From Actinomycetota bacterium (lineage in GTDB: Bacteria; Actinomycetota; Geothermincolia; Geothermincolales; RBG-13-55-18), in contig JACIXB010000011.1 in the NCBI GenBank assembly GCA_014360685.1, positions 195,261 to 259,260 on the forward strand: a stretch of DNA of 64,000 nt, read 5' to 3'. The translations under genes and the position numbers were made by a program. The notes beneath the pieces are model-generated. The model was not told the DNA's origin, did no database searches, and saw nothing but the letters and a program-made list of their open reading frames with translations. Shown piece by piece: positions 1 to 64,000 of this stretch (positions within the stretch are counted from its first letter, which is position 1; each line of letters opens with the position of its first letter).

Positions 1-1
1 T

Positions 2-280
2 TACGAACCCTGCCTGGACCGGGTGGCCGCCGCGGGGCTGGCGGTGGAGGTGAGCACGGCGGGATTGAGCAAGCCGGTGGGAGAGATATATCCCGGCGAG
101 GAGTTCCTGCGCCTGTGCCGGAGGAGGGAAATACCGGTCACCCTCGGTTCCGACGCCCATTCCCCGGAGGAAGTGGGAAGGTTCTACGGGGCGGCGGTGG
201 AGCTCCTGCGGCGGGTGGGATACACGGAGATAGCCTTTTTCGAGCGCCGCAGGATGAGACTCGCCCCGTTGCCCGCCTGA
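2..280 (+). CDS. C-terminal fragment of a PHP-family (HisJ-like) histidinol-phosphatase-type hydrolase; the 5' end lies outside the window
   Basis: Frame 2 is open from the window edge to TGA at 278-280. The tail 'VTLGSDAHSPEEVG' resembles the last metal-binding motif of PHP phosphoesterases. ORF-track entry 23..280 is the same frame. Confidence 0.5.
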   Translation, partial: YEPCLDRVAAAGLAVEVSTAGLSKPVGEIYPGEEFLRLCRRREIPVTLGSDAHSPEEVGRFYGAAVELLRRVGYTEIAFFERRRMRLAPLPA

Positions 281-302
281 GCGGGAGCGAAACCGTAGTC
301 GC

Positions 303-677
303 TTACCTGGAAATTATATCCAGGGCCATCTTTTCCACCTGGTCCTTGGTGAAAGGCTTCTCCAGGTAGTCGTCCACCCCTTCCCTCTTCGCCTGGGCTA
401 TGGTCTGCGGGGAGGAATAGGCGGTCATGAGGATGATCTTCACGTGGGGGAACTCGCTTTTCACGATGCGGGCCAGCTCGATGCCGTCTATCTTGGGCAT
501 GCGGATGTCGGCCAGGATCACGTCGGGCGGGTCTTTCCTGACCATCTCCACCGCTTCCGCCCCGTCGCCGGCCTCCTCCACCCGGAAACCGGCGCGCTCC
601 AACCAGCGGGACACGAGGTGGCGCACGCCCTCGTTGTCATCCACGATGAGCAGCTTGGCTTCAGGCCTGTTTTCCAT
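303..677 (-). CDS. Stand-alone receiver-domain response regulator (CheY-like, no output domain)
   Basis: 'KLLIVDDNEGVR...DVILADIRMPKIDGIEL...KIILMTAY' shows the receiver DD/D/T/K pattern. Internal ATG at 677 (MENRPEAK) chosen over the ORF-track start at 743. It overlaps the kinase stop by 17 nt. Confidence 0.85.
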   Translation of the reverse strand: MENRPEAKLLIVDDNEGVRHLVSRWLERAGFRVEEAGDGAEAVEMVRKDPPDVILADIRMPKIDGIELARIVKSEFPHVKIILMTAYSSPQTIAQAKREGVDDYLEKPFTKDQVEKMALDIISR

Positions 678-2526
678 CACTGACTCCCCGAACCGGTAGC
701 TTGAGGGTGAATGCCGTTCCTTCCCCTTCCCGTGAGCGTACATCTATGCCTCCTCCGCTGTCCAGAAGGATCTTCTGGACGATGGACAACCCCAGGCCGG
801 TCCCCCCCTCCTTGGTGGTGAAGAAGGGATCGAAGATGGAGGGGAGGACGTCCGGGGGAATGCCGCACCCGGTGTCCTCCACGGTCATCTCCACGAAACC
901 GTTCCCGGTATCCCTGGCCCGAACGGTTACCGTGCCCCCGCCGGGCATGGCGTGGAAGGCGTTCTCCAGGAGGTTGAAAAGCACGTGCCGCAGGTTATCC
1001 CTGGTGAGCATGACCGGGGGCAGGCCGCCGGGAAGCTCCGGCACCACCTCCACGCCCTCCCTCCCGTTGGAGCGGAGGAAGTCGGAAATCAGGGCGGGTA
1101 TCTCCTCGCCCAAGAGGATGGAAGCTCCCTCGGCGACGGGGAGCGAGGAGCGGCTGAAGGAAAGCATCCCCGAGATCCACTGGTTGCTGAGGGTCGCTTC
1201 CCTGCGGATCATCTCCAAAAGCCGCTTCTTATCCGGGTCGTTCTCCCCCTCCTCCAGCTCGTCGGCCAGTCCTATGATGGCGAAGAGCGGGTTCTTGACT
1301 TCGTGGGCGATCTTGGCCGCCATCTGCCCCAGGATGGACAGGTGGTCCTGCTGGCGCAGCCTGCGCTCCATCTCCTTGACCTCGGTGACGTCCACGAAGA
1401 CCACCGCGGCGCCCATCATCTCCCCCTTGGCCCGGTGCAGGGGGAAGGCGTTGAAATCGAGGGTCATTCGCCGGCCCCCCGGGCCCTCGATGACCAGCTC
1501 GTGGTGGCGGAAGGTCCGCCCCTCCTCCAGGCACAGGCGGAGGATGGGCTGCAAGTAGGAGAGGGAGTGGAACTTCTCCCTCTCCCTTACCATGTCCCGG
1601 TAATTTATCCCCAGGACCTCCTTGGCCTGCAAACCCAGCATCTCCGAGGCCTCGCGGTTGAAGTAGATGACGTCTCCTTCGGCGTTGATGACCAGCACCC
1701 CCGCCAACATTTCCTGGATGAAGTGTTCGGTGTACTCCTGGGTGTCGGCCAGCCATTCCAGGGTCTTCTGGCTCTTCTTGTACAGCTCCACGTTGATCAT
1801 GGCCACCGCCAGTTCGTGTCCCAGGCTGGTAAGGAGGTCGATCTCCTCCGGCTTGTACTCGTGTTCTTCGCAGGTGGCGGTGACCGCCAGGCCAACCACC
1901 TGGCCCTTGGCCTTCAGGGGCATGATCACCTGGGACCGCGGGCTTCTCCCTCCGCTATAGGTCTCCGCGGCCCTTGGGTCCCGGGGGAGGTTGTCGCGGA
2001 TGGCGGTCTTGCCGGTGAGGAAGGCCTTGCCCACCGCTCCCTTGCCCACCGGTATCTTGAGGCCCCGCACCGCCTCCTCGCGGAATCCGCGGTGGGAGAG
2101 CACCTGGAGGTGCTTCCCCTCCTCGTCGGGCACCAGGACCACCCCGATGCTCGAATTGGTGAGGGCCAGCATGACTCCCAGGATGTTCTCCACCAGCTCC
2201 TTAAGGTCCAGAGTGGAGCTCACCGCGCTCACGGCGTCGGCCAGGATGCCGAAGCGCAGGTTGAGGTCGGTTATCTCCTCTATGTATTGCTTGTTCTGCT
2301 CGCGGTAGCGCCACCAGTCCCAGGCCAGGAAGACGCTCAATCCCGCCGCGCATGCCCCCAGCATGCCGCCGATGAGGTACCGGTAAGGCGGACCCATGAC
2401 CGTGGAGACCGCCATTATCCCGGCGGCGAGCACGGTCACGACCGCCGCCAGGAGAGCCGGTAGATACCTCTCCGGCGGGCGGCCTTCCTTGCCGCCGCCC
2501 GGGGCTTTCGGCCTTTCCCTTTTCAT
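661..2526 (-). CDS. Sensor histidine kinase (2 TM, GAF, PAS, HisKA, HATPase_c)
   Basis: N-terminal hydrophobic helices; GAF-like block; PAS-like 'GVLVINAEGDVIYFN'; H-box 'AHEVKNPL'; ATPase G-boxes 'DTGCGIP' and 'GGTGLGLSIV'. Confidence 0.9.
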   Translation of the reverse strand: MKRERPKAPGGGKEGRPPERYLPALLAAVVTVLAAGIMAVSTVMGPPYRYLIGGMLGACAAGLSVFLAWDWWRYREQNKQYIEEITDLNLRFGILADAVSAVSSTLDLKELVENILGVMLALTNSSIGVVLVPDEEGKHLQVLSHRGFREEAVRGLKIPVGKGAVGKAFLTGKTAIRDNLPRDPRAAETYSGGRSPRSQVIMPLKAKGQVVGLAVTATCEEHEYKPEEIDLLTSLGHELAVAMINVELYKKSQKTLEWLADTQEYTEHFIQEMLAGVLVINAEGDVIYFNREASEMLGLQAKEVLGINYRDMVREREKFHSLSYLQPILRLCLEEGRTFRHHELVIEGPGGRRMTLDFNAFPLHRAKGEMMGAAVVFVDVTEVKEMERRLRQQDHLSILGQMAAKIAHEVKNPLFAIIGLADELEEGENDPDKKRLLEMIRREATLSNQWISGMLSFSRSSLPVAEGASILLGEEIPALISDFLRSNGREGVEVVPELPGGLPPVMLTRDNLRHVLFNLLENAFHAMPGGGTVTVRARDTGNGFVEMTVEDTGCGIPPDVLPSIFDPFFTTKEGGTGLGLSIVQKILLDSGGGIDVRSREGEGTAFTLKLPVRGVSDGKQA

Positions 2527-2833
2527 CTCCTACCCCCGGATATCCAAGTCTCTTTATCGGCAGTTGGGCCTTCTTTCTTTGAGCATGTGGAGGGAAATGA
2601 CGAAGGAGCCGCGCGGCGGGCGATCATGTCCTCCCGAAACGGTACCCTTCTCCTTGAATGGGAGGTGAATATCGTTCTCGGCTCGGTCGGTCAATGCCCG
2701 GATGCCCTCGGTTTAAAGATGGGTTCCCCTGATACGGGAGGTAAACCATTTTCTCCTCAGCAGGCGGCGGAGGAGTATGCGCACCGGGCAAGGCGGGGAC
2801 ATGGATCTCGGGGGTCCCGCGCACGATAAGGGC

Positions 2834-4828
2834 TCAGAGGTGGTTGCTTAATTTTTCCAGCATCTCCTCGGGCTGCGGGGTGGAAAGATGGTAGTAAGCG
2901 GCTCCCATGGCCTCGGCGATGCGCCGGGCCTGGGTGGCGGCCCTTCCCTGTCTGAAGCCGGATTTCGAGGTATCCAGGACCACCCCTTGCAGGCCCTCGG
3001 AGCGGATCTTCTCCGCTATGGCCAGGCTTTCCCTCCAGGGGTCCTCGGAGGAGAGGGCCACGTTGCCGTAGCCGTCGGTTATGAGCACCAGCAGGGGCAC
3101 GAGGTCGGGATCGCGGCGCAGCTCCCGACGGGCCACCATGAAGCCCATGGCCAGGCCGTGGCTCAGGGGGGTGGCGCCGCCGGTGGCCAGTTCGCGTATG
3201 CGGAGGTTGGCCAGGTGCACGCTGGAGGTGGGGCTGAGCACCAGCTGGGCCTCGCGGTCGCGGAAGGTTATCAAGCCCACCCGGTCCCTCTTCTGGTAGG
3301 CGTCTATAAGCAAGCGCTGCACAACCTTCTTGGTGGACTCCATACGCTCCCGGCAACCCATGGAGGCGCTGGCGTCGAGAATGAAGAGGATGAGGTTTCC
3401 TACCTTGCGCTTGCGGATGGAGGCCCGGAGGTCTTCGCCGCGGATGTGGAAAGGTTCTCCGCTTCCCGCCGTCCTTCCCGCGGCGGCGCGAAGGGTGGCC
3501 TCCACAGCCAGGCTCCCGGTTCCCAGGTTCTCGTCCGGGCGGGGAAGTCGATGCCCCACTTTCCTGCCGTTGCCCGCTTCCGTGATCGCCGCGCTCCTCT
3601 TCCCGTTCCCCGTCCTCACCGAATTGGTGACCAGGGACTGGAGGGGAGGAACCCCCACCTCCGTTGAGGCCGCTTGAGAGGCCCTTTCCGCGGCCTGCTC
3701 CCGCGCCCCCGTTTGCGGGCCGTCTCCCGGGCACGGCGCCGGCACGCCTTCCTCCTCGGGAAGCGAGGCGTCCCGGATGGGGAGTTCCAGGGATTTCCCG
3801 CCCCGCCGGATGAGGCGGTCAAGGCGTTCCAGCTCCTTGAGTTGATCGTCGAAGGGAGTGCGGCGCAGGCGGTGGAGGAGGGCCATCACCGCGGCCTCCC
3901 GGACGTGGGTTTCCTCAACCGTTCCCTTCCCTTCCAGGGCGGCCATGGCCCGCGCCGCCTGGAAGGTGGCGATGTCCGCCCGGTGGCCGCATATCCCGAG
4001 TTCCACGCAGATGCGGGCGATGAGTTCCATCAGTTCCTCCGGGACTTCCACCGAAACGAGATGTTTCCGCGCCTCCACTATCCTCCGGCGCAGTTCATCC
4101 TGCTGCTTTTGGAAACGGGCTCGAAGAAGGTGAGGGTCCTCCAGGAAGAGCCGGCGCCTGCGCATTATCTCCACGCGCTTGGCCACGTCCTTTTCCCCGT
4201 TTACCTCCACGCAGAGGCCGAAGCGATCCTCGAGCTGGGGACGCAGCTCGCCCTCCTCGGGATTCATGGTCCCCACCATGATGAACCGCGCGGGGTGGGA
4301 AAAGGAGACTCCCTCCCGCTCCACCAAGTTGACCCCCATGGCCGCGGTGTCCAGGAGAAGGTCCACCAGGTGGTCCTCGAGGAGGTTGACCTCGTCCACG
4401 TAGAGGATGGCGCGGTTGGCGGCGGCCAGGATCCCGGGTTCGAATTCCTTCACCCCTTCCCGCATGGCCCTTTCCAGGTTCAAGGTACCCACCAGGCGGT
4501 CCTCGCTGGCATTGAGGGGTAGGGTGACCAGGCGCATGGGACGGCTGGCCACCGGGAGGGGTTCGCCCCTTTGCCAGCGGGTCAGGCAGGAGGAACACAT
4601 CTCCTCCTCGTTGTTGGGGTCGCAGGAGAAGGGGCAGTCGGCCACCACCTCCATCTCCGGGAGGATTTCCGCCAGGGCTCGGGCCGCGGTGGACTTCCCG
4701 GTTCCCCGCTCTCCCCTCACCAGAAGCCCACCGATGCTGGGGTCCACGGCGATGACCAGCAGGGCGAGCTTCAGCTTGTCCTGCCCCACGATGGCCGTGA
4801 AGGGGAAGAGGACTCGATCTTCCATCAT
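2834..4828 (-). CDS. ChlI/ChlD-type AAA+ ATPase fused to a C-terminal VWA domain (Mg/Co-chelatase I/D-like)
   Basis: 'FPFTAIVGQDKLKLALL', Walker A 'GERGTGKSTAARAL', Walker B 'ILYVDEVNLL', Pro/acid-rich linker, VWA MIDAS 'ILDASASMG'. Start ATG at 4828 (MMEDRVLFPF) preceded by AAAGGAAG. The ORF-track N-terminal extension to 5218 was rejected. Confidence 0.85.
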   Translation of the reverse strand: MMEDRVLFPFTAIVGQDKLKLALLVIAVDPSIGGLLVRGERGTGKSTAARALAEILPEMEVVADCPFSCDPNNEEEMCSSCLTRWQRGEPLPVASRPMRLVTLPLNASEDRLVGTLNLERAMREGVKEFEPGILAAANRAILYVDEVNLLEDHLVDLLLDTAAMGVNLVEREGVSFSHPARFIMVGTMNPEEGELRPQLEDRFGLCVEVNGEKDVAKRVEIMRRRRLFLEDPHLLRARFQKQQDELRRRIVEARKHLVSVEVPEELMELIARICVELGICGHRADIATFQAARAMAALEGKGTVEETHVREAAVMALLHRLRRTPFDDQLKELERLDRLIRRGGKSLELPIRDASLPEEEGVPAPCPGDGPQTGAREQAAERASQAASTEVGVPPLQSLVTNSVRTGNGKRSAAITEAGNGRKVGHRLPRPDENLGTGSLAVEATLRAAAGRTAGSGEPFHIRGEDLRASIRKRKVGNLILFILDASASMGCRERMESTKKVVQRLLIDAYQKRDRVGLITFRDREAQLVLSPTSSVHLANLRIRELATGGATPLSHGLAMGFMVARRELRRDPDLVPLLVLITDGYGNVALSSEDPWRESLAIAEKIRSEGLQGVVLDTSKSGFRQGRAATQARRIAEAMGAAYYHLSTPQPEEMLEKLSNHL

Positions 4829-4849
4829 GCCGACTTCCTTTCCTTTGGC

Positions 4850-4895
4850 TACAATATATAGAATAGAAAAATATAATTCAATACTATATATTGTA
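4850..4895. repeat. Perfect 12-bp inverted repeat (TACAATATATAG, 22-bp spacer, CTATATATTGTA) in an AT-rich island; candidate operator/promoter element
   Basis: Read directly: arms at 4850-4861 and 4884-4895. It lies 22 bp upstream of the chelatase-like gene start, in an otherwise GC-rich divergent intergenic region. Confidence 0.8.
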
Positions 4896-5250
4896 TATTC
4901 CCGCCCATACCTCCCAGTGGTGCCTGGAAACGGCTCCTTCTCCCGCAGCGGATGACGGAGGAGATTACCCGGCACCCATTTTCCGCCATCCCCGGCGAAA
5001 GCGAGTCTCGACCCCGGGGAGGGAAGGCTGGACGTGCGGTTGGCTCTTCCGGGTGCACCGCCCGCGAAGCGGGGACGGCGGGGGTACTCCGGGCCGGGGA
5101 AGGCCGGGGGGTCCTTTGCCAGCCTCGCCGGGGAGGGGAAAGGGTACGGGTTCGCCGCCGGGTTAAACAGCCTCCGGTGTGTGCCGATAACTTCACTGTC
5201 GGAAAGTCGGAGCGGCATGAAGGGCTGGTAGCCGGAGAGGAGGTCGGTCG

Positions 5251-5595
5251 ATGGAGATAGCGGTGTCCCGGCATGGCGACATGGGCGAGATCGCCGTGGT
5301 CAGGGTCTCCGGGGTGGTGGACTCCGAGACCGTGGAGAGTTTCGGCGAGGCGCTGGAAAAGGTGATGGGCGAGGGTTGCTACAACCTGGTCCTGGACATC
5401 GAGGGCCTGACCTACATAAACACGGCGGGGCTCAGCATCATCGCCGACGTCTTCAAGAAGTGCTCGCAGAACCGCGGCAGCCTCAAGATCCTTCGGGCCG
5501 CAGACCCCATCCGGGAGCTCCTGGACGTGGTGCGTTTCACCAAGATCATCGATATTTTCGAGGACGAAGGGGAGGCGCTGGCGAGCTTCAAGTGA
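5251..5595 (+). CDS. STAS-domain anti-sigma-factor antagonist (SpoIIAA/RsbV-like)
   Basis: 'VVRVSGVVDSETVESF...LVLDIEGLTYINTAGLSIIADV...LKILRA' is the typical STAS fold signature. GGAGAGGAGG lies upstream of the ATG. Confidence 0.85.
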   Translation: MEIAVSRHGDMGEIAVVRVSGVVDSETVESFGEALEKVMGEGCYNLVLDIEGLTYINTAGLSIIADVFKKCSQNRGSLKILRAADPIRELLDVVRFTKIIDIFEDEGEALASFK

Positions 5596-5627
5596 GCGCA
5601 CGGATGCTCGGGGGAGAAGGAGGAAGG

Positions 5628-7370
5628 ATGCCCGGAGGGCGGGAATCCCTGGCGGGAGAAGGCGGGCTTTTTCGCTTGGGAAAGTTCCTCGCTTCCACCT
5701 TGAGCCTGGAAAACCGGCTGGATCGGGTTCTCGAACAGGCCATGGAGCTCCTGGAGGCGGAGAGGGGAAGCATCTTGCTCCTCGAGGAGGATACCGGGGA
5801 ATTGGTGGTGAAAGCGGCCCGGGGCCTGGACGGTGGGCGGGACTTCCGTGTTCCCCTGGGACAGGGCATCTCCGGTTGGGTGGCCGAAAACGGCGAACCG
5901 CTGATCCTTCAGGACGCGGTGGCGGACCCTCGTTTCCAGGGCACGGATCCCTCGGTGAAGAGTGCCCTGGCCGTTCCCCTCCGGACCGGGGAGAGGATAA
6001 TCGGGGTCCTCAACGTCTCCAACTGCACCAGGACCCGCCGATTTGACCGGCGCGACCTCGAGCACCTGCTCTCCTTCGCGGACATGGCCGCGGTGGCCAT
6101 CGAGAACGCCCGCCTCTACCGGGAACTGAAGCGCAAACAGGAAAAAATTGGGAGAGAACTGCAACTGGCCAGCCGGATACAGCGTTCCATCGTATCCACC
6201 CACGTGCCCTGCGCCTCGGTGCGCCTGGTGTCCAGGTTGATGCCCGCCTCGGCGGTGGGGGGCGACTTCTTCAGCATCATTCCCCTGGCGAGGGACTCGC
6301 GCTTCTGCTTCTACTGTTCCACGGACATGCAGGACAGGTGCCAGAAGCTGCGTACCGAGTTCTGCCCCCAGAAATTCGGCCTGATGATCGGGGACGTGGC
6401 CAACAAGGGCCTTCCCGCCGCCCTGATCATGTCCGTGCTCACCACCGTGCTCTACGAGCTGGGGCGCCATCACGTTTCCCCGCGCACCATCTTGGACGAG
6501 GCCAACTCCGCTTTCCGCCGCTTCTTCTCCGAATCGCAGTACGGGTTCGCCACCCTCTTTTACGCCTTCTACGACAATAACGACAACACCCTGACTTACG
6601 TCAGGGCCGGTCACGAACCTCCCCTGCTCTGGAGGAAGGAGGACGGAAGGATAGAGGCGCTGGAGGGGGAGGGTTTCCCGGTGGGACTGATGGAAAAGGG
6701 CGGCTACCAGGAGAGGACGGTCAAGCTGAAAAAGGGAGACCGGGTTCTTTTTTATACCGACGGGCTGACCGGGTCGCTCAACGCGCGGGGAGAGGTGCTG
6801 GGGAGGAGGAAATTGGTGGAACTTTTGCGGGGGCGTGACGGGGAGGACATCGAGAGCTTCCTGGACGCCCTGGTCGACGAGATAATGCTCTTCGCCGGCG
6901 ATGCCCCCCAGCCCGATGACATCGCCGTCATGGTGCTCGAGCTGGAGGAGCTTTATGACCTCACCATGACGGTGGGAACGGACATCCGCCAGATCAGGTA
7001 CGTGATCGACAGCGTCCTCGAGACCCTCCACGGCTTCCGCGGCCTCAGCGACCCCCTCGTTCTCCGCCTTTGCCTGGAGGAGATCCTGCACAACGCCATG
7101 GAACACGGCAACCGCTGCGACCGCGCCAAGAAAGTGTACATAACCGTGAAGGCGGAGCCCGACCGGGCGGTGATCAGGGTGAGGGACGAGGGTGAGGGTT
7201 TCGACCATCGCGGGTTTGCTTCGAGAGAACCGGCCCCGGCGGAGGTCCTCTCGGAGAGGGGCAGAGGATTGATGATCGTGAGGCATTACGCCGACGAGCT
7301 GAGGTTCAACCGGGAGGGGAACGAGGTCACCCTGGTCTTCACGGCCCGTCGGCCCAACGGGCGGCGTTAA
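5628..7370 (+). CDS. GAF - PP2C (SpoIIE-type) phosphatase - HATPase_c (RsbW/SpoIIAB-like kinase) fusion protein
   Basis: GAF-like N-terminus; PP2C motifs 'GGDFF', 'IGDVANKG', 'YVRAGHEPP', 'LFYTDGL', 'DDIAVMVL'; C-terminal 'LEEILHNAMEHGN...VRDEGEGF...RGRGLMIV'. Start ambiguous: ATG 5628 has the best SD (AAGGAGG); ATG 5604 and GTG 5592 (overlapping the STAS stop) are alternatives. Confidence 0.85.
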   Translation: MPGGRESLAGEGGLFRLGKFLASTLSLENRLDRVLEQAMELLEAERGSILLLEEDTGELVVKAARGLDGGRDFRVPLGQGISGWVAENGEPLILQDAVADPRFQGTDPSVKSALAVPLRTGERIIGVLNVSNCTRTRRFDRRDLEHLLSFADMAAVAIENARLYRELKRKQEKIGRELQLASRIQRSIVSTHVPCASVRLVSRLMPASAVGGDFFSIIPLARDSRFCFYCSTDMQDRCQKLRTEFCPQKFGLMIGDVANKGLPAALIMSVLTTVLYELGRHHVSPRTILDEANSAFRRFFSESQYGFATLFYAFYDNNDNTLTYVRAGHEPPLLWRKEDGRIEALEGEGFPVGLMEKGGYQERTVKLKKGDRVLFYTDGLTGSLNARGEVLGRRKLVELLRGRDGEDIESFLDALVDEIMLFAGDAPQPDDIAVMVLELEELYDLTMTVGTDIRQIRYVIDSVLETLHGFRGLSDPLVLRLCLEEILHNAMEHGNRCDRAKKVYITVKAEPDRAVIRVRDEGEGFDHRGFASREPAPAEVLSERGRGLMIVRHYADELRFNREGNEVTLVFTARRPNGRR

Positions 7371-7607
7371 ATCCGGCGGTTAACCCCTGCGGTCCCCGCG
7401 GCCCCCGTCCAATCCGCGTTGGGTTTTCCGAGCGCGGAGGCTCCCGGGGAGACCCGCCTTGCGGGAAGGCGGGACGGCGAAACGGGAAGCCGGTTTCGCG
7501 CCGGAAAGAGCGGTTTCGGTTTGCTTCGTTTTCGATCCGGGGGAAGGTTATGTTATCATCTTCACTGAATTGTTTTGTAAAGAGAAGACTTGGGATGTGA
7601 AGCGGAG

Positions 7608-8672
7608 ATGGAAAATCCAGGCATGAAAAGGGACGGGAAAAGGGGCGGAGCGGCCCGCTTCCTGGCCTTCCTCCTGGCCTCCGTGCTGGTATTCCTCACC
7701 GTCGCCGCGGCGCCCGCGGATCCGGTGCAGGACAAGAGACAGGAGCTGGAACGGATAAAGGAGGAAGTCCAGAGGATAGACGCCAGGCTGGAGACGATAG
7801 TCGAGCAGTACAACCTGGCCAATTACCGCATACAGGTCAACAAGGCGGCCATGGCGGAGAAGGAGAGGCGCCTGGCGGCCCTTACCGCGGAAATGGAGAG
7901 GCGGAAGGACATCTTGGGCCAGCGGGTCAGGGAGCTTTACAAATCGGGGAACGCCGACATCCTGGAGGTCCTCATGGAGTGCCGCACCGTGGACGACCTC
8001 TACACCAACCTCGACCGTGCCCTGCGCATCAGCGGCAACGACGTGGAGGACATCGCATCCCTTATCGCCTCCCGGCAGGAGGTCGAGGCGGCCCGGGCGG
8101 AACTGGAGGCGCAGCGCGCTGCCCTGAACGCCGAGATGGCCGGCCTCGAGGCGCAGAAGAAACAGATCGAGGCCGACCTGCAGAGGAGAAGGGAGCTCAT
8201 GGCCGGGGTGGAGGCGGAGATCAACCGCATGCTGGCCGAGGAGGAGTCCAGGAGGCAGGCGGCCGCCGTCTCGCGGCCGTCGGTCGTCAGCCGTCCCCGC
8301 ACCCCTCCGCCGCCTCCCCCGCCGTACGCTCCGGCGGTGGTGAAAGTGGCTTACGCTCAACTTGGAAAACCCTACCGGTACGCGGCGGCGGGCCCCAATG
8401 CCTTCGACTGTTCGGGCCTGGTCATGTACTGTTACGCGCAGGTGGGCATAAGGCTTCCTCACAGCTCCTACATGCAGGCACGTTGCGGGGTGCCCGTGTC
8501 CTACGCGGAGCTGCAGCCCGGGGACCTGGTCTTCTTCCGCGGTTACGGGCACGTTGGGATGTACATCGGTAACGGGCAGTACATACACGCGCCCCGCACC
8601 GGGGACGTGGTGCGCATCGCCGACCTGGGGAGGAGGAGGGATTTCTGCGGAGCGGTCCGGATAATCCGCTGA
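7608..8672 (+). CDS. Secreted coiled-coil NlpC/P60 peptidoglycan endopeptidase (RipA/CwlO-like architecture)
   Basis: Signal-like 'ARFLAFLLASVLVFLTVAAAPA'; long heptad/charged region; Pro-rich linker; C-terminal 'AFDCSGLV...GHVGMYIG...IHAP' (Cys-His NlpC/P60). Start 7590, 7608 or 7623 is uncertain. Confidence 0.85.
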   Translation: MENPGMKRDGKRGGAARFLAFLLASVLVFLTVAAAPADPVQDKRQELERIKEEVQRIDARLETIVEQYNLANYRIQVNKAAMAEKERRLAALTAEMERRKDILGQRVRELYKSGNADILEVLMECRTVDDLYTNLDRALRISGNDVEDIASLIASRQEVEAARAELEAQRAALNAEMAGLEAQKKQIEADLQRRRELMAGVEAEINRMLAEEESRRQAAAVSRPSVVSRPRTPPPPPPPYAPAVVKVAYAQLGKPYRYAAAGPNAFDCSGLVMYCYAQVGIRLPHSSYMQARCGVPVSYAELQPGDLVFFRGYGHVGMYIGNGQYIHAPRTGDVVRIADLGRRRDFCGAVRIIR

Positions 8673-8889
8673 CGGGTAGGGACCGCCCCCGCCTCCCGGG
8701 TGTCGGGAAAGGGTCACCTCCGTGTCACCCGTTCAGGGGAAGGGTCCGGCGCGTACCCTGGTATAGGTCGGGAGGTCAGGCGGGGGAGAAGTCGAGTTTA
8801 CGGGCTCGGCGTGAATCGGCGGGCGCGGGGGCGCGTCGCCTCTTCCGGTTTCGAGCCCGAAAAGCGAAGCGGTTCGAGGGGGTAGGGGC

Positions 8890-9942
8890 ATGAGTCGCAC
8901 GGCGGTGTTTTACGATCCCCTTTTCCTGGAGCACGACACCGGCTTGGGGCACCCGGAGAGGGCGGAGCGGCTGGAAAAGGCCATGGAAATGCTGGAAAGC
9001 ACCCGGCTCAAGGAGAAGGTGAGAGTCCTTTCTCCGCGGGACGCGGCCGTGGAGGAGATCGAGCTGGTCCACCCCAGGCCCTACATCGAGGACGTGAAGA
9101 GGGTGGCCGATTCCGGGGGCGGGTGGTTGGACCCGGATACCCACGTGGGCACGCGTTCCTACCACGCGGCTTTGCGTTCGGCGGGAGCGGCCCTGGACGG
9201 GCTGGAGCGCATCTTCTCCGGGGAGATAGACAACGCCTTCTGCCTGGCCCGGCCGCCGGGGCACCACGCCACCGCCACCCGGGGCATGGGGTTCTGCCTC
9301 TTCAACAACAACGCCGTGGCGGCCAGGTTCGCCATGGAAAAATATGGGATATCCAGGATCTTCATCCTGGATTGGGATGCCCATCACGGTAACGGCATCC
9401 AGGAAATTTTCTACCGGGACGACCGGGTGCTCTACGTATCCCTTCACCAGTATCCCCACTACCCGGGTACCGGGAGCTACCGCGAGACGGGGGAGGGCAA
9501 GGGCGAGGGATACACGGTCAACTTCCCCCTTCCGGCGCGTACCGGGGAAGAGGTCTACCTGGCCGCCTTCGACCGGGTGATCATCCCCTTGGCCCTGAAA
9601 TACGGGCCGGAGCTGGTGCTGGTGTCCGCCGGCTACGACGGCCATTTCAGCGACCCCCTGTGCTCCATGCTCCTCAAGTCCACCTCCTACGCGGAGATGG
9701 CCGAGCGGTTGAAGAAACTGGCCGCAGAGGTGTGCGGAGGCAGGATGCTGGTCTGCCTGGAGGGCGGTTACAACCTCACCGCGGTGGCCAGGTCCATCAC
9801 CAACACCATTGCCGTGCTGGCCGGGGAGGATCTCCGGGTGGAGGACGAGGAAGTGTACGGGAAGGGGCTTCCCGCCTCCGACCGGGGCATGGAGGTGGTG
9901 GAGCTCGTCCAGGGGGTCATAAGGCCTTACTGGAAGATATAG
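8890..9942 (+). CDS. Histone-deacetylase-family deacetylase (AcuC/acetylpolyamine amidohydrolase-like)
   Basis: 'ARPPGHHA', 'ILDWDAHHGNGIQ', 'SAGYDGH', 'LEGGYN' are the classical HDAC catalytic motifs. Confidence 0.9.
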   Translation: MSRTAVFYDPLFLEHDTGLGHPERAERLEKAMEMLESTRLKEKVRVLSPRDAAVEEIELVHPRPYIEDVKRVADSGGGWLDPDTHVGTRSYHAALRSAGAALDGLERIFSGEIDNAFCLARPPGHHATATRGMGFCLFNNNAVAARFAMEKYGISRIFILDWDAHHGNGIQEIFYRDDRVLYVSLHQYPHYPGTGSYRETGEGKGEGYTVNFPLPARTGEEVYLAAFDRVIIPLALKYGPELVLVSAGYDGHFSDPLCSMLLKSTSYAEMAERLKKLAAEVCGGRMLVCLEGGYNLTAVARSITNTIAVLAGEDLRVEDEEVYGKGLPASDRGMEVVELVQGVIRPYWKI

Positions 9943-10074
9943 CCATAAGGTTCCGCCGCGGGAGCGTCCCACGTATCCTCATCCCTGACGTTTGGGCCCC
10001 GGGCTGTGCTATGATGAATCCGTTGAAGGGCGGCTATACGGCAAGTTAGGGTGAGAAACCGGCGAGGGTTGGAC

Positions 10075-11172
10075 ATGGACATTCAAACGCTCCTGCAGTA
10101 CATGGTGGAGAAACAGGCTTCCGACCTGCACATCAAGGCGGGCGGGCCTCCCTATTTCCGCATCGACGGGCAACTGGTGAAGTCGGACTTTCCGCGCCTC
10201 TCGCCCACGGACACCGTGGAGGCCGCCTACGCCCTGATGAACGAGAAGCAGGCCAAGAAGTTCGCCGAGCGCAGCGAGGTGGACTTCGCCTACAGCATCG
10301 CCGGCCTGGGCAGGTTCCGGGCCAACATCTTCAAGCAGAGGGGAACGGTGGGCATCGCCATCCGCCGCGTGCTGACCACCGCGGTGCCCTCCTTCGAGGA
10401 GCTGGGTCTGCCGCCGGTGCTGCGGCGCCTGGCCATGGAGAGGAGGGGGATGATACTGGTCACCGGGCCGGCGGGGGCCGGCAAGACCACCACCCTGGCG
10501 GCCATCATCGATTACATCAACAGCAACGAGCAGCTGAACATCATCACCATCGAGGACCCCATCGAGGTCCTGCACGTGGATAAGAAGAGCATCATCCACC
10601 AGAGGGAGATAGGGACGGATACGGAGAGCTACGCCGACGCCCTCAAGTACATAACCCGACAGGATCCGGACGTCATCCTCATCGGGGAGATGCGTGACCC
10701 GGAGACGGTGACCGCGGCTATGAACGTGGCCATGACCGGGCACCTGGTGCTCTCCAGCTTCCATACCATAGACACCACGGAGACGGTGAACCGGATCATC
10801 GATTTTTTCCCTCCCCAGCAGCAGAAACAGATCCGCCTCACTCTGGCCAGCGTCCTCAAGGGGGTCATCTCCCAGCGCCTGCTCCCCCTCAAGGACCACA
10901 GCGGCAGGGTCCCGGCGGTGGAGGTTCTGGTGATGACCGGCCGCATGGCGGAGGCCCTGATAAACGAGGAGCCCACCACCGTGCTGCGCGAGATCATCGC
11001 CGAGGGCGAGTTCTACGGCATGCAGACCTTCGACCAGTCCCTGGTGGACCTCTACCGTTACGGGTTGGTGGATTTCAAGACCGCCCTCTCGGCGGCCACC
11101 AACCCCCACGATTTCGCCCTGGCCGTGAAACAGCTGGGCCTGGAGGTGGAGGAAGACCTCTTGAGCAAGTGA
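10075..11172 (+). CDS. pilT: Type IV pilus retraction ATPase PilT (twitching motility)
   Basis: 'ASDLHIKAGGPPYFRIDG', Walker A 'GPAGAGKTTTLAA', 'DPDVILIGEMRD', 'TGHLVLSSFHT'. ATG at 10075 with GAGGG 6 nt upstream. Confidence 0.9.
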   Translation: MDIQTLLQYMVEKQASDLHIKAGGPPYFRIDGQLVKSDFPRLSPTDTVEAAYALMNEKQAKKFAERSEVDFAYSIAGLGRFRANIFKQRGTVGIAIRRVLTTAVPSFEELGLPPVLRRLAMERRGMILVTGPAGAGKTTTLAAIIDYINSNEQLNIITIEDPIEVLHVDKKSIIHQREIGTDTESYADALKYITRQDPDVILIGEMRDPETVTAAMNVAMTGHLVLSSFHTIDTTETVNRIIDFFPPQQQKQIRLTLASVLKGVISQRLLPLKDHSGRVPAVEVLVMTGRMAEALINEEPTTVLREIIAEGEFYGMQTFDQSLVDLYRYGLVDFKTALSAATNPHDFALAVKQLGLEVEEDLLSK

Positions 11173-11384
11173 AGGCCTCCGGGAACCGCAAGCCGTCTAT
11201 TGCCGGACCCCGTTTCCGGCGCGGGAAGGCATTTCTCCGGGCGGCGGCGGTCCTCGCCCTTTTCGCGTTCCTCGTCGCGGCGGCGAGAAAGCCACCCGGG
11301 GGGTTGAAAGCGGAGGACGCCGGCGAGCCTCCCATTCCCTGGAAGGAGGCCAGCCCGGCGGAGGTATTCGGGGCGGGGCCGTGA
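11169..11384 (+). CDS. Small hypothetical protein with one predicted TM helix (71 aa)
   Basis: GTGA overlaps at both ends (pilT stop and next gene start) suggest translational coupling. Hydrophobic 'AAAVLALFAFLVAAA'. No recognisable family. Confidence 0.35.
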   Translation: MKASGNRKPSIAGPRFRRGKAFLRAAAVLALFAFLVAAARKPPGGLKAEDAGEPPIPWKEASPAEVFGAGP

Positions 11385-12523
11385 AGGTCCTCATCCTGGG
11401 CGCGGCGGGGAAGGCGGGAAGGGCGGCGCTGGCCGCCATCCGCAACCTGCCCGGCGTGGAACTGGTGTTCCTCGCTGATCGGGACGCCGAGGGCCTGGCC
11501 AAGATGGCCACTTTCCACGCCCCATTCCCCGTCCGCCTGCGCTACCTGGAGGCCCGCCATCCGCGTGACCTTCGCGAACGCCTCCGCGAAGCGGACCTGG
11601 TGTTGGGGTGCGTGGGGCCTTTCCACCTCCACGAGGGAGAGATATTACGGGCGGTAGTGGAGACGGGGCGCGATTACCTGACTTTGTGCGACGACGCCGG
11701 CGTCACCGAGGAGGCCCTTTCCCACCGGGAACGGGCCGCGGCGGGCGGTTCCCGGGTGCTCATGGGCTGCGGGATGGCCCCCGGGCTCTCCAACCTGCTG
11801 GCCCTTCGGGCCGCTTCCCGCCTTGACCGGGTGGAGCGCCTGGGATTCTTCTGGCGCCTCGAGGCGCTGACCTCCCTGGGATCAGGCACCCTCCACCACC
11901 TGGCGCATTCCCTGGCCGGAAAGGCCAAGATCGCAAAGGGCGGCGGCGAGGGCAAGGTGCGGGCGGGAGGATGGCCGGAGATGGTGGACTTCCCGCCTCC
12001 CGCCGGCCCCGCCGTCCTCTCCTTTTTGCGCCGCCCGGAGCCGCTCACCCTGCCCCGGGCCGTGAAGGGGGCGAAAGAGGTCTTTTTCAAGGCCGGAATG
12101 GGAGGCAGGGCGGAAGATTTCCTGCTCCACGCGCTTTCCCGGTTGGGAGAGGAGGGCTACGCGGAGGTCCTGTTGGACCTCCTGAGGTTGACCGGCGGAA
12201 GGGCTCGGGGCGAGGCCCGGGAGGGGAATTGCCCCACCTGCCTGCGGGTGACGGCGGAGGGTATCCGCGGAGGCAGACCCTTCCGCGTACACCTGGCGGC
12301 CGCCGGCGATTACTACCGGGTCACGGGGATGATGGTCGCGGCGGCCGTGGCTTGGCTGCGGGACCTCGATCCTCCCCCAGGTGTCTATTACCCGGAAGAG
12401 GGGCCGGACCCCCTGCGGGCCCTGCCCTTCCTGCGGGTATCAGGGGCCCGGTTCTTCATGGCCGAGGAACCCTTGGCCCGGGGACGCCGGGTTGGCATGG
12501 AGGGCGATGGCCGGTCAGGATAG
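11381..12523 (+). CDS. Saccharopine-dehydrogenase-like NAD(P)-binding oxidoreductase
   Basis: N-terminal Rossmann 'KVLILGAAGKAGRAA'. Length and layout resemble the Sacchrp_dh family. Substrate unknown. Confidence 0.65.
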   Translation: MKVLILGAAGKAGRAALAAIRNLPGVELVFLADRDAEGLAKMATFHAPFPVRLRYLEARHPRDLRERLREADLVLGCVGPFHLHEGEILRAVVETGRDYLTLCDDAGVTEEALSHRERAAAGGSRVLMGCGMAPGLSNLLALRAASRLDRVERLGFFWRLEALTSLGSGTLHHLAHSLAGKAKIAKGGGEGKVRAGGWPEMVDFPPPAGPAVLSFLRRPEPLTLPRAVKGAKEVFFKAGMGGRAEDFLLHALSRLGEEGYAEVLLDLLRLTGGRARGEAREGNCPTCLRVTAEGIRGGRPFRVHLAAAGDYYRVTGMMVAAAVAWLRDLDPPPGVYYPEEGPDPLRALPFLRVSGARFFMAEEPLARGRRVGMEGDGRSG

Positions 12524-12696
12524 GGGCATAAAAAAACCGTCCCTCTTTAACCCGAGGACCCTGTTCCGCGTCCCTGCCGCCGGCCGCGCGGGAAGCGGGA
12601 GCCTCCCGGCGCGTCGTTACCGCAACTCGCGGAGGCTGTTATAATCTTTAACCTGAACGCCGTGAAAGCGGCCGGAATGGAGCGAGGAGCGTGGTC

Positions 12697-13620
12697 TTGA
12701 AAATACTGGTAACCGGTGGCGCGGGATTCATCGGGTCCCATCTCTGCGAACGCCTGGTGGCCGAGGGGCACGCGGTCTGGTGCCTGGACAACCTGTGCAC
12801 CGGGAGCACGGAGAACCTGGAGGGCCTCAAAGGCAACCCCCTTTTCGATTTCATCCTGGCCGACGTGGCGGACCCCCTGACCCTCGAGGTGGACGCCGTG
12901 GCCCACCTGGCAAGTCCTGCCAGTCCGGTGGATTACCACCGCATGCCCGTGGAGACCATGATGGCCAACTCCATGGGCACTTACCAGGCGCTGGAGGTGG
13001 CACGCAAGAACGGCGCGCGTTTCCTCCTGGCCTCCACCTCCGAGGTCTACGGCGATCCCCTGAAGGTCCCCCAGGACGAGGAATACACCGGCAACGTCAA
13101 CCCGGTGGGACCGCGGGCCTGCTACGACGAGTCCAAACGTTTCGCCGAGGCGCTCACTTCCACCTACCGGCGCCTGTACGGCCTGGAGACTGTCATCCTG
13201 CGAATCTTCAACACTTACGGTCCGCGCATGCGTCGGGAGGACGGGAGGGTGATTCCCAATTTCATCCAGCAGGCGCTGGCCGGGGAACCGCTGACCGTCT
13301 ACGGGGACGGTTCGCAGACCCGCAGTTTCTGTTACGTGGACGACCTGGTGGAGGGCATTTGCCTGGCCCTGCACAGCGAACGCGCCGCGGGGGAGGTCAT
13401 CAACCTGGGCAGCGACCGGGAGATGACCGTGCTGGACCTGGCACACCGGATAAAGGAGATGTTGGGTTCCGACTCGGAGATAGTGTTCCTGCCCCTGCCC
13501 CAGGACGACCCCCGCAGGAGGAAGCCCGACCTCGCCCGGGCCCGAGAACTTCTGGGTTGGGAGCCCACAACCGCCCTGGAGGAGGGCCTCCGCCTCACGG
13601 CGGAATGGTTCAGGCGCTGA
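12697..13620 (+). CDS. UDP-glucuronate decarboxylase / UDP-xylose synthase-like SDR
   Basis: 'KILVTGGAGFIGSHL', 'STSEVYGDP', catalytic 'CYDESKR', 'RIFNTYGPRM'. TTG at 12697 is better spaced from GAGGAG than GTG at 12691. Confidence 0.88.
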   Translation: MKILVTGGAGFIGSHLCERLVAEGHAVWCLDNLCTGSTENLEGLKGNPLFDFILADVADPLTLEVDAVAHLASPASPVDYHRMPVETMMANSMGTYQALEVARKNGARFLLASTSEVYGDPLKVPQDEEYTGNVNPVGPRACYDESKRFAEALTSTYRRLYGLETVILRIFNTYGPRMRREDGRVIPNFIQQALAGEPLTVYGDGSQTRSFCYVDDLVEGICLALHSERAAGEVINLGSDREMTVLDLAHRIKEMLGSDSEIVFLPLPQDDPRRRKPDLARARELLGWEPTTALEEGLRLTAEWFRR

Positions 13621-14063
13621 GCTTTCGGGAGGATGCCTTGGAGGACCTGGATTCGCGCTACGAGAGGATAATCCGCCTGCGTTCCGACCCCTCCACCTTC
13701 TACGCACTCCTGGGCATGAGGGTGGAAAAGCTGGAGGAGGGGCGGTCGTGTATGGCCCTACCCGTGGAAAAGAAGCACCTGAACGCCGGCGGCGTGGTGC
13801 ATGGCGGGGCCTTGGCCTCCCTGGCCGACGCCTCCATCGCCGCCGCCCTGGCCACCCTGATGGATCTCCAAAGGGAGAGCATGATCACCGTGGAGATGAA
13901 GATAAACTACCTGGCACCGGTGCGCGAAGGCTTGGTGCGTGCCGAGGGCGAGGTCATACAGAAGGGGAAATCCATCGCCGTGGGCGAAGCCTGCCTTTAC
14001 GACGCCGGCGGGAGGATGGTGGCCAAGGCCACGGCCACCTTCATGATCCGGCAACGGGCCTGA
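13605..14063 (+). CDS. PaaI-type hotdog-fold thioesterase
   Basis: 'NAGGVVHGGALASLADASIAAA...TVEMKINYLAPV' is the PaaI/4HBT signature. Only the 3' part of ORF-track 12780..14063 is credible. Confidence 0.8.
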   Translation: MVQALSFREDALEDLDSRYERIIRLRSDPSTFYALLGMRVEKLEEGRSCMALPVEKKHLNAGGVVHGGALASLADASIAAALATLMDLQRESMITVEMKINYLAPVREGLVRAEGEVIQKGKSIAVGEACLYDAGGRMVAKATATFMIRQRA

Positions 14064-14373
14064 GCTTCCCGCCTCCATACGGGCCGCCCAGCCTGGTGAC
14101 CCGGCGAAGCACCCAGGTCCCCTCCTCCGGGTGATGGCTGAGCAGGTAAAGATCCCCGTCGTCGGCCCTTACCCGGAAGCACACCCTCCGCTCGTGGCCG
14201 CTCTCGTCCTCCTCGAACCAGCTTCCCTCGATGTCCATGACCGAGAATTCCCGCCCGCTGAGAATGAAACTCAGGGGCCTCTCATCGGCCTTGAACCCGG
14301 AGTAACACTTTACCTGGACGGGGAAATTGGCTTCCTCGGTCACGGGGTTCCACGTCTCCATGATCTCGCTCAA
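14041..14373 (-). CDS. Hypothetical acidic protein, 110 aa, downstream of ino1
   Basis: TTG start preceded by GGAGGGAG. Same strand as padR-ino1. Protein-like composition, unlike off-frame GC artefacts. No family recognised. Confidence 0.5.
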   Translation of the reverse strand: MSEIMETWNPVTEEANFPVQVKCYSGFKADERPLSFILSGREFSVMDIEGSWFEEDESGHERRVCFRVRADDGDLYLLSHHPEEGTWVLRRVTRLGGPYGGGKLRPVAGS

Positions 14374-14553
14374 ACCACTCCCTCCGCTCTTGCGATTCCC
14401 GCGCCCGGTTCACCCGCGCAACAGGGTAATACAACACCCGGGCGGTGAGCGTCAACCCTTGGGGAGGTCCTCCCCCGCAATGCTCGGGGTTCGGCCTGGG
14501 AAGGACCATCTTCTCCGAGGGGAGGGGGCACGTTGTCCGGCGGGTCGGGTCGT

Positions 14554-15720
14554 TCAATCCTTGCCGGGGCCGGTGCGGCCGGAGAGGAGGCCCTGCGCGC
14601 TTTCCAACTCCTTCCCGTTGCCGAAATCGGCGGTGGTGAGCATGCCCTCCGGCTTCCCGGCGATGAAGTCCTCCACCATCTGGCGGGCGACGTCGTCGGA
14701 GTACTGCACCGGGGGGGACTTCATGAAATAGGAGGACGGGCCGATCAGGGCCCCCGAAAGCCCGCGGTCCATGGCCAGTTTGCAGCAACGCACGGCGTCG
14801 ATGACGATGCCGGCGGAATTGGGGGAGTCCCAGACCTCCAGCTTGAATTCAAGGGAGACGGGGACATCCCCGAACTCCCGTCCCTCCAGCCGGATATAGG
14901 CCCATTTACGGTCGTTGAGCCAGGCCACGTAGTCGCTGGGGCCGATGTGCACGTCGTCTTTGTCGATGCTGTGGTTGAGCTGAGAGACCACGGCGTCGGT
15001 CTTGGAGACCTTCTTGGATTCCAGTCTTTCGCGTTCCAGCATGTTCATGAAATCCATGTTTCCGCCGATGTTGAGTTGGGCGGTGCGGTCCAGGACCACC
15101 CCGCGGTCGTTGAAGAGCTTGGCCAGCACGCGGTGCACGATGGTCGCCCCGACCTGCGACTTGATGTCGTCTCCCACGATGGGGAGCCCATGGCGGCGGA
15201 AGCGGCCCTGCCAGATCTCCTCCCGGGCCACGAAGACGGGGATGCAGTTCACGACCCCGCAGCCTGCCTTGAGGGCTTCTTCCACGTAGAAGTGGGTGGC
15301 TTTCTCGCTTCCCACCGGAAGATAGTTGACCACCACGTCCACCTGGTGCCGAGACAGGACCTCGGCCACGTTCACCGGATCCGAGGGATGTTCCTTCGAT
15401 ACCTGGCGATAGTATTTCCCGAAACCGTCCAGGGTGGGGCCGCGGTAAACCGGGGCCCCGAGGGGCGGCACGTCGCTTATCTTGATGGTGTTGTTCCTCC
15501 CACGGAAGATGGCCTCGGAGACGTCCCGGCCCACCTTGTCCGCGTCCACGTCGAAGGCGCAAACGATCTCGATGTCCCGGATGTGGTAGGGTCCGATGCT
15601 CACGTGCATGAGGCCCGGGACCAGGTCGCCTTCCCGGGCATCGCGGTAGTACTGGATGCCCTGGACCAGGGAAGAGGCGCAGTTGCCCACGCCTATGATG
15701 GCCGTCCTTACCTTTCCCAT
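14554..15720 (-). CDS. ino1: myo-Inositol-1-phosphate synthase
   Basis: '[14 protein letters not shown]', 'NYLPVGS', '[13 protein letters not shown]', 'LNIGGNMDF' are typical of bacterial/archaeal MIPS. SD GGGAGG lies upstream. Confidence 0.92.
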
Positions 15721-15795
15721 ATGCTCAACCTCCCTAACTCCCTATATTCATATCCCACCGGGGATGTGCTTTGCTCCTCTCCGACGCCCCGGCCT

Positions 15796-16425
15796 TCAGG
15801 CCTGTATGGGCGTGGCCTTCTCCAGCGACTCTCCGTCCAGCAGCAATTTCTCACCCCCCTTCTCCCCCTTTCTCGGGGAACCCCTTCCCCGTTCCTTTTC
15901 CAGTAAATATTTCCTCTCCTGCTCTATGAGCTCGTCCAGCCACCGGATGTCGCTGCGGAGCAGTTCCTGGCGGTGCCGGTAGAGCCCCAGGCGATAACTG
16001 TCCGACTCCTTGTAACGGGATTTCCCCGCCCCGGCCATCTCCTCGAGCTTCTCGGCGAGGTAGCCGCGGCGTTTCTCGAGCAGCCAGAGCCTCAATTCGG
16101 GTTCCATGTACTGGAAAAAAGCCAGCCGCAGGCTGAACTTGTCGGAATCGGTGATCTCCGAGGACTTTCCGGTTTCCTCCAGCAACTGGCGGAACATCTC
16201 CTCCCCCTTGGGGGTGATCCGGTAGACGTAGCGATTACGGGCCTTTTCCTTCACCGTGTAGGCCCTCTCCACGGCATCCTTGGCCTCCAGGCGCTTGAGG
16301 GCCGGGTAGAGGGAGCCGAAGCTTATCTTCCACAGGTGCCCCAGGAGGAAGGAGAGGCGCTTCTTGAGCTCGTACCCGTGCATGGGTTTTTCCTTGAGCG
16401 CTCCCAGTATGGCCAGTTCGAGCAC
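15796..16425 (-). CDS. PadR-family transcriptional regulator (long form)
   Basis: 'LAILGALKEKPMHGYELKKRL...GSLYPALKRLEAKDAV' winged HTH. GTG start with AAGGAGAGGA upstream. Confidence 0.85.
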   Translation of the reverse strand: MLELAILGALKEKPMHGYELKKRLSFLLGHLWKISFGSLYPALKRLEAKDAVERAYTVKEKARNRYVYRITPKGEEMFRQLLEETGKSSEITDSDKFSLRLAFFQYMEPELRLWLLEKRRGYLAEKLEEMAGAGKSRYKESDSYRLGLYRHRQELLRSDIRWLDELIEQERKYLLEKERGRGSPRKGEKGGEKLLLDGESLEKATPIQA

Positions 16426-16487
16426 CTTTACATCCTCTCCTTGCGGCTTTATTATCTTTTTGCGCGCCCGCCGCGCTGGATATCGTT

Positions 16488-16529
16488 TCGATATATCATA
16501 TCGATATATCTTGTCGATATACTATATCG
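16488..16529. promoter_or_regulatory. Three tandem 13-bp repeats (TCGATATATCATA / TCGATATATCTTG / TCGATATACTATA + TCG) containing ATATCGATAT palindromes; candidate PadR operator array
   Basis: Read directly at 16488, 16501 and 16514. AT-rich island 60-100 bp upstream of the padR start on the minus strand. Confidence 0.6.
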
Positions 16530-16969
16530 TTTCTCCCCGGCACGCAACTCCCGTTCCTGTAATGCCGTCGAAGTCCGAAATGACGCCTTCTCTCCGGGTT
16601 GTAAAAGAGGCCGGACGATCTACTTCTTGCGAGGCGGCGGGGATCCGGAAACATGCCGCCGACATGGATAATATGGCTGACAGGGGTACCCTTCCAATCC
16701 CCACCTCTTTGGAGGCGTATCCCCGGCGCCGGCGGTCCGCCGTGCGCTCCGGTTCGCGAACCCTTTTCGCGCCGGGTATAACCGGGTGGATTGGACCTGG
16801 AAACGGCCCCCAGCCGGCCTCCACCGACCAGGAGAAACGGGCTCTCTTCACCACCATAGCCGGGTGTTTTGAAACCGGTAGCGGTCCCCCGGCGCTTGCC
16901 TCTTTCGCGGGCCGGGGCCTGTAAACCCCTCCTCTGCTCGCCCGGCGGAAGGCCCGCGCCCGCGACGAT

Positions 16970-17662
16970 CTACAGGCGACCGTAGTTGCGGAGATAGTCC
17001 TCTATGTACCTCCTTACCTCGGAGGCGGGCCGGATGACCCCGAAATGCCCCTCGCAGAGGATGTCCGCCTCGAGTTCCAGGAGGCGGCGCATGGAGGCCG
17101 CCCAGGCATCGAGGTCGGAGCCGAAGGAGGCGTAGAAGGGGCCGTGGATGTCCTGCCCGAAGAGGACCGTGTACAAGCCGTTGTTCAGGTAAAGGGAGAT
17201 GGACCCTGGGGTGTGCCCGGGGGTATGCAGCCACCGGAGGGGAGAGGCCCCTCCGGAGAACTCCCCCTCCTCGCCGCGCAGGACCCCCCCGATCTGCAGG
17301 GGCTTGAGTTCCACACCGTACCATTGGGCGGCGGTGCGCCTCCCGTCCCCCTCCAGCAGGGGCCGGGCGTCGAGCTCGTGGACCGCCGTTTTCACGCCGT
17401 ATTTTTCCAGGAAATGGTAGGCACCTCCCGCGTGGTCGATGTGGCAGTGGGTGAGCACCACCATGCCCAGGTCCCTGGGGGAGTAGCCGAGCTCCTCCAG
17501 GTTGCGGGCCAGGGCGGGCGCGGAACGTCCCGTCCCGGCATCCACCAGGATGGGCCGGCCCAAGTCCACCAGGTATACGCAGCAGTCGTCCGGGGAGGTC
17601 ATTTCGGGCCCCCCGACCATGTAAACGCCCTCGGTGATCTTGTAGGGTCTCATGCGGCTCAT
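16970..17662 (-). CDS. Metallo-beta-lactamase-fold hydrolase
   Basis: 'VVLTHCHIDHAGG' (HxHxDH) and a downstream 'HTPGHTPG'. Start at 17662 or 17653 preferred over ORF-track 17686. Confidence 0.8.
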   Translation of the reverse strand: MSRMRPYKITEGVYMVGGPEMTSPDDCCVYLVDLGRPILVDAGTGRSAPALARNLEELGYSPRDLGMVVLTHCHIDHAGGAYHFLEKYGVKTAVHELDARPLLEGDGRRTAAQWYGVELKPLQIGGVLRGEEGEFSGGASPLRWLHTPGHTPGSISLYLNNGLYTVLFGQDIHGPFYASFGSDLDAWAASMRRLLELEADILCEGHFGVIRPASEVRRYIEDYLRNYGRL

Positions 17663-17822
17663 CCCTCCTCGCCGTGATCGTGGCACTCCCGGGGGGACCC
17701 GATGCCCACGGTCCGCATCCCCCTTCTTTCTTGGCGTGGCCCGGCCGTCCTCCCATTCCCCTGCGGAAAGAGGTCCTCATTTCTTTTTTACCACGCTGGG
17801 AGGGCCGAGGATAAGGACGTGA

Positions 17823-17891
17823 GAGGGCACGGGAAGCCCTTCCCGCCGCGCCCTGCCGGCCGGAGGCGGATACCCGGGGGTCTCCGGGAGT
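17823..17891. repeat. Copy 1 of a perfect 69-bp direct repeat
   Basis: GAGGGCACGGGAAGCCCTTCCCGCCGCGCCCTGCCGGCCGGAGGCGGATACCCGGGGGTCTCCGGGAGT is identical to 17959-18027. It contains three short hairpin-capable segments. Confidence 0.9.
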
Positions 17892-17958
17892 GATATACCG
17901 CGGTATGTGTCGTGGGGGTGGTCAGGCGGAACAAGCGGGGGCCGTTTACCCGGGCCTG

Positions 17959-18027
17959 GAGGGCACGGGAAGCCCTTCCCGCCGCGCCCTGCCGGCCGGA
18001 GGCGGATACCCGGGGGTCTCCGGGAGT
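17959..18027. repeat. Copy 2 of the perfect 69-bp direct repeat
   Basis: Identical to 17823-17891, offset 136 bp. Followed by a 2 x 14-bp tandem repeat (AAAATGGATGTGGA) at 18031-18058. Confidence 0.9.
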
Positions 18028-18162
18028 AATAAAATGGATGTGGAAAAATGGATGTGGAGACGGGGATGCAACGCCGGGCTGCCTGGTGGCTGCGCCGGCC
18101 CGGGACGCTCCGTGGACGCCCGGCTTCCGGCGGTGGCGCCGAGGGGAAAGGAGGTTTGGCGG

Positions 18163-19020
18163 ATGCGCCTGGGCTGCCATATCCAGATAAGCGGTGGCCT
18201 GCGCAAGGCGGTGGAAAGGGCCGTGGAACGGGGATGCGAGACCATGCAGGTCTTCGTGTCCAATCCGCGGGGATGGAAGCAATCCTCTATTCTGCCGGCG
18301 GACATAGACGCCTTCCGGGATGGTTGCCGGGAGGCGGGAATCGAGCCGGTATTCGTTCATACCATCTATCTCATCAACCTGGCGGCCCCGGAGGGAGAGG
18401 TGAGGGAGAAGTCCATCGACGCCCTGGTCATGAACATGGAGGCGGCGGCCAGGCTGGGGTCCTCTGCCGTGGTTACCCACCTGGGAAGCCATGGCGGTGA
18501 GGGGGAGGAAGTGGGCGTCAGGCGGGTCGTGGAGGCGGTGGGAGAAGCGCTGCGCCGCGGGCCCGGGGGCATTCCCCTCCTACTGGAGACCACGGCGGGG
18601 TCGGGGAACAGCGTGGGGCATCTTTTCGAGCAATTGGGGGAGATAATAAGAGCCTTTCCGGGAGAGGAGAGGTTGGGGGTCTGCCTGGACACCTGCCACG
18701 TATTCGCCGCCGGTTACGAGGTCCGCACCCGCGAGGGGCTGGAGGAGACCCTCCGGGAGCTCGACCGGGAAGTGGGCCTGGAGCGTTTACGGCTGGTGCA
18801 CGCCAACGACAGCAAGGGGGACCTGGGTTCACGCGTGGACAGGCACGAGCACATCGGCGAAGGACGGATCGGCATGGAAGCATTTTCCATAATGGCCCGG
18901 CACCCGGTTTTACGAGAACTCCCCTGGATACTGGAGACTCCGGAGATGACCGTGGAGCGGGACCGGGAGAACTTGAGGCGGCTGCGTGAGGCGGCGAGGA
19001 GAAGGACCCGTCGAGGGTAG
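18163..19020 (+). CDS. nfo: Endonuclease IV (AP endonuclease, deoxyribonuclease IV)
   Basis: 'GCHIQISGG', 'VTHLGS', 'LLLETTAG', 'VCLDTCH', 'HANDSK...DRHEHIGEG'. ATG at 18163 follows GGAAAGGAGG. Confidence 0.9.
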   Translation: MRLGCHIQISGGLRKAVERAVERGCETMQVFVSNPRGWKQSSILPADIDAFRDGCREAGIEPVFVHTIYLINLAAPEGEVREKSIDALVMNMEAAARLGSSAVVTHLGSHGGEGEEVGVRRVVEAVGEALRRGPGGIPLLLETTAGSGNSVGHLFEQLGEIIRAFPGEERLGVCLDTCHVFAAGYEVRTREGLEETLRELDREVGLERLRLVHANDSKGDLGSRVDRHEHIGEGRIGMEAFSIMARHPVLRELPWILETPEMTVERDRENLRRLREAARRRTRRG

Positions 19021-19317
19021 GCGCTTTTTCGGCGCGGGCTTTCGCGGGAGCCCTTTCCGGGCGGCGACGGGTAAGGTCGTAACGGTAAGCCGGCACGGGA
19101 TGTTTTGCAGCGGCGCTCCGGAAAAAAGGGTGCAGCCTCCCTTACCTGCGGGGAGCAGCTGGTGCGTTTTTATGCCGGGCGGGGTGGGCGGAGCTCCCCG
19201 TGGATTCCCTCCGTGACGGGCCCATGCACCGAGAGAATAGGTGCTATTATTCTCGGGGGAGATCAAGGCCCCCGCCTTGGGAAGCGAAATATAATAGAGG
19301 AGAAAGGACCAGGAAAC

Positions 19318-19737
19318 ATGGCCGTGGTTCACAAGCGCCTGCAGTTCGAGACCGAGGGCAACGCGCAGATCGTGGAGATAACCGGGGAAGTCTCCGCCCT
19401 GCTCCGCGAAACGGGCCTGCGCAGCGGGATCCTGAACGTTTTCGTCCCCGGGGCGACGGGCGCGGTGACCACCTTGGAACACGAACCGGGGGTGTGCAGG
19501 GATTTCCAGGAACTGTTCGATTTCCTGGCCCCCGTGAATCGCGATTATCATCACAACCGCAGGGGTGTGGACGCCAACGGGCACTCCCACGTCCGGGCGG
19601 GGCTGCTGGGCCCGTCGGTGACCGTGCCCTTCGAGGAGGGGAGACCCCTCCTCGGGAGATGGCAACAACTGGTATTCGTGGACTTCGACGAGGTCCCCCG
19701 TTCGCGAACCCTGGTGGTGACCTTCGTCGGGGAGTGA
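19318..19737 (+). CDS. yjbQ: YjbQ/UPF0047-family protein (secondary thiamine-phosphate synthase family)
   Basis: 'ITGEV...GILNVFVPGATGAVTT.EHEPG...DYHHN...NGHSHVRAGLLGPS...G.WQQLVFVDFD' is the family signature. Confidence 0.85.
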   Translation: MAVVHKRLQFETEGNAQIVEITGEVSALLRETGLRSGILNVFVPGATGAVTTLEHEPGVCRDFQELFDFLAPVNRDYHHNRRGVDANGHSHVRAGLLGPSVTVPFEEGRPLLGRWQQLVFVDFDEVPRSRTLVVTFVGE

Positions 19738-19766
19738 GCGGAAGCTCGAGGGCGGGTGTTTTCCGA

Positions 19767-21014
19767 ATGCACGCTTTCCGTTACTTTGACGGCATCCTTC
19801 ACGGCGAGGAGGCCCCCCTTACCCGCGTGGCCGAGGCGGTGGGTACCCCGGTCTACGTGTACAGCCGGCGTACGCTGCGCGACCATTACCGGCGCCTGGA
19901 CCAGGCCTTCGCCGAGGTTCCCCACCTCATCTGTTACTCGGTGAAAGCCAATTCCAACCTGGGGGTGCTTTCCGTCCTGGCCGGGGAGGGGGCGGGTGCG
20001 GATATCGTCTCCGGGGGAGAACTCTACCGGGCCCTCAAGGCGGGCATTCCGCCGCGGAAGATAGTCTTCGCCGGGATAGGCAAGACTGTGGAGGAGATGG
20101 CCTACGCCCTCCGCTCCGGGATCCTCATGTTCAACGTGGAATCGGAGGACGAACTGCTCCTCCTGGACCGGGTGGCGGGGGAGATGGGAAGGAAGGCGGA
20201 CATCGCCCTGCGGGTCAACCCCGACGTGGACCCGGGCACCCACCCCTACATCGCCACCGGGATGAAGGAGGCCAAGTTCGGAATAGACATGGAGGAGGCC
20301 CTGGCGGTCTACGAACGCGCGGCCTCGCTGGAGAACGTTCGCGTGGTGGGGGTCCACCAGCACATCGGTTCCCAGATAACCGAGGTCGGGCCCTTCCGGG
20401 ACAGCCTGGAGAGGACCGGGGAGCTGGTGGGTTCCCTGCGGGGACGGGGCCTGGATATCAGGTACATAAATATCGGAGGAGGATTCGGCATTCCTTACGA
20501 CGAGGAAGAAGTCCCTTACCCCGTGGATTACGCCCGGGCACTGGCTCCTTTGCTCAAGGAGCGGGGGTGCACGGTGATCCTGGAGACGGGGCGCTTGATC
20601 GTGGGAAACGCGGGCGTCCTGCTCACCAGGGTCCTTTACCGTAAAAAAAGCGGCAATAAAAGGTTCTTGGTAGTCGACGCGGCCATGAACGACCTCATCC
20701 GCCCCAGCCTTTACGGCTCCTTCCACCGCATCCTTCCCGTGGTGGAGAACGACCGGGAGGAAGAGACGGTGGACGTGGTGGGGCCGGTCTGCGAGTCGGG
20801 GGATTTCCTGGCCCGGGACCGCTCCATGCCCAGGGCGGAGCCGGGGGAGCTCCTGGCGGTTATGAGCGCCGGCGCGTACGGCTTCGTCATGTCCTCCAAC
20901 TACAATTCGCGCCGGCGGGCGGCGGAGGTGATGGTGGACGGAGGGGATTTCCTGGTGGTACGCGAAAGGGAATCCCTTGACGACCTGGTGCGGGGCGAAA
21001 GGGTGGTGCCCTGA
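19767..21014 (+). CDS. lysA: Diaminopimelate decarboxylase
   Basis: 'TPVYVYS', PLP-Lys 'CYSVKANSN', 'HQHIGSQ', 'INIGGGFGIPY', 'VGPVCESGD', 'SAGAYG'. Confidence 0.92.
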   Translation: MHAFRYFDGILHGEEAPLTRVAEAVGTPVYVYSRRTLRDHYRRLDQAFAEVPHLICYSVKANSNLGVLSVLAGEGAGADIVSGGELYRALKAGIPPRKIVFAGIGKTVEEMAYALRSGILMFNVESEDELLLLDRVAGEMGRKADIALRVNPDVDPGTHPYIATGMKEAKFGIDMEEALAVYERAASLENVRVVGVHQHIGSQITEVGPFRDSLERTGELVGSLRGRGLDIRYINIGGGFGIPYDEEEVPYPVDYARALAPLLKERGCTVILETGRLIVGNAGVLLTRVLYRKKSGNKRFLVVDAAMNDLIRPSLYGSFHRILPVVENDREEETVDVVGPVCESGDFLARDRSMPRAEPGELLAVMSAGAYGFVMSSNYNSRRRAAEVMVDGGDFLVVRERESLDDLVRGERVVP

Positions 21015-21058
21015 GGGTTCTCCCGCCGGAGGTACGGCGGTACGGTCGAAAGGGGGCG

Positions 21059-21922
21059 ATGCTCATCGCGGCCAGGGAAGCTGACGTGGGCGTGGTGAAC
21101 ACCGGGAAGCGGGGAAATCCGCCGGATGCCCCCTATTTCGCCCTGGAGATGGAGCCCGGGGATTCCGGCGGGCCGGTGTTCGCAGCCGCGGTTTGTTCCG
21201 AGGGAGAGACCCCCGAGGAACTGGAGATCCGGCGTTATGCAATGGGCCTCCTGCACGAGTTCTTCCGCCGGCGGGAGGAGGTGGTGAGATCCACGGACTA
21301 CCGGGTTGTCCTGCGCAACTCCCTGCGCCACATCCACCGCCACATCGTGGAACGCCACGGCGAAAGCGGTCTCGGGTTGGACTTCCTTTTGGTGCTGGCC
21401 GATGCGCAGCGGATTTACGCCGCCCGCTGCGGGGAGAACGCCCTTTTCGTGCACAGCGGGGAGGAGACCGCCGCCCTTTTCGGCGGGTGGGAGGGAGAGG
21501 GCGGGCTTCTGGGCGACGCGGCGGGGGAGAGGATAGAGTTGGGCGAGGCGCCGGTGCACCCGGGTGACGTGGTGGTTCTGTGCAACCCCCCGGTGGCCCG
21601 GGTCATGGGGGCGCGGGACGTGGGAGTCATCCTCAGGAGGGCCCGCGATTCCCGCAAGGCCGCACTCTTCCTCTCCGCCATCGCCGAGAGGAAGGGTGCC
21701 CGGGGCACGATGGTGGCCCTGGTCTGGGAGATGCCCAATTACCGGGGCGCGGCCATGCTCGCCGAGGAGGAGGCACAGGGGGAAGAAGCCGCGGCTTCCG
21801 GAGTTCCCTCGGAAGAAAAGGGTGAAGCGGAGGAGGAAAAAGAAGCTTTCGGGGAAGAAGAACCCGCCGACAAGGCCAGGAGGCAATGGCTTAGCAAGTG
21901 GCGCCGGCGCAAGGAGGAATAA
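21059..21922 (+). CDS. Hypothetical protein with a degenerate PP2C-like core and an acidic/lysine-rich tail
   Basis: Loose PP2C-like order ('FLLVLADAQRIYAARCGENALFV', 'GDVVVLCN', 'GTMVALVWE') but no clear DGxGG metal motif. The tail is Glu/Lys rich. Confidence 0.4.
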   Translation: MLIAAREADVGVVNTGKRGNPPDAPYFALEMEPGDSGGPVFAAAVCSEGETPEELEIRRYAMGLLHEFFRRREEVVRSTDYRVVLRNSLRHIHRHIVERHGESGLGLDFLLVLADAQRIYAARCGENALFVHSGEETAALFGGWEGEGGLLGDAAGERIELGEAPVHPGDVVVLCNPPVARVMGARDVGVILRRARDSRKAALFLSAIAERKGARGTMVALVWEMPNYRGAAMLAEEEAQGEEAAASGVPSEEKGEAEEEKEAFGEEEPADKARRQWLSKWRRRKEE

Positions 21923-21937
21923 TCCGACCTTTCCCGG

Positions 21938-23236
21938 TTATTTTCTCTTCTCCCACTTTTCCAGGTAGGCCACCTGGGAAAGTGTGGAACCGGCCTCGAT
22001 CTCGCCGCGTAGGCGGTTCTCTTTCTCCAGGACGTCCATGGCCCGGTTGGCCATCTCCACCACCTTGTCGCGCGGTATAACCACCACCCCGTCGTCGTCC
22101 CCCACCAGCCAATCGCCCGGGAAGATCCTCCTCCCCCCCACGGTCACCGGCACGTTTATCTCCCCGAAGCCTTTGGGCTCACCGGCTGTGGGGGTGATTA
22201 AGCGGGAGAAGGAAGGGAAGTGGAGCCGCCTTATCTCCACCGTGTCCCGGATGGCCCCGTCGATGACCACCCCGGCCAGTTTTCTCTGGATGGCGCTGTG
22301 GGTGGCCAACTCCCCCCACAGGGCCGGCCCCACCCCGCCGGCGTCGATGACGATGACGTCCCCCTCCTCGGCCACGTCGATGGCCTCCACCGGCTTGGCC
22401 CAATCGCCGGGGTAGGCCCTCACGGTCACCGCCGGGCCGGCCATCTTCATCCCCGGGCTGATGGGCAGGATGCCCTCCAGTTCCCCGGAGCGGTGCATGG
22501 CGTCGGATAGGTTGGGGGTGGATACCTTGAGGAGGACCTCCCGCACGTTCTCCAGGCTGACGCGCTTGTACAGGTCGGTCTTCACCGCTTGGCCGGTGAG
22601 CATGGCCCGCTTGATCTCCTCCGCGGCGCGCCTGGCGTCCTTACTCTTGATGATGGCCCCGCCCACGATGACGATGTCCGCCCCGCTCTCTACCGCCTGC
22701 GCCGCCGTCTCCGAGTTTATGCCCCCGGCGACGGCCACCGGGATGCTCACCGAGTTGGCCACCAGCCGCAGGCGCTCGAAGGGGTCCAAGCCCCGCATCT
22801 GCATGTCGATGGCCGTGTGCACGGCGATGTAGTGGGCGCCCGCCGCCTCCGCCGCCCGCGCCCGGTCCACGGGGTCTCCCACCTCGATGAGGTCGACCAC
22901 TATCTCCGCCCCGTAGTTGTTGGCCGCCTCCACGCACTCCTTCACCGTGGCGTCCGAGGCGGCCCCCAGGACGTCGATGATGTTGGCGCCGGCCTTGGCC
23001 GCGGCCTCCACCTCCGCCCTCCCGGCGTCCATGGTCTTCATGTCCGCCACGATGACGTGGTGGGGGAATCGCTCCCGGAGGGCCCGGACGGCGTTCAGCC
23101 CCTCGCTCTTGATGAGGGGGGTGCCGGCCTCTATCCAGTCGGCGCCGCCGGCGACGGCCTCCTCGGCGACCTTGATGGCCCTCTCCAGGTCCACGAAGTC
23201 CAGGGCCACCTGCAGGATGGGTCCTTTTATCCTCAT
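21938..23236 (-). CDS. Fusion protein: 3-hexulose-6-phosphate synthase (OMPDC-family) N-domain plus RraA/HMG-aldolase-like C-domain
   Basis: N-domain: 'LQVALDF', 'IEAGTPLIK', 'VADMKTMDAG', 'VAGGI'. C-domain: 'GDVIVIDAGG...ALWGELATHSAIQRKLAGVVIDGAIRD' (RraA-family core). Confidence 0.8.
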   Translation of the reverse strand: MRIKGPILQVALDFVDLERAIKVAEEAVAGGADWIEAGTPLIKSEGLNAVRALRERFPHHVIVADMKTMDAGRAEVEAAAKAGANIIDVLGAASDATVKECVEAANNYGAEIVVDLIEVGDPVDRARAAEAAGAHYIAVHTAIDMQMRGLDPFERLRLVANSVSIPVAVAGGINSETAAQAVESGADIVIVGGAIIKSKDARRAAEEIKRAMLTGQAVKTDLYKRVSLENVREVLLKVSTPNLSDAMHRSGELEGILPISPGMKMAGPAVTVRAYPGDWAKPVEAIDVAEEGDVIVIDAGGVGPALWGELATHSAIQRKLAGVVIDGAIRDTVEIRRLHFPSFSRLITPTAGEPKGFGEINVPVTVGGRRIFPGDWLVGDDDGVVVIPRDKVVEMANRAMDVLEKENRLRGEIEAGSTLSQVAYLEKWEKRK

Positions 23237-23566
23237 GGCAGATTGATTATAGTACGGCGCCCCTTGCCGTGCTACCCGCGTGCCCGGGCGTTGCGGCTCC
23301 GCGGGAGGCGGTCACCCTACCCGGTGCCGGGGGTGGTTCGGGGCGAAGGAGGCCGGGAATTGATTTGGTAATATATACCATGAAGGGAAGGAGGGGCTCG
23401 AGGGGATTTCCGCGGGACCCGTATCCGCCCGGGTCCGGGGCGGGTAGTTTCCGGCCTCCATAGGCGCCGTTTTCGGCGTCGCGGGATGCACGGCTCCCTT
23501 CCCGGCTGTTAAAATACCCTTACTTAACGGTTTTTCTCGATGAAGACGAGAGGCGGCGAAAGGAAG

Positions 23567-24868
23567 ATGTCGGAAGGCAAAAGGGCCGTGGTAGTGGGCC
23601 AGATAGGCTGCGGGACGGTCGGTTCCGGGGTGGTCCGCATCCTGCGGGACAACGCCTCCCTGATATCCCGGAGGGTGGGGAGGGAGATAACCGTGAAGCG
23701 CATCGCGGTTAGGGACCTGTCCGACCCCCGCTACGTGGAGGTGCCCGAGAGCCTGCTCACCACGGAGGCCATGGAGGTGATAGGCGACCCTGAGGTGGAC
23801 ATCGTGGTGGAGGTGATGGGGGGCATCGAGCCGGCCCGCACCTTCATCCTGGAGGCCATATCCCGAGGAAAGCACGTGGTGTGCGCCAACAAGGAGCTCA
23901 TGAGCACCCACGGGGAGGAACTCCTGCGCGCCGCGGAGGAAAAGGGCGTGGACCTGGCCTATGAGGCGGCGGTGGGGGGAGGCATCCCCATCCTCATGCC
24001 TCTCAAGCAGTGCCTGGCCGGTAACGTGATCAACCAGGTCCTGGGGATAGTCAACGGCACCACCAACTACATCCTAACCCGCATGAGCGAGGAGGGCCTG
24101 GACTTCGCCGAGGCCCTGGCCAGGGCCCAGGAGCTCGGCTACGCCGAGGCCGACCCCACCTACGACGTGGAGGGAAAGGACGCCGCGGCCAAGCTGGCCA
24201 TCCTGGCCTCCATGGCCTTCAACTCCCGGGTCACCCTATCCGACGTCTACGCTGAGGGCATCACTTCCATCACCCCCGACGACATCTCCTTCGCCCACGA
24301 GCTGGGCTACGTCATCAAGTTGCTGGCCATCGCCAAGGACGAACCCGACGGGATAAGCGTGCGCGTGCACCCCACCATGATCCCCGAACGCCACCCCCTG
24401 GCCTCGGTGCGGGACGAGAACAACGCCATCTTCGTGTCCGGAGACGCCGTGGGGGAGCTCATGTTCTACGGAAAGGGAGCGGGGTCCCTCCCCGCGGCCA
24501 GCGCGGTGGTGGGGGACGTGATCGCCATCGCCCGCAACATCGTCACCGGGGGCAGGCTGGTGGGTTGCACCTGCTTCTTCCGAAAACCCTTGAAGGACAT
24601 GAAGGACGTGCGCTGCCGTTATTTCATGATCTTCGACGTGCCCGACCGGCCCGGGGTGCTGGCCAGGATCGCCGGGGTCTTCGGGGACAACCAGGTGAGC
24701 ATTAAGTCGGTGATCCAGCACGGGACGGGCCGGGAGGCGCGCATCGTCCTGGTGACCCACGAGGTCAGGGAGGAGAACATACGGGCCACGGTGAGGGGGC
24801 TGGAGGGCCTGGAGGAGGTCAACCGCGTGGTCAGCCTCATCCGCGTGGAGGATCCCGGGGAGGGATGA
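23567..24868 (+). CDS. hom: Homoserine dehydrogenase with C-terminal ACT domain
   Basis: 'VVVGQIGCGTVGSGV', 'VVCANKE', 'YEAAVGGGIPI', 'GIVNGTTNYIL', 'DVEGKDAAAKL'; ACT-like 'RYFMIFDVPDRPGVLA'. Confidence 0.92.
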   Translation: MSEGKRAVVVGQIGCGTVGSGVVRILRDNASLISRRVGREITVKRIAVRDLSDPRYVEVPESLLTTEAMEVIGDPEVDIVVEVMGGIEPARTFILEAISRGKHVVCANKELMSTHGEELLRAAEEKGVDLAYEAAVGGGIPILMPLKQCLAGNVINQVLGIVNGTTNYILTRMSEEGLDFAEALARAQELGYAEADPTYDVEGKDAAAKLAILASMAFNSRVTLSDVYAEGITSITPDDISFAHELGYVIKLLAIAKDEPDGISVRVHPTMIPERHPLASVRDENNAIFVSGDAVGELMFYGKGAGSLPAASAVVGDVIAIARNIVTGGRLVGCTCFFRKPLKDMKDVRCRYFMIFDVPDRPGVLARIAGVFGDNQVSIKSVIQHGTGREARIVLVTHEVREENIRATVRGLEGLEEVNRVVSLIRVEDPGEG

Positions 24869-25137
24869 GAGATCCCGGCGGGGGGTCGAAGGCCGGCTTT
24901 TTCCGGAATACCCGGTGATTTTCGACGGTCGTGTTTAAGGTGGTATGCATGTGAGCGGCCCATCCACCAGGTCTGGCGGGAACCGGGAAACGGGGATGAC
25001 CGGGGCCGGGCACGATCGAGGGCCAGGGGGCGGGACGCCGGCGGAGGCGACGGAGGCGGGACCTGGGCCGGATCGGCGGAACTCGCCCCCGCGTGCGGCT
25101 TGGTCGGCCTGCAGCGGGAATCCGGGAAATTAGAGTC

Positions 25138-26223
25138 ATGAGAAACCAGCCAGGGAGGTCGTGGAGCTTGAACAAGGAATGGCGCGGCGTGATAGAGGCC
25201 TACAGGGAATTCTTACCGGTTACGGACAAGACCCCCGTGGTGACCCTGCTGGAGGGAAACACCCCGCTCGTGGAAGCGGGATATATCGGCCGCCAGCTGG
25301 GAATACGGGTCTTCCTGAAGTACGAGGGGTTGAACCCCACCGGTTCCTTCAAGGACCGGGGGATGACCGTGGCTGTGTCCAAGGCCCTGGAGGAGGGAGC
25401 CCGCACGGTAATCTGCGCCTCCACCGGCAACACCAGCGCCTCGGCGGCGGCCTATGCGGCGCGGGCGGGGATAACCTGCGCGGTGATCATCCCCAGGCAG
25501 GCCATCGCCCTGGGGAAGTTGGCCCAGGCTCTCATCCACGGGGCCAAGGTCATCGCCCTGGACGGGAACTTCGACCAGGCCCTGCAGATGGTGCGCCTCA
25601 TCGCCCGGGATTACCCCGTGGTGCTGGTCAACTCCATCAACCCTCACCGCATAGAGGGGCAGAAGACCGGCGCCTTCGAGATATGCGACGCCCTGGGGCG
25701 GGCGCCTGATTACCATTTCATACCTGTGGGGAACGCGGGCAACATAACCGCCTACTGGAAGGGCTACCGCGAATACCGAGAGGCGGGGAGGGTGGATAGC
25801 CTTCCCCGCATGATGGGTTGGCAGGCGGAGGGGGCGGCGCCCATCGTGCGCGGTCACGTGGTGGAGAAGCCGGAGACCATCGCCACCGCCATCCGCATCG
25901 GCAACCCGGCCAGCTGGAAACAGGCGGTGGCCGCGGCGGAGGAATCGGGCGGGCGCATAGACATGGTCTCCGACGCGGAGATACTGGAGGCCTACAGGCT
26001 GCTGGCCGAACGGGAGGGCATCTTCGTGGAGCCGGCCTCTGCCGCCTCGGTGGCCGGGCTGTACAAGTCCTTCCGGCGCGGCGACCTGGAACCCGGTTCC
26101 CTGGCGGTTTGCGTCCTGACCGGGCACGGGTTGAAGGACCCCGACCTGGCCATGAGGACCGTGGAGGAGCCGGAGCCGGTCCCCGCCGACCTGGAAGAGG
26201 TGCTGGAAAGGCTGGGGCTCTGA
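25138..26223 (+). CDS. thrC: Threonine synthase
   Basis: '[14 protein letters not shown]', PLP-Lys '[12 protein letters not shown]', '[13 protein letters not shown]', 'VPVGNAGN'. Confidence 0.92.
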
Positions 26224-26321
26224 AGCCGCCGAGTGAAGAACGTGCGCAACGATAACGGCTTCCCGGTCCCGGTGTCAGGATCCCGCGGGGTCGGGAGGGG
26301 CGTGATCGGCGGGAGGTGGAG

Positions 26322-27524
26322 ATGAAGTTCGTCGTCCTGGTGCCGGACGGCGCCGCCGACCATCCGGTGGCCGGCCGCGGCGGCGTCACGCCGCTGGAAG
26401 CGGCCAGCCTGCCCAACATGGACTTCCTGGCCGAGAACGGGATCTGCGGCACGGCGGTCACCGTGCCGGAAGGGATGCCGGCGGGAAGCGATGTTGCCAA
26501 TTTTTCCCTCCTGGGCTATGACCCCAAGGAATATTACTGCGGTCGCGGACCGCTGGAAGCGGCCAGCATGGGGGTGCACCTCTCGGCGGACCAGGTGGCT
26601 TTCCGCTGCAACCTGGTGACCGAGGAGGAAGGCCGGCTGGTCGATTACAGCGCCGGCCACATAACCAACCAGGAGGCCCGCAGGCTGATCCGCTTCCTGG
26701 ACGACAAGCTGGGGGATCACTATACCGCTTTCCACCCCGGGGTGGGATACAGGCACCTCCTCGTCCTGCGGGGACTGAAGCATCTGGAAGACGTCTGCGT
26801 CCCTCCTCACGACGTGGTGGGTCGGCGGATCGAAGAGATCCTCCCCCGGGGTCCGGGCTCGGAACGGTTGCGCTCCCTGATCAGGCTTTCCCGGCGGTTG
26901 CTGGATGGCCACCCCGTGAACTGGTGGCGCAGGGAACGCGGGCTGCGGCCGGCGAACATGATATGGCCCTGGGGGCAAGGGCGATCGCCGCAACTCCCGA
27001 CCCTGAGGGAGAAGTACGGCCTTTCCGGAGCGGTTATCACCGCCGTGGACCTGGTCAAGGGCCTGGGCCTCCTCGCCGGGATGGAGGTGGTGAACGTCCC
27101 CGGCGCCACGGGTTATTACGATACCGATTACGAGGCCAAGGCCCGCTACGCCCTTCATGCCCTGAGGAGGGTGGACCTTGTGTACGTGCACGTGGAGGCT
27201 CCCGACGAGGCGGGACACGAGGGCGACTGGGAAGCCAAGGTAGAGGCCCTGGAGAACTTCGACCGCCATGTCGTGGGCGCCGTTCTCGACGAATCGGTCC
27301 GCCTGCACGAGGAGTTCCACATCCTGCTGGCGCCCGATCACCCCACCCCCTTGGAAGTGAGGACCCACGTCCCGGAGCCGGTGCCCTTCGCCCTCTACTT
27401 GGCGGGAGAGAAACACGACGCGGCACGTGCCTTCAACGAACGCGAGGCCTTGAACGGAAGCTACCGGGACATCCCGGCATGGGAACTCATGGACATGCTG
27501 GTCAGGGGGGGATCCGGCCGGTAA
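26322..27524 (+). CDS. ApgM-type (archaeal-form) cofactor-independent phosphoglycerate-mutase-like alkaline-phosphatase-superfamily protein; possible alternative homoserine kinase
   Basis: 'KFVVLVPDGAADHP', 'TPLE.A..PNMD', 'GSDVANFSLLGYDP', 'VHVEAPDEAGHEGD'. ATG at 26322 follows GGGAGG. Confidence 0.8.
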   Translation: MKFVVLVPDGAADHPVAGRGGVTPLEAASLPNMDFLAENGICGTAVTVPEGMPAGSDVANFSLLGYDPKEYYCGRGPLEAASMGVHLSADQVAFRCNLVTEEEGRLVDYSAGHITNQEARRLIRFLDDKLGDHYTAFHPGVGYRHLLVLRGLKHLEDVCVPPHDVVGRRIEEILPRGPGSERLRSLIRLSRRLLDGHPVNWWRRERGLRPANMIWPWGQGRSPQLPTLREKYGLSGAVITAVDLVKGLGLLAGMEVVNVPGATGYYDTDYEAKARYALHALRRVDLVYVHVEAPDEAGHEGDWEAKVEALENFDRHVVGAVLDESVRLHEEFHILLAPDHPTPLEVRTHVPEPVPFALYLAGEKHDAARAFNEREALNGSYRDIPAWELMDMLVRGGSGR

Positions 27525-27623
27525 CCCCCCCGGCGGGGCTTGCCTTATAATGTAAGCGTAGGAGCGGCGACCCGCTCGGCCGACGCGTTTCCCGGGCCGG
27601 GCGGCCTTGGAGGCGGGCGGGAA

Positions 27624-28454
27624 GTGTCGAAGTTGTCGTCGAAGACCTATCCGGTCAAGAAATCTCCGGTGGTGGTGGCCCACATATCCGACTTCCATAT
27701 CGGGTCCTACCACTTCGTGGCCAACCTCATGAACCGCACCATTCACGAGCTCAACGAGCTGCGCCCGGATATCGTGGTGGTTACCGGGGACCTGACCAAC
27801 GAAGGATTCCGGCAGGAATACCTGACCGCCAAGTCCTACCTGGACAACCTGGAATGCGAGAACATAGTCGTCGTTCCGGGAAACCACGATTCCCGCAACG
27901 TGGGGTACCTCCACTTCCAGGAGCTCTTTGGCCCCCTCTTCCGTTGCCTGGAATACGAGGGGGTCTTCATCATGGGAGTGGATTCCAGCGAGCCGGACCT
28001 CGACGACGGCAAGATAGGCCGCGAGAAATACGGGTGGATTGTGAATAGTTTCCAATCCACGGAGGCTTTCAAGATCTTCGCCCTGCACCACCACCTGCTG
28101 CCCGTCCCGGGAACCGGGAGGGAGCGCAACATCGTCTATGATGCCGGGGACATCCTCGAGTTGCTGATATACGCCGGGGTGGATCTCGTGCTCACCGGCC
28201 ACAAGCACGTCCCTTACGTGTGGAGGCTGGAGGACATGTACCTGGTGAACGCCGGGACCATATCCTCCCTACGCTTGCGGGGCCATACCAAGCCCTGCTA
28301 TAACCTTATCGAAATCCGCGAGAACGACGTGAGGGTCCTCCGCAAGTACCCCTTCGGGGGAAGCGACGTCATCGCCCGGTTCGGAGCCGGGGCGGGAGAG
28401 ACCCAGCGGGAACTGTCCGGTGTGGCCCGGGAGATAATAGGGACGGATATCTGA
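27624..28454 (+). CDS. Calcineurin-like metallophosphoesterase
   Basis: 'VAHISDFHIG', 'VVVTGDLTNEG', 'VVVPGNHD', 'FALHHHLLP', 'LVLTGHKH'. GTG at 27624 preferred; ORF-track TTG at 27540 overlaps a TATAAT-like box. Confidence 0.75.
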   Translation: MSKLSSKTYPVKKSPVVVAHISDFHIGSYHFVANLMNRTIHELNELRPDIVVVTGDLTNEGFRQEYLTAKSYLDNLECENIVVVPGNHDSRNVGYLHFQELFGPLFRCLEYEGVFIMGVDSSEPDLDDGKIGREKYGWIVNSFQSTEAFKIFALHHHLLPVPGTGRERNIVYDAGDILELLIYAGVDLVLTGHKHVPYVWRLEDMYLVNAGTISSLRLRGHTKPCYNLIEIRENDVRVLRKYPFGGSDVIARFGAGAGETQRELSGVAREIIGTDI

Positions 28455-28870
28455 GGCCCTGGCACTTTGACCGACTGCCGTGGATGCCGGACAGGCGGCC
28501 CGGCCGGGTATAAGTACTCGAGAAGCATGATTCCCGGTACGGGGAAAAGAACTTCACGCCCCTTCCCTCGCCATAGGACGGCCTGAGAGAAAGCCGCCGG
28601 GGCCCCTTTCGGCAGTCGCGGAAGGTCATGCGGCGGAAGGACCCGGGTGGGGAAGAACTTGGACCGGAACCGGTTTCACACTCGGGCCGCGTCCCTGGAA
28701 GCCTGCCGAGCGCGGTCGAGGACGAGTCGCGGCTTCCCTCGGAAAGACCGTCGAGAACGTGTCGCTGCGGGGTCAGGCGGTCTCCGCCCGCCGGATGGCA
28801 GGCGGAAAGCATCGTAAAACGGTGGGGGTACACGAGCCGCTTAGTCGGTGTTGCTGTTGGGGTGGAGGCG

Positions 28871-30199
28871 ATGAGAAGAGCCCTTTTCCTGGTGGACGGC
28901 GAACACCATCCCTCGACCATCCTGGATGCCGTGCTCCAGCTGGAGGAAGTAGAGGGTCTGTTGCCGGTGGGCCTTTTCTTCCTGGGCGGCACGGAGAAGA
29001 TGCCCGACCTCGATGCCCTCGCCTCGCCGCGCTGGGAACTGGTGGTGGCCGGCGATCTCCCCGCCGGGCTGGCCGCCTGCGTCGACCGGCTGAACCCGGA
29101 GGTGGTGGTGGACCTGAGCGACCTTCCGGTGCTGGATGCGGGGACCAGGTTCTCGCTGGCCTCCGTGGCCTTGGCCCGCGGGGCGACCTACCGCGGAGCG
29201 GATTTCGAGTTCCGTCCTCCCCGCCGGGAGAGGATACTGACCGGGCCATCCTGCGCGGTCATCGGCACCGGAAAGCGGTGCGGCAAGACGGCGGTATCCG
29301 CGGAGATGGCCCGCTGCCTGAGCGAATGGGGCTACCGTACGGTGGTGGTGGCCATGGGACGGGGCGGCCCGCCGGAGCCCTACCTGGTGGACGGGAGAGG
29401 CGTCGACGGGGCCTTCCTCCTCGGCGAGCTTTCCAAGGGCTTCCATGCCGCCTCGGATCATTACGAGGACGCCCTGGTCACCGGGTTGACCACCGTGGGC
29501 TCGCGCCGTTGCGGCGGCGGCATGGCCGGGCAGCCATTCGTCACCAACTGCGCGGAGGCGGCCCGCCTGGCGGAGAGCCTGGGGATGGACGCCGTGATCA
29601 TGGAGGGGAGCGGCTCCAGCATCCCTCCCGTGGAGACACGGGGCGCCGTATGCGTGATCAGCGCCGCCCAGGACCCGAGGGATGCCCTGGAGTACCTCGG
29701 CCCATACCGCGTCTTGATTTCGGACGGGGTTGTAATTACAATGGCAGAGGAACCTTTCGCTGATCCCCGCCGAGTGTCATCGTTGCGCGAAAGGATAAAG
29801 CGTATAAAGGACGAGATATTAACCATAGAGACGGTTTTCAGGCCTCATCCCTTGAAACCCATAGGCGGAAAGAAAGTGTTCCTTGCCGCGACCGCTCCGC
29901 CCGAGGCGGGGGACGTTTTGCGGGATTACCTGGAGGAGAAAACGGGTTGCAGGGTGGCGGGGATGAGCTTTAATCTCAACGATCGCAGGGCGTTGAGGCG
30001 GGAGCTGGAGGAGGCGCGGGACGCCGAGGTCTTCCTGACCGAGCTCAAGGCCGCCGCCGTGGATACGGTGGCCAGGTACGCGGAGGAGACGGGAAGGGAA
30101 GTGGTCTACTTCCACAATCTTCCGATCCCGGCGCGTCCGGGAGAGAGGTTGGAGGACTTCTTCCGCGCCGTCTGGGAAAGGGTGCTGGAGAGGACATGA
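28871..30199 (+). CDS. cpgS: Cyclic 2,3-diphosphoglycerate synthetase-like protein (P-loop family)
   Basis: 'AVIGTGKRCGKTAVSAEMA', 'VVVAMGRGGPPEP', about 440 aa. ATG at 28871 follows GGTGGAGG. Family call is from memory of the methanogen enzymes and was not searched. Confidence 0.65.
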   Translation: MRRALFLVDGEHHPSTILDAVLQLEEVEGLLPVGLFFLGGTEKMPDLDALASPRWELVVAGDLPAGLAACVDRLNPEVVVDLSDLPVLDAGTRFSLASVALARGATYRGADFEFRPPRRERILTGPSCAVIGTGKRCGKTAVSAEMARCLSEWGYRTVVVAMGRGGPPEPYLVDGRGVDGAFLLGELSKGFHAASDHYEDALVTGLTTVGSRRCGGGMAGQPFVTNCAEAARLAESLGMDAVIMEGSGSSIPPVETRGAVCVISAAQDPRDALEYLGPYRVLISDGVVITMAEEPFADPRRVSSLRERIKRIKDEILTIETVFRPHPLKPIGGKKVFLAATAPPEAGDVLRDYLEEKTGCRVAGMSFNLNDRRALRRELEEARDAEVFLTELKAAAVDTVARYAEETGREVVYFHNLPIPARPGERLEDFFRAVWERVLERT

Positions 30200-31155
30200 A
30201 GGAAAAAGAGGAGGAGAGCGCCAAGAGGATAACCGTCCTCGACGAGGAACAACACCGGGTGCCCTTTTCCAAGGGGCTGACGGCCAACGCCATCATGGCC
30301 TCCGGCCTGGCGCCGGGCCCTGCTTACCTGGTGGCCGCGGAGATCGAGGAGCTCCTCGTACGGGAGGGAAGGCTGGAAGTCAAGATCCGCGAGCTGCACG
30401 GCATCATCTACGATACCCTTTTAAAGAGGGCGGGCAAGAAGCACGCGGAGAACTATTCCAGGTACATAAGTTTCAGCCGCTTGAACAAGCCGCTGGTGGT
30501 GCTCATCGGCGGTTCGACGGGGGTGGGAAAATCCACCATCGCCACCATGATCGCCAACCGCCTGAGCATCGTGCGCATCGTGTCCACGGACGCCATACGG
30601 GAGGTCATGCGGGCCTTCTTCTCCCGGGAGCTCATGCCCACCATCCACACCTCCTCCTTCGACGCGGACACGGCCCTCATACATCCCCTGCCGCCGCACG
30701 TGGACCCGGTGGTGGCCGGGTTTCGGGAGCAGAGCCTGTCCGTCCTGGTGGGGGTGAGGGCGATCATAAAGCGGGCCCTGAACGAGGGAACGCACATCAT
30801 CATCGAGGGGGCGCACATCGTCCCGGGATTCATAGCCCCGGAACAGTTCCCGGAGGCCTTCATCGTGCCCCTGGTGATCAAGGTTTCCGACGAGAGGATG
30901 CACAAGGACCACCTTTACGTGAGGGGGGTGGAGACGCAGGGCACGCGCCCCTTCCAGCGCTATATCAAGCACTTCGAGAACATCAGGAAGATCCAGGATT
31001 ACATCCTCCATATGTCCGACATCACCGGTGTGAAAACGGTGGAATGCGTTGACCTGGACACCACCGTCTCCGAGGTGGTGGAATACATAATCAACTCCGC
31101 CTACGATATGGCCCGCAGGGAGAAGCTGCTGGTGGAGGCGGGGAACATCGTCTGA
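30196..31155 (+). CDS. 2-Phosphoglycerate kinase-like protein (ATP-cone-like N-terminus plus P-loop kinase)
   Basis: 'ITVLDEE..RVPFSKG' N-domain, Walker A 'LIGGSTGVGKSTIA', 'IVSTDAIREVMR', 'IIEGAHIVPG'. ATGA overlap with the upstream gene. Confidence 0.72.
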   Translation: MKEKEEESAKRITVLDEEQHRVPFSKGLTANAIMASGLAPGPAYLVAAEIEELLVREGRLEVKIRELHGIIYDTLLKRAGKKHAENYSRYISFSRLNKPLVVLIGGSTGVGKSTIATMIANRLSIVRIVSTDAIREVMRAFFSRELMPTIHTSSFDADTALIHPLPPHVDPVVAGFREQSLSVLVGVRAIIKRALNEGTHIIIEGAHIVPGFIAPEQFPEAFIVPLVIKVSDERMHKDHLYVRGVETQGTRPFQRYIKHFENIRKIQDYILHMSDITGVKTVECVDLDTTVSEVVEYIINSAYDMARREKLLVEAGNIV

Positions 31156-31329
31156 CCGGCTGCGTTTCCCCGGGGGCGGGTCCCGGAGACGCCGCCGGAG
31201 GCGGATGTAGGCGGGGAACCGGCCCGAGGAACCCCGTGGCCGGCGGCGATATCCGTTCCCCGTGGAGGGGAAAAGAACGGAAGAACGGAAGAAAGGCAGG
31301 AGCATGTCGCGGTCGAGCGGAGGAAGGAG

Positions 31330-31977
31330 ATGAAACTTTTCCTGGACACGGCCAACGTGGAGCACATCAGGGAGATCAACGAGTGGGGGGTTCTTTCCGG
31401 GGTGACCACCAACCCCTCGCTGGTCTCCAGGGAAGGGCGCGCCATGCGGGAAGTTTTGGAAGAGATTACCAGAATAGTCAAGGGGCCGGTGAGCGCGGAA
31501 GCGGTAAGTCAGGACGCGGAAGGCATGGTTAGGGAGGCCCGGGAGCTGGCCTCCATCGCCGAGAACATAAACGTCAAGATACCCATGACCCCTCAAGGGC
31601 TGGCGGCGGTCAGCCGATTAAGCAGGGAGGGGATCAAGACCAACGTCACCCTGGTCTTTTCCGCCAACCAGGCCCTTCTGGCCGCCGCAGCGGGTGCCAC
31701 TTTCGTCAGTCCCTTCGTAGGGCGTTTGGACGACATCGGCAATAACGGCATGGCCGTGGTGGAGGAGATCGTGGATATCTTCGACACCTACGACATCCCC
31801 ACGCTGGTCATCGCCGCCAGCCTGAGGCACCCCATGCACGTGGTACAGGCGGCCCGGGCCGGCGCGCACATAGCCACCATCCCCTACGAGGTGATGGTCA
31901 AGATGGTGAAGCACCCGCTGACGGATATAGGGATAAGGAAATTCCTGGAGGACTATGAAAAGATCAGGAACCTTTGA
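31330..31977 (+). CDS. tal: Short-form transaldolase / fructose-6-phosphate aldolase
   Basis: 'KLFLDTANV', 'GVTTNPSL', Schiff-base Lys 'NVKIP', 'TNVTLVFS', '[11 protein letters not shown]'; 215 aa. Confidence 0.9.
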
Positions 31978-32039
31978 GAAAGAGACCTTTGAGAACCGGC
32001 GCTGCGGCGCCGTAATCCCAGCGAAAAGGAGGTGAGAAA

Positions 32040-33305
32040 TTGGAACAGACGCTGGACAGAGCCAAGCTGGAGTCCATGCTCCTGGTGGACCTCCAGAGCA
32101 TGGCCCGGGAAATGGGCATGACCGGCATCACCGGCATGCGCAAGCAGGAGCTCATCGAGAGTATCCTGAGCCGCCGGGTCGAGGAGGAAGGCCTTTTCAT
32201 CCGCACCGGGATCCTGGATATCCTTCCCGAGGGCTACGGCTTCCTGCGTACCAGGGGCTACCTCCCCAGCGAGGACGACATCTACGTGTCCCTCTCGCAG
32301 ATAAGGCGCTTCCACCTCAAGAGGGGCGACGAGATCCAGGGGCAGGTGAGGCCGCCGAAGGACAGCGAGAAGTACAACGCCCTCCTGCGCATCGAGAAGG
32401 TCAACGGCGACAACCCCGAGGTCTGCCGGGAGCGTAAGCAGTTCGAGCAACTTACACCCCTCTTCCCCCTGGAGAGGCTCCGCCTGGAGACCCCCAACGG
32501 GGAGGTGGCGCCGCGCATCATCGACCTCATCGCGCCCATCGGCAAGGGCCAGAGGGGGCTCATCGTGTCGCCTCCCAAGGCGGGCAAGACCACCATCCTT
32601 AAGCAGATAGCCAACAGCATCACCCACAACAACCCCGAGGTGAAGCTGATCGTGCTCCTGGTGGACGAGCGTCCCGAGGAGGTCACGGACATGGAGCGCT
32701 CGGTGAAGGGGGAGGTTATAAGCTCCACCTTCGACCAGCCCTCCGACAACCACATCCAGGTAGCGGAACTGGTGCTGGAGAGGGCCAAGCGGCTGGTGGA
32801 ACACAACCACGACGTGGTGATCCTCCTGGACAGCATCACCCGCCTGGCCAGGGCCTACAACCTGGCCACGCCCACCAGCGGGAGGATCCTCTCCGGTGGC
32901 GTGGACTCCACGGCCCTCTACCCGCCCAAGAGATTCTTCGGGGCGGCGCGCAACATAGAGGACGGTGGCAGCCTCACCATCATAGCCACCGCTCTGGTGG
33001 AGACCGGTTCCCGCATGGACGAGGTCATCTTCGAGGAATTCAAGGGCACCGGCAACATGGAACTGCACCTGGACCGCAAGCTGGCCGACAAGCGCATCTT
33101 CCCGGCCATCGAGATAGATAAGTCCGGGACCCGCAAGGAAGAGCTGATCATGGAACCGGAGGAAGCCCAGGTGGTCTGGAAGCTCCGCCGCGTCCTGCAT
33201 GCCCTGGACCCCAGCGCGGCCATTGAGCTGCTCATAGACAAGATTCGCAGCACCAGGAACAACCAGGAGTTCCTGAACGAGATAGCCAGGTCGCCCATCT
33301 CCTGA
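32040..33305 (+). CDS. rho: Transcription termination factor Rho
   Basis: N-terminal '[11 protein letters not shown]....RKQELI', RNA-binding 'GFLR...YLPS..DIYVS', Walker A '[11 protein letters not shown]', 'LVDERPEEV'. TTG start after AAGGAGGTG. Confidence 0.95.
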
Positions 33306-33710
33306 TCCGGGCCTGGGGGCGGCCGTTTTCCCTCGACCGTCGCCGGCCGGATGGACCCCGGATCTTTCCTTCCGGGAAGACAGGCGAAGACCTTGGAGGG
33401 GGAAAGGGGGCGTTTTTGCGCCCCTTCCCGCCCGGGAAGGTCGGTGCGCGGGTAGGTGGTCCGCCGGTGCCCGGCCACGCTTGGATGGCGGGCGTGCGAG
33501 TTTCCCAGCCGGGAGGTCGGCGGAGGGTGGGCGCCGTTACGCCGGTGCGGTCTCCGGTTGCCGGGGCGGGCGGCCCCGGCGTCCGGGAGGGCCGGCCACC
33601 GAAGGGGAGAGGACGACCCCCCCTTCCCGCAGGCGCTTCCGCTCCTGTTCAAGCGCGGCGGGCATTGCTATACTTTATGGGTCGTGGGATTAATAGGGAG
33701 GACGCCGAGG

Positions 33711-33953
33711 ATGAAGAAGGGAATACATCCCGAGTACGTGGAGGCGACGGTCACCTGTTCCTGCGGGAACACCTTCAAGACCCGCTCCACCAAGCCCGTC
33801 CTGCGGGTGGAGATATGTTCCCAGTGCCACCCCTTCTATTCCGGCAAGCAGAAGCTGGTGGACACCGGGGGTCGGGTGGAGCGCTTCGAGCGGCGCTACG
33901 GGAAGGCGAGACCGCAGCGCAAGAAGAAAGGGGCGGAGAAGGCGGAAGGATAA
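33711..33953 (+). CDS. rpmE: 50S ribosomal protein L31
   Basis: 'MKKGIHPEY...CSCGNTF...[22 protein letters not shown]'. Internal ATG of ORF-track 33456..33953. Confidence 0.95.
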
Positions 33954-33981
33954 CCCTTTCCGCTTCCCGCTTCTCCATCCC

Positions 33982-34950
33982 ATGGAGATGAAGGACGACC
34001 CCCGCGCCTCCGCTCCCGCCGGGCCGCGGCCCGGTACGGGAGACACCGCGCGCATCGGTGGACAGGCCCTCATCGAGGGCGTCATGTTCCGCGGGAGCCG
34101 CTTTTGGTCGCTGGCCGTGCGCAGGCCGGATGGTTCCATATATTCCCAGGTGAACGCCCTGCGTTCCTTCCTCGTGCGTCACCCCTCCTGGGACCGGCCC
34201 TTTGTGCGGGGTTTCTTCATCCTCGGGGAGAGCCTTGTCCTGGGGTGGAGGGCCCTTTCCCTCTCCGCCGACCTGGCCTTGGAAGAGGAGGGGAAAGGCG
34301 GGGGAGGCCTGGGTACGCTGGAGAAGGCGGCTTCCTTCTTGCTGGCCCTGCTCCTGGCGGTGGGCCTGTTCATCGTCCTTCCCACCTGGCTGGCGCCCCG
34401 TCTCCTGGACCCGGGCGCCCCGGTGTGGGCCTGGAACCTCCTGGAAGGCGGCATGCGGGTGGCCCTTTTCGTGCTCTACCTCGTGCTGGTATCCCTTTCC
34501 AGGGACATGCGGCGGGTCTTCCAGTACCACGGAGCCGAGCACCAGTCCATTCACCTCCTGGAGCACGGTTACCCCCTGGAACCGGAGTTCGCCCTCCGCG
34601 AGGGCACCGACCACCTGCGCTGCGGGACCTCCTTCGTGCTGCTGGTCCTTGTGCTGACCGTGGCCGTCTATTCCCTCCTGGGGCGGCCCGTTCTTTGGGT
34701 GCGTGTCCTGGAGAGGGTGGCGGTCATCCCGCTGATAGCCGGCGTCTCTTATGAGATAATGAGGTACGCGGAGGGAAACCGTTCGCCCTGGATTGAGACG
34801 CTGGTGGCTCCCGGACTGGCCCTGCAGAGGCTTACCACCCGGCGGCCGGACAGGGAACAGGCGGAAGTGGCCGTGGCCGCGCTCAAGGCGCTCCTGGAGA
34901 AGGAGGGGGACGCGGAAGGGGAGGACCATGACCTTCCTGGAGAGGCTTGA
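33982..34950 (+). CDS. DUF1385-family membrane protein
   Basis: '[14 protein letters not shown]', multiple TM helices, 'YHGAEH' and 'CGTSF' motifs. Sits in the conserved rpmE-prfA gap. Confidence 0.8.
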
Positions 34951-36010
34951 GGACCTGGAAAGGACTTACCAGGAACTGGAAGAACAGCTCGCGCGCCCCG
35001 AGGTCTACAACGACCGGAGGCGCTACGCGGAGCTGGCGCGCAGCCATGCCGAGCTCTCCGAGGTGGTCTCCCTGCTGCGGGAATACCGCCGCTGCCTGCA
35101 GGAAGCCGCGGAGGCCCGCGACCTCCTGAAGGAGGAAAGGGATCCCGAGATGCAGGAGTTCCTCCGCGACTCCCTGAGGGAGGCGGAGGGCCGCGCCGGG
35201 GAGCTCGAGGAGAGGATAAAGGTACTCCTCCTGCCCGTGGACCCGCGGGACCGCAAGGACGTCATCATGGAGATCCGCGCCGGGGCGGGAGGCGAGGAGG
35301 CCGGGCTTTTCGCCGGCGACCTGTACCGCATGTATACCCGTTACGCCGAGCGCCGGGGGTGGAGGACGGAACCCCTTTCCTCGAGCCCCTCGGAGCTGGG
35401 GGGCTTCAAGGAGGTCATCTTTTCGGTGCGCGGGGAGGGCGCCTACAGCCGCTTGAAGTTCGAGTCCGGCGTGCACCGCGTGCAGCGCATCCCGGTCACC
35501 GAGTCCGGGGGACGCATCCACACCTCCACGGCCACCGTGGCCGTGCTCCCGGAAGCGGAGGAGGTGGAGGTGGACATAGACCCCGCGGACCTGCGCGTCG
35601 ACGTCTTCCGTTCCACCGGCCCCGGGGGGCAGTCGGTGAACACCACCGATTCGGCAGTGCGCGTAACCCACCTCCCCACCGGGGTGGTGGTCACCTGCCA
35701 GGACGAAAAGAGCCAGCTGCAGAACCGCGAGAAGGCCATGCGCATCCTCCGTGCCCGCCTTCTGCGCATGGAGCAGGAGAGGCAGCGAAGGGAGCAGGCC
35801 GAGGAGCGCCGTTCCCAGGTGGGGACCGGGGACCGTTCGGAACGCATCCGCACTTACAATTTTCCCCAGGGAAGGGTCACCGACCACCGGATCGGGATGA
35901 CCCTCTACCGCCTGGAGGAGGTGCTGGACGGGGACCTGGACGAGTTGATCGAGGCCCTGGCCGCGGCCGACCGGGCGGAGAGGCTGGCGGAGACGGGTGG
36001 CGTTGAGTGA
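34928..36010 (+). CDS. prfA: Peptide chain release factor 1
   Basis: 'GAGGEEA', 'PVTES', '[15 protein letters not shown]' (GGQ), '[17 protein letters not shown]'. ATG at 34928 inside ORF-track 34793. Confidence 0.95.
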
Positions 36011-36923
36011 GGAAATGGGGTATGGAAGGGCGGAGACCCGCCCGGCAGCCGAGGTACCCGCGCTGCTGAGCTGGGCCGCGCGCTTCCTGGAGCGCCGCGG
36101 AGTCCCCAAGCCCCGCCTCAACGCGGAGAGGCTCCTCTCCCACTGCACGGGTCGTTCGCGCGTGGAGCTATACGCCTACCCGGAGAGGCCGCTGCGGCGG
36201 GAGGAGAAGCGGGCCTTCGTGCGCGCCGTGGTACGGAGGTCCCGGCGTGAGCCCCTGCAGTACATCACCGGGACGACCGTCTTCCGCTACCTGGAGCTGA
36301 CCGTGGATGGGAGGGTACTCATTCCCCGCCCGGAGACGGAGATGGTGGTGGAGAGGGCTCTGGCCTTGCTCCGGGAGAGAGGGGGCCATCCCCTGGTGGT
36401 GGACGTGGGGACGGGGAGCGGGTGCATCGCCCTGTCCCTGGCCCGGGAGTACCCGGCCGCGGTGGTGCACGCCACGGACCTGGACCCGCGGGCCCTCTCG
36501 GCGGCCCGCGGGAACGCCCGCCGCCTGGGCATGGAGGGGCTGGTGCGGTTTCACCTCGGGGACTGTCTTTCCGCCCTACCCGGCGACCTGGAGGGCAAGG
36601 TCGACCTCGTGGTCAGCAATCCCCCCTATATCCGGGAGAAGGATTTTCGTGCCTTGCCCCCGGAGGTCAGGGATTACGAGCCGCGTTCCGCCCTGGTGGC
36701 CGGGCCCCGGGGGACAGAGGTGCACGAGCGTCTTCTCCGGCAGGCGTCCCGCTGGTTGGCCCCGGGGGGGTGGTTACTCATGGAGGGCGGCGAGGACCAG
36801 GTGGAAGGGCTGGCGGAACTGGCCCGTGCCCTGGGTTACGTGGAGGTGAAAGTGCACAAGGACCTCAACGGACGCCCGCGCATGGTGGAGGGCCGTTTGA
36901 CCCCGCGCGGGGCCTTTACCTAA
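35997..36923 (+). CDS. prmC: Release-factor glutamine N5-methyltransferase
   Basis: 'PLQYITG', 'LIPRPETE', '[10 protein letters not shown]', 'VVSNPPYI'. Overlaps the prfA stop. Confidence 0.9.
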
Positions 36924-36987
36924 AATATTGGGGTCGTGGAAGGAAAAACCCGATAAATGGAAGAAGCAGGATAAGGGAGGTGAGGCC

Positions 36988-38049
36988 TTGAGCGCGGGAA
37001 GGCGTGGGGGAAGCAAGATCCAGCGCCTGTCCATGGCCCTCTTGATCCCCTGCCTCCTGGCCTGTTGGTCGTTCAATGCCGCCGCGGCCGACCCCGTCAG
37101 CGAGAAAAAGGAGCAGGCCAAGGCGGTGGAAAAGCAGCTCAACGCCCTGCAGGCGGAGTTGAACCGGCTGACCTCGGAACTCAGCCAGACGCAGTCCAAG
37201 ATCGCCTCCCTGGAATCCAAGATCCAGGCCAACCAGGTGCAGCTTACCGCCGCCGAGGCCGAGCTGCAGCGCTGGAAGAAGATCCTTTCCGACCGCATGG
37301 TCGCCATGTACAAGGAGGGGAACGCCACCGCCCTCGACGTCCTCCTGGAATGCGAGGATTTCGATACCTTCGTCCACTCCTACGATTTCATGTCCCGTAT
37401 CGGCAGCCACGACGCGGAGGCCATCGCCGCCACCCGTTCCCTGGTGGCCGAGGTCCGGGCGAGGCGGGCGGAACTGGAGGACGCTAGGGCCCAGTACCAG
37501 GCCTATTACCGTAACCTGCAGAACCAACGCGCCTCCATCCAGAGCAAGCTCAACGAGCAGAAGGCCATCCTTGCCGGGCTGGACCGGGAGGTGGCCGAAC
37601 TGCTCAGCTCCCGGTACCGGGGGACGGGAGGGGGAGGAGGAACCTGGAACATCGGGCCGGTGAACGGCCTGTACTTCCCCGTAGCCGGCCCCCACAGCTA
37701 CGTGAACGACTGGGGGGCTCCCCGCTCGGTGGGCCGAACCCACAAGGGTTGCGACATCATGGCCGCCTACGGGACGCCCTGCGTGGCCATAACCAGCGGG
37801 GTGGTGGAGCAGCGACGGGGTGGCAACGCCGGACTTTACATCGCCCTGCACGGCGACAACGGGCATCTCTATTACTACATGCACCTCCAGGGCTTCGCCG
37901 CCTCCGGGCGCGTGGCCGCCGGCCAGGTGATCGGTTACGTGGGGGACACGGGAAACGCCCGCGGATGTCCACACCTCCACTTCGAGTGGCATCCCAACCA
38001 CGGGGGACCGGTCAACCCCTACCCCCTGCTGGTGGCCATCGACCGCTGA
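36988..38049 (+). CDS. Secreted coiled-coil M23 (LytM-type) metallopeptidase (PcsB/EnvC-like architecture)
   Basis: Signal-like 'MALLIPCLLACWSFNAAAA'; about 200 aa coiled coil; C-terminal 'HKGCDI', 'YYYMHL', 'HLHFEWH'. TTG at 36988 follows AAGGGAGGTGA. Confidence 0.85.
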   Translation: MSAGRRGGSKIQRLSMALLIPCLLACWSFNAAAADPVSEKKEQAKAVEKQLNALQAELNRLTSELSQTQSKIASLESKIQANQVQLTAAEAELQRWKKILSDRMVAMYKEGNATALDVLLECEDFDTFVHSYDFMSRIGSHDAEAIAATRSLVAEVRARRAELEDARAQYQAYYRNLQNQRASIQSKLNEQKAILAGLDREVAELLSSRYRGTGGGGGTWNIGPVNGLYFPVAGPHSYVNDWGAPRSVGRTHKGCDIMAAYGTPCVAITSGVVEQRRGGNAGLYIALHGDNGHLYYYMHLQGFAASGRVAAGQVIGYVGDTGNARGCPHLHFEWHPNHGGPVNPYPLLVAIDR

Positions 38050-38340
38050 CCCGCCCTCGGCAGGGATAGAAAGGTCGACGCGGGTTTTTCCCATGATATG
38101 GAAATTATCCCCACCATCGGGCGCGGCGGGAGCAGGCGGCGACGGAGCTTCCGGCGGCGGCCCGGCAAGGAGCCCGTCCCGGCCCCGGGCCCCTGACCCC
38201 CGGTCTCGGGACTCCCGGTTGCCGTGAAAGGCTGGGCATGGGCGGCGAACGTCACCCGGCGGAGAGGCGGCGGTGAAGGCCTCGGAGGGCTTGCGCCTCG
38301 ACCACGAGAAGCGGTGGGTTCGCTCGCCGTCGCGATTGCG

Positions 38341-39423
38341 TCATTGGGCGGTACCGCCCGGCTTGATCCCGGCCAGCGCGTGAAGGCGCTCCATGTCCAG
38401 GTGTTCGTCGATCAGCTCGCGCAACCTCCGCAGCTTGCTCTCCTCGTGGGTACGCGCGCTGCGGATGATCATCTCCGCCCGCTCCGCGGTGGTGAAGGTG
38501 TCCGTCCCCACCAGGATGACCGGTATGCCCATCTCCTCGGCCTTTCCCAGGATGATGCTGGAGGGGTAAAGATTACCGGTGAGCACGAGGCAGCTGGCGC
38601 CCGCTTCCATGGCCGCCAGCTGGATGTCGCTGCGGTCGCCCCCGGTCACCACGCAGTAATTGCGGCGCTTGCGGAAAATGGAGAGGGCATGTTCCTGGCT
38701 CATGGCCCCCACCACCAGGTCCTCCACCATCACCTCCCCGCATTCCTCGCCGCAGAGCATCTTCCCGTCCAGGAGCCTGGCCAGGTCGGCCACGTTGATG
38801 GAGGCCAACCGCCTCTCGTGGGGAAACACGCCCAGGACCGGTATGCCCTGTTTTTCCAGGTAGGGCACCAGGAGCTCGCGCACGAAGCTGTCCCGGTTGG
38901 CGGGGACCATGTTATAGATGACCCCCAGCAGGGCCTCGCCGAAACGGTCGCGCGCGAAGAGGGCATTATCCGCCAGGTAAGCGTCGTTGAAACGCTCCAC
39001 CAGGATGACCGTGGCCCGCAGGGCCGGCGCCAGCTCGAAGGCCGATATCCCCAGCATCCTTCCCTGCAGGGAGGTGTAGGCGCCCTGGAGGAGCACCAGG
39101 TCCTTCCCCCTCTCCACGCGGGACAGGGCCTCCCGGACGCGGGAGAGCATGTCGACGACCTCCCCCTTCAGGGCCTCGTTGACCAGCTTGGGGGTGAGCA
39201 AAACGGGGCAGATGTCGGAAAGGTCCTCCTCCAGTTCCAGGGTGCGGCGCATGAAGGCGGCGTCTTCGTCGGTGACCGTTCCCTCCTCCTGGTGGTAGCG
39301 GTGTCCCAGGGGCTTCATGTATCCCACGCGAAGACCCTCCTCCCGGAGGCGCATCCCCAGCCCGATGCACATGGTGTGCAGGCCGGCGAGGCCCTGCTGC
39401 GAGGTCAGGTAGAGATAAACCAT
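38341..39423 (-). CDS. Stand-alone Pta-N-terminal-like protein (BioD/AAA_26-like domain plus DRTGG domain), no PTA catalytic domain
   Basis: 'VVTGGDRSDIQLAAMEAGASCLVLTGN...GIPVILVGTDTF' is a DRTGG signature. N-terminus resembles the Pta regulatory region. ATG at 39423 (MVYLYL); the ORF-track 191-aa extension was rejected. Confidence 0.72.
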   Translation of the reverse strand: MVYLYLTSQQGLAGLHTMCIGLGMRLREEGLRVGYMKPLGHRYHQEEGTVTDEDAAFMRRTLELEEDLSDICPVLLTPKLVNEALKGEVVDMLSRVREALSRVERGKDLVLLQGAYTSLQGRMLGISAFELAPALRATVILVERFNDAYLADNALFARDRFGEALLGVIYNMVPANRDSFVRELLVPYLEKQGIPVLGVFPHERRLASINVADLARLLDGKMLCGEECGEVMVEDLVVGAMSQEHALSIFRKRRNYCVVTGGDRSDIQLAAMEAGASCLVLTGNLYPSSIILGKAEEMGIPVILVGTDTFTTAERAEMIIRSARTHEESKLRRLRELIDEHLDMERLHALAGIKPGGTAQ

Positions 39424-39428
39424 TTCCC

Positions 39429-41582
39429 TCACTCCTTGAGTACTATCCTGGCGTCGGCGGCCAGGCAGCCCTTCCCTTCTTCCAGCACCCGCAGGGGGTT
39501 TATGTCCATCTCGGTTATCTCCGGGAAGTCGACCACCAGCTGGCTGATGCGCAGGATGCTCTCCACCACGGCGTCTATGTCCGCGGCCTTCTCTCCCCGG
39601 GCGCCCTTGAGCAGGGCGTAGCTCTTGAGCTCCCGGAGCATCTCCACCGCTTCCTCTTCGCTGACCGGCGCCAGGCGGAAGCTCACGTCCCCCAGGACTT
39701 CCACGTAGATGCCCCCCAGGCCGATCATGAGCAGGGGGCCGAACTGGGCGTCCCGGCTCATGCCCACGATCAGTTCGCGGGAAGGGGGGAGCATTTCCTG
39801 GACCAGGACCCCCCAGATGGAGGCGGCGGGGACGAACTTGCGGGCTGCGGAGGTCACCGTCTCGTAGGCGTTGATGAGCGCGTCGGTATCCCGGATGTCC
39901 ACCACCACCCCTCCCACCTCGGTCTTGTGCAGGATGAGGGGAGAGGCGATCTTGATCACCACGGGGTAGCCGATCTCCCTGGCCGCGCGGATGCACTCCT
40001 CCAGGTTGGTGGCCAGCCGGGTGCGGGCCACCGGGAGGCCATATGCGGCCAGCACCTCCCGGGCTTCCACCTCCACCAGTTCCTTGCGGCCCTGGGCCAA
40101 GACGGCGTCGAAGGTCTGGCGGACCTTCCCCCGGTCCACGTCGAAGCGCACATGTGTCCGCCGGGGCCGGTGGAGGTAAGCGGTGTATTCCCGCATGGCC
40201 CGCAGGGTCCTCACCGCCTCCTCCGGGAACCGGAAGTTGGGTATGCCGGCCTCCCGTAGGATTTCCTCGGCCCGGGCGGATTCCTCTCCCCCCATGAAAA
40301 CCGCGAAAACCGTTTTCTCCGCCCCGCGAGCCTCCTCGGCCAACACGCGCGCCGTCTCCTCCACCTCGGTCATGGCCTGGGGAGTGAGGATGACCAGGAG
40401 CGCGTCGACGCCGGGGTCGGGGAGGACCGCCCTCACCGCCAGGCGGTAGCGATCCGGTCCCGCGTCACCCAGCACGTCCACGGGGTTGTACACGCTGGCC
40501 GCCTCGGGGAGCTCCCCGCGAAGCACGGTAGCCGTTTCCTCCGAGAGGGAGGCCAACACGAGGCCGCTTCGCTCCAATGCGTCGGAGGCTATGATGCCCG
40601 GCCCCCCGGCGTTGGTGATCACCCCCACCCGGGGGCCGCGCGGGGGCGGTTGGGAGGAAAAACCCCGGCAGAGCATGAAGAGGTCCTCCACTGTTTCCGC
40701 GCGGAGGGCCCCGCACCTGCGGAAGGCGGCGTTGTAGGCCTTTTCCGAACCGGCCAGGGTGCCGGTATGCGAGGAAACGGCCCGCGCTCCCGCCTGGGTT
40801 ACGCCGGCCTTGAGGACGATGACCGGCTTGCTGCGCCCCACGCGGGCGGCCACCTCCAGGAAGCGCTCCCCGTCCTGTATTCCCTCGAGGTAGGCGGCGA
40901 TCACCGAGGTGTTGGCATCTTTTTCCAAGTCCTCGAGAACGTCGCTCTCGTCCACGTCCATCTTGTTCCCCAGGCTGATGAAACGGGAAAAGCCGAGGTG
41001 GTTATCCGCCGACCATCCCAGGACGGCGGTGCACAGAGCGCCGGACTGGGACATGAAGGCCACCTTTCCCGGCAGGGGGGCGCGGGTGGCGAAGGTGGCG
41101 TTCAGGGGGGTGAAGGTGTCCGCCAGGCCCAGGCAATTGGGCCCCAGGACGCGTATGCCGTGCCGGTGGGCCGCCTCCCGCAGCTCCATCTCCCGGCGGT
41201 AGCCCTCGCGCCCCGCTTCCTTGAATCCCGCGGTGATGATCACCGCCCCTCGGGCGCCCCGCTCGCCGCATTGTTCCAGAACCTCGCGGACCGCGGGCGC
41301 GGGCACGATGATCACCGCCAGGTCCGGGGTGTCCGGGAGGTCGGCGACGCCGGGGTAACAGGGCAGCCCCAGCACGGTGGAGTGATTGGGGTTCACGGGA
41401 TAGACCCGGCCGGGAAAGCCGGAGCGCACTATGTTTTCCAGGACCACGCGCCCCACCTTGCCCGGTTTCTCCGAGGCTCCGACGACTGCCACCGAGCGGG
41501 GACGGAAAAACGCTTCCAAAGTCCCTTGCCTGGTAGTCAAGCGGGGATACCACCACCTTTCGCCGCCGGCCCGATATCCCAT
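39429..41582 (-). CDS. ADP-forming (NDP-forming) acetyl/acyl-CoA synthetase, fused alpha-beta
   Basis: 'FFRPRSVAVVGASEKPGKVG', 'GPNCLG', 'AFMSQSGAL', 'SHTGTLAG', C-terminal ATP-grasp 'GYPVVIKI...HKTEVGGV'. Start ATG at 41582 is tentative. Confidence 0.85.
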   Translation of the reverse strand: MGYRAGGERWWYPRLTTRQGTLEAFFRPRSVAVVGASEKPGKVGRVVLENIVRSGFPGRVYPVNPNHSTVLGLPCYPGVADLPDTPDLAVIIVPAPAVREVLEQCGERGARGAVIITAGFKEAGREGYRREMELREAAHRHGIRVLGPNCLGLADTFTPLNATFATRAPLPGKVAFMSQSGALCTAVLGWSADNHLGFSRFISLGNKMDVDESDVLEDLEKDANTSVIAAYLEGIQDGERFLEVAARVGRSKPVIVLKAGVTQAGARAVSSHTGTLAGSEKAYNAAFRRCGALRAETVEDLFMLCRGFSSQPPPRGPRVGVITNAGGPGIIASDALERSGLVLASLSEETATVLRGELPEAASVYNPVDVLGDAGPDRYRLAVRAVLPDPGVDALLVILTPQAMTEVEETARVLAEEARGAEKTVFAVFMGGEESARAEEILREAGIPNFRFPEEAVRTLRAMREYTAYLHRPRRTHVRFDVDRGKVRQTFDAVLAQGRKELVEVEAREVLAAYGLPVARTRLATNLEECIRAAREIGYPVVIKIASPLILHKTEVGGVVVDIRDTDALINAYETVTSAARKFVPAASIWGVLVQEMLPPSRELIVGMSRDAQFGPLLMIGLGGIYVEVLGDVSFRLAPVSEEEAVEMLRELKSYALLKGARGEKAADIDAVVESILRISQLVVDFPEITEMDINPLRVLEEGKGCLAADARIVLKE

Positions 41583-42060
41583 GTTCAACCACTCAAGGTC
41601 ACGGTTGGCGCCGGCGCACCCGCCGTTTCGGGCGCTTTGCCCGGCGGGAGACCGGTAACCGCATCGACCTAGCGGCTTCGCCGTGCCGTGGCCGACATCC
41701 CTTATTATATCCACCACGTTGCCGTATCACTCTTGCAGGCACCCGGGTGGTGGGGGATCAGGAGACCGAGCCGTTTTCCCGGTGGAGTGGTATTCCGTGA
41801 TTCCGCGCGCAAGAACAGCGGGCCGTCGTCCCCCGGGCAATGCCTCGTCCCGGGACGGGGGGAAGTCGTGCTTCAACGGTCCCGCCCGCAACCTTCAACT
41901 GTTTTGCCCAAAATACTCCTGGCCGTGGATTCGCATATTCTCGTAGGCGAGATAAAGGTAAGCGGTGTTCGAACGGGTACATGCCCTTATCATAAGAACC
42001 GAGGGAGCAACCCGGCAGCCCGGCGGAACCGGTGGGTCGACAGGATTAAGGGGCGTTCTT

Positions 42061-42089
42061 TTGACTGCCCCTCGAGGCTGCCCTATAAT
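42061..42089 (+). promoter_or_regulatory. Candidate sigma-70-type promoter for greA (TTGACT, 17-nt spacer, TATAAT)
   Basis: Hexamers read directly at 42061-42066 and 42084-42089, about 50 nt upstream of the greA ATG. Confidence 0.5.
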
Positions 42090-42137
42090 TACTTAACGTT
42101 ATTCCTGAGAGAATGCCGCGAATGGAGATGGACAGCC

Positions 42138-42659
42138 ATGCAGGATGACTTCCGGCCCAGCATGCCGGGCGATTACCGCGAGGAGAAGGAAGAGGACATC
42201 GTCCTCACCGAGGAGGGCATGAGGAGGCTCCAGGAGGAACTGGACTACCTGAAAAACGTGAAGCGCTGGGAAGTGGCCAAGCGCATCGAGCAGGCCAGGT
42301 CCTTCGGGGACATCATGGAGAACTCCGAGTACGAGGACGCCAAGCACGAGCAGGCCTTCGTCCAGGGCCGCATCGTGGAGATCGAGCGCATCCTGGAGAA
42401 CGCGCGCGTCATCAGGGAGGAAGAGATAGACCTCGACGAGGTGGCCCTGGGGTCCACCGTGTACCTGGAGGACGTGCAGAGGGGCGAGGAGATGAGGTTT
42501 CGCCTGGTGAGCGCCGCCGAGGCCCGGGGCGGGCGGGACTGCCTTTCCGACCAGTCGCCGGTGGGCAAGGCCATCCTGGGACGCAGGGCGGGAGAGGTGG
42601 TGGATGTACAGGTCCCCTCGGGAATCATCCAATACCGCATCCTGCGCATAGAGAGATGA
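42138..42659 (+). CDS. greA: Transcription elongation factor GreA
   Basis: 'LTEEGMRRLQEELDYL......VAKRIEQARSFGD..ENSEYEDAK.EQ', C-terminal 'S..SP.G.A.LG...G'. ATG at 42138. Confidence 0.92.
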   Translation: MQDDFRPSMPGDYREEKEEDIVLTEEGMRRLQEELDYLKNVKRWEVAKRIEQARSFGDIMENSEYEDAKHEQAFVQGRIVEIERILENARVIREEEIDLDEVALGSTVYLEDVQRGEEMRFRLVSAAEARGGRDCLSDQSPVGKAILGRRAGEVVDVQVPSGIIQYRILRIER

Positions 42660-44182
42660 CCGGGTCCGCAGAGATGAATCCCCCCGATGACCTCGCGATC
42701 CACCCCGCCTTCCGCGGCGAGGGCGAACAGGTCATAAGGCGCCTTCAAAAGCTCGAGGAGTGGAAGGCCAGGGGCGTGGAACCCTACGCCTGGAGGTATC
42801 CCCGCCGCGACACCACGGAGGGGTTGCGGGCTAAATTCCATGATTTGGAAAATGGCGCCGAGAGCGGATACCGGGCGTCGCTGGCCGGCAGGCTCATGGC
42901 CTTCCGTCGCCACGGTAAGGCTTCCTTCGCCGACCTGGAAGACGGGTGGGGAAGGATCCAGCTCATGGCCGCCGTGGATTCCCTGGGTGGGGAAGGATAC
43001 CAACTTTTCCAGGAATTGGATATTGGTGACTGGGTGGGCGTCGAGGGCCCGGTTTTCCGGTCGCGCCGTGGGGAACTCACGGTGAGGGTGGAGGAATTCA
43101 GGCTGCTCTCCAAGAGCCTTCGTCCCCTGCCGGAGAAGTGGCACGGCCTGAAGGACGTGGAGCTGCGCTATCGCCGGAGGTACCTTGACCTCCTGGTGAA
43201 CCCGGAAGTGAAGCGCAAGCTGCTGGTCCGGGTGAAGACCATCAGGGAGGTACGCCGCTTCCTGGATGACAGGGATTTCCTGGAAGTGGAGACCCCCATG
43301 CTGCACCTCATCCCCGGGGGCGCGGCCGCCCGCCCCTTCGTCACCTACCACCACGCCCTCGGCGAGGAGCTCTACCTGCGCATAGCGCCCGAGCTCTACC
43401 TGAAGCGGTGCCTGGTGGGAGGGCTGGAGAAGGTCTATGAGATCAACCGCAACTTCCGCAACGAGGGTATCTCCTACAAGCACAACCCGGAATTCACCAT
43501 GCTCGAGTTCTACTGGGCCTTCGTGGACTACCTGGACCTGGCCTCCTTCCTGGAGGAGATGCTCTCCGAGGTGGTAGGGCGCGTCATGGGCACCCTGAAG
43601 TTCACCTACCAGGGGAGGGAGATGGACTTCACCCCTCCCTGGAGGAGAACCACCCTCCTGGAAGCCGTATCCGCGGCCGTGGGGGAGAAAGTGGACTCCT
43701 CCACTTCTCCGGATAAGTGGAAGGAACTGGCAGAACGCCATTCCGTTCCGCTGGAGGAGGGATGGGGACCGGGAAAGGCGGCCACTGAGCTCTTCGAGAA
43801 GCTGGTGGAGCCCGAACTCTGGGAACCCACCCTGGTCATGGATTATCCGCGCGAGGTCTCTCCCCTGGCCCGCGCCCACCGCTCCGATCCCTTCCTCACC
43901 GAGAGGTTCGAGCTCATCGCCGCCGGGAGGGAGCTGGCCAACGCCTTCTCGGAACTCATCGACCCCCTCGACCAGCGGGAACGCTTCGAGCAGCAGGCCC
44001 GGCAGCGGGAGCGGGGTGACGAGGAAGCCCACGTGGTGGACTACGACTACCTGCGGGCCATGGAGTACGGCATGCCCCCCGCCGGCGGCCTGGGATTGGG
44101 GATAGACCGCCTGGTGATGATCCTGACCGATTCCCACTCCATCCGGGAGGTCATCCTCTTCCCCCACCTGAGGCCCGTATGA
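42656..44182 (+). CDS. lysS: Lysyl-tRNA synthetase, class II
   Basis: OB-fold 'GRLMAFRRHGKASFADL', 'FLEVETP', 'YEINRNFRNEGIS', 'GGLGLGIDRLVM'. ATGA overlap with greA. Confidence 0.95.
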   Translation: MTGSAEMNPPDDLAIHPAFRGEGEQVIRRLQKLEEWKARGVEPYAWRYPRRDTTEGLRAKFHDLENGAESGYRASLAGRLMAFRRHGKASFADLEDGWGRIQLMAAVDSLGGEGYQLFQELDIGDWVGVEGPVFRSRRGELTVRVEEFRLLSKSLRPLPEKWHGLKDVELRYRRRYLDLLVNPEVKRKLLVRVKTIREVRRFLDDRDFLEVETPMLHLIPGGAAARPFVTYHHALGEELYLRIAPELYLKRCLVGGLEKVYEINRNFRNEGISYKHNPEFTMLEFYWAFVDYLDLASFLEEMLSEVVGRVMGTLKFTYQGREMDFTPPWRRTTLLEAVSAAVGEKVDSSTSPDKWKELAERHSVPLEEGWGPGKAATELFEKLVEPELWEPTLVMDYPREVSPLARAHRSDPFLTERFELIAAGRELANAFSELIDPLDQRERFEQQARQRERGDEEAHVVDYDYLRAMEYGMPPAGGLGLGIDRLVMILTDSHSIREVILFPHLRPV

Positions 44183-44426
44183 GCACCGTTCCCGCGCGGC
44201 TCCCGCCGGCGTTTGCGCTGCGCGGAGCGGATGATCCCGTTCCGCCGCCGACCCCGTCCTCCCCTTGCACCGATCCTGGGGTAAAAATCGCCCCATCGGC
44301 TACCCGGGCTTTCCGCCTTCCGGAGGTCAAGGCGGCGGGGCGGGGCGTCGATTCTTAATGGGGAAGGGTTCCTCGGCTGTCGCCCGCGACCGGCAAGGAC
44401 ATGAGCGATGGCATGGCGAACCGTCT

Positions 44427-44454
44427 TTGAAAAGGGTATAAAAGGTGTGATAAT
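44427..44454 (+). promoter_or_regulatory. Candidate promoter for clpC (TTGAAA, 16-nt spacer, extended -10 TGTGATAAT)
   Basis: Read directly, about 35 nt upstream of the GTG start. Confidence 0.45.
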
Positions 44455-44489
44455 TAAGTTGAGCATGAACTGATTTGGAGGGATTGGAA

Positions 44490-46964
44490 GTGTTTCAGAG
44501 ATTCTCGGACCGGGCAAGGCGGGTGGTGGTCCTGGCCCAGGAAGAAGCCCGCATGCTCAACCATAACTATATCGGCACGGAACACCTGCTCCTGGGACTT
44601 ATCCAGGAGGGCGAGGGAGTGGCCGCCAAGGCCCTGGAGTCTATGGGCATCAGCCTGGAGGCGGTCCGCAACCAGGTGGAGGAGATCATCGGTCGCGGCA
44701 GCACGGCCCCCACCGGACACATCCCCTTCACTCCCCGGGCCAAGAAAGTCCTGGAGCTTTCCCTGCGGGAAGCCCTGCAGCTGGGCCATAACTACATCGG
44801 CACCGAGCACATCCTCCTGGGCCTCATCCGCGAGGGAGAGGGGGTGGCCGCCCAGGTCCTCACCAAGTTGGGAGCCGACCTGGACCGGGTGCGCAACCAG
44901 GTGGTCCAGCTCCTGACCGGGGCTTCCGCCGCCTCCCGGGAGACCTCCCACGCCGGCGAGCCGGCTCCACAGGGCAACCTCCTCCTGGACCAGTTCGGGC
45001 GCAACCTCACCCAACTGGCCATGCAGAACAAGTTGGACCCGGTCATAGGCCGGGAGAAGGAGATAGAGAGGGTCATGCAGGTCCTCTCCCGCCGCACCAA
45101 GAACAACCCGGTGCTCATCGGGGAGCCGGGAGTGGGCAAGACGGCGGTGGTGGAGGGATTCGCCCAGAAGATCGTGAACAACGAGGTCCCCCAGATCCTG
45201 GCGGGGAAGCAGCTCTACACCCTGGACCTGGGAGCCCTGGTGGCCGGTTCGCGCTACCGCGGCGACTTCGAGGAGCGCCTCAAGAAGGTGGTCAAGGAGA
45301 TCCGCAGCCGCGGGGACATCATCCTCTTCATCGACGAGCTGCACAACCTGGTGGGCGCGGGCGCGGCGGAGGGGGCCATCGACGCCGCCTCCATCCTCAA
45401 GCCGGCCCTGGCCCGGGGGGAGCTGCAGACCATAGGGGCCACCACCCTGGACGAGTACCGCAAGCACCTGGAAAAGGACGCCGCCCTGGAGCGGCGCTTC
45501 CAGCCCATCCTGGTGGAGGAGCCCAGCGTGGAGCAGACCATCGAGATCCTCAAGGGCCTCCGCGACCGCTACGAGGCCCACCACCGGGTGGCCATCACCG
45601 ACGGGGCCCTGGTGGCGGCGGCCCGGCTGGCCAGCCGCTACATAACCGATCGTTTCCTGCCGGACAAGGCCATCGACCTCATCGACGAGGCGGCTTCAAG
45701 GCTGCGCATCCGGGCCATGACCGCTCCGCCCGATTTCCGGGAGCTGGAGGAGAAGCTGCAGAAGGTGCGCCAGGAGAAGCAGGCGGCCATCGCCGCCCAG
45801 GAGTTCGAGAAGGCAGCCAGCCTGCGGGACCGGGAGAAGGAGATCCTCAAGGAGATGGAGCAGCTGGAGGAGGATTGGAAGCTGCCTTTGGGCTCCCACC
45901 AGCTCCAGGTGACCGAGGACGACATCGCCGACATCCTCTCCTCCTGGACGGGGATCCCGGTGAGCCAGCTCACCGAGGAGGAGAGCAGCAAGCTCCTGCG
46001 CATGGAGGAGGAGCTGCACAAGCGCATCGTGGGCCAGGACGAGGCGGTGCGGGCGGTGTCCCGCTCCATCCGCCGGGCGCGTTCCGGCCTCAAGGACCCC
46101 AAGAGGCCCGGCGGTTCCTTCATCTTCCTGGGCCCCTCCGGGGTGGGCAAGACGGAGCTGGCCCGCGCCCTGGCCGAGTTCCTGTTCGGAGACGAGTCGG
46201 CCCTCATCCAGATCGATATGTCCGAGTACATGGAGAAGCACGCCGTATCCCGCCTGGTGGGGTCGCCGCCGGGATACGTGGGCTACGAGGAGGGGGGACA
46301 GCTCACGGAAGCGGTGCGCCGCAAGCCCTTCAGCGTGGTTCTCCTGGACGAGATCGAGAAGGCCCACCCCGACGCCTTCAACATGCTCCTCCAGATCCTG
46401 GAGGACGGTAGGCTGACCGACTCCCAGGGCCACAAGGTGGACTTCCGCAACACCATCGTCATCATGACCTCCAACCTGGGAGCCAGGGACATAAGCAAAG
46501 GTACCCCCTTGGGCTTCACGGCCAAGAAGGAGGGAGGCCTAGACTACGAGAAGATGAAAGAGCGGGTGCTCTCGGAGCTCAAGAGGACCTTCCGCCCCGA
46601 GTTGCTCAACCGCATCGACGACGTCATCGTCTTCCACGAGCTCAGCCACGAGCAGATCAAGCAGATCGTGGACCTGCTCATGAAACGGGTCAAGGACCAG
46701 CTGGCGGAGCAGGACATGGAGCTCATCCTCTCCGACGACGCCAAGGAGGTCCTGGTCAAGGAGGGATACGACCCCGTGTACGGGGCCAGGCCCCTGCGCC
46801 GGGCCATCCAGAAGCTCATCGAGGACCCGCTCTCGGAGAAGATCCTGGCCAAGGAGTTCCAGCCCGGTTCCACCATCCTGGTGGCCACAGACGGGGAGGG
46901 CCGCATAACCTTCGAAAGGGTCCAGGCGCCGGAGAGCGGGGCGGATATCGTCCAGTTGACCTGA
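44490..46964 (+). CDS. clpC: ATP-dependent Clp protease ATP-binding subunit ClpC
   Basis: Two Clp_N repeats, Walker A '[13 protein letters not shown]' and '[13 protein letters not shown]', UVR-like 'FEKAASLRD'. GTG at 44490 ([10 protein letters not shown]) follows GGAGGGA. Confidence 0.95.
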
Positions 46965-47077
46965 AAGGCGCTTGCGGCCCGGCTCCGTTAACAGGCCGGC
47001 GAAGATTGCGAGCCCACATTATTCCTGCTCACCCGGTAGGTTGATAAGAGGCCGTATCGCGCACGGCCTGCGGCGGC

Positions 47078-47112
47078 GTGAGGTTCCGGATCCTACCCTC
47101 ACTTTTCCCTTA
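47078..47112 (+). terminator. Possible intrinsic terminator downstream of clpC
   Basis: GTGAGG...CCTCAC stem enclosing TTCCGGATCCTAC, followed by TTTTCCCTT. The stem is short and the loop long. Confidence 0.3.
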
Positions 47113-47234
47113 AAGAGAATCCGGCGGAGGCGGTCTCGCCCGGAAGCGACTCGTTCCGGCTCCAGGCGCGGGACAGGTTTCAAAGTGTCGCACCGTGCAT
47201 CAGCGCGTCACGAGGCTCAGGCCTTTCCGGGGTT

Positions 47235-47600
47235 TCAGGTTAAGATCAGGGAAAGGGACAGCAGGACCAGGGAGGCGAGGAGCTCGAGGATTCCCGAACG
47301 TATACCCTGGTGGGTGAAATGGTAGACGCTCAGGATCAGGTAGAAAAGGGCGATGGCCACCACCCACCCCCGGACCACCAGGTGCGTGCGGCGCCAGGAA
47401 GGCGAGTCCCTGCGACGGGACGCCTCCGCGGCAAGGTAAACCAGGAGCATCACCCACAGGGTCAGCGCCGTCTCCGCCAGGCCGGATTTCCACCCCTCGG
47501 TGGCCAGGTGGTAGGTCGCCACCCGCAAGTTGAGGAGGGTGAAGACCGCCAGCAGGATGACCGCCGCAACCCTCTTGGCCTTCTCTCCCCTGACGCTCAT
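47235..47600 (-). CDS. Hypothetical integral membrane protein (about 4 TM helices)
   Basis: ATG at 47600 follows AAAGGAGGTGAA. Four hydrophobic stretches (for example 'VAAVILLAVFTLLNL', 'ELLASLVLLSLSLIL'). No family recognised. Confidence 0.55.
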   Translation of the reverse strand: MSVRGEKAKRVAAVILLAVFTLLNLRVATYHLATEGWKSGLAETALTLWVMLLVYLAAEASRRRDSPSWRRTHLVVRGWVVAIALFYLILSVYHFTHQGIRSGILELLASLVLLSLSLILT

Positions 47601-48117
47601 TTCACCTCCTTTCATCCAGGGCGCCGGGATGCGCTTTCCAGGCAATATCAGGGCAGGCGAAGTTCAACCCTCTGTCTCGTCGGCTCTCATCCTCTCCGTC
47701 CTTTTTCGGTCGGGGAAGCAGAGGTAGGCGGAGGAGCCGGTCCCCTTCGTCCACCTCTGGTTCGCGGACGTTTCTGATGTCATCCCATCCCCGCCCCCAG
47801 CCTGTCTTCCAACTCGTTCATTCTCCATGAAATCCACTTTCCGTCTCCGCTTACCGACTGAACGTTCATCTTTGTCTGTTTTTCACGAATTTTACTTGAT
47901 AAAGAAGGAAAGCAGCGGGAGACCGCCGCTCCTTTCAAGCGTCCCGGACCGGCAGGCACCCCCCTGCCTTTCCCTTCCCCGGACCCGGCTTCCCCCCCGT
48001 GACCTCTTTCATCCCGTGGAAGCCGGAAAAACGAATGATTCACGCTCTCCCCCGTTCTTGACACTGGCGGGGCCTATAATCCATCTGACGGCGGAGGTTA
48101 AAGAGGGAAGGCCGGTG

Positions 48118-49479
48118 ATGAAGGCGGAGAAGGCGTATTATGTTTGCTCCGAGTGTGGGGAGGGCTCGGCGCAGTGGCTGGGCCGCTGCCCCGCCTGCGG
48201 CAGCTTCGGGACCATGGCCAGGGAGAGCCGGGAACCTCCCGGGCGACGTTCCGCGCTCTCCGCGGCCCGGCCCCTGCGTATGGTGGAGCTGGGTGACGAG
48301 GCTCCCCGGCTGCGGATAGGGATCCCGGAGCTGGACCGGGTACTCGGCGGAGGGGCGGTCCCGGGTTCCCTGGTCCTCCTGGGAGGAGAGCCCGGGATAG
48401 GAAAATCCACCCTCTTGCTCCAGGCGGCGCATGCCTTGAGCGCGGGCGGGGCGAGGGTGCTCCTGGTGAGCGGGGAGGAGTCCGCCTCCCAGATCGCCTC
48501 CCGGGCCCGGCGCATCGGTTGCCTCCACCCGGAACTCTACCTGCTGTGCGAGACGGACCTGGGAAGGGTGGAGGAAGTGGTCGGCGATCTGGAACCCCGG
48601 GTGGTGGTCCTGGATTCGCTCCAGACAGTGCGCTGCCCGGAGGTGGACTCCGCACCGGGAGGCGTAAGCCAGATGCGGGAGAGCGTCCTGCGCCTCCAGG
48701 TCCTGGCCAAGGAGAGCGGGGCAACGGTTTTCCTGGTGGGCCACGTGACCAAGGAAGGACTGCTGGCCGGGCCCCGCCTCGTGGAGCACATGGTGGACTG
48801 CGTCCTCTACTTCGAGGGCGAGCGTTTCGACTCCCTGCGCGTCCTGCGGGCGGTGAAGAACCGCTTCGGCTCGGTGAGCGAGGTGGGCATCTTCGAGATG
48901 ACCGACGGGGGGCTCCGGGAGGTTGAAGACCCCTCCCGGCATTTCCTGGACCGGCGTTCCGAGCCGGTATCCGGCACGGCGGCGGCGGTGGTCATGGAAG
49001 GCAGGCGACCCCTGGTGGTGGAAGTGCAGGCCCTGGTGGTGCCCTCCAAGCTCCCCGCCCCCAAGAGGGTTTCCACGGGCATAGACCAGCGCCGGCTGGC
49101 CATCGATGTGGCGGTGCTGGAGAGGAAGGGCAGGATAAAGCTGGATGACCGTGACGTTTACGTGGGCATATCGGGAGGGCTGCGCATCGTGGAGCCGGCC
49201 CTCGACCTGGCGGTTTGCGCCGCGGTGGCCTCCTCGCGCCGGGACCGGGCCCTGCCCGCGGGTACGGTGCTGGTGGGAGAGGTCAGCCTTACGGGCGAGG
49301 TCAGGCCGGTGTCCAGGATGGAGGAAAGGCTGCGGGAAGCCTCGCGCTTGGGCTTCACCAGGGCCGTGATCTCCGCCGGGTCGCACCGGCGTGCCCGCCT
49401 TTCGGGCATGGAGGCCGTCGAGGTGGAGGACGTGAAAGATACCCTCGTGTGCCTGGGAATCTACGCGCAGGACCGGTGA
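48118..49479 (+). CDS. radA: DNA repair protein RadA/Sms
   Basis: Zn-ribbon 'CSECGEGSAQWLGRCPACGS', Walker A 'GGEPGIGKSTLLLQ', 'KNRFG', Lon-like C-terminus. ATG at 48118 inside ORF-track 47827. Confidence 0.95.
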   Translation: MKAEKAYYVCSECGEGSAQWLGRCPACGSFGTMARESREPPGRRSALSAARPLRMVELGDEAPRLRIGIPELDRVLGGGAVPGSLVLLGGEPGIGKSTLLLQAAHALSAGGARVLLVSGEESASQIASRARRIGCLHPELYLLCETDLGRVEEVVGDLEPRVVVLDSLQTVRCPEVDSAPGGVSQMRESVLRLQVLAKESGATVFLVGHVTKEGLLAGPRLVEHMVDCVLYFEGERFDSLRVLRAVKNRFGSVSEVGIFEMTDGGLREVEDPSRHFLDRRSEPVSGTAAAVVMEGRRPLVVEVQALVVPSKLPAPKRVSTGIDQRRLAIDVAVLERKGRIKLDDRDVYVGISGGLRIVEPALDLAVCAAVASSRRDRALPAGTVLVGEVSLTGEVRPVSRMEERLREASRLGFTRAVISAGSHRRARLSGMEAVEVEDVKDTLVCLGIYAQDR

Positions 49480-49753
49480 CCGGGCGAACCGCGCCCTTCT
49501 TCCTCCCCCACCTACCTTTACCCGAAGGTCGTTTTCGGGTTCCTGAAGGGAGGGGATCGAGGCGCGTGCGGATAAAAGCCACCTTGCCCGGCGAGGCCTC
49601 CTCGGTGGGTGCGTTGTGTCCGTTTGGCGGGAGTACCGGCCGCGCATCAAGAAGCTCACGGCGCGAAGCGTTCCTGTTTCTCCGCGCTCTCGAGGTGTGA
49701 TATAAATGTTCTAGTAATCCTGCCTCGCCAAGCCGCATCCGGAAAAGGGTACC

Positions 49754-50827
49754 ATGGAAGGATACAGGAAGGACCGGGATTTCCTACACCTGCTGCGCCT
49801 GATCGCCCCGGGCACCGAGCTCCGGGAAGGATTGGGGCGCATCATAGCTTCCCACCTGGGGGCGCTCATCGTGGTGGGCGATGACGAGAAGGTGATGGAG
49901 GTGGTCAACGGGGGTGTGAACATCGACTGCGAGTTCACTGCTGCCAATTTATACCAGGTAACCAAGATGGACGGAGCGGTCATACTCGACGAGGGTTTAA
50001 GCCGCATACGTTTCGCCAACGTGCACCTTGTCCCCGATCCTTCCATACCTACCTCGGAAAGCGGGACCCGCCACCGCACCGCGGAGAGGGTGGCCCGGCA
50101 GACGGACAAGCTGGTCATCGCGGTTTCCGAGCGCATGGAAAGAGTTACCATGTACAAGGGGGATTGGAGCCACGTGGTTTTTCCGGTGCGCGTTCTCATC
50201 AGCAAGGCAAACCAGGCCCTGCAGACCTTGGAGAAGTACAAGTCGCGGCTGGACCAGGTCTCGGCCACCCTGAGCGCCCTGGAGTTCGAGGACCTGGTCA
50301 GCCTGCAGGACGTGGTGAGCGTCCTGCAGAGGGCGGAGATGATGCAGAGGATCGCCGAGGAGATAAGGGTCTACCTGGCCGAGTTGGGGGTGGAGGGCAG
50401 GCTGATAGAGCTCCAGCTGGAGGAGCTCATGACCGGCGTGGAGAGGGAGAAGAGAAACGTCATCCGCGACTACCGGCCGGATGGGGGAAAAACGGCGGAA
50501 GCCGTGGAACGCAGCCTGGGCCTGCTGAGCGAGGAAGAACTGCTGCGCCTCACCAGCGTGGCCCAGGCGCTCGGCTATTCCGGGGTCCACGACGAGCTGG
50601 ATCTGCCGCTCAAGCCGCGCGGATACCGGCTCCTGGAGAGGATCCCCCGCCTTCCCAGCTCGGTGGTGGAGAGGCTGGTGAAGAACTTCGGGGACCTGCA
50701 GAGCATAATGCAGGCCTCGGAGAAGATGCTGGAAGGAGTGGAAGGAGTGGGAAAGGCGCGCGCCCGGGCGGTAAAAGACGGTCTGCGGCGCATCGCCGAG
50801 GCTTCCCTGGTGGAGAGGTACGCCTGA
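49754..50827 (+). CDS. disA: DNA integrity scanning protein DisA (diadenylate cyclase)
   Basis: DAC motifs 'GALIVVG', 'DGAVILD', 'GTRHRTAERV'; C-terminal HhH 'LLERIPRLPSSVVERLV..FG'. Confidence 0.93.
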   Translation: MEGYRKDRDFLHLLRLIAPGTELREGLGRIIASHLGALIVVGDDEKVMEVVNGGVNIDCEFTAANLYQVTKMDGAVILDEGLSRIRFANVHLVPDPSIPTSESGTRHRTAERVARQTDKLVIAVSERMERVTMYKGDWSHVVFPVRVLISKANQALQTLEKYKSRLDQVSATLSALEFEDLVSLQDVVSVLQRAEMMQRIAEEIRVYLAELGVEGRLIELQLEELMTGVEREKRNVIRDYRPDGGKTAEAVERSLGLLSEEELLRLTSVAQALGYSGVHDELDLPLKPRGYRLLERIPRLPSSVVERLVKNFGDLQSIMQASEKMLEGVEGVGKARARAVKDGLRRIAEASLVERYA

Positions 50828-50898
50828 CCGGGATGCGCGGAAAACGGCTCCATAAAACAAGATTCGGGTAAATGGCAAATTATAACATTTTACTGCGT

Positions 50899-50928
50899 TT
50901 GACACCGGGAAAAACGCACCCCTATAAT
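50899..50928 (+). promoter_or_regulatory. Candidate promoter (TTGACA, 18-nt spacer, TATAAT)
   Basis: Hexamers at 50899-50904 and 50923-50928, 30 nt upstream of the 131-aa ORF. Confidence 0.5.
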
Positions 50929-50957
50929 TAGTTAGACCCTTTAACGGAGGTCGTCAG

Positions 50958-51353
50958 ATGCGGGAAGCCGATTGCGCGGAATTTCAGAAGACGGTATCCG
51001 AATACTTGGTTCGCAATCGAAGTATTCTGGACGTAATGACCAAGCTTCAGGACGCCGCCACCAGGGTGAACCGGGCGTTGGCCAAAACGGTAACCTCCTG
51101 CGGTTGTCTGCGCATCGAGGCCAGCAAGCAGGAATTGCCGGCCGATGTAAGTTTTTCCCATGTAGCCAATTACGTTAAGAGCCACATCGAGGGTAAACTC
51201 TGCCCCAACTGCGCGGACGTCATCGAGACCGAACTGGGTAACGCGCTGTTCTACCTGGCGGCCATCTGTTGCCTGCTGGAGCTGGATTTCAAGAGTGTTC
51301 TGGAAAGGGAAAACGACCGGATTAGGACCCTGGGAGTTTACAGCCTTACCTGA
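50958..51353 (+). CDS. Hypothetical Cys-rich protein (131 aa); the C-terminal helix resembles MazG-type NTP-pyrophosphohydrolases
   Basis: GGAGG 8 nt upstream of the ATG. 'SCGC' and 'CPNC' pairs. 'ELGNALFYLAAICCLLELDF' recalls the MazG 'EELGD.LF.L' helix. Confidence 0.6.
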   Translation: MREADCAEFQKTVSEYLVRNRSILDVMTKLQDAATRVNRALAKTVTSCGCLRIEASKQELPADVSFSHVANYVKSHIEGKLCPNCADVIETELGNALFYLAAICCLLELDFKSVLERENDRIRTLGVYSLT

Positions 51354-51529
51354 TCGAGGCGGAGATTCAGCGGCGGCTGATTTCCGGGTTCCAGGCTTGA
51401 GACGCAGCGCATGAGGTATCTGGCCGAAAAGTCGTGAGTCCAGACCCCAAGAGAGCCACCCCGTTTCCACGAGGTCACCGAGGCATGGAAAGGGCTGGGC
51501 CACTCGGTATGTCTGGAGAGGTGATAGGA

Positions 51530-52015
51530 ATGTTCAAGGTAGGAGACGTGGTCGTTTACCCCCAGCACGGAGCGGGCATCATCGAGGAGTTGACGGAGAC
51601 CCTGGTGGAAGGCGAGAAGAGGACCTATTTCGTCCTCCGCATGTGCCAGGGAAACCTCAAGGTGATGGTACCGGCGGACAACACGGAGGAGGTGGGCCTC
51701 CGGAGGGTCATAAGCAAGGAGGAAGTGAACAAGGTATTCGAGGTCCTCAGCGCGGAATGCACTCCCATGCCCAGCAACTGGAATCACCGTTACAAGAAGA
51801 ACCGGGACAAGCTGCGCAGCGGGGACATCTTCCAGGTGGCCGAAGTGGTCCGCAACCTCACGGTCAGGGACATGGAGAAGGGGCTTTCATCCGGCGAAAA
51901 GCGCATGCTGAACCAGGCGCGCGAGATACTGGCCAGCGAGCTCATGTACGCGGTGGAGGTGGAGGTCGACGAGGCCCTGCGCATGATCGAGGAGGTCTTC
52001 ACCTCGTCTTCCTGA
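51530..52015 (+). CDS. carD: CarD-family RNA-polymerase-binding transcription regulator
   Basis: 'FKVGDVVVYPQHGAGII......EGEKR.YFVLR'. ATG at 51530 inside ORF-track 51434. Confidence 0.9.
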   Translation: MFKVGDVVVYPQHGAGIIEELTETLVEGEKRTYFVLRMCQGNLKVMVPADNTEEVGLRRVISKEEVNKVFEVLSAECTPMPSNWNHRYKKNRDKLRSGDIFQVAEVVRNLTVRDMEKGLSSGEKRMLNQAREILASELMYAVEVEVDEALRMIEEVFTSSS

Positions 52016-52162
52016 CGGGGGAACGGGGTGTTAAAATTTACTTGTCCGCCTCGCAACCGGCTTCTAATCATATGTTTCATCCGCCGGTGAGGGAGACGGA
52101 AAGTCAGGTGTAAAAAGCGAGGAAAGGAGGGTTGCCTCACCCCGGGGGGGAGAAAAGGTTTC

Positions 52163-53227
52163 ATGGTAGTCCTGATCGTCCGGCTGATATTCATGGTCGT
52201 CGGGGGAATCGGGGGCTACGAGCTCGGGGAGCTGCTGGAGAGGTCCTACCTCCAGAACCTGGATCCAACTTATTCCATCATCGGCTTCATAGTTTCCGTC
52301 ATCGTCTGCGTGGGACTGGGCTTCGTCATCGGTGGGGCCGCCGGCAGATACACCGCCAAGCTGCTCAACCGCTTCGAGGTGGCCATCCAGGACATCCCGG
52401 GCACCGATCTGCTCATGGGCGCGGTGGGCATAATCGCCGGCTTCCTGATCGCCTTTTTGCCCTCGATGATCCTCTTCCGCTCCTACCCGGGGTGGGTTTT
52501 CGCCCTCATCCTTTACACGGTATGCGGGGTTATCGGCTACATCGTGGCCGTGCAGAAGAAGGACGACCTGATCGCCCTGTTCCGTCCTTCCCGCCACTAC
52601 GTCTCCTCGGAAGAGCAAAGGAAAGCGGTTGACGCCCGCATCCTGGATACCAGCGCCATCGTGGACGGCCGCATAGCGGATATATGTTACACGGGCTTCC
52701 TGGAGGGCCAGCTGGTGGTCCCGCGTTTCGTCCTCGACGAGCTCCAGGCGGTGGCGGATTCCGAGGACCCGCTGAAAAGGAACCGGGGGCGCAGGGGCCT
52801 GGAGGTCCTGAACGACCTGCAGCGGCAGGAATACGTGGAAGTGCGCATCGAGGAGAGGGATTTCCCCGAGCTCTCCGGCGTGGACACCAAGCTGGTGGCC
52901 CTGGCCAAGGCCCTGAACCTCCCCATCATGACCACCGACTTCAACCTCAACAAGATCGCGGAACTCCAGGGAGTGAGGGTCCTCAACGTCAACGAGCTGG
53001 CCAATTCGTTGAAGCCCGTGGTCCTTCCCGGGGAGACCCTTACCCTGACCCTTATAAGGGAGGGGAAGGAGCCCGGCCAGGGAGTGGGCTACCTGGACGA
53101 CGGGACCATGGTGGTGGTGGAAGGGGGGAAGAAGTACATCGGCAAGGAGGTTCGTACCGTGGTCACCAGCACCCTGCAGACCGCGGCGGGGAGGATGATC
53201 TTCGCCTCCATGGGGAACCGTGAGTGA
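52163..53227 (+). CDS. PIN/TRAM-domain membrane-anchored protein (YacL-like)
   Basis: N-terminal TM helices, PIN 'ILDTSAIVDGRI', 'MTTDFNLNK', C-terminal TRAM-like beta region. Conserved position before ispD. Confidence 0.85.
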   Translation: MVVLIVRLIFMVVGGIGGYELGELLERSYLQNLDPTYSIIGFIVSVIVCVGLGFVIGGAAGRYTAKLLNRFEVAIQDIPGTDLLMGAVGIIAGFLIAFLPSMILFRSYPGWVFALILYTVCGVIGYIVAVQKKDDLIALFRPSRHYVSSEEQRKAVDARILDTSAIVDGRIADICYTGFLEGQLVVPRFVLDELQAVADSEDPLKRNRGRRGLEVLNDLQRQEYVEVRIEERDFPELSGVDTKLVALAKALNLPIMTTDFNLNKIAELQGVRVLNVNELANSLKPVVLPGETLTLTLIREGKEPGQGVGYLDDGTMVVVEGGKKYIGKEVRTVVTSTLQTAAGRMIFASMGNRE

Positions 53228-53405
53228 GGGGGATGAGACGGTTGCGCCGGGAGCCGGTGCCGAGAGGAGGTGGAGCGGGGTGCGGGCCGGTTGGGGGTCA
53301 AGGCGGCCGGAGGGAGGGTCGGCCTGGGCGCAACCCGGACATCGAGCGGGAATGCAAGCTCCCCGAGGGGGAGACCGAGTAACCCGGAAGGAGGTTTGAC
53401 CGGGA

Positions 53406-54131
53406 ATGAAAGCCGGCGCCGTGGTGGCCGGAGCGGGAAAGGGAGAGAGGGTGGGCCTGCCGGAGGGGAAGCAGTTTCACAGGCTGGCCGGCATCCCCGT
53501 CCTGGCGCGTTCCCTCCTCAACCTGGAGGCGGTGGAGGAGATCGAGGAGATAGTCCTGGTGGTCAACGCGGAAGAGATCAAGCACGCCGAGGAGGAGATC
53601 ATTTCAGCCTACAACCTGAGCAAGGTGAGCATGGTGGTGGCGGGTGGGGAGTACCGGCAGGAGTCGGTGTTCAACGCCCTGCGCTCCATCTCCGGTCCCG
53701 TGGATTACATCGTTATCCACGACGGAGCTCGCCCCTTGGCCACCCCGGGGCTTTTCCGCCGCACCCTGAAGGCCCTGCGCGACGCGGAATGCGAAGGGGT
53801 CATCACCGCCGTACCGGTGGTGGACACGGTCAAGGAGGTGGAGGGGGGTTGGGTGTTGAGGACCCCCGACCGCCGGCGCCTTTGGGCGGTACAGACACCA
53901 CAGTGTTTCCGGGCTCCGGCCCTGCTGGACGCCCACGAACGGGCCTTCCGGGAGGGGGTTTGGGCCACCGACGACGCCGCCCTGCTGGAGAGGTACCGAT
54001 ACCGGGTCCGCGTGGTGGAGGGGGAGGTGACCAACATCAAGATCACCTATCCTTCGGACATCCTCATCGCCGAGGCGCTGCTGGAGAGAGGAGGATTGCA
54101 GGTTGTCTTGCCGGGTGGGTCTGGGGTTTGA
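53406..54131 (+). CDS. ispD: 2-C-methyl-D-erythritol 4-phosphate cytidylyltransferase
   Basis: 'AVVAGAGKGERVG', 'VIHDGARP', 'VDTVK', 'QTPQ.F', 'TDDA.L.E'. Confidence 0.92.
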   Translation: MKAGAVVAGAGKGERVGLPEGKQFHRLAGIPVLARSLLNLEAVEEIEEIVLVVNAEEIKHAEEEIISAYNLSKVSMVVAGGEYRQESVFNALRSISGPVDYIVIHDGARPLATPGLFRRTLKALRDAECEGVITAVPVVDTVKEVEGGWVLRTPDRRRLWAVQTPQCFRAPALLDAHERAFREGVWATDDAALLERYRYRVRVVEGEVTNIKITYPSDILIAEALLERGGLQVVLPGGSGV

Positions 54132-54591
54132 CGCCCACTCCTTCGCGGAGGGGAGGAGGTTGGTCCTGGGAGGGGTGCAGATCCCCCACCCGTTGGGCCT
54201 GGCCGGTCATTCCGACGCCGACGTGCTGGTCCACGCCGTGATGGATGCCCTCCTCGGGGCCTGCGGGGAGAGGGACATAGGGGTCAGGTTCCCGGACAGC
54301 GATCCCACTTTCCGGGACATCTCCAGCCTCGTCCTCCTGGAGGAGGTCATGGGCGTGGTCTCGGAGCGCGGCTGCCGCGTATTGAACGTGGACTGCGTGC
54401 TGGTGGCCCAGGAGCCCCGGCTGTCTCCCTACATAGAGGATATGAGGAAACGACTGGCCTTCGTCCTCCGCGTCCCGGAAAACAGGGTGGGTATCAAGGC
54501 CACCACCACCGAGGGCATGGGCTTCACCGGCCGCGGCGAAGGAATCGCCGCCATGGCCGTTGCCCTGGTGGAGGAGGTCAACTCCCTTTGA
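54103..54591 (+). CDS. ispF: 2-C-methyl-D-erythritol 2,4-cyclodiphosphate synthase
   Basis: 'GLGFDAHSF', 'GHSDADVLVHA', 'DIG..FPDSDP..', 'KATTTEGMGFTG'. TTG start after GAGAGGAGGA. 29-nt overlap with ispD. Confidence 0.92.
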   Translation: MSCRVGLGFDAHSFAEGRRLVLGGVQIPHPLGLAGHSDADVLVHAVMDALLGACGERDIGVRFPDSDPTFRDISSLVLLEEVMGVVSERGCRVLNVDCVLVAQEPRLSPYIEDMRKRLAFVLRVPENRVGIKATTTEGMGFTGRGEGIAAMAVALVEEVNSL

Positions 54592-54826
54592 CCCCAAGGC
54601 ACTCCGATCATTGCGGCACCGGGACCATATCCCGGGCCGGAGAGCGCCGGGCACTACACCGGAGCGTGTGCGGGGGTCGTCACCGGACGGGCGGCCGGTG
54701 GGTCGCGGCGGGCTGGGGGTACGCAAGCGCGGCGCCCTTGACCCGGTATCCGGCAAGGTATCTCCTGGGAATAAATGGAATATATTGCCCGCCGACCGGC
54801 GGCGTGATCGGGGCCTGGTTACGGGC

Positions 54827-55384
54827 TCATAGGCCGAGGCGGTCGGATATCCCCTGCATGGCTTCCAGGGCCAGGGATAGGAACTTGTCCAGGTCAAATC
54901 CCGCCTGCTCGCATTCCATGATCACCTCGCGGCGGGCTCCCCGGGCGAAGGCCTTCTCCTTCATCCGCTTGCGCAGGGATTTCACCTTGACCCCGGAGAG
55001 CTTCTTTTCCGGCAGGACCAGGGCGGCGGCCACGATGAGGCCGGTCACCGTTTCCGCCGCGGCCAGGGCGTGCTGGAAGACGGTGGTCCGTTCTCCAAGC
55101 CCCAGGCCCTCGGCATTGTGCATGCGAACCGCCTCCACCACTTCGGGAGAAATCCCCCTTTCGGCCAGCAGCCTCGCGGCCGTGTCGCCGTGCACGCTCA
55201 TGTCGTTACCGCATATTTCCAGGTCCAGGTCGTGCAGAAGGCCGGCCAGCCCCCAGAGCTCCTCGTCCTCTCCCAGGTCCCGCGCCAAGCGGCGCATGAC
55301 AGCCTCCGCGGCGTAGCAATGCTTACGCAGGTTTTCCGCCTTCAGGTTCTCGTGCAGCAGCTCCAGCGCCTCTTCCCTACGCAT
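54827..55384 (-). CDS. HD-domain metal-dependent phosphohydrolase
   Basis: 'LRKHCYAAEAVMR...LAGLLHDLD' (H...HD). ATG at 55384 preferred over ORF-track 55435. Confidence 0.72.
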   Translation of the reverse strand: MRREEALELLHENLKAENLRKHCYAAEAVMRRLARDLGEDEELWGLAGLLHDLDLEICGNDMSVHGDTAARLLAERGISPEVVEAVRMHNAEGLGLGERTTVFQHALAAAETVTGLIVAAALVLPEKKLSGVKVKSLRKRMKEKAFARGARREVIMECEQAGFDLDKFLSLALEAMQGISDRLGL

Positions 55385-56005
55385 CGCACCTCCTGTTTCC
55401 GTGCCGGCACTACTCCGTACGCAACATTTTGCCATGCCGCGCCCTTCCCTGCAGCGTTGGCCATCTTCCTCTTTCCCTCTTCGAGGTCTTCGCTTCGGAT
55501 ACCAAATGTATTACTATGGATTCCAGCAAGAAAGATCATCCCTTTACCTGTTTTAGCTTGCTTTTCCGAGATGGGGTGTCTCTCGATCATTGTAACCCTG
55601 AAAGCGCCTGGGGAAACGAAACAGCATCCCATCTTCCATTCCCCTCGTCTCGGCCATGCGGCCGGGAAGCGGGCCCCGATTTCAGGGTAAGCGCTGACGT
55701 GGGAACCCTGGAATTTTTGCCATCCGCGGATCTCGAGGGTCCTTTTGAGCTGCGCAGGAAACGTGACCTCGCTTTAAAGGGAAAAATCGCCGTACAATCC
55801 CAGGTTTCACGCTCATTTACCCTGGATTGAAGAGTAACCCTCGATTTTTTTAAAAATCCAGGCGAACCCCGAGCCATCTTACGTATGAGCTTGGCGTTGT
55901 GCGTTCAAGTGGGCGTCTTCCATGTTTGATGCAGAAGGTTAGACGGCCGTTCGCTTCCGTAAACATCTTCCCGAAACAAGCAGTATGGCTCGGGCTTAGG
56001 GACGG

Positions 56006-56034
56006 TTGACAATCCGTAAAAACCGGGGTATAAA
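56006..56034 (+). promoter_or_regulatory. Candidate promoter (TTGACA, 17-nt spacer, TATAAA)
   Basis: Hexamers read directly at 56006-56011 and 56029-56034. Confidence 0.5.
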
Positions 56035-56050
56035 ATCATGCATCGATAGA

Positions 56051-56068
56051 TGAGTGAGTACTCACTCA
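56051..56068. promoter_or_regulatory. Perfect 18-bp palindrome TGAGTGAGTACTCACTCA; candidate TetR operator
   Basis: Read directly. It begins 17 nt after the -10 box. Confidence 0.6.
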
Positions 56069-56242
56069 ACAAATGCAGGCCGGCCGGTTGGACGAACAAG
56101 GGAGTTCCAAGCCGGCGTTTGGGGGCACGCCGGGAGGGCGCGTGTTTGTGGGGTAGCCCCGGGAAGGTTGCTCGCGGAACACGGCCCCTATCCCCGGTGC
56201 GGCACTGTGTTTCTCCCTCTACGTCCCCGCCTCTCAGCGGTA

Positions 56243-56920
56243 ATGGGGGAAAGCGTGAAGCGGGCTACGGCGAAAAGCGGTGGAAATAAGGTCCGGAAGG
56301 GGGCTCGCGCCAAGGAGGATGAGCTCCGGGAGGAGTCCGGGGTCGCCTCCATCGGGATCGACCGGCGCACCCGGATAATCCTCTCCTGTATCGACGTCTT
56401 CTCGCGCACCAATTACGAGAGGGCCACCACGGCCATGCTGGCCCGCGAGGCGGGGGTGGCGGAGGGGACCATCTACAAGTACTTTCCAAGCAAGAAGGAG
56501 CTCTTTCTCGCCTGCTGCCGGTACATAGAGGACCAGCTTCTGCAGCGTTACCGCGCCGTTTACCGCCAGTACCGGGACCGGCCCCTGGAATCGCTCAAGA
56601 GGGTGGGCCAGAGCTACCTGGATTTCATCCGGGAGAACCCCACCATGCGCAAGTTCCTGGCCTTCGTCCTCAACAACAGCTACGACGAGGATTTCCTGAG
56701 GGAGCTGGAGGGTTTTCTCACCGTGAACCGCTTGGCGGTGGAGGAATTGATCAGGGAGGCCCAGAAGAGGGGGGAGCTCCGGGAAAGCATCGACCCCCGG
56801 ATAGGTGCCTGGTTCTTCGTGGGTGGTTATTTCACCCTCATCCTCATGGCCGAGATGGACGAGGAAGCGGTGAACGACCCGGAGTTCATGGAAAAGTACA
56901 TGGCGCCCATGCTCTCCTGA
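56243..56920 (+). CDS. TetR/AcrR-family transcriptional regulator
   Basis: HTH 'YERATTAMLAREAGVAEGTIYKYFPSKKELF'. ATG at 56243 (or GTG at 56255) inside ORF-track 56054. Confidence 0.85.
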   Translation: MGESVKRATAKSGGNKVRKGARAKEDELREESGVASIGIDRRTRIILSCIDVFSRTNYERATTAMLAREAGVAEGTIYKYFPSKKELFLACCRYIEDQLLQRYRAVYRQYRDRPLESLKRVGQSYLDFIRENPTMRKFLAFVLNNSYDEDFLRELEGFLTVNRLAVEELIREAQKRGELRESIDPRIGAWFFVGGYFTLILMAEMDEEAVNDPEFMEKYMAPMLS

Positions 56921-57053
56921 CCGGGCTATGCTTCGCGATGGTGGCCGGGCAATGCCCGGGAAGGGTGGCCGGGGGATGCATCCCAGGGGACTTGAGGCGG
57001 GGAAGGTATGGGGCGCGGCGAGGACCCGGGGCCCGCTCTCCGCCCGGGGAATG

Positions 57054-57149
57054 TGGAAGAGGAAGCGGTGAACGACCCGGAGTTCCTGGAAAAGTACATG
57101 GCGCCCGCGTTTTCCTGGGCGTTCACCTGGGGAATGGGAAAGGGGTGAT
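57054..57149 (+). pseudogene. Duplicated fragment of the TetR gene 3' end (relic C-terminus)
   Basis: 57059-57106 matches 56861-56908 with 1 mismatch in 48 nt. In frame it reads 'EEEAVNDPEFLEKYMAP', versus 'DEEAVNDPEFMEKYMAP' at the TetR C-terminus. The frame stops at 57147-57149, 4 nt before the ligase ATG. Confidence 0.6.
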
Positions 57150-57152
57150 GGC

Positions 57153-58874
57153 ATGACTCCCGAGGAGAGGCGGATGTACCTTCGCCGGGCGTGGCTGGCC
57201 TGGCGCCTGGCCCGCTCCCTGGCGCTTTTCCTGGCCGACGAATACCGCCGCGGTACGCTGCGCCGGAACCTCCGCAGTATCCGGGAGGCGAGGGGCCTGT
57301 CCCTGGCCCGGGACATGTCCCACGCCGAGCTCCTGGAGGAAAAGGCCGAGAGGCACGGCCACCGGCCTTTCCTCCGCTTCCAGGACCGGGTTTTCACCTA
57401 CCGGGAGATGAACCTCAACGCCAACCGGGTTGCCAATTTTCTCCAACAACTGGGAGGCGGCCCCGGGGTGGGCCTGGCCGTCATGATGAAGAATTCGCCC
57501 CGCTGGCTGGACGTCTTCTTCGGGCTGGAGAAGCTGGGGATGTACGCCGTGCCCGTGAACACCGCCCTGCGGGGGGACCAGCTGGCCTATGTCCTGGACA
57601 ACTCCGACGCCTCCATGGCGGTCGTGGACCACGACCTGCTTCCCTATTATCTCGCCGTCGCGGACCGCCTGGTGAAGGTGAAGAAGGTGGTGGTCAACCG
57701 TGAAGGGGCTCCGCCGGATTTCCGTTTGCCCGAGGGCGTGGAGGACCTCGACCCGGCCTACGGGCCGGGTTCCGACCCTTCCCAGCCGGCGGTGACCTAC
57801 AATCCGGAGGATTTGTGCGTCATCATGTACACCTCGGGGACCACGGGGCTCCCCAAGGGGGTTGTCTACCGTTACAACAACACCAACGTCAAGGCCATCT
57901 CCATAATAGGCCGCCTGCTCACCGGCCGGAGGGACGTGGCCTACACCTGCTATCCCCTCTTCCACGCCAACGCCCTCTTCCTCACCGTGACCCCGGCCAT
58001 GCACTGCGGGGCGCAGGTGGCCCTGGGGGTGAAGTTCAGCGCCAGCCGCTTCTGGGAAGAGATCCGCAGGCATGGCGCCACCACTTTCAACGGGCTGGGA
58101 GCGGTCATGCCCATCCTCATGAAACAACCCCCCAGGCCCTCAGACCGGGACCACCGGGTGCGCTTCGTCCTCTCCGCCGGTTGCCCGGCGGACATGTGGG
58201 AGGATTTCGAGAGGCGTTTCGGGGTGAGGATCTTCGAGGGTTACGGGGCGGTGGACGGCGGCGGGGTGTTGATCACCAACTTCGGGACCGCCCCCGTGGG
58301 TTCCATGGGCAAACCGCTGGGGGCCAGGTGCCGGATCATCGATGCCGAGGGCAAGGACGTGCCCCCGGGAACCCCCGGCGAGCTCATCTGCTACGTGGGG
58401 GAGCGGAGGGGCTCGGTGGAGTACTACAAGAACCCGGAGGCCACCAGCGACAAGGTACGGGACGGCTGGCTGTACACCGGGGACCTGGTCTACGCCGATG
58501 AGAAGGGCTACATCTACTTCGTGGGGCGCAACACGGAGTCCATGCGCGTCAAGGGGGAGAACGTCTCCGCCTACGAGGTGGAGCAGGCCATCCTCCAGCA
58601 CCCCGACGTGCTGGAATGCGCCGTTTACGCCGTGCCCTCCGAGCTGGCGGAGGACGAGATCATGGCCACCTTGGTGCCCGTGGAGGGAAAGACCCTGGAC
58701 CCCGCCTCCATGCCCGGTTTCCTCTCCGACAAGCTGGCCAAGTTCGCCATCCCGCGGTACTGGCGGGTGGTGGCAGAACTTCCCAAGACGGAGACACACC
58801 GGGTGATCAAGAAGGAGCTGGAGAGGCTGGGAGTGACCCCGGACACCTACGACGCCCGGCCGGGCGGGAGGTGA
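57153..58874 (+). CDS. AMP-dependent acyl-CoA synthetase/ligase (FadD-like)
   Basis: 'IMYTSGTTGLPKG', 'GYGAVDGG', 'YTGDLVY.DEKGY..FVGR', 'GENVSAYEVE'. Confidence 0.9.
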   Translation: MTPEERRMYLRRAWLAWRLARSLALFLADEYRRGTLRRNLRSIREARGLSLARDMSHAELLEEKAERHGHRPFLRFQDRVFTYREMNLNANRVANFLQQLGGGPGVGLAVMMKNSPRWLDVFFGLEKLGMYAVPVNTALRGDQLAYVLDNSDASMAVVDHDLLPYYLAVADRLVKVKKVVVNREGAPPDFRLPEGVEDLDPAYGPGSDPSQPAVTYNPEDLCVIMYTSGTTGLPKGVVYRYNNTNVKAISIIGRLLTGRRDVAYTCYPLFHANALFLTVTPAMHCGAQVALGVKFSASRFWEEIRRHGATTFNGLGAVMPILMKQPPRPSDRDHRVRFVLSAGCPADMWEDFERRFGVRIFEGYGAVDGGGVLITNFGTAPVGSMGKPLGARCRIIDAEGKDVPPGTPGELICYVGERRGSVEYYKNPEATSDKVRDGWLYTGDLVYADEKGYIYFVGRNTESMRVKGENVSAYEVEQAILQHPDVLECAVYAVPSELAEDEIMATLVPVEGKTLDPASMPGFLSDKLAKFAIPRYWRVVAELPKTETHRVIKKELERLGVTPDTYDARPGGR

Positions 58875-59033
58875 CGGGAAGGGCAATCTCACCGTGCTGC
58901 CAGGTAGGCCCAAGGCCGGAACGCGGATGTGGGTGGGAAGGCGATGGGAGGCGCATTTCGAAGCCGGGAAGGCAGGCGGGCGCCGCGGGGAGAGAGCCGC
59001 GGATACCGGGCGTTTGAGGGATAAGGAGGAGCG

Positions 59034-60278
59034 ATGGGAAACGACGTCTACATCCTCGGAGTGGGCATGATCCGCTTCGGCAAGTACGCCGAGAAGAGCA
59101 TCAAGCAGCTCACCGCCGAGGCCCTGCAGGCCCTTTGGGAGGATTTCCCCGTGGACAAGAGGGACATCCAGGCGGCCTGGTTCTCCAACTCGGGGTGGGG
59201 GATGAACACCGGCCAGCACTGCATCCGCGGGCAGGTAGCCCTGTCACCCCTGGGCATCCAGGGCATCCCCATCGTCAACGTGGAGAACGCCTGCGCCGGG
59301 GGTTCCACCGCCCTGCGCGAGGCCTGGTTGAGCGTCAAGGCGGAGCAGTTCGACCTGGTACTGGCGGTGGGGGCGGAGAAGACCTGGTTCCCGGAGGACA
59401 AGGCCAAGATGTTCGAGGGTTTCCTCTCCGGCATGGACGTGGAGTTCGCCCACAAGGTCATCGAGGCCTTCCAGGCCGACGCCGCCCGCAAGGCCCGGGA
59501 GGCGGGGGCGGAGGGGAAGGAGAAGAAGGGAGGCCATTCCGGCTTCATGGATGTCTATGCCATGGGCGCCCGTGCCCACATGCAGAGATATGGAACCACC
59601 CAGAGGCAGCTGGCGGTCATCGCCGCCAAGAACCACCGCCATGGTTCCCTCAACCCCCTGGCCCAGTACCAGAGGGACATGAGCGTGGAGGAAGTCCTGG
59701 AGGACGTCCTGGTGGCCTATCCCCTCACCCGTTCCATGTGCGCACCCATTGGGGACGGGGCGGCGGCAGCTCTCCTCGGATCGGAGAGGGCCCTCGAGAA
59801 GTATCCCCATGCCCGGCCGGTGCGCATCCGGGCCTCCGTCCTGGCCTCGGGCTCCCTTCCCGGGTCGGGTTTGGAATCCATCGGGCGCCGGCTGAGCCGG
59901 GAGGCGTACGAGAAGGCCGGGTTGGGGCCGGAGGAAGTGGACGTGGCCGAGGTGCACGACGCCACGGCCTTCGGGGAGCTCATGCAGTACGAGGAGCTGG
60001 GCTTCTGCCCCGAGGGGGAGGGAGGCCCCTTCGCCGAGAGCGGGGCCACCGCCCTCGGGGGGAAGCTGCCCGTGAACACCAGCGGGGGCCTGGAGTGCCG
60101 CGGGCATCCCATCGGGGCCTCGGGTATCGCCCAGGTTTACGAGCTAGTCCTCCAGCTCCGGGGGGAGGCGGGACCCCGCCAGGTGGAGAGGGCGCGCATC
60201 GCCCTGGCGGAGAACGGCGGTGGGTTCATAGGCCTGGGGGAGGCGGCCATGTGCATCCATATCCTGGAAAGAGTTTAA
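59034..60278 (+). CDS. SCP-x/lipid-transfer-type thiolase (thiolase-like acyltransferase)
   Basis: 'NVENACAGGSTAL' (nucleophile Cys), 'EVHDATAF', 'VNTSGGLECRGHPIGASG'. AAGGAGGAG upstream. Confidence 0.88.
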   Translation: MGNDVYILGVGMIRFGKYAEKSIKQLTAEALQALWEDFPVDKRDIQAAWFSNSGWGMNTGQHCIRGQVALSPLGIQGIPIVNVENACAGGSTALREAWLSVKAEQFDLVLAVGAEKTWFPEDKAKMFEGFLSGMDVEFAHKVIEAFQADAARKAREAGAEGKEKKGGHSGFMDVYAMGARAHMQRYGTTQRQLAVIAAKNHRHGSLNPLAQYQRDMSVEEVLEDVLVAYPLTRSMCAPIGDGAAAALLGSERALEKYPHARPVRIRASVLASGSLPGSGLESIGRRLSREAYEKAGLGPEEVDVAEVHDATAFGELMQYEELGFCPEGEGGPFAESGATALGGKLPVNTSGGLECRGHPIGASGIAQVYELVLQLRGEAGPRQVERARIALAENGGGFIGLGEAAMCIHILERV

Positions 60279-60367
60279 AGGATTGTTCGAGCAAAAGCCC
60301 CGAGGTATTCAAGGGAAATATTGGTATAACACGAGCAGGGCTGCCGGCTTCGGACCGTTTTCCGGGA

Positions 60368-61519
60368 ATGAGAGGGGTGATGGGATTGATCGGCATGAGC
60401 GAGGAACTGAGGCTGCTGGAAGGCATGGCCAGGGACTTCGCCCACAAGGAGCTGGTGGAGGGGAGGGAGGAGCGCGACCGTTATCCCTTCGCGCCCCTCT
60501 TCGAGGAAGTCCTGGCCAAGGCCCACGAGGTGGGATTTTTTACCATCCTTTCCCCGGAGGAGACGGGGGGCGCCGCGGAGCCCGTCCAGGCCCTCTGCCT
60601 GGTGCTGGAGGAGCTCTGCCGGGAGGACGCCAGCCTGGGAGGGGCGGTTTTCACCGCCGCGCTTTCCCAGGAGCTCCTGCGGCAGTCCGGGTCTGAGGAG
60701 GCTTTTAAGAAAGCCAGTGCCGGGGCGGCTTCCCCACGGGAGGTCCTGCCGGCCTTCCCCTCCTTCCACAACCCCTCCGACACCCCCTTATCCCTCCAGG
60801 CCGTTGAGGAAGGCGGCGCCTACCGGCTCACCGGGAAGGCGGAGTTCGTGGTGCTGGGGAACGTCGCCAGCCTGGCCCTTCTCCCCGCGGGTTCCGCTGA
60901 TAGCGGTTGGTCGCTATACCTGGTGGATCTGAGGGGGGAGGGGGTTGAGATCGGCGAACCCTTGCTCAGCCTGGGGCTGCACGCCTGCCCGGCGGTGGAC
61001 CTCCTTCTCCACGGCGCTACCGGCGAGCTAGTGGGGGAGGAGGGAAAGGGAGAGGGATACTTCGAGGCCGCCGTGGACCGCCTGAGCGTGGCCGCCGCCG
61101 CCGCTTCCTGCGGGGTGATGAAGGGATCCTTTGAGACGGCGCTGGATTACGCGCGCCAGAGGATACAGGGAGGGAGGGAGATCGTCAACTGGTCGGAGGT
61201 GCGCATGATCCTCTCCTCCATGGCCGTGCGGGCCAAGGCGGCGGAGATGCTGGTGCGCCGGGCGGCCGCGGCCGTGGACGCCGCAAGCCCGGGATGGGCC
61301 CTGGCCTCCCGGGCCGCCGCCCTGCAGGTCCAGGAGGCGGCCACGGAGGTCACCTGCGACGGCATACAGCTCCTGGGCGGCAACGGTTACATGCAGGACT
61401 ACGGGCAGGAGAAGCGCTTCCGCGACGCCAAGCAGCTGCAGGCGCTCCTGGGGACGGCACCGCTGCGGAAGCTCCGCTACATACGGCGCGTGGTGGACGG
61501 GGAAAGACCGTGGGCCTGA
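60368..61519 (+). CDS. Acyl-CoA dehydrogenase-family protein lacking the usual C-terminal catalytic Glu (putative non-catalytic partner subunit)
   Basis: ACAD fold ('ARDFAHKEL', 'DYARQRIQGGREI', 'LLGGNGYMQDYGQEKRFRDAK') but 'ALLGT' where 'IYEGT' is expected. Start at 60368, 60380 or 60395 unresolved. Confidence 0.78.
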   Translation: MRGVMGLIGMSEELRLLEGMARDFAHKELVEGREERDRYPFAPLFEEVLAKAHEVGFFTILSPEETGGAAEPVQALCLVLEELCREDASLGGAVFTAALSQELLRQSGSEEAFKKASAGAASPREVLPAFPSFHNPSDTPLSLQAVEEGGAYRLTGKAEFVVLGNVASLALLPAGSADSGWSLYLVDLRGEGVEIGEPLLSLGLHACPAVDLLLHGATGELVGEEGKGEGYFEAAVDRLSVAAAAASCGVMKGSFETALDYARQRIQGGREIVNWSEVRMILSSMAVRAKAAEMLVRRAAAAVDAASPGWALASRAAALQVQEAATEVTCDGIQLLGGNGYMQDYGQEKRFRDAKQLQALLGTAPLRKLRYIRRVVDGERPWA

Positions 61520-61532
61520 GGGGGTGAGGGAC

Positions 61533-63065
61533 ATGTCGAGAAAGGGCGGATCCTCGACGCTGCTCCGGGAATTCCCGGATTTCGAGGAAACCATGCAAAG
61601 CCTGGCGGCCATGGAAAGGATGCCCAGGGGAGTGGTGGAGGAGTGCCGCGAGGCGGTGGCCCTGGCGCGGCGCTTCAACCGCACCGTGGCCCGGAACTAC
61701 GCCCTGGAGTTGGACCGCCGCATGCAGGAGGACCCCGCCTACCTCCCCTGGGAGCTGGTGGAGGAGGCCAACCGCTGGGGTTTCTTCACCATGTGGATCC
61801 CCAAGCTCTTCGGGGGCAAGGGGTGGAGCCTGTCCAGCATCGCCCCCTTCGTGGAGGAGCTGGCCTCGGAGTGCCTGGCCATCACCAACCTGATCGGCGT
61901 GCATTACTTCGGCTTTTCCATCCTGGCGGCCACCTGGAACGTCCGCCTCATCGACATGATCAGCCGCGAGGTGGCGGAGGGCGAGAGGACCGGGAAGCCC
62001 TGCCTGGTATCGGGCGCGGTGACCGAGCCGGAGGCGGGTACGGACGCCGAGGAGGTGGAACTCCTGGCCCGGGCCAGGGTGCGCTGCCAGGCCCGGAGGG
62101 TGGAGGGGGGTTACGTGGTCAACGGGCGCAAGATATTCATCTCCAACGGCCACCTCTCCACTTGGCACATCCTCATCGCCTACGAGGACCTGGAACGCCC
62201 GGACGAGACCATGATCGCCTTCGCGGTGAAGAACGGCACGCCGGGGTTCTCCTTCGGGCGCATGGAGAAGAAGATGGGCCAGAAGGGATGCCCGGCCAGC
62301 GAGCTGGTCTTCGAGGACTGCTTCATTCCCGATGAGTACATGCTGGTCGCCGCCTCCCGGCTGGAGGAGATGGGATTGCTCTCCCGGGCGGCCAGGAAGG
62401 CCGAGAGGGGCCCCAGGGAATTGGGGATGCAGCTCATAGACTTCGTGGTCTCCGCCACCCGGCCGGGGGTGGGGGCCATGGGAGCGGGCGTGGCCCGGGG
62501 GGCCTTCGAGCTGGCCCTGCAGTTCGCCAGGGAGACGGAAGTAGGAGGCAAGCCGCTGGTGAACCATGAGTGGGCCCAGTGCCTGCTGGCGGAGATGTAC
62601 GTGAACGCCGCCTTGGCCCGGCTCTCCTACATGGAGGCCAATTACGCCAACAGCATGCACGGCATGGCGCGCCTGCTCGGATTCAAGCCCCTCTATTACT
62701 ATCACCGGGCTTTGCCCACCTCCGTTTTCGACCGCTTCATGCCCGCGGCCAACAGGAGGGACGCGGTGACCACGGCTTTCCGCCTCCTGGTCGTGGCGGG
62801 GCAGGGAGAGGAGCAGGAACGGGTGGCCTCGGGATGGGCTTCCCTGGCCAAGGTGGCGGGCACCGACCTGGGGGTGAGGAACTGCCAGCTGGCCCTGGAG
62901 CTCATGGGCCAGGCCGGCCTGCGCCACGACCGGCGGGCGGAGAAGTGCCTGCGGGACGCCAAGCTCCTGCAGATCTACGAGGGGACCAACCAGCTCAACC
63001 GCCTGAATATCTTCAAGTGCCTGGTGGCGCCGGCGGCCCCCGAGGCGCAGGTATTCCAGGATTGA
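61533..63065 (+). CDS. Acyl-CoA dehydrogenase (long form, catalytic Glu present)
   Basis: 'SGAVTEPEAGTD', 'NGRKIFISNG', 'EKCLRDAKLLQIYEGTNQLNR'. GTG at 61524 is an alternative start. Confidence 0.85.
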   Translation: MSRKGGSSTLLREFPDFEETMQSLAAMERMPRGVVEECREAVALARRFNRTVARNYALELDRRMQEDPAYLPWELVEEANRWGFFTMWIPKLFGGKGWSLSSIAPFVEELASECLAITNLIGVHYFGFSILAATWNVRLIDMISREVAEGERTGKPCLVSGAVTEPEAGTDAEEVELLARARVRCQARRVEGGYVVNGRKIFISNGHLSTWHILIAYEDLERPDETMIAFAVKNGTPGFSFGRMEKKMGQKGCPASELVFEDCFIPDEYMLVAASRLEEMGLLSRAARKAERGPRELGMQLIDFVVSATRPGVGAMGAGVARGAFELALQFARETEVGGKPLVNHEWAQCLLAEMYVNAALARLSYMEANYANSMHGMARLLGFKPLYYYHRALPTSVFDRFMPAANRRDAVTTAFRLLVVAGQGEEQERVASGWASLAKVAGTDLGVRNCQLALELMGQAGLRHDRRAEKCLRDAKLLQIYEGTNQLNRLNIFKCLVAPAAPEAQVFQD

Positions 63066-63265
63066 TCGGCGCATGTGAAGGGAAACCCCCGACGGGGATG
63101 GTGGTGAAGGGCTGCCCGACAAAGTAATACCGTCCGGGTCGGCGTGCCTTGGAGGCTAAAAGCCTACGGGGCGTCTGGTCGGCTTCGCGGGGAGGAGGCC
63201 GCTACGTTAAGGGGGCCGGGATCTCCATGGGTCCTTCCCGTCGCGGTGCTTGGAAAGGAGGGATC

Positions 63266-64000
63266 ATGACGTCGACTTCGGTTGAGGAGAAGAAGCGGGG
63301 AAGAAAAGCGGGTTCCGGAGAGATGTACACCTGGCACGAGGGCATGGATTGGAACCCCGTGGAGAAGGTCATCCTGGAGAGGCGCAGCGTGCGCAAGTAC
63401 CGGGACGAGCAGGTCCCGGAGAAGCTGGTGAGGCGCGTACTGGAGGCGGGCCGGTTCGCCCCCTCGGCGGGCAATTCCCAGCCCTGGAGATTCGTGGTGG
63501 TACGCGACAGGGACATGCTGGATGAGATGGAAAAATATGTAAGATTAAGGTGCCGCGTGCTCAAGTTCATGCTGGACTGGGAGAGCAGCCCCTTGGGGAG
63601 GTTGTCCTGGTTGCTGGCCCAGGCGTACATCAGGCTGATGCCCAACAAGCTGCACCCCATCCCCTTCGGGGCCATCAGGCTCATCGCCGACGGAAAGCTC
63701 AAGCTCTTTCACGGCGCGCCCACGGTGATCTTCATCCTGGAGGACGTGCGCGGGGTGTCCAAGCCCCAGGTGGACATCGGGATCTGCGGGCAGAACATGG
63801 TCCTGGCGGCGCATTCCCTGGGACTGGGGACCTGCTGGGTGGGCTTCGTGGAGCTCTTCAAGTTCGGCACCAAGTGGAAGAAGAAACTGGGCATCGGATG
63901 GCCCTACCGCCTGATCGAAGCCATCGCCCTGGGCTACCCCGTGGGCCGGCCAGACGGGATGGTGGCCCGGGAGCTGCACGAGATCGACTGGTGGGAAGGC
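63266..64000 (+). CDS. Nitroreductase-family protein (3' end beyond the window)
   Basis: Absent from the ORF track because it has no stop codon. The frame is open from ATG at 63266 (after AAAGGAGGGA) to the window end. 'ILERRSVRKY', 'APSAGNSQPWRFVVV', 'GLGTCWVG'. Confidence 0.8.
   Translation, partial: MTSTSVEEKKRGRKAGSGEMYTWHEGMDWNPVEKVILERRSVRKYRDEQVPEKLVRRVLEAGRFAPSAGNSQPWRFVVVRDRDMLDEMEKYVRLRCRVLKFMLDWESSPLGRLSWLLAQAYIRLMPNKLHPIPFGAIRLIADGKLKLFHGAPTVIFILEDVRGVSKPQVDIGICGQNMVLAAHSLGLGTCWVGFVELFKFGTKWKKKLGIGWPYRLIEAIALGYPVGRPDGMVARELHEIDWWEG

Follow-up and report, generated by a model that had tools for sequence, protein, structure and literature searches.

Within the window, by which we mean the whole stretch of 64,000 nucleotides that was analysed, a cyclic 2,3-diphosphoglycerate (cDPG) synthetase orthologue (cpgS, ORF A) is directly followed by a gene for a protein of the 2-phosphoglycerate kinase (2PGK) family (2pgk, ORF B). 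A metallophosphoesterase gene lies upstream of the pair and completes a conserved three-gene module. The features of the locus are as follows.

26316 to 27524, plus strand: ApgM-like metalloenzyme, passing NF003242 (545 bits) and TIGR02535 ('proposed homoserine kinase')
27633 to 28454, plus strand: metallophosphoesterase, third gene of the module, 273 aa, with a TTG/CTG-type start as called in L001
28455 to 28870, no strand: non-coding spacer of 416 nt between the metallophosphoesterase gene and cpgS
28871 to 30199, plus strand: cpgS (ORF A), cyclic 2,3-diphosphoglycerate synthetase orthologue, 442 aa, ATG at 28871
30196 to 30199, plus strand: ATGA overlap of the cpgS stop and the 2pgk start
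30196 to 31155, plus strand: 2pgk (ORF B), 2-phosphoglycerate kinase family protein, 319 aa, ATG at 30196
31330 to 31977, plus strand: fructose-6-phosphate aldolase / transaldolase (fsa; TIGR00875, 327 bits), between 2pgk and rho
32040 to 33305, plus strand: rho (Pfam Rho_N, Rho_RNA_bind and ATP-synt_ab), which anchors the conserved housekeeping block

The neighbourhood is bacterial, in agreement with the original prediction: rho, rpmE, prfA, prmC, clpC, a radA-like gene and disA were all verified. The window derives from an actinobacterium of the Geothermincolia that is closely related to 'Candidatus Solincola', a group of metagenome-assembled genomes (MAGs) of hot-spring origin, one of them from 55 C. 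The rho of the window is 99 % identical to that of Ca. Solincola quzhuomuensis.

The upstream member of the pair had been recognised as a cDPG synthetase, and both its placement (coordinates, a length of about 440 aa, and the motifs IGTGKRCGKTAVS and AMGRGGPPEP) and its family identity proved correct. Residues 3-421 of ORF A align with residues 5-433 of the chain of the Methanothermus fervidus enzyme (8ORU/8ORK) at about 44 % identity (E 2.1e-106, phmmer, PDB sequences), which amounts to a full-length match to the crystallised protein with every ligand residue kept. The two proteins share a two-domain layout, with CpgS_N at the N-terminus and a P-loop core, as well as the Walker A motif GTGKRxGKT and the residues that bind 2,3-diphosphoglycerate (2,3-DPG), Mg2+ and nucleotide (8ORK/8ORU; De Rose et al. 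2023, PMC10690619). By M. fervidus numbering, these residues are K145, R146, K149 and T150 in the P-loop, along with E45, K46, D208, E305, P335, T353, E404 and K406 (PMC10690619). The P-loop of ORF A reads GTGKRCGKT, and in our alignment A1 its K135, R136, K139 and T140 are invariant, as are E42, K43, D196, E293, P325, T341, E391 and K393, the ligands of 2,3-DPG, Mg2+ and nucleotide outside the P-loop. No catalytic residue is lost in this alignment. In contrast to the latter, ORF A comes from a bacterial host and belongs to an operon with 2pgk, with the metallophosphoesterase gene upstream; its last ~20 C-terminal residues are unalignable with the M. fervidus protein. A precomputed Pfam match to PF27272 (CpgS_N) is recorded for exactly this protein and for homologues. 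When we searched ORF A against Pfam and NCBIfam, no model reached its threshold; the Pfam set used, which did not include CpgS_N, gave only sub-threshold P-loop matches, and the identity was settled by the PDB match. Another PDB entry, 9sxb, looks like a further archaeal cDPG synthetase.

A longer, 523-aa ORF starting at 28628 was considered as the true cpgS gene and rejected: the homologues start at MRRALFLVDGEHH, and the upstream frame is broken by an indel. The 416-nt spacer in which this upstream frame lies differs by a 2-nt indel from that of L083, a 95 %-identical relative, and is unalignable with the corresponding region of L086 or L087, which include an 83 % relative; in other lineages, the gap between the metallophosphoesterase gene and cpgS is only 0-26 nt. 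An Rfam scan of the spacer returned sub-threshold noise and no family. Given this result and the lack of conservation of the spacer, a regulatory RNA was rejected. When the same region was scanned for promoters and terminators, 2 promoter-like sites turned up where 0.8 would be expected, along with 0 terminators, and no pattern was significant.

The ATGA overlap at 30196-30199 is seen directly in the sequence, as had been claimed, and is indicative of translational coupling; the same 4-nt overlap occurs in the related genomes L083 and L086. ORF B contains GGSTGVGKSTIA, with the P-loop GGSTGVGKST at residues 105-114. An ATP-cone at residues 14-93 (Pfam, 27.3 against a cut-off of 25.8) precedes the P-loop kinase domain, so that the architecture is that of the M. 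fervidus 2-phosphoglycerate kinase (NF003259 / PRK04220). The original assignment of this protein as 2PGK stands with respect to family, ATP-cone, P-loop and coupling; its score falls below both curated 2PGK cut-offs. Against NF003259, ORF B scores 303.7 bits (E 1.5e-90; model positions 7-300 of 306 covered), compared with an equivalog cut-off of 343, and against NF008994, it scores 296.5 bits, compared with 603. NCBI does not use the 2PGK name for this protein, calling it either an 'ATP cone domain-containing' or a 'zeta toxin family' protein. The two 2PGK models are its best matches, and paralogue models reach 154 and 95 bits, the latter value being that of the mevalonate-3-phosphate 5-kinase model. 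Accordingly, ORF B is classified here as a 2PGK-family protein; it is the context, and not the score, that supports its orthology with 2PGK. A 2pgk homologue adjoins cpgS in 54 of the 80 loci, in both Bacteria and Archaea, and the P-loop (G105-T114) together with several Arg and His residues is at least 95 % conserved among these 54 cpgS-linked kinases, 11 of which are archaeal; ORF B is only 32-36 % identical to the archaeal ones. Other substrates do occur within the family, as exemplified by mevalonate-3-phosphate 5-kinase. For neither ORF A nor ORF B did the best matches fall outside the cDPG synthetase and 2PGK families, and chance ORFs are excluded because of the respective E-values, 2e-106 for cDPG synthetase and 1.5e-90 for the 2PGK model.

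The metallophosphoesterase was overlooked in the original prediction. It matches Pfam Metallophos (PF00149) with 67.3 bits, at a cut-off of 21.5, and its five metal-ligand motifs are invariant (D20-x-H22, G52-D53, G83-N84-H85-D86, H152-H154 and G189-H190-x-H192). The gene adjoins cpgS in 53 of the 80 loci, archaeal loci included, in two different gene orders: 42 loci have a single-domain copy directly upstream of cpgS, and 11, among them loci of Thermoplasmata and Aenigmatarchaeota, have a double-length copy after 2pgk. When orthologues of the metallophosphoesterase were sampled independently, all three (3/3) were also found to adjoin cpgS. Within 7 kb of cpgS in Methanobacteriaceae, no such orthologue was seen. 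The nearest solved structures are those of the class III metallophosphodiesterases GpdQ of Enterobacter aerogenes and Rv0805 of M. tuberculosis (E 1e-10 by sequence, TM about 0.6 by fold), which have the fold and the dinuclear-metal motifs DxH, GD, GNHD, H and GHxH in common with the window protein but are only 20-23 % identical to it. A fold search with the predicted model retrieved generic superfamily neighbours alone and gave no functional clue. Unlike GpdQ and Rv0805, the window protein has two extra invariant loops, DSSEPDLD and PGTGRERN, which are modelled with low confidence and define a separate metallophosphoesterase subfamily. The invariant subfamily motifs, DSSxPDxD and GRERN, as well as R88, R163, R165 and R216, are common to the archaeal copy and to both gene orders; invariant arginines of this kind would suit a polyanionic substrate.

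Across the searchable literature, cDPG is described from archaea only, in line with the original prediction: we found no report of cDPG in bacteria there, and the papers treat the compound as archaeal. It is held to be exclusive to thermophilic methanogens, including in a structural paper of 2023 (PMC10690619). The presence of cpgS genes in bacteria is, by itself, not new, and databases annotate them in part; bacterial homologues, including that of Rubrobacter xylanophilus DSM 9941, are already labelled by NCBI and JGI. To our knowledge, NMR solute surveys of R. xylanophilus have not reported cDPG.

We consider it likely that cpgS and 2pgk are a functional, vertically inherited pair making cDPG, within a three-gene module that includes the metallophosphoesterase and maintains a cDPG pool. 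The substrates, the product and the physiological role of the pair, as well as the function of the phosphoesterase, are what we infer from the sequences. Under this model, the ATP-cone/P-loop kinase would convert 2-phosphoglycerate to 2,3-diphosphoglycerate, and the synthetase would then use a second ATP to close an intramolecular phosphoanhydride, yielding cyclic 2,3-diphosphoglycerate. The module of metallophosphoesterase, cpgS and 2pgk, embedded between the threonine operon and rho, would thus supply a pool of cDPG, a polyanionic solute that could protect the cell and at the same time store carbon, phosphate and energy. Of the possibilities raised in the original prediction, we favour a bacterial compatible-solute or phosphate-storage system. 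A purely thermoprotective role of cDPG is unlikely because many of the carriers are not thermophiles. The gene data depart from the methanogen-only view of cDPG: in deep-branching Actinomycetota, the genes for its synthesis are intact and under selection, and they became fixed long ago within a housekeeping block. If the product is confirmed, cDPG would serve microbes in general as a solute or phosphate-energy store, Rubrobacter, which can be cultured, would offer an easy test organism, and the bacterial enzymes could be used for making this extremolyte.

A functional pair with a product other than cDPG, in which the kinase would act on a different phospho-acid and its product would be turned into another compound by the synthetase and by the phosphoesterase as final-step phosphatase, seems to us unlikely. 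Solute pathways with a final-step phosphatase exist, for example MPGS/MPGP and TPS/TPP, and the tight coupling of the phosphoesterase gene and cpgS in other lineages, with gaps of 0-26 nt, suits enzymes acting in the same direction. The position of the kinase under the curated 2PGK cut-offs in a functionally diverse family, and the lack of any bacterial report of cDPG in the searchable literature, also favour another product. However, all M. fervidus contacts to 2,3-DPG, Mg2+ and nucleotide are invariant in the bacterial proteins, and 2PGK is by far the top family of the kinase, at 304 bits compared with 95-154 for paralogue models. Moreover, Rubrobacter has the metallophosphoesterase-cpgS arrangement without an adjacent kinase, which is another argument against a product other than cDPG.

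Returning to the synthesis of cDPG as the preferred reading, the metallophosphoesterase may be the turnover arm of the module, a candidate hydrolase of cDPG or 2,3-DPG that would stand beside cpgS as ppx stands beside ppk. In E. coli, polyphosphate kinase and exopolyphosphatase are encoded together in the ppk-ppx operon. The analogy is conceptual only: the synthase and the hydrolase of a phosphoanhydride store are co-encoded, but the proteins are unrelated and what E. coli stores is a polymer, not a cyclic monomer. We know of no gene assigned so far to a cDPG hydrolase activity. Such a hydrolytic arm does exist in Methanothermobacter thermautotrophicus, for which cDPG hydrolase activities have been described, one of them membrane-bound (Sastry et al. 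1992; van Alebeek et al. 1994, both as cited in PMC1224877). For the activity described in 1992-94, the conserved phosphoesterase would be a concrete and plausible candidate at the gene level, although, in contrast to the membrane-bound activity, the window protein has no obvious membrane segment. The further proposal that the DSSxPDxD/GRERN subfamily is a cDPG (or 2,3-DPG) hydrolase, and that a full cycle of making and breaking cDPG stood between the thr operon and rho in the common ancestor of Actinomycetota before being lost in the class Actinomycetes, can be put forward only tentatively, and we doubt it more than we trust it. If true, cDPG would not be peculiar to methanogens but a phosphagen or solute found widely in Bacteria and Archaea. 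Two points count against the preferred reading with its turnover arm: making the synthetase together with a hydrolase of its product would be a futile cycle in the absence of regulation, and the phosphoesterase is missing from the cpgS flanks in Methanobacteriaceae, the group in which cDPG hydrolase activity was measured.

The label 'methanogen-type', originally attached to the pair, does not fit the distribution of the synthetase family, which was found in at least 575 species representatives from many bacterial and archaeal phyla. The carriers include Thermoplasmata, haloarchaea and other phyla, and many of them are not thermophiles. In a neighbour-joining tree with 100 bootstraps, the window copy belongs to a Geothermincolia-like clade (100/100) and lies outside the Methanobacteriales clade (100/100), so that the check by phylogeny suggested in the original prediction shows no nesting in that clade; deeper in the tree, branches are short and unresolved. 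The suggested comparison of codon usage and GC3 revealed no foreign signature either: GC3 is 0.81 for cpgS and 0.87 for 2pgk, compared with 0.81-0.92 for the neighbours, codon-usage distances are within range, and dS of cpgS, 2pgk and the metallophosphoesterase gene equals that of the flanking genes. The order hom-thrC-...-metallophos-cpgS-2pgk-fsa-rho is kept in Geothermincolia, Aquicultor, Thermoleophilia, Gaiellales, Euzebyaceae and Coriobacteriia-type MAGs, and Rubrobacter keeps metallophos-cpgS-rho with no adjacent kinase. Hence the slot between the thr operon and rho is common to several classes of Actinomycetota. In Methanobacteriaceae loci, cpgS stands alone, with neither 2pgk nor the metallophosphoesterase gene beside it.

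These observations bear on the horizontal acquisition from archaea that the original prediction had entertained. That all biochemically characterised members of the family come from methanogens is in keeping with a recent transfer of the gene pair from a methanogen to a bacterium, and the short, unresolved deep branches leave room for an ancient inter-domain transfer in some direction. Nevertheless, a recent acquisition is very improbable. The protein encoded by the window cpgS is 39-44 % identical to the Methanobacteriales copies and thus no closer to them than to those of Rubrobacter (43-46 %) or of the Thermoplasmata/haloarchaeal group (41-44 %); the Geothermincolia-like and Methanobacteriales clades are apart at full bootstrap support; and GC3, codon usage and dS are all neighbour-like. 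The same insertion site and gene order recur in several classes of Actinomycetota, and there is no donor-like operon in Methanobacteriaceae because cpgS is solitary there. Recent transfer was therefore rejected on GC3, codon usage, dS, tree and synteny, and cpgS and 2pgk are old residents of actinobacterial genomes.

The genes of the module evolve under purifying selection. In comparisons with two relatives, dN/dS was 0.23 and 0.21 for cpgS, 0.15 and 0.09 for 2pgk, and 0.09 and 0.03 for the metallophosphoesterase gene, and the reading frames of cpgS and 2pgk are intact in every relative examined. That the pair is a decaying relic with no current function is thus exceedingly improbable: cpgS does have the highest dN/dS of the block, and its identity to the copy in Ca. 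Solincola quzhuomuensis is a mere 69 %, compared with 90-99 % for the flanking genes, but values of 0.21-0.23 still signify clear purifying selection, by which pseudogenisation was rejected, and the frames and the catalytic residues are all kept.

The ApgM-like gene, which comes after hom and thrC, scores 534.1 bits against TIGR02535 (cut-off 446.3). It is most likely an alternative homoserine kinase of the thr operon, although a passing score against the iPGM model NF003242 as well leaves the assignment ambiguous. A role in supplying 2-phosphoglycerate to the pathway was rejected in favour of homoserine kinase because a canonical GHMP thrB holds the same slot in sister lineages (L088-L090). 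On the other side of the module, about two dozen of the actinobacterial-type loci have fsa as the gene separating 2pgk from rho, and in L089 and L090, it overlaps its neighbours by 4 nt.

The locus is a bacterial member of a known pathway, that of cyclic 2,3-diphosphoglycerate (cDPG), with two unreported features, a conserved phosphoesterase and a fixed position between the thr genes and rho. Inspection of the sequence recovered both overlapping ORFs of the original prediction at the coordinates proposed there, with ATGA at 30196-30199 shared by the end of ORF A and the start of ORF B, and with the quoted peptides IGTGKRCGKTAVS, AMGRGGPPEP and GGSTGVGKSTIA.

26316-27524, plus strand: ApgM-like gene
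27633-28454, plus strand: metallophosphoesterase
28871-30199, plus strand: ORF A (cpgS), ATG start, 442 aa
30196-31155, plus strand: ORF B (2pgk), 319 aa

A longer in-frame ORF from 28628 was rejected as the true cpgS gene because cpgS homologues begin at the MRRALFLVDGEHH position in the alignment and the upstream sequence is not conserved: the 416 nt preceding cpgS differ by a 2-nt indel from a relative at 95 % identity and resist alignment with one at 83 %.

ORF A matches the crystallised cDPG synthetase (cDPGS) of Methanothermus fervidus (8ORU/8ORK) over residues 3-421 (E 2.1e-106). In that enzyme, 2,3-DPG, Mg2+ and ADP are held by E45 and K46 of the partner subunit, K145, R146, K149, T150 and D208, and further by E305, P335, T353, E404 and K406 (PMC10690619). 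A search for lost catalytic residues found none: all these positions are invariant across nine aligned sequences, the M. fervidus enzyme among them (E42, K43, K135, R136, K139, T140, D196, E293, P325, T341, E391 and K393 in the window). Pfam recognises an ATP-cone in ORF B (27.3 bits; cut-off 25.8), and a P-loop kinase domain lies after it. Its top NCBIfam models are two 2-phosphoglycerate kinase (2PGK) equivalogs, NF003259 (303.7 bits) and NF008994 (296.5 bits), neither of which reaches its curated cut-off (343 and 603, respectively); the paralogous models lie far behind, at 154 bits and, for mevalonate-3-phosphate 5-kinase, 95 bits. Given the full-length match to the crystallised enzyme and the invariant ligands, the prediction of ORF A as a cDPGS orthologue is secure; ORF B, with its models below cut-off, is predicted to be a 2PGK-family kinase, the specific assignment being based on linkage to cpgS. 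The enzyme families originally proposed are thus supported. By homology, the kinase would convert 2-PG to 2,3-DPG, and the synthetase would convert 2,3-DPG and ATP to cDPG, ADP and Pi.

The bacterial occurrence of these genes is not new to databases. Many MAG proteins carry the NCBI name '2,3-diphosphoglycerate synthetase', Rubrobacter xylanophilus DSM 9941 has an annotated copy, a CpgS_N domain exists in Pfam, and at JGI the kinase is named 2PGK. NCBI recognises only half of the pathway: it names the synthetase but gives the kinase generic names ('ATP cone domain-containing' or 'zeta toxin family' protein). The searchable literature naming the synthetase covers archaea, with no bacterial case found; a 2023 structure paper describes cDPG as exclusive to hyperthermophilic methanogens (PMC10690619), and the cDPG genes go unmentioned in a genome paper of 2026 on Ca. 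Solincola. Bacterial cDPG is a well-founded prediction from homology.

Scanning by sequence pattern, with each GTDB species represented by one genome, found at least 575 stretches encoding a cpgS relative. The best 80 of these include Actinomycetota (Solincola, Geothermincola, Aquicultor, Rubrobacter, Thermoleophilia, Gaiellales, Acidimicrobiia, Euzebyaceae and Coriobacteriia-type MAGs), other bacteria (Bacillota, Anaerolineae and others) and archaea (Methanobacteriaceae, Thermoplasmata, haloarchaea, Aenigmatarchaeota and Methanolliviera). Related proteins numbered 5988 in a 90 % cluster database (E < 1e-10) and 557 in a 50 % representative library. Rubrobacter loci, such as 6180-8314 of L017 from a Rubrobacteraceae chromosome, have the order argS-metallophos-cpgS-rho, without an adjacent 2pgk and without fsa. 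Rubrobacter is the obvious culturable organism for testing bacterial cDPG, and the absence of an adjacent 2pgk therefore matters.

Among the best 80 of at least 575 loci, a profile scan placed a metallophosphoesterase, a gene overlooked in the original prediction, beside cpgS in 53: in 42 as a single-domain protein encoded directly upstream, usually across a gap of 0-26 nt, and in 11 as a protein of about 510 aa encoded directly after 2pgk. The same scan found none near cpgS in Methanobacteriaceae, haloarchaea or Bacillota. Orthologues picked from the phosphoesterase side, irrespective of cpgS, lie immediately upstream of cpgS in three of three cases. The subfamily is 56-84 % identical across classes, a conservation exceeding that of cpgS; it retains every metal-ligand motif and has its own invariants, common to the archaeal version (DSSEPDLD, PGTGRERN, R88, R163, R165 and R216). 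The structural model is confident overall (pLDDT 81.5, pTM 0.85), with low confidence in the two signature loops, which presumably are mobile. Sequence and fold searches returned generic relatives only (GpdQ, Rv0805 and purple acid phosphatases; TM about 0.6); GpdQ and Rv0805 share 20-23 % identity with the window protein, the remaining matches less, and database names are merely 'metallophosphoesterase' or 'Icc/CpdA'.

We consider it moderately probable that the phosphoesterase is tied to the cDPG pathway at all. It would then be a degradative or regulatory arm, attacking cDPG at its phosphoanhydride or removing a phosphate from 2,3-DPG; its specific identification as a cDPG hydrolase is tentative and on balance rather doubtful. 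Hydrolysis of pyrophosphate bonds is common in the metallophosphoesterase superfamily (LpxH, ApaH, ADP-ribose/CDP-alcohol hydrolases), and the invariant arginines would suit a substrate charge of -3 to -5. To our knowledge, no gene has been assigned to a cDPG hydrolase activity. Such activities, including one that K+ and phosphate inhibit, are described for M. thermautotrophicus (PMC1224877). By analogy, ppk-ppx offers a precedent for synthase and hydrolase in one operon. Counting against a hydrolase are the potential futility of co-translating opposing enzymes so tightly and the absence of the subfamily from the vicinity of cpgS in Methanobacteriaceae. A phosphatase acting in the same direction, as the final step towards a different end product, is a conceivable alternative.

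The 11 loci with the double-length protein (L019, at 9623-11158, L024, L028, L033, L036, L043, L061, L075, L077, L080 and L081) belong to Thermoplasmata, Natronoplasma, Saliniplasma, Aenigmatarchaeota and several bacterial-labelled MAGs, some of them from one sample series. Only the L019 protein was aligned: its first half carries the metal ligands and subfamily motifs, and its second half is a degenerate copy in which the ligands are missing. The bacterial-labelled copies (Brocadiia, Aminicenantes, Bradymonadales, Eubacteriales) cluster with those of Thermoplasmata, which suggests that the gene was transferred within a common habitat or that contigs were binned with the wrong genome.

The simplest reading of the origin of the module is long vertical residence in the phylum Actinomycetota. 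In a neighbour-joining tree (82 sequences, 100 bootstraps), the window cpgS clusters with Solincola and Geothermincola (100/100); Methanobacteriales including M. fervidus form a separate clade (100/100). The window synthetase is 39-44 % identical to those of methanogens, no closer than to Rubrobacter (43-46 %) or the Thermoplasmata/haloarchaeal group (41-44 %). GC3 of cpgS (0.81) and 2pgk (0.87) falls within the range of the neighbours (0.81-0.92), and codon-usage distances are unremarkable. Compared with the related loci L083 (95 % cpgS identity) and L086 (83 %), flanking genes have the same dS as cpgS and 2pgk. The order hom-thrC-...-metallophos-cpgS-2pgk-fsa-rho recurs in several Actinomycetota classes, and Aquicultor-type loci pack the genes closely, each abutting the next or sharing a few bases with it from the glycosidase or phosphoesterase as far as rho. 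The tree leaves the deep branching order unresolved, and the vertical residence may still go back to an ancient transfer between the domains, whichever its direction. Recent import of the pair from methanogens is rejected on distribution, phylogeny, composition, divergence and synteny. Of the original prediction, the observation is borne out and the enzyme assignment has support; the framing as horizontal acquisition from archaea has none.

All three genes are under purifying selection, with dN/dS against L083 and L086, respectively, of 0.23 and 0.21 for cpgS, the highest in the block, 0.15 and 0.09 for 2pgk, and 0.09 and 0.03 for the metallophosphoesterase. The window cpgS is only 69 % identical to that of Ca. 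Solincola quzhuomuensis (L008, 4350-5663), whereas the surrounding hom, thrC, phosphoesterase, fsa and rho are 90-99 % identical. The synthetase is therefore unusually fast-evolving within the genus, yet retains all ligand residues.

The kinase is 93 % identical to a protein of 'Ca. Solincola tengchongensis'. Ca. Solincola belongs to the class Geothermincolia and comes from hot springs; for one of these, at 55 C, the genome G+C is 63.4 %, and that of the window is 64.9 %. The window order is lysA, hps-rraA (minus strand), hom, thrC, ApgM-like gene, metallophosphoesterase, cpgS, 2pgk, fsa, rho, rpmE, DUF1385, prfA and prmC, with clpC, a radA-like gene and disA farther downstream. The classical actinobacterial order being lysA-hom-thrC-thrB-rho-rpmE-prfA, the block is this arrangement with extra genes inserted between the thr operon and rho. 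The ApgM-like gene exceeds the thresholds of both the iPGM model and TIGR02535 ('proposed homoserine kinase'). Because a canonical GHMP homoserine kinase occupies the same slot after hom-thrC in the Aquicultor-type loci L088-L090, we rejected it as a supplier of 2-PG and assigned it to the thr operon, where it seems to be a clean natural example of thrB displaced by a non-orthologous gene.

Several minor features surround the block. The hps-rraA gene (21938-23236, minus strand), kept at the same position in Geothermincolia-type loci, fuses an RraA-like domain to 3-hexulose-6-phosphate synthase, a ribulose-monophosphate pathway enzyme typical of archaea (NF005442 equivalog, 601.8 bits; cut-off 593). 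Between it and lysA lies a conserved 287-aa ORF (21059-21922, plus strand), without a match in Pfam or NCBIfam; L083 and L086 carry it too, with dN/dS of 0.13-0.15 that indicates purifying selection. A myo-inositol-1-phosphate synthase gene adjoins a PadR-family regulator (14554-16425, minus strand); since no di-myo-inositol-phosphate synthase was seen nearby, it probably serves inositol lipid or thiol synthesis and not a second thermoprotective solute. The rho-rpmE spacer (33306-33710, plus strand) is about 400 nt long, as in L083 and L086, and only 23-55 nt in Aquicultor-type loci; with a sub-threshold Rfam match to RNaseP_nuc at 33379-33489 (23 bits; threshold 28), it may contain a structured leader, or the match may be no more than an artefact of high G+C. 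Aquicultor-type loci encode a glycoside hydrolase of about 740 aa, with GDE_C and MGH1-like (mannosylglycerate-hydrolase-like) domains (L088 2540-4771, L089 2767-5004, L090 2741-4963), between thrB and metallophos-cpgS-2pgk-fsa-rho; its stop overlaps the phosphoesterase start by 4 nt in L089, and it may be a second glycerate-based-solute gene adjoining the cDPG module.
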